Shown here: positions 1-10,151 of the stretch, piece after piece
How the letters are laid out: every line of letters begins with the position of its first letter
Position numbering within the stretch: the stretch's first letter is position 1
DNA from: a virus
Lineage: Duplodnaviria; Heunggongvirae; Uroviricota; Caudoviricetes
Virus record (IMG/VR): IMGVR_UViG_2534681762_000008
Direction: 5' to 3' (one strand)
Length of the DNA stretch: 10,151 nucleotides
Made by a program: the position numbers and the translations under genes
Notes under the pieces: model-generated
Seen by the model: the letters and a program-made list of their open reading frames with translations, nothing else
The model's database searches: none
What the model was told of the DNA's origin: nothing

Positions 1-1254
1 ATGCTGGAACAAATGGGCATTGCCGCGAAGCAAGCCTCGTATAAATTAGCGCAACTCTCCAGCCGCGAAAAAAATCGCGTGCTGGAAAAAATCGCCGATG
101 AACTGGAAGCACAAAGCGAAATCATCCTCAACGCTAACGCCCAGGATGTTGCTGACGCGCGTGCCAATGGCCTTGGCGAAGCGATGCTTGACCGTCTGGC
201 ACTGACGCCCGCACGGCTGAAAGGCATTGCCGATGATGTGCGCCAGGTGTGTAACCTCGCCGATCCGGTGGGGCAGGTAATCGATGGCAGCGTACTGGAC
301 AGCGGCCTGCGTCTTGAGCGTCGTCGCGTACCGCTGGGGGTTATTGGCGTGATTTATGAAGCGCGCCCGAACGTGACGGTTGATGTCGCTTCGCTGTGCC
401 TGAAAACCGGTAACGCAGTGATTCTGCGTGGCGGTAAAGAAACCTGTCGCACTAACGCGGCAACGGTGGCGGTGATTCAGGACGCCCTGAAATCCTGTGG
501 CTTACCGGTGGGTGCCGTGCAGGCGATTGATAATCCTGACCGTGCGCTGGTCAGTGAAATGCTGCGTATGGATAAATACATCGACATGCTGATCCCGCGT
601 GGTGGCGCTGGTTTGCATAAACTGTGCCGCGAACAGTCGACGATCCCGGTGATCACAGGTGGTATAGGCGTATGCCATATTTATGTTGATGAAAGTGTAG
701 AGATTGCTGAAGCATTAAAAGTGATCGTCAACGCGAAAACTCAGCGTCCGAGCACATGTAATACGGTAGAAACGTTGCTGGTGAATAAAAACATCGCCGA
801 TAGCTTCCTGCCCGCATTAAGCAAACAAATGGAGGAAAGCGGCGTGGCATTACACGCAGATGCAGCTGCGCTGGCGCAGTTGCAGACAGGCCCCGCGAAG
901 GTGGTGGCTGTTAAAGCGGAAGAGTATGACGATGAGTTTCTGTCATTAGATTTGAACGTCAAAATCGTCAGTGATCTTGACGATGCCATCGCCCATATTC
1001 GTGAACACGGCACACAACACTCCGATGCGATCCTGACCCGCGATATGCGCAACGCCCAGCGTTTTGTTAACGAAGTGGATTCGTCCGCTGTTTACGTTAA
1101 CGCCTCTACGCGTTTTACCGACGGCGGCCAGTTTGGACTAGGTGCGGAAGTGGCGGTAAGCACACAAAAACTCCACGCGCGTGGCCCAATGGGGCTGGAA
1201 GCACTGACCACTTACAAGTGGATCGGTATTGGTGATTACACCATTCGTGCGTAA
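1..1254 (+). CDS. proA: Gamma-glutamyl phosphate reductase (glutamate-5-semialdehyde dehydrogenase), complete 417 aa
   Basis: Full-length ORF whose translation ([38 protein letters not shown]...) I recognise as E. coli-type ProA; ATG at window position 1, TAA at 1252-1254; proA-thrW adjacency is the known chromosomal arrangement. Confidence 0.96.
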
Positions 1255-1299
1255 ATAAAACCGGGTGATGCAAAAGTAGCCATTTGATTCACAAGGCCA

Positions 1300-1328
1300 T
1301 TGACGCATCGCCCGGTTAGTTTTAACCT
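1300..1328 (+). promoter_or_regulatory. Candidate sigma70 promoter for thrW (-35 TTGACG 1300-1305, 17-bp spacer, -10 TAACCT 1323-1328)
   Basis: Hexamers read directly from sequence about 40 bp upstream of the tRNA 5' end; the -10 is a weak match, so this is a positional guess only. Confidence 0.3.
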
Positions 1329-1368
1329 TGTCCACCGTGATTCACGTTCGTGAACATGTCCTTTCAGG

Positions 1369-1444
1369 GCCGATATAGCTCAGTTGGTAGAGCAGCGCAT
1401 TCGTAATGCGAAGGTCGTAGGTTCGACTCCTATTATCGGCACCA
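1369..1444 (+). tRNA. thrW: tRNA-Thr, anticodon CGT, 76 nt including encoded CCA
   Basis: Sequence GCCGATATAGCTCAGTTGGTAGAGCAGCGCATTCGTAATGCGAAGGTCGTAGGTTCGACTCCTATTATCGGCACCA folds as a cloverleaf: 7-bp acceptor stem GCCGATA/TATCGGC, anticodon stem GCGCA/TGCGC with loop TTCGTAA, T-arm GGTTCGACTCC. Confidence 0.95.
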
Positions 1445-1458
1445 TTTAAATCAATAAG

Positions 1459-2622
1459 TTACACATCATTAGTACCTTCCTTATTTTTTGACTGGGACAA
1501 ATTTGGGACCGATGGGTTTAGGATCGAGTCTATTTGCCGTGCGTGTTCGGTAAGGTGATTAGGTGCAAGGTGAGCATATCGACGAACCATTTCGATAGAC
1601 TCCCAGCCTCCCATTTCCTGTAACACTGACAACGGGACTCCGGCTTGAACCAGCCAACTTGCCCAGGTGTGTCTCAAGTCGTGAAATCTGAAATCATCAA
1701 TACCAGCCCGTCTCAGCGCCGCTTTCCAGGCTGTGTTTGCGTCATACCGCATCTTCCTGACTGTTGGCGCTTTCGTTCCGTCTGGTTTGGTACAGCTTTC
1801 CTTGTACACAAATACCCAACGGTGATGATTCCCGATTTGTTTTTTCAATACGCGACATGCAGTATCATTCAGCGCAACGCCAATTGCGCGGTTTGATTTA
1901 CTCTCTTCCGGGTTTATCCATGCCACCCGGCGCTGCATATCTATTTGTTGCCATTCAAGGTTGATGATGTTCGAGCGTCTTAGGCCTGTTGCCAGTGCAA
2001 ATTCAACAACAGACTTTAATGGCTCCGGACATTCATCAATCAGCCTTTGTGCTTCATGGGGCTCCAGCCAGCGGATCCGTTTATTCTTTGGTTGGGGCAC
2101 TTTAATAATTGGTGCCTTATCCAGCATTTTCCATTCACGCTCTGCGGCTCTTAGTAGGGCCTTTATAAATGAAAGATGCGTAGCCTTCGTTGCAACGGAC
2201 GCTGGTTTTGGCGTGTATTCTGGAACAGGTTTCCCTTTTTTTCTGCATGCTTCTGCCCTGAGTTTCCAGTTTTCCTCATGACGCCGGTTCGTCATTTTCT
2301 GCATTGCTGAATAAATTTTTGATTCAGTAATGTCTCTTAGTTGCATTCCTGCGAAATGTTGAAGCCAGAATCCGATCCGGCTTTTGTCATCGTCCAGTGA
2401 TTTTTTATGTGCTTTCTCTTCAAGCCACCTGACACACGCTTCCTCGAACGTTATATCAGGTATTTCACCAAGTTTGCTGACCCGCCATGCTTCAGCCTTT
2501 AGCTTGTCATGGAGTTCTGTCGCCTGCCTTTTGTCCTTTGTTCCAAGAGACTGTTTAAATCTTTTACCGTTCGGCAATGTGAAACTGGCGTACCATATTT
2601 CACCTCTGCGGAAGAGTGACAT
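1459..2622 (-). CDS. int: Phage tyrosine integrase (P22/SfV-like site-specific recombinase), 387 aa
   Basis: 387-aa ORF starting 15 bp from the tRNA 3' end and reading away from it; N-terminus [22 protein letters not shown] and the C-terminal HDLRHTWAS...VRRYAHL motifs (catalytic R-H-R-Y family) match P22-type integrases from memory; 5' end overlaps xis by 124 nt. Confidence 0.93.
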
Positions 2623-2849
2623 TTTCTTTCCTCTGTTATGCCATCACCCGCGCTCACCTGGACAGTATGCAGCGGAGACTGAAGAGCCGCAATGCAGGCT
2701 TGTCGTGTTGTGAGGTAAGGAGATTTATTCTTAGTGGGATCTTTGCGTGTTGCCTGAAGACGCCCTGTGCGTATCCAGTTAATGGCAGTCGGTCTGGATA
2801 TCTTGAGAAAATGACAGGCCTCATCGAGTGTGAGGCTGTATGGCTCCAT
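2499..2849 (-). CDS. xis: Excisionase (Xis), 116 aa from the internal ATG at 2847-2849
   Basis: Small ORF immediately upstream of and overlapping int; [32 protein letters not shown] resembles P22-type Xis as I recall it. I prefer the internal ATG because it overlaps the stop of the upstream gene in a TAATG junction; the track's longer 144-aa form would overlap that gene. Confidence 0.8.
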
Positions 2850-3154
2850 TATTTCACCTCTTGCTGTGACATTGTTGAAAAATGGATACCAGCTCGTTGC
2901 TGCCAGACGATCCAACCGAGAGTCATATCCCATGCCATGTATTCGTTATCGCCGTTTTTTGCTCTCCGACGATCTACTAAGTCACCGAAACGCTTTTCCA
3001 TGAATAATTCATAAGCTTCGCGTTCATCTGGTTCTACTTCCAGAGATAGGAGTGCGATTTCATAAGCACGGCGCTCAATATCGTCTCGCACGTCAAGGCT
3101 GCTGATACGCTCTTTAATTTCTTTAATCAGTTCTTTGTCGGTAAAAGTGGTCAT
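2849..3154 (-). CDS. Hypothetical phage early-left protein, 101 aa, acidic, no family recognised
   Basis: ORF bounded by TAATG start/stop overlaps on both sides (2847-2851 and 3152-3156), so it is translationally coupled within the leftward operon; family not recognised. Confidence 0.7.
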   Translation of the reverse strand: MTTFTDKELIKEIKERISSLDVRDDIERRAYEIALLSLEVEPDEREAYELFMEKRFGDLVDRRRAKNGDNEYMAWDMTLGWIVWQQRAGIHFSTMSQQEVK

Positions 3155-3516
3155 TATGCTCCAGCCTCCGGTGCTTTTGGCATTACTGCCCAGTGAGTGA
3201 TATTGACGTTTTCAAGGTCCCCGACCTGAAATGTCCATTGCCATTCTCCGGTTTCTTTTTGTCCCCAGGTGTACCAGAGAGAACGCCAGCCAATTAGCCA
3301 GCCTTCTCCGTTAGCATCGAATAACAAAACACTTTCATTTGCTGGTGGCAGTTCAGTTGACACTGGTATTACTTTGTTTTCCTGTGCTGCACATTTAGCT
3401 TCAAGCGCATCGAATTTACGCACTAGGTATTCAGCATCTGTTTTATTTACTTTCAGATCTCGCGGTACACATCTCCCACGAAGAAACCCTTCCATTTCGA
3501 AAACATTCATGCGCAT
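3154..3516 (-). CDS. DUF551-like phage protein, 120 aa
   Basis: C-terminal half (ELPP...VLLFD...GW...W...W...THWAVMPKAPE) resembles the DUF551 signature common in enterobacterial prophage early regions; GGAG lies 8 nt upstream of the ATG; start overlaps the HD gene stop by 10 nt. Confidence 0.75.
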   Translation of the reverse strand: MRMNVFEMEGFLRGRCVPRDLKVNKTDAEYLVRKFDALEAKCAAQENKVIPVSTELPPANESVLLFDANGEGWLIGWRSLWYTWGQKETGEWQWTFQVGDLENVNITHWAVMPKAPEAGA

Positions 3517-4043
3517 TTGCGTAACTCCGATAACTCGTTAAAGCGTTCCATAAACATCCCGTAGACATGGCCCGGTGCCAGTGGAATCACGTTGAACATC
3601 TCTGTTGCCGGGATACCTTCCAGTACAGGCCAGAAAGAGCCATCATCAAGCCCGAGATCGCGGCGTTCGGTTGCCAGCATGATGAGATCGGCATATTTCA
3701 CGGGCGTACTCATAACTGGGGGTAACCCGTATTTCTCACGGATTACGGCGTCTATTTTTTCTTCCATTTGTTTATAGTCAGGAAGAAGGCGTTTCAGTGG
3801 TGCGGGAATGTCCTGGCAATACGCTTCTGTTGCATCATGCATTAACGCTTCAAAAGCAAATTCCTGCGGCACCAGCTGGCTGCAAAGAACCGCATGTTGG
3901 GCGACGCTGTAGAAGTGCGAAAGATGACCGGCAAAGCGACAGATATTTGAAAGGGAAACCGCGATATCGTTAATATCGATGTCGTCTTTATTTATCCTGT
4001 CATAATAAAAATGCTTCCCGGAAAAAGTTTTAATAAATGACAT
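3507..4043 (-). CDS. HD-domain phosphohydrolase, YfbR-like 5'-deoxynucleotidase family, 178 aa from ATG 4041-4043
   Basis: Contains H...HD metal-binding motifs (RFAGHLSH ... ALMHDATEAY) and a later acidic residue in the pattern of small HD nucleotidases; GGAG (complement of 4050-4053) sits 6 nt upstream of the ATG. The track's longer form begins at a GTG at 4068-4070 with no SD. Confidence 0.82.
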   Translation of the reverse strand: MSFIKTFSGKHFYYDRINKDDIDINDIAVSLSNICRFAGHLSHFYSVAQHAVLCSQLVPQEFAFEALMHDATEAYCQDIPAPLKRLLPDYKQMEEKIDAVIREKYGLPPVMSTPVKYADLIMLATERRDLGLDDGSFWPVLEGIPATEMFNVIPLAPGHVYGMFMERFNELSELRKCA

Positions 4044-4199
4044 TTTGTTCTCCACGTATATGCGCTGCACCGCGCTGAATTCTGGTAAAAAAAATCCCTC
4101 ACCATCCGGCGATTATTGAGTAAATTACGTTTCCATAAATGCCCTCGCAGGGGCATTTGCAGTAATGAAATCAGGCAATGAAAGGGTAATGACTCCAAC

Positions 4200-4703
4200 T
4201 TATTGATAGTGTTTTATGTTCAGATAATGCCCGATGACTTTGTCATGCAGCTCCACCGATTTTGAGAACGACAGCGACTTCCGTCCCAGCCGTGCCAGGT
4301 GCTGCCTCAGATTCAGGTTATGCCGCTCAATTCGCTGCGTATATCGCTTGCTGATTACGTGCAGCTTTCCCTTCAGGCGGGATTCATACAGCGGCCAGCC
4401 ATCCGTCATCCATATCACCACGTCAAAGGGTGACAGCAGGCTCATAAGACGCCCCAGCGTCGCCATAGTGCGTTCACCGAATACGTGCGCAACAACCGTC
4501 TTCCGGAGACTGTCATACGCGTAAAACAGCCAGCGCTGGCGCGATTTAGCCCCGACATAGCCCCACTGTTCGTCCATTTCCGCGCAGACGATGACGTCAC
4601 TGCCCGGCTGTATGCGCGAGGTTACCGACTGCGGCCTGAGTTTTTTAAGTGACGTAAAATCGTGTTGAGGCCAACGCCCATAATGCGGGCAGTTGCCCGG
4701 CAT
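4200..4703 (-). CDS. insB: IS1 InsB' (catalytic part of transposase, made as InsAB' by -1 frameshift)
   Basis: Translation ...[64 protein letters not shown]... matches IS1 InsB; it overlaps insA in the -1 frame. Confidence 0.92.
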
Positions 4704-4897
4704 CCAACGCCATTCATGGCCATATCAATGATTTTCTGGTGCGTACCGGGTTGAGAAGCGGTGTAAGTGAACTGCAGTTGCCATGTTTTACGGCAGTGAG
4801 AGCAGAGATAGCGCTGATGTCCGGCGGTGCTTTTGCCGTTACGCACCACCCCGTCAGTAGCTGAACAGGAGGGACAGCTGATAGAAACAGAAGCCAC
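4622..4897 (-). CDS. insA: IS1 InsA (transposition inhibitor / N-terminal part of InsAB' transposase), 91 aa
   Basis: Translation [42 protein letters not shown]... matches IS1 InsA; coordinates fall at the expected offsets inside the 768-bp element. Confidence 0.93.
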
Positions 4898-4952
4898 TGG
4901 AGCACCTCAAAAACACCATCATACACTAAATCAGTAAGTTGACAGCATCACC

Positions 4953-5813
4953 CAGATACAGAAGGTTCAGGTTGATACAAATAATAACCTGAACAGCATG
5001 TGGGCTGTGAAGCTGCAGCAGATGCAGGACGGACGCCTTTATATCGCGGGTATTGGTGCCGGTATTGAGAATACCCCTGACGGCATGCAGAGTCAGGTGC
5101 TGCTGGCGGCGGACAGGATTGCGATGGTTAATCCTGCGAATGGCAACACAAAACCGATGTTTGTTGGTCAGGGCGATCAGATATTCATGAACGACGTGTT
5201 CCTGAAACGCCTGACGGCTCCCACCATTACCAGCGGTGGAAATCCGCCGGCATTTTCCCTGACACCAGACGGAAAGCTGACCGCTAAAAATGCGGATATC
5301 AGCGGTAATGTGAATGCAAATTCAGGGACGCTCAACAATGTCACGATTAATGAAAACTGTCAGATTAAGGGGAAACTGTCAGCCAATCAGATTGAAGGCG
5401 ATATTGTCAAAACGGTCAGCAAGTCTTTCCCCCGCACGAACAGTTATGCCAGTGGCACCATCACGGTAAGAATCAGTGATGATCAGAAATTTGACCGGCA
5501 GGTCATGATACCGCCAGTGTTATTCCGCGGTGGTAAGCATGAGAATTTCAACAGTAATAACCAACAGTCATACTGGTATTCAACCTGCCGGTTAAGAGTG
5601 ACCCGCAATGGTCAGGAGATTTTTAATCAGTCCACGACGGATGCTCAGGGCGTATTTTCCTCAGTTATAGATATGCCTGCCGGACAGGGGACGCTGACAC
5701 TGACATTCACCGTATCTTCATCAGGAGCGAATAACTGGACACCAACAACCAGTATCAGCGATCTGCTGGTTGTGGTGATGAAAAAATCCACAGCAGGTAT
5801 CAGTATCAGCTGA
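4953..5813 (+). pseudogene. J: 3' fragment (about 287 codons) of a lambda-J-like tail tip / host-specificity gene, truncated by IS1
   Basis: The frame is open from the first base after IS1 ([23 protein letters not shown]...) to TGA 5811-5813. The sequence resembles the C-terminal receptor-binding region of lambda J as I recall it. Everything upstream of this segment is missing and there is no SD before the internal Met at 4998. Confidence 0.85.
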
Positions 5814-5831
5814 ATTTTATAACCCAGAACG

Positions 5832-5856
5832 GGCGTCAGAAATGACGCCTTTTTTA
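5832..5856 (+). terminator. Rho-independent terminator after the J fragment
   Basis: Hairpin GGCGTCA-GAAA-TGACGCC (5832-5849) followed by a T-run (5850-5855). Confidence 0.65.
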
Positions 5857-5879
5857 TTGCAGAAAAGCGAGAGGTAATT

Positions 5880-6479
5880 ATGCGTAAACTTTATGCCGCC
5901 ATTTTGTCCGCAGCCATTTGTCTGGCCGTATCCGGTGCGCCTGCATGGGCGTCTGAACATCAGTCCACGCTGAGCGCGGGGTATCTTCATGCCCGGACGA
6001 ACGTTCCCGGCAGTGATGATCTGAACGGGATTAACGTGAAATACCGTTATGAGTTTACGGACACACTGGGGATGGTGACGTCGTTCAGCTATGCAGGAGA
6101 CAAGAATCGCCAGATTACCCGTTACAGCGATACCCGCTGGCATGAAGATTCCGTTCGTAACCGCTGGTTCAGCGTAATGGCGGGGCCGTCTGTGCGCGTG
6201 AATGAATGGTTCAGCGCGTATGCGATGGCGGGTGTGGCTTACAGCCGTGTGTCGACTTTCTCCGGGGATTATCTCCGCGTAACTGACAACAAGGGGAAAA
6301 AGCACGATGTGCTGACCGGAAGTGATGACGGTCGCCACAGCAACACGTCTCTGGCGTGGGGAGCTGGCGTGCAGTTTAACCCGACCGAATCCGTGGCCAT
6401 TGATGTCGCTTATGAAGGCTCCGGCAGTGGTGACTGGCGCACTGACGGGTTCATCGTGGGTGTTGGTTATAAATTCTGA
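5880..6479 (+). CDS. lom: Lom outer-membrane protein (Ail/Lom/PagC beta-barrel family), 199 aa with signal peptide
   Basis: Translation [24 protein letters not shown]... has an N-terminal signal peptide and a C-terminal ...GVGYKF typical of Ail/Lom barrels; SD GAGG 5871-5874; position between J and stf matches lambda. Confidence 0.92.
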
Positions 6480-6505
6480 TTAGCCAGGTAACACAGTGTT
6501 ATGAC

Positions 6506-6532
6506 AGCCCGCCGGTTCAGGCGGGCTTTTTT
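6506..6532 (+). terminator. Rho-independent terminator after lom
   Basis: Hairpin AGCCCGCC-GGTTCA-GGCGGGCT (6506-6527) running into TTTTTT (6527-6532). Confidence 0.7.
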
Positions 6533-6543
6533 GTGGGGTGAAT

Positions 6544-9500
6544 ATGGCAGTAAAAATTTCAGGTGTACTGAAAGACGGCACAGGAAAACCGGTACAGAAC
6601 TGCACAATCCAGCTGAAAGCAAAACGTAACAGTACCACGGTGGTGGTGAACACGCTGGCATCTGAAAATCCGGATGAAGCCGGGCGTTACAGTATGGACG
6701 TTGAGTACGGTCAGTACAGCGTTATTCTGTTGGTGGAAGGATTCCCGCCGTCACATGCCGGGACCATCACAGTGTATGAAGATTCCCGACCCGGTACGCT
6801 GAATGATTTTCTCGGTGCCATGACGGAGGATGATGCCCGTCCGGAGGCACTGCGCCGTTTTGAGCTGATGGTGGAAGAGGTGGCGCGTAACGCGTCCGTG
6901 GTGGCACAGAACACGGCAGCCGCGAAGAAGTCAGCCAGTGATGCCAGCACATCAGCCCGTGAGGCGGCAACCCATGCGACTGATGCTGCAGGCTCAGCAC
7001 GCGCAGCCAGCACGTCAGCCGGACAGGCCGCGTCGTCGGCTCAGTCAGCGACTTCCAGCGCAGGAACGGCATCAACAAAGGCTACTGAAGCATCAAAAAG
7101 TGCTGCCGCTGCAGAGTCCTCAAAAAGCGCGGCAGCTACCAGTGCCAGTGCCGCGAAAACGTCAGAAACGAATGCTGCAGCGTCACAACAATCAGCAGCC
7201 ACTTCTGCATCCACCGCAACTACGAAAGCGTCAGAAGCTGCCACCTCAGCCCGGGATGCGGCGGCTTCAAAAGAGGCGGCAAAATCATCAGAAACGAACG
7301 CATCCTCGAGCGCCAGTAGCGCAGCTTCCTCGGCAACAGCGGCAGGAAATTCCGCGAAGGCGGCAAAAACGTCAGAGACGAACGCCAGGTCTTCTGAAAC
7401 GGCAGCGGGACAGAGCGCCTCGGCTGCGGCAGGCTCAAAAACAGCGGCTGCGTCGTCTGCCAGTGCAGCGTCAACAAGTGCCGGGCAGGCCTCAGCCAGT
7501 GCCACCGCCGCCGGAAAATCGGCAGAAAGCGCCGCATCGTCTGCTTCAACAGCCACAACGAAGGCTGGCGAAGCCACTGAACAGGCCAGCGCAGCAGCGA
7601 GGTCTGCTTCCGCAGCGAAGACATCCGAAACGAACGCGAAAGCGTCGGAAACCAGCGCAGAATCCTCAAAAACGGCTGCCGCATCGTCAGCCAGTTCGGC
7701 GGCGTCATCGGCATCATCTGCGTCTGCTTCAAAAGATGAGGCGACCAGACAGGCGTCAGCAGCGAAGGGTAGCGCCACGACGGCATCCACGAAGGCGACA
7801 GAGGCAGCTGGCAGTGCGACGGCGGCAGCTCAGAGCAAAAGTACGGCGGAATCTGCAGCAACGCGCGCTGAGACAGCGGCAAAACGGGCAGAGGATATTG
7901 CATCCGCCGTGGCGCTTGAGGATGCGAGCACGACGAAAAAGGGGATAGTACAGCTCAGCAGTGCGACCAACAGTACGTCTGAAACGCTGGCGGCAACGCC
8001 AAAAGCCGTTAAGGCCGCGTATGACCTGGCTAACGGGAAATACACCGCACAGGATGCAACGACAGCACAGAAAGGGATAATCCAGCTAAGCAGCGCGACC
8101 AACAGCACGTCTGAAACGCTGGCGGCAACGCCAAAGGCAGTAAAAGCAGCCAATGACAATGCTGAGAAACGTCTGCAGAAAGATCAGAACGGTGCGGATA
8201 TCCCTGGCAAAGACACCTTTACGAAAAATATTGGTGCCTGCCGTGCCTTCGGTGGGTCAGTAAGCACAACAACAGGAAACTGGACGACTGCACAGTTTAT
8301 CGAGTGGCTGGATTCTCAGGGAGCATTTAACCATCCATACTGGATGTGCAAGGGTTCCTGGTCTTATGGCAATAATAAAATCATTACTGATACTGGCTGC
8401 GGTAATATTCATCTCGCCGGAGCTGTCATTGAAGTAATGGGGATAAAGTCAGCGATGACGATCCGCATTACCACACCGACCACCTCCACTGGTGGTGGAA
8501 CAACTAACGCCCAGTTTACCTATATTAATCACGGAACAGATTATTCACCTGGCTGGCGAAGGGACTATAACTCCAGAAATAAGCCAACGGCATCAGAGAT
8601 CGGGGCGTTACCGTCAGGTGGAACAGCAGTATCATCAGTTAATCTGTCTTCAAAAGGTCGGGTAACCGCGCTGACAGACAATACACAGGGGGCAACAGGT
8701 CTTGAGTTATACGAGGTGTATAACAACGGATATCCAACAGCGTATGGAAATATCATTCACCTGAAAGGGATGACAGCCGTTGGCGAAGGTGAGTTACTCA
8801 TCGGCTGGAGTGGTACAAGCGGTGCTCATGCTCCGGCATTTATTCGTTCACGACGGGATACGACCGACGCAAACTGGTCGCCGTGGGCGCAGCTTTACAC
8901 CTCGGCTCATCCTCCTGCAGAGTTTTATCCAGTCGGTGCACCAATCCCGTGGCCATCAGATACCGTTCCGTCTGGTTATGCCCTGATGCAGGGGCAGACT
9001 TTTGACAAATCTGCTTACCCGAAACTTGCAGCGGCTTATCCGTCAGGCGTGATCCCTGATATGCGTGGCTGGACGATTAAGGGCAAGCCCGCCAGTGGTC
9101 GTGCCGTATTGTCTCAGGAACAGGACGGCATTAAATCGCACACCCACAGCGCCAGCGCATCCAGTACGGATTTGGGGACGAAAACCACATCGTCGTTTGA
9201 TTACGGCACTAAATCCACGAATAACACTGGTGCGCATACCCATAGTGTTAGCGGTACGGCTGCTTCAGCCGGTGCACATACCCATTCGATGACATTTGTT
9301 TCAGGTGGTTCCAGTGGTGCTCCGGGAAGTGGATCACCTGATTATTCTAAATACAGTGTTAACACTTCTTCTGCAGGCGCTCATACGCACTCTGTATCGG
9401 GTACTGCTGCAAGCGCAGGTGCACACGCACATACTGTCGGTATTGGTGCTCATACGCACTCCGTTGCGATTGGTTCACATGGACATACCATCACCGTTAA

Positions 9501-9567
9501 CGCTGCTGGTAACGCGGAAAACACCGTCAAAAACATCGCATTTAACTATATTGTGAGGCTTGCATAA
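6544..9567 (+). CDS. stf: Side tail fiber protein (Stf), mosaic, 1007 aa from ATG 6544
   Basis: N-terminus [26 protein letters not shown] matches lambda Stf; long Ala/Ser-rich shaft; conserved [24 protein letters not shown] motif; C-terminus with GAHTHS/HxH repeats and ...[14 protein letters not shown] 6544 is preceded by GGGG 6535-6538 and is preferred over the in-frame GTG at 6538 used by the track. Stop TAA 9565-9567. Confidence 0.9.
7936..8151 (+). repeat. Two copies of an 84-bp segment encoding the conserved tail-fiber motif KGI(V/I)[23 protein letters not shown] (7936-8019 and 8068-8151), 48 bp apart
   Basis: Read directly from the sequence: the two copies are near-identical at the protein level, with several synonymous and few nonsynonymous differences in the DNA. 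Confidence 0.85.
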
Positions 9568-10151
9568 TGGCATTCAGAATGAGTGAACAACCACGGACCA
9601 TAAAAATTTATAATCTGCTGGCCGGAACTAATGAATTTATTGGTGAAGGTGACGCATATATTCCGCCTCATACAGGTCTGCCAGCAAACAGTACCGATAT
9701 TGCACCGCCAGATATTCCGGCTGGCTTTGTGGCTGTTTTCAACAGTGATGAGGCATCGTGGCATCTCGTTGAAGATCATCGGGGAAAAACCGTCTATGAC
9801 GTGGCTTCCGGCGACGCGTTATTTATTTCTGAACTTGGCTCGTTACCGGAAAATGTCACCTGGTTATCGCCGGAAGGGGAATATCAGAAGTGGAACGGCA
9901 CAGCCTGGGTGAAGGATACGGAAGCAGAAAAACTGTTCCGGATCCGGGAGGCGGAAGAAACAAAAAACAGCCTGATGCAGGTAGCCAGTGAGCATATAGC
10001 GCCACTTCAGGATGCTGTAGATCTGGAGATCGCAACGGAGGAAGAAACCTCATTGCTGGAAGCCTGGAAAAAATATCGGGTGTTGCTTAACCGTGTTAAT
10101 ACAACAACTGCACCGGATATTGAATGGCCAACAGTACCCATTATCGAATAG
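9567..10151 (+). CDS. tfa: Tail fiber assembly protein (Tfa), 194 aa
   Basis: ATG 9567-9569 overlaps the stf stop (TAATG); translation [44 protein letters not shown]... matches the lambda Tfa family; TAG at 10149-10151 is the last codon of the window. Confidence 0.9.

Follow-up and report, generated by a model that had tools for sequence, protein, structure and literature searches.

An orthologue of yfdR, encoding a predicted HD-domain phosphohydrolase, beside the IS1 junction of an SfIV/SfV-type prophage remnant

The window, by which we mean the whole stretch of 10,151 nucleotides that was analysed, contains the left arm of a prophage lying between a tRNA gene and an insertion element. The features of this arm and of its two borders are the following:

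1369..1444, plus strand: tRNA-Thr(CGU), found with ARAGORN, adjoining proA; the prophage attachment site
1459..2622, minus strand: gene for a tyrosine integrase (int) of the SfIV/SfV type (Pfam Phage_integrase, E=3e-48)
2499..2933, minus strand: xis, an excisionase-type HTH gene (Pfam HTH_17; TIGR01764 excisionase; annotated as excisionase in SfIV)
2849..3154, minus strand: yfdT (101 aa), its start overlapping the yfdS stop by 1 nt; product 96% identical to K-12 YfdT; PHROG 660
3154..3516, minus strand: yfdS (DUF551, 120 aa), product 95% identical to K-12 YfdS; Pfam DUF551; PHROG 583
3507..4043, minus strand: yfdR coding sequence, 178 codons plus TGA, uninterrupted; product predicted to be an HD-domain 5'-deoxynucleotidase and also a DnaA binder
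4050..4053, minus strand: GGAG ribosome-binding site, with a 6-nt spacer to the yfdR ATG at 4043; the upstream region reads ...ACGTGGAGAACAAA-ATG
4137..4158, minus strand: hairpin in the yfdQ-yfdR spacer, AAAUGCCC-loop-GGGCAUUU, lacking a U-tract and present in both the MFE and centroid folds
4171..4184, minus strand: 3' remnant of yfdQ, the last three codons and the stop, cut by IS1; homology to K-12 and to 730V1 starts only there
4185..4952, minus strand: IS1 element of 768 bp with insA/insB ORFs, in the same orientation as yfdR and directly upstream of the yfdR region

The arm itself (1445-4184) is 99.5% identical to phage SfIV and 99.1% identical to SfV, and the proA-tRNA-int arrangement is also present in relatives. 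PHROG 2907, an excisionase family, matches residues 29-144 of the xis ORF, and the xis start probably lies within the ORF 2499..2933. The element at 4185..4952 is annotated as an IS1 family transposase in relatives, and its ends, GGTAATGACTCC... and ...GGTGATGCTGTC (as reverse complement), match at 17 of 23 positions. The flanking sequences CAATGAAAG and CAGATACAG differ, hence there is no 9-bp target duplication, and the IS1 therefore marks the junction of a deletion or rearrangement. Intact relatives have the gene order yfdP-yfdQ-yfdR-yfdS-yfdT-xis-int downstream of a repressor gene. In the window, the IS1-associated deletion has taken away all that lay upstream of yfdR, the loss running from yfdQ as far as the tail gene J of the phage and including the early promoter region, the repressor, yfdP and nearly every late gene. 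Because of this loss, yfdR is now the first gene left of the yfdR-yfdS-yfdT-xis-int string, just as the preliminary description had proposed when it placed the gene at the head of what survives of the leftward operon next to int. The same junction is found in identical form in assembly GCA_000355115.2, and an exact-match scan of the GTDB species representatives returned no match to it. Coverage of the window by complete E. coli genomes does not exceed 69%.

The intact 178-aa reading frame at 3507-4043 that had been described earlier was confirmed. In a mechanical ORF list the frame extends as far as 4070, where there is a GTG; the start annotated for yfdR in K-12, in SfIV and in RefSeq relatives is the ATG at 4043, and the GGAG preceding it is identical in K-12 and in the O19:H7 strain 730V1. 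The protein is 99.4% identical to its orthologue in Shigella phage SfIV and matches the YfdR of the E. coli K-12 CPS-53 prophage at 173 of 178 residues (97%) without a gap. The substitutions from the window to K-12 are R16K, D23V, Q92R, V160A and E170D, V160 being the window residue, and none of them falls on a motif residue. At the nucleotide level there are 24 differences from K-12, resulting in 17 synonymous and 5 non-synonymous codons, a pattern that indicates purifying selection. The full-length identity and the predominance of synonymous changes rule out a chance reading frame and, as judged from these comparisons of sequence, the ORF is a real gene. The neighbours expected for the YfdR orthologous group also accompany it, with YfdS and YfdT at 95-96% identity, yfdQ only as a remnant, and the full set in intact relatives. 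The two genes yfdS and yfdR share 10 nt, at the ATG of the former and the end of the latter, which would allow translational coupling. What had been overlooked is that this is the named and studied yfdR: the exact protein is already public under the name "5'-deoxynucleotidase", and the gene carries that annotation in thousands of genomes.

The metal motif of the HD family was readily located at H50, at H69-D70 and further downstream at D119, as the preliminary description had anticipated from the H...HD pattern. In an alignment of 50 diverse representatives of 38-68% identity, these residues are near-invariant (H50 in 50/50, H69 and D70 each in 49/50, D119 in 48/50), and further conserved positions are E73 (48/50), D78 (49/50), R36 (49/50) and F37 (46/50, with Y in the other 4/50). 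The assignment of H50 as first metal ligand is based on its invariance and on the alignment with Atu1052 of Agrobacterium tumefaciens. The structure of that protein (PDB 2gz4) is matched by YfdR in phmmer at E=1e-13, and by the YfdR family profile at 5e-30; the AF2 model of YfdR has a pLDDT of 89.9 and an all-alpha HD fold, and PHROG 318 is matched at E=1e-109. Judged by sequence, then, YfdR is a small HD phosphohydrolase of one domain whose metal motif is intact. Atu1052, whose structure is the closest one solved for the family, is a chromosomal HD protein with 25% identity to YfdR, and it provides evidence of fold and not of function.

The suggestion of a YfbR-like HD enzyme held for the superfamily, with its metal motif intact, and failed for orthology to YfbR. 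The Pfam YfbR-like family PF12917 scored 25.2 bits, below its gathering score of 25.9, and the NCBIfam 5'-deoxynucleotidase equivalog NF003009 gave 20.5 bits against a cut-off of 122. Among the 50 relatives, 45 matched the Pfam YfbR-like family at E<=0.01, and hhalign related the YfdR family profile to YfbR with a probability of 94.8%, aligning the HD, E, D and K residues and the later VKxAD. The two proteins thus share the string h-h-H-D-A-x-E-x-x-x-G/Q-D-x-P-x-P-x-K followed by V-K-x-A-D (YfbR: PDB 2paq/2par, PF12917), although they are only 18% identical and YfdR possesses an extra N-terminal beta-hairpin segment. These comparisons indicate that YfdR is a distant relative of YfbR and not its orthologue. 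E73 and D78 align with E72 and D77 of YfbR at high confidence; in the YfbR structure we take E72 to be the catalytic residue and D77 to touch the sugar. R36-F37 would presumably be the counterpart of R18-W19, which we take to be the pair contacting phosphate and base in YfbR. The spacing of R36-F37 to H50 is as expected, yet hhalign leaves R18-W19 unaligned to that N-terminal part, and the alignment of the two proteins is unreliable N-terminal to the HD motif. The wider YfdR family comprises 22,949 cluster representatives at E<=1e-3. In Bacillus phage Tsamsa, a homologue lies between the genes for dihydrofolate reductase and thymidine kinase and near the DNA polymerase gene.

Published work on the K-12 protein offers two activities. 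In PMC4776307, which cites Zimmerman et al. 2008, YfdR is reported to dephosphorylate nucleotides with a much lower affinity than YfbR, the reaction class being the same for both. Because the reported affinity is low, dNMPs may not be the physiological substrate. The second activity concerns DnaA. Purified YfdR binds domains I-II of DnaA in a Phe46-dependent manner (Noguchi & Katayama 2016, PMC4776307) and moderately inhibits the binding of DiaA and of DnaB to DnaA (PMC4776307). Multicopy yfdQRT or yfdQRS blocks initiation in vivo and the corresponding extracts inhibit it in vitro (PMC4776307), and both yfdQ and yfdR were present in every gene set that inhibited initiation. Reviews agree with this account of DnaA binding and inhibition of initiation. 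Deletion of yfdQRST from K-12 affected neither initiation nor hydroxyurea resistance, and the authors of the DnaA work themselves allow that what they saw on overexpression may have been artefactual. The preliminary description did not include the binding of DnaA domain I and the inhibition at oriC, the one function of YfdR shown beyond enzymology.

Taking the locus and the published work together, we consider it very likely that the gene is a yfdR orthologue, encoding an HD phosphohydrolase that also binds DnaA, on an SfIV/SfV-type remnant, and that this copy is probably silent. The remnant would derive from a temperate phage of that type integrated at the tRNA-Thr beside proA. The protein would be a small, mostly helical, metal-dependent HD phosphohydrolase with H50, H69, D70 and D119 as putative ligands of a divalent metal. 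It would convert nucleoside 5'-monophosphates to nucleoside and phosphate with an affinity far below that of YfbR, as is reported for the K-12 protein. As in K-12, it would bind DnaA domain I at the Phe46 patch, competing with DiaA and with the DnaB helicase. In an intact phage, yfdR would be transcribed from the early-left promoter together with yfdP, yfdQ, yfdS and yfdT after induction, and YfdR would most likely help to stop initiation at the host oriC, favouring phage replication; perhaps it would also trim the dNMP pool. For the window copy the situation is different. The IS1-associated deletion took the promoter region and yfdQ, so that this copy probably stays silent or depends on read-through from IS1 for its expression, and no role in the host can be demonstrated for it. 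Even the overexpression phenotype described in the literature would not be expected here, where the locus has lost both the partner gene yfdQ and the early promoter region.

Whether the window gene is no more than a silent passenger in a prophage that is decaying, and is itself due to be inactivated, is a question on which we are evenly divided. This reading is about the condition of the locus and does not conflict with the explanation given above. The extensive losses at the IS1 junction speak for it, as does the promoter scan of the yfdR strand, which found the stretch between IS1 and yfdR free of promoter-like sites, the sole such site lying inside the IS1 end at 4945-4918. Many truncated yfdR copies are also present in databases, and the window allele carries V160 where 46 of 50 relatives have A. 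We rejected A160V as a sign of decay, because intact thrW prophages, with yfdP, yfdQ and the repressor, carry this very allele. Further points against a mere relic are that nothing in the yfdR ORF, in its ribosome-binding site or in the coupled yfdS and yfdT is disrupted, and that the co-oriented IS1 could give read-through transcription. A functional terminator between IS1 and yfdR was not supported: the conserved hairpin (4137-4158) lacks a U-tract, its sequence being kept in K-12 and 730V1 save for one G-to-A change in the window, and shuffled sequence folds as well as the whole yfdQ-yfdR spacer does (z = -0.17). A weak stem with a T-run at 4112-4099, picked up by the consensus scan, was rejected as a terminator, the T-run not being conserved in K-12.

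It is possible, although we think it rather unlikely, that YfdR is purely catalytic and reshapes precursor pools by dephosphorylating dNMPs or another nucleotide, the binding of DnaA being an artefact of overexpression, which its authors concede as a possibility. The full catalytic constellation is kept across the very large family described above, homologues are also encoded by large lytic phages, for which an interaction with an E. coli-type DnaA is unlikely to be needed, and the Tsamsa homologue has the genes for dihydrofolate reductase, thymidine kinase and DNA polymerase as neighbours. YfdR would on this account be a functional analogue of Dmp, the deoxynucleoside 5'-monophosphatase of phage T5, an early and dispensable gene product acting on dNMPs that is able to change dNTP pools and to affect virulence. 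Dmp carries the same functional label and the same PHROG-based product name as the YfdR homologues. We rejected it as a homologue of YfdR (hhalign probability 0.1%; PHROG 415, not 318), which leaves the analogy without sequence evidence, and the resemblance is one of function only. The direct and specific binding of purified YfdR to DnaA through Phe46 (PMC4776307) also argues against an exclusively catalytic role. A reshaping of the nucleotide pool, as had been suggested earlier for the phage copy, found no support from an engineered strain in which deletion of yfdR did not raise the CMP yield.

We regard as quite improbable a more elaborate variant, in which the reported dNMP affinities of the branch formed by YfdR and Atu1052, apparently too weak for physiological use, would point to another substrate, an unrecognised nucleotide such as a signalling or damaged one, its turnover being coupled in temperate phages to DnaA binding as a nucleotide-sensing switch for the arrest of host replication on induction, or serving counter-defence. 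Very improbable, finally, is that YfdR is a counter-defence or exclusion factor that breaks down a nucleotide used as an immune signal or an intermediate of a depleted pool, or that excludes superinfecting phages: the gene does lie in the accessory early-left region beside other genes of unknown function, and nucleotide pools are a known battleground between phages and defences, but YfdR, YfdS and YfdT gave no match to a defence model of PADLOC-DB at E<=0.01, none of the papers found describes such a phenotype, and the K-12 yfdQRST deletion was null in both of its assays (replication initiation and hydroxyurea resistance), so that the anti-defence and exclusion roles proposed in the preliminary description are unsupported.

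Returning to the reading of the gene as a yfdR orthologue on a phage remnant, the closest known systems are K-12 YfdR (b2361, in the cryptic prophage CPS-53/KpLE1) and its orthologues in the Shigella phages SfIV (SfIV_32), SfV and SfII. The K-12 and SfIV copies also encode 178 aa, are followed by yfdS-yfdT and then an excisionase-type gene, and have the same ribosome-binding site and spacer hairpin. The window prophage lies at the tRNA-Thr beside proA, as do SfIV/SfV-type copies there, whereas CPS-53 lies at argW; and unlike in the K-12 and SfIV loci, yfdQ and all that is upstream are replaced by IS1. Compared with YfbR, YfdR is phage-borne, has a much lower reported affinity for nucleotides, and is the only one of the two for which binding of DnaA has been demonstrated (PMC4776307). 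Like YfdR, the proteins DiaA, Dps and SirA of B. subtilis bind DnaA domain I and modulate initiation, and P of phage lambda is an early protein that inhibits the host DnaA, but through domain III and not domain I. YfdR differs from these factors in using an enzyme fold for the binding and in requiring YfdQ together with YfdS or YfdT for its effect in vivo. We know of no relationship in sequence or fold between YfdR and DiaA, SirA, Dps or lambda P.

Little that is new comes from the window gene itself, which was already named, annotated and partly characterised. A query of positions 3100-4250, comprising part of yfdS, yfdR and the edge of IS1, reached a coverage of 80% or more in 2,256 of the 5,426 complete E. 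coli genomes, and yfdR is also present in isolated Shigella phages and in Stx2c-converting phages.

The preliminary description had the coordinates (3507-4043), the 178-residue length and the H...HD motif right, and judged by comparison with E. coli K-12 the frame is clearly a true gene, because its product is 97% identical to K-12 YfdR without gaps and the genes differ at 24 nucleotides, which change 17 codons synonymously and only 5 non-synonymously. It runs on the minus strand from 4043 to 3507, 178 codons followed by TGA, from an ATG that follows GGAG after a 6-nt spacer and serves as the yfdR start in every annotated relative; a mechanical list of open reading frames starts it further out, at a GTG at 4070. 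The gene is already known as yfdR, a name which the preliminary description missed along with the DnaA-binding activity of YfdR. RefSeq calls the product 5'-deoxynucleotidase, the exact window protein is present in public collections under that name, and among 5,426 complete E. coli genomes 2,256 cover 80% or more of the segment 3100-4250, which takes in yfdR, part of yfdS and the edge of IS1.

Features of the window from proA to yfdR
1-1254, proA
1369-1444, tRNA-Thr(CGU)
1459-2622, minus strand, tyrosine integrase
2499-2933, minus strand, excisionase-type HTH gene (xis)
2849-3154, minus strand, yfdT
3154-3516, minus strand, yfdS
3507-4043, minus strand, yfdR

Overlaps of 10 nt between yfdR and yfdS and of 1 nt between yfdS and yfdT are the usual arrangement for translationally coupled phage genes. 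From 1445 to 4184 the window shares 99.5% identity with Shigella phage SfIV and 99.1% with SfV, both serotype-converting phages. The order in SfIV is cI, three small ORFs, SfIV_33 (the yfdQ homologue), SfIV_32 (yfdR), SfIV_31, SfIV_30, xis and int, and other E. coli prophages at the proA/tRNA-Thr site have a LexA-type repressor with yfdP-yfdQ-yfdR-yfdS-yfdT-xis-int downstream. The longest integrase frame (1459-2622, minus strand, 387 aa) overlaps the longest xis frame (2499-2933, minus strand) by 124 nt; the true starts of both genes are probably internal, since the integrase is annotated with 372 aa in RefSeq relatives and the PHROG excisionase profile covers only residues 29-144 of the xis frame.

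Curated general libraries detected YfdR weakly (Pfam YfbR-like, 25.2 bits, slightly below the gathering score of 25.9; Pfam HD_3, 17.5 bits; the NCBIfam YfbR equivalog, 20.5 bits against a cut-off of 122) and a phage library strongly (PHROG 318, 'deoxyribonucleoside 5' monophosphate phosphatase', E=1e-109). The only clear sequence match among solved structures was the Agrobacterium tumefaciens HD protein Atu1052 (2gz4), with E=1e-13 for the single sequence and 5e-30 for the family profile, which also reached the E. coli 5'-deoxynucleotidase YfbR with E=2e-4. An AlphaFold2 model built with 25 homologues had a mean pLDDT of 89.9, and Foldseek by itself was too insensitive to reach YfbR. In hhalign, the family profile matched the YfbR sequence with 94.8% probability, pairing a 22-residue segment with AFEALMHDATEAYCQDIPAPLK and, in the extended alignment, VKQAD with VKYAD. 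The corresponding residues of YfdR and YfbR are H69-D70 and H68-D69, E73 and E72, D78 and D77, K84 and K83, and D119 and D137; N-terminal of the HD-motif segment this alignment is unreliable. H50 is assigned as the putative first metal histidine of YfdR because it aligns with a histidine of Atu1052 and is invariant in the family. Among 50 representatives with 38-68% identity to the query, conservation was 50/50 for H50 and K84, 49/50 for R36, H69, D70 and D78, 48/50 for E73 and D119, and 46/50 for F37, plus four with Tyr. YfdR thus has an HD fold and the full set of metal-binding and catalytic residues, all of them conserved.

The family is large: a 50%-clustered library contains 22,949 cluster representatives (E<=1e-3) and a 90%-clustered one 4,758 proteins (E<=0.001), and 45 of 50 sampled members match Pfam YfbR-like at E<=0.01. 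Taken together, the profile matches, the model, the conserved motif residues and the family hits make the assignment to the HD superfamily solid in both motif and fold, so that the profile search and structure prediction proposed as a check bore out the original HD-domain call. 'YfbR-like' holds for fold and active site and fails for orthology: YfdR falls below the curated cut-offs for the YfbR equivalog family, and identity and synteny place it in the YfdR orthologous group. Several representatives of 350-415 aa (P0122, P0127, P0129, P0137, P0148, P0161, P0177, P0197 and P0225) have two separate stretches matching the query and are, by their sequences, apparently tandem or fused double-HD forms of the YfdR/Atu1052 domain.

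Noguchi and Katayama (2016, PMC4776307) described YfdR as an HD-domain structural homologue of YfbR with, as they cite from Zimmerman et al. 2008, much lower nucleotide affinities than YfbR, so that its function 'remains elusive'. In their work, multicopy yfdQRT or yfdQRS suppressed over-initiation mutants and inhibited wild-type initiation, DnaA pulled YfdR from extracts, and deletion of yfdQRST had no phenotype in normal growth; the authors allowed that what they saw on overexpression could be artefactual, noted YfdQRST homologues in the SfV genome (ORFs 29-31), and suggested an ancestral role resembling that of lambda P, an inhibitor of host initiation (PMC4776307). Later reviews and papers repeat the DnaA/initiation view. 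K-12 YfdR binds DnaA domain I directly, at the Phe46 patch, and inhibits initiation if present in excess together with YfdQ and either YfdS or YfdT. The purified protein bound DnaA domains I-II, dependent on Phe46, and moderately reduced the binding of DiaA and of DnaB to DnaA. In an intact SfIV/SfV-type phage, induction would lead to leftward transcription of yfdR from the early promoter, and YfdR would then help to halt new rounds of host replication, perhaps leaving DnaB and precursors free for phage use; its phosphatase may make a further contribution, or represent an ancestral one.

A purely enzymatic role in remodelling the nucleotide pool is plausible and overlaps with this inhibition of host initiation. 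The 97%-identical K-12 protein is reported to have weak nucleoside-monophosphate phosphatase activity, and in a metabolic-engineering study deletion of yfdR, reported as a CMP phosphatase, did not raise CMP yield. Phage T5 Dmp, a deoxynucleoside 5'-monophosphatase, resembles YfdR in function only; the sequences are unrelated and Dmp is not homologous. Large lytic phages that infect unrelated hosts also carry YfdR homologues, which argues that catalysis would be the ancestral function of the family and DnaA binding a lineage-specific addition. A distant homologue, gp202 of Bacillus phage Tsamsa (3992-4573 of locus L006), is flanked by dihydrofolate reductase and thymidine kinase, with the DNA polymerase gene nearby; this is a nucleotide-metabolism context, whereas yfdR of enterobacterial temperate phages has an accessory early-left context.

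That the window copy is a silent relic is compatible with everything else. The locus has lost yfdQ and the early promoter region, and a scan of the yfdR strand from IS1 to yfdR found no promoter-like site except one inside the IS1 end, so expression would depend on read-through from IS1. The initiation-inhibition phenotype should not be expected from this locus alone, because published inhibition was seen only with gene sets containing yfdQ. The one unusual substitution is at codon 160 (3564-3566), which encodes Val, whereas Ala stands there in K-12, in SfIV and in 46 of 50 diverse relatives; intact prophages at the proA/tRNA-Thr site also carry the Val160 allele, and we therefore rejected it as a sign of decay and consider it a polymorphism. 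The anti-defence or exclusion role of the preliminary description, speculative where its domain, reaction class and position held, has no support: yfdR had no match to the PADLOC defence models, no literature report was found, and the characterised proteins closest to it in structure are nucleotide phosphohydrolases, not cyclic-nucleotide phosphodiesterases. What interest remains concerns the physiology of the large YfdR/Atu1052 branch of HD enzymes, for which an intact phage is a better setting than this IS1-truncated remnant.

The gene had accurately been called the first surviving one of the leftward int-proximal operon, as upstream of it only the last three codons and stop codon of yfdQ remain (4171-4184), where homology to intact relatives begins, before a complete 768-bp IS1 (4185-4952) oriented as yfdR and 141 bp upstream of its start. 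The 9-bp flanks of IS1, CAATGAAAG and CAGATACAG, differ, with no target duplication, so this is a deletion or recombination junction and not a simple insertion. Past IS1, a lambda-type J tail-tip gene survives as a C-terminal fragment, followed by lom, a long tail-fibre gene and one for tail-fibre assembly. Because an IS1 without target duplication joins an SfIV/SfV-type left arm (int to yfdR) to this J fragment, the remnant is a composite formed by IS1-mediated deletion or recombination. NCBI draft assembly GCA_000355115.2 has exactly this junction, which was not found among GTDB species-representative genomes; coverage of the window by any complete E. coli genome does not exceed 69%.

The yfdQ-yfdR spacer contains an 8-bp hairpin (4137-4158, minus strand), AAAUGCCC/GGGCAUUU, conserved in K-12 CPS-53 and an O19:H7 prophage, with the stem shortened in the window by one G-to-A change and no U-tract. 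At the same proA/tRNA-Thr site in E. coli Ec-U11 (locus L003, 14664-19118), an AVAST type 2 (Avs2) anti-phage gene follows stf-tfa of the same prophage's remnant, so the right end of this site can carry defence cargo; the window stops short of the matching position. The tail-fibre frame (6538-9567, plus strand, 1009 aa) has an Ala/Ser/Thr-rich low-complexity segment of about 370-380 residues and, in its C-terminal part, a run of 'GAHTHS'-type His-rich repeats. Long frames at 6938-7948 (another plus frame) and at 7041-7790 and 7220-7903 (opposite strand) look like shadows of its biased composition.

Follow-up and report, generated by a model that had tools for sequence, protein, structure and literature searches.

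The stretch of DNA analysed here (hereafter the window; 10,151 nt) is 100% identical to part of contig AQEJ01000008.1 (733 kb; GCA_000355115.2) of the ETEC strain E. coli ThroopD. ThroopD was isolated in Dallas in 1975 and sequenced as a draft (PMC4309559), using a HiSeq library with 100-nt reads and 300-bp inserts that was assembled with Celera Assembler (PMC4462620). The window consists of a left arm, which includes the chromosomal thrW locus and the int-side early genes of a lambdoid prophage, one copy of IS1, and a right arm made up of tail genes (Table 1).

Table 1. Features of the 10,151-nt window and the evidence on which each was assigned
Feature	Position	Strand	Evidence and remarks
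proA	1..1254	+	417-aa ORF; annotated as proA in the 99.9% identical locus of L3452210II; chromosomal flank of the thrW locus
thrW, tRNA-Thr(CGT)	1369..1444	+	ARAGORN; prophage integration site
attL core of thrW prophage	1399..1462	.	47-64 nt repeated at 100% at the right end of thrW prophages (L3452210II, strain 190, L007/L008)
Tyrosine integrase	1459..2622	-	PF00589, E 3e-48
HTH_17 excisionase-like gene	2499..2933	-	PF12728; annotated as helix-turn-helix protein in relatives
yfdT-like gene	2849..3154	-	Annotation of colinear 99.9% identical locus
DUF551 / yfdS-like phage gene	3154..3516	-	PF04448; annotation of colinear relative
yfdR-like 5'-deoxynucleotidase	3507..4043	-	Annotation of relative; weak PF12917 match; last complete early-left gene before IS1
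yfdQ, last 14 nt	4171..4184	-	Aligned to intact yfdQ of L026 and L003; left break point
IS1, complete	4185..4952	-	768 bp; IRR end left, IRL end right
insB'	4200-4703	-	167 aa; full-length Pfam match PF03400
insA	4622-4897	-	91 aa; full-length Pfam matches PF03811 and PF12759
J, 3' part (J'), codons 875-1160	4953..5813	+	Aligned to intact J in L005/L006; PF09327, PF12421; right break point
lom	5880..6479	+	PF06316, E 2.5e-120
stf, side tail fibre	6544..9567	+	1007 aa; allele otherwise only in thrW-locus prophages
196-nt stretch	9487..9682	.	Mismatch positions; identical in thrW-type and att-lambda-type tail modules; spans stf stop and tfa start
tfa	9567..10151	+	PF02413; att-lambda-prophage allele, 11 aa off the allele accompanying this stf elsewhere

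The left arm, 1-4184, matches a draft assembly (L026) at 100% and strain L3452210II at 99.9%, and at least 80% of it is present in 795 complete E. coli genomes. Both an attL core and an integrase gene lie in the window, and the corresponding attR is seen in relatives. Beyond the point where the left arm ends, the relatives continue with yfdQ, yfdP, repressor/cro, replication genes, Q, lysis and morphogenesis genes. What is left of yfdQ in the window amounts to 11 coding nt and the stop, that is, the codons F-I-A with the stop codon and 2 nt of the preceding codon. In the usual lambdoid layout, transcription of the early-left genes starts on the repressor side and runs leftward to int, and hence the piece retained here is the promoter-distal end of the early-left operon. 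The earlier note had described this flank as promoter-proximal, which has to be reversed: it is the promoter-distal, int-proximal end, with IS1 sitting in the last 14 nt of yfdQ. At the other end of this arm, the excisionase-like ORF and the longest integrase ORF, at its 5' end, share 124 nt (2499-2622); a shorter integrase is annotated in RefSeq relatives (equivalent to 1459-2577), with which an overlap persists.

Judging from its sequence, the IS1 copy is apparently intact. It has the length of the element and imperfect terminal repeats of ~23 bp starting with GGTAATGAC and GGTGATGCT, it begins with GGTAATGACTCC... at the left and finishes with ...GACAGCATCACC at the right, and its terminal inverted repeats, GGTAATGACTCCAACTTATTGAT (4185-4207) and the reverse complement of GGTGATGCTGTCAACTTACTGAT (4930-4952), match at 17 of 23 positions. 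Annotated IS1 copies are 98-99.7% identical to it, and the A6C motif (AAAAAAC) of the -1 frameshift between insA and insB' is present at 4640-4646, IS1 position 307. The 9-mers on its two sides, CAATGAAAG (4176-4184) and CAGATACAG (4953-4961), differ as the earlier note had written, agreeing at five of nine positions, and no direct repeat of 6-14 nt abuts the IS1 ends when the boundaries are shifted by up to 3 nt each. As a positive control, the repeat test was applied to complete genomes in which IS1 is simply inserted into the same gene, and it returned perfect duplications of 9 bp there (strain 2-1, AGCCATTTC; ECL27977, GTCATTGTC; L001 and L068); for the two IS1 copies that border rearrangements (L002 and L069) it returned none. 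Of the two marks of a simple insertion, i.e. an 8-9-bp duplication and flanks that are contiguous in IS-free genomes, neither was found: the two IS1 flanks are adjacent in 0 of 5,426 complete E. coli genomes, and in intact relatives the left flank continues into yfdQ and the right flank into J codons 1-874. Alignment of both flanks to intact thrW prophages, a check that the note had proposed, placed the break points in the same orientation and 32,228 nt (strain 190) or 33,053 nt (WY517-2) apart, so that the missing interval maps to 32.2-33.1 kb and the claimed non-contiguity of the flanks is borne out.

On the right side of IS1, window position 4953 corresponds to nucleotide 2623 of the 3,483-nt J gene, i.e. 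codon 875 of 1160. The break is thus within a J-like tail gene, as had been noted, but three quarters along it rather than in its middle. The Pfam tail-tip fibre domain starts at this break, and J' retains the tail-tip fibre and C-terminal receptor-binding domains. The segment from lom into tfa (5814-9682) shows 1 mismatch in 3,869 nt relative to two prophages located upstream of a thrW att core (L007/L008), whose right end is 99.6-99.8% identical to that of the thrW prophage in the complete genome of WY517-2. These L007-type thrW prophages lack the first 201 nt of J' (4953-5153), which are 98.5% identical to the thrW prophage of strain 190 and 100% identical to an att-lambda prophage (TUM1881), with which the whole of J' (4953-5813) shares all but 1 nt. 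Apart from these 201 nt, which are not in L007/L008, both arms up to about 9487 match thrW prophages, in the same orientation.

The type of the sequence changes further to the right, away from IS1. In a segment-wise comparison, the differences between the window and att-lambda-type references end at 9486 and those from the thrW-type reference begin at 9683. Only over the 196 nt between do the two types agree fully, and the switch from thrW-type to att-lambda-type must fall within 9487-9682. Five att-lambda references have no mismatch to the window from 9487 to 10087, and the match runs on beyond it into the GGDEF-ybhB-bioA region. The allele associations follow the same line. The exact 1007-aa Stf was found on 19 contigs and is paired with the L007 Tfa allele in 9 of the 9 others with a readable tfa, and the window's exact Tfa occurs in 1,627 blocks of the collection and, among the matches listed, stands in 10 of 10 beside GGDEF-ybhB-bioA with other Stf alleles. 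The pairing of this Stf with this Tfa was seen in the ThroopD contig only. Since the 196-nt exact repeat is longer than the 100-nt reads and the Stf/Tfa pairing is unique to ThroopD, the contig appears to be chimeric at 9487-9682.

The further course of the source contig points in the same direction. Downstream of tfa, AQEJ01000008.1 carries a GGDEF gene, the lambda att core (GCTTTTTTATACTAACTTGAGCG), ybhB, bioA, bioBFCD and uvrB, and no second thrW att core is found within the 10 kb after the window, attR(lambda) being there instead. As assembled, the contig thus joins the thrW locus to the att-lambda/bio locus, and because it reaches attR(lambda) and bio it does not represent one prophage. 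On the K-12 map thrW and att-lambda/bio are separated by ~0.54 Mb that contain numerous essential genes. Both loci are in the reference orientation in the contig (proBA +, bioA -, bioBFCD-uvrB +), which means that a single recombination would amount to a lethal deletion of ~0.54 Mb with its essential genes; the same would hold for a real join at stf/tfa, and the switch was for this reason taken as an assembly chimera. Neither a thrW-to-bio adjacency nor the junction in the window occurs in any of the 5,426 complete E. coli genomes. On these allele associations and this argument from viability, AQEJ01000008.1 is probably chimeric at 9487-9682, switching there to a second, att-lambda-integrated prophage, although a natural stf/tfa recombinant unique to ThroopD may be an alternative. 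Most probably, as far as the sequence comparisons can tell, the tfa at the end of the window belongs to the att-lambda prophage and everything to the left of about 9487 to one thrW prophage remnant. Our first reading, drawn from the course of the contig from thrW to attR(lambda) and bio, had been that IS1 itself joins two prophages, and it was downgraded when the segment-wise comparison placed the switch at 9487-9682. The likeness to repeat-induced chimeric contigs known from short-read drafts, here an inferred one, lies in two loci being joined through a shared stretch (196 nt) exceeding the read length (100 nt), in an implied genome without essential genes and in an allele pairing unique to the assembly.

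Adjacent deletion and recombination between IS copies are classical for IS1. With moderate confidence we lean towards the reading that positions 1 to ~9500 are one decayed thrW prophage from which ~32-33 kb were lost via IS1, the contig being chimeric at stf/tfa. In this scenario IS1 would have landed in a single lambdoid prophage at thrW, after which the DNA from the 3' tip of yfdQ to J codon 875, ~32-33 kb, would have been lost. Either an adjacent deletion through intramolecular transposition of IS1 or recombination of two directly oriented copies could account for this loss, which would have removed the immunity, replication, lysis, head and most tail genes and left one IS1 with unrelated 9-mers on its two sides. 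The resulting remnant, which has attL, int, the xis-like gene, yfdT, the yfdS-like gene and yfdR to the left of IS1 and J', lom and stf to its right, would be non-inducible; separately, the draft contig would cross to the second, att-lambda-integrated prophage inside 9487-9682. We infer this order of events, as we would any choice between the two IS1 routes, which are indistinguishable from one genome. The deletion or inter-IS1 recombination that the earlier note had proposed therefore stands as the most economical reading of the IS1 junction, both arms being of thrW type up to ~9487, but the contig beyond that point is probably an att-lambda prophage and has to be set apart from it. More generally, IS copies without a target-site duplication are ascribed to adjacent deletion or inter-IS recombination (PMC11708052, which reviews and quantifies such events), and the present case resembles those events in its intact IS, the missing duplication, the distant flanks of the same ancestral orientation and the single IS kept, with no mechanistic difference visible here.

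Support for the two junctions at the level of reads is unequal. A Logan contig (L032; SRR447115 and two other runs) corresponds to window 1433-4210, including 26 nt of IS1. That it reaches 26 nt into IS1 and stops there indicates that the left junction exists in reads and that IS1 is repeated in the genome, and that its other end stops 30 nt into the thrW att core indicates a second copy of the thrW att elsewhere in the genome. One would expect such a copy were the thrW remnant to have its true right end on another contig. The right junction, from IS1 to J', and the path through the element are present in the ThroopD contig AQEJ01000008.1 only. When the right junction was sought with the 271-aa and 286-aa J' products and Stf, the sample that yields the left junction contributed no Logan contig, a result that carries no information given how often tail genes recur in prophages, and Lom is too common to help find this junction. 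As to the earlier note's point that the junction might be an assembly artifact, the left side is found in Logan reads and the right side in the ThroopD assembly. Exact DNA scans of species-representative genomes and JGI metagenomes returned no match to the right junction, the left junction or a hypothetical junction of IS1 with the 5' part of J.

The most serious competitor, an unlikely one, is that two IS1 copies were collapsed: one would lie in the thrW prophage, on the yfdR side, and one in J of an att-lambda prophage, and the assembler would have joined the two at IS1. The two 9-mers would then come from different IS1 copies, and the whole right arm, from J' to tfa, would be located at att-lambda. 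The library could have produced such an error, since with 100-nt reads and 300-bp inserts no read pair spans the 768-bp IS1; the repetition of IS1 in the genome, with the Logan contig ending inside the element, and the lack of independent support for the right junction fit as well. So does the near identity of J' to the att-lambda prophage of TUM1881, and the order J'-lom-stf-tfa-GGDEF-ybhB-bioA is colinear in 204 complete genomes. However, an att-lambda prophage would be needed with an Stf allele otherwise confined to thrW, plus an Stf/Tfa pairing seen nowhere else, and the switch at 9487-9682 already accounts for the proA-bio adjacency without a second error. A yfdQ body beside an IS1 end is, moreover, not on record, which means that even with two collapsed copies the IS1 at thrW would be one without a target-site duplication.

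We regard it as improbable, and considerably more so than a collapse of IS1 copies, that the contig is correct as deposited. The thrW remnant and the att-lambda prophage would then have been fused in vivo, via IS1 or via the 196-nt repeat, with relocation of ~0.54 Mb; the route could be an excised circle reintegrated through another repeat, or two successive inversions. The contig was deposited without gaps and matches the window at 100%, the second thrW att core in the genome of the Logan sample is also required by a fusion, and 196 nt of identity suffices for RecA recombination. Yet at least two rare events would be needed, a single recombination being the deletion of the essential-gene region described above; the adjacency is found in none of the 5,426 complete genomes, and data of this type (short reads, 300-bp inserts) cannot support the join. 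If the contig were right, it would represent a prophage- or IS-driven translocation on the megabase scale in a natural E. coli. Finally, the possibility that IS1 inserted simply and that point mutations later erased its 9-bp duplication, for which the agreement of the 9-mers at five positions might be adduced, is hardly credible and was excluded by comparing the flanks with intact relatives, since they are unrelated genes (the 3' tip of yfdQ and J codon 875) lying 32-33 kb apart, adjacent in no complete genome and each continued differently in intact sequences.

For the preferred reading, a thrW prophage shortened via IS1, products of the reciprocal event can be predicted. The note had suggested looking for a second IS1 copy with matching half-site flanks, and at the level of exact predicted proteins none was found: the predicted reciprocal products (YfdQ ending in FIG, with variants for 7-10-bp duplications and cut contigs) are absent from a collection of 15 billion proteins, which does hold the native YfdQ allele and other ThroopD proteins, and no J(1-877)-IS1 fusion protein, built on two J alleles, was found in this collection either. 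The lack of any record of a yfdQ body next to the IRL end speaks against both a simple insertion in yfdQ and models in which the deleted DNA stays beside IS1. In the collections searched, no close relative of ThroopD shows an IS1 at one of these two sites flanked by a duplicated CAATGAAAG or CAGATACAG. A match to a YfdQ cut at 272 aa was considered as a reciprocal product and rejected, as contigs commonly end there, at a mosaic boundary, in unrelated samples other than ThroopD. Seventeen contigs from unrelated samples (L053-L062) end at yfdQ codon 272, a few nt from the IS1 site. Contig ends at the equivalent of ~4178-4210 suggest that co-resident yfdQ-family prophages have a homology boundary at the 3' end of yfdQ, where assemblers break.

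IS1-bounded prophage decay is already known; the present locus is a textbook case of it, with no new mechanism and ordinary behaviour of the element. Comparable events are found in two complete genomes, E-ge-1 (NZ_CP158503) and VTB97420v (NZ_CP178690), in which IS1 likewise lies in or beside yfdQ without a duplication. In E-ge-1 the IS1 junction connects the int/early-left arm to tail-fibre remnants, much as here, and in VTB97420v it connects that arm directly to the repressor region. They differ from the ThroopD locus in that their break points are independent, that the integrase of E-ge-1 is a different one, and that they are finished genomes of long-read level whereas ThroopD is a short-read draft. 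Cryptic lambdoid remnants are also familiar from K-12, namely CPS-53/KpLE1 with yfdP-yfdT, Rac, Qin and DLP12. These resemble the window in the yfdQ/R/S/T family and in being non-inducible sets of int, a few early genes and tail-fibre genes; they differ in the integration site, and at thrW the IS, probably the cause of the break, still marks it. Across complete genomes, IS1 is found within ~500 bp of the equivalent site in eight, at several different positions. Of the four full IS1 copies examined near yfdQ, two are simple insertions and two border deletions, and in one further complete genome a 159-bp stump of IS1 adjoins a deletion that extends to fbpC (these cases being L001, L002 and L067-L069). 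The pattern suggests that IS1 favours this region, the AT-rich end of the early-left operon.

In practice, the case serves as a warning. A probable mis-join of two prophages lies in the same 10-kb window of ThroopD, a widely used ETEC reference draft, and synteny, prophage boundaries or "hybrid prophage" calls taken from this contig would mislead. In a short-read draft, the absence of a target-site duplication is uninterpretable unless the origin of each flank is checked.

The break site in J recurs elsewhere. In three assemblies (L018 at 9954, L021 and L022) a deletion ends 2-3 nt from the IS1 site, at the equivalent of 4951-4956; in the L018-type deletion, J is fused to a truncated lipoprotein gene that neighbours bor (...GTGTATCCAC|GATACAGAAGG). 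CAGATACAG is also where four unrelated contigs (L063-L066, position 1-3) begin, either exactly or 2 nt ahead of it. Located 12 nt downstream of the J break is an inverted repeat of 9 nt without mismatches (4965-4973 / 4986-4994). This recurrence may reflect a hot spot, a module boundary or coincidence. The L018-type junction was considered as an ancestor or derivative of the IS1 junction and rejected, neither sequence being a suffix of the other.

Two further observations concern the right ends of these elements. In the thrW prophages with the same Stf (L007/L008 14618-17632; L070 47634-48402), rclA lies between two inverted IS1 copies without duplications, and the thrW att core (L007/L008 19163-19209) then precedes a second integrase, of P4 type. 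The right end of L007/L008 is a tandem array at thrW that has also been reshaped by IS1. In the att-lambda prophages, a MASE4-GGDEF diguanylate cyclase gene (L009 13954-14997 vs L005 10273-11604) is located between tfa and attR(lambda), a position that identifies it as prophage cargo, found in more than 200 genomes; the ThroopD protein is shortened, with 347 aa as compared to 443 aa.
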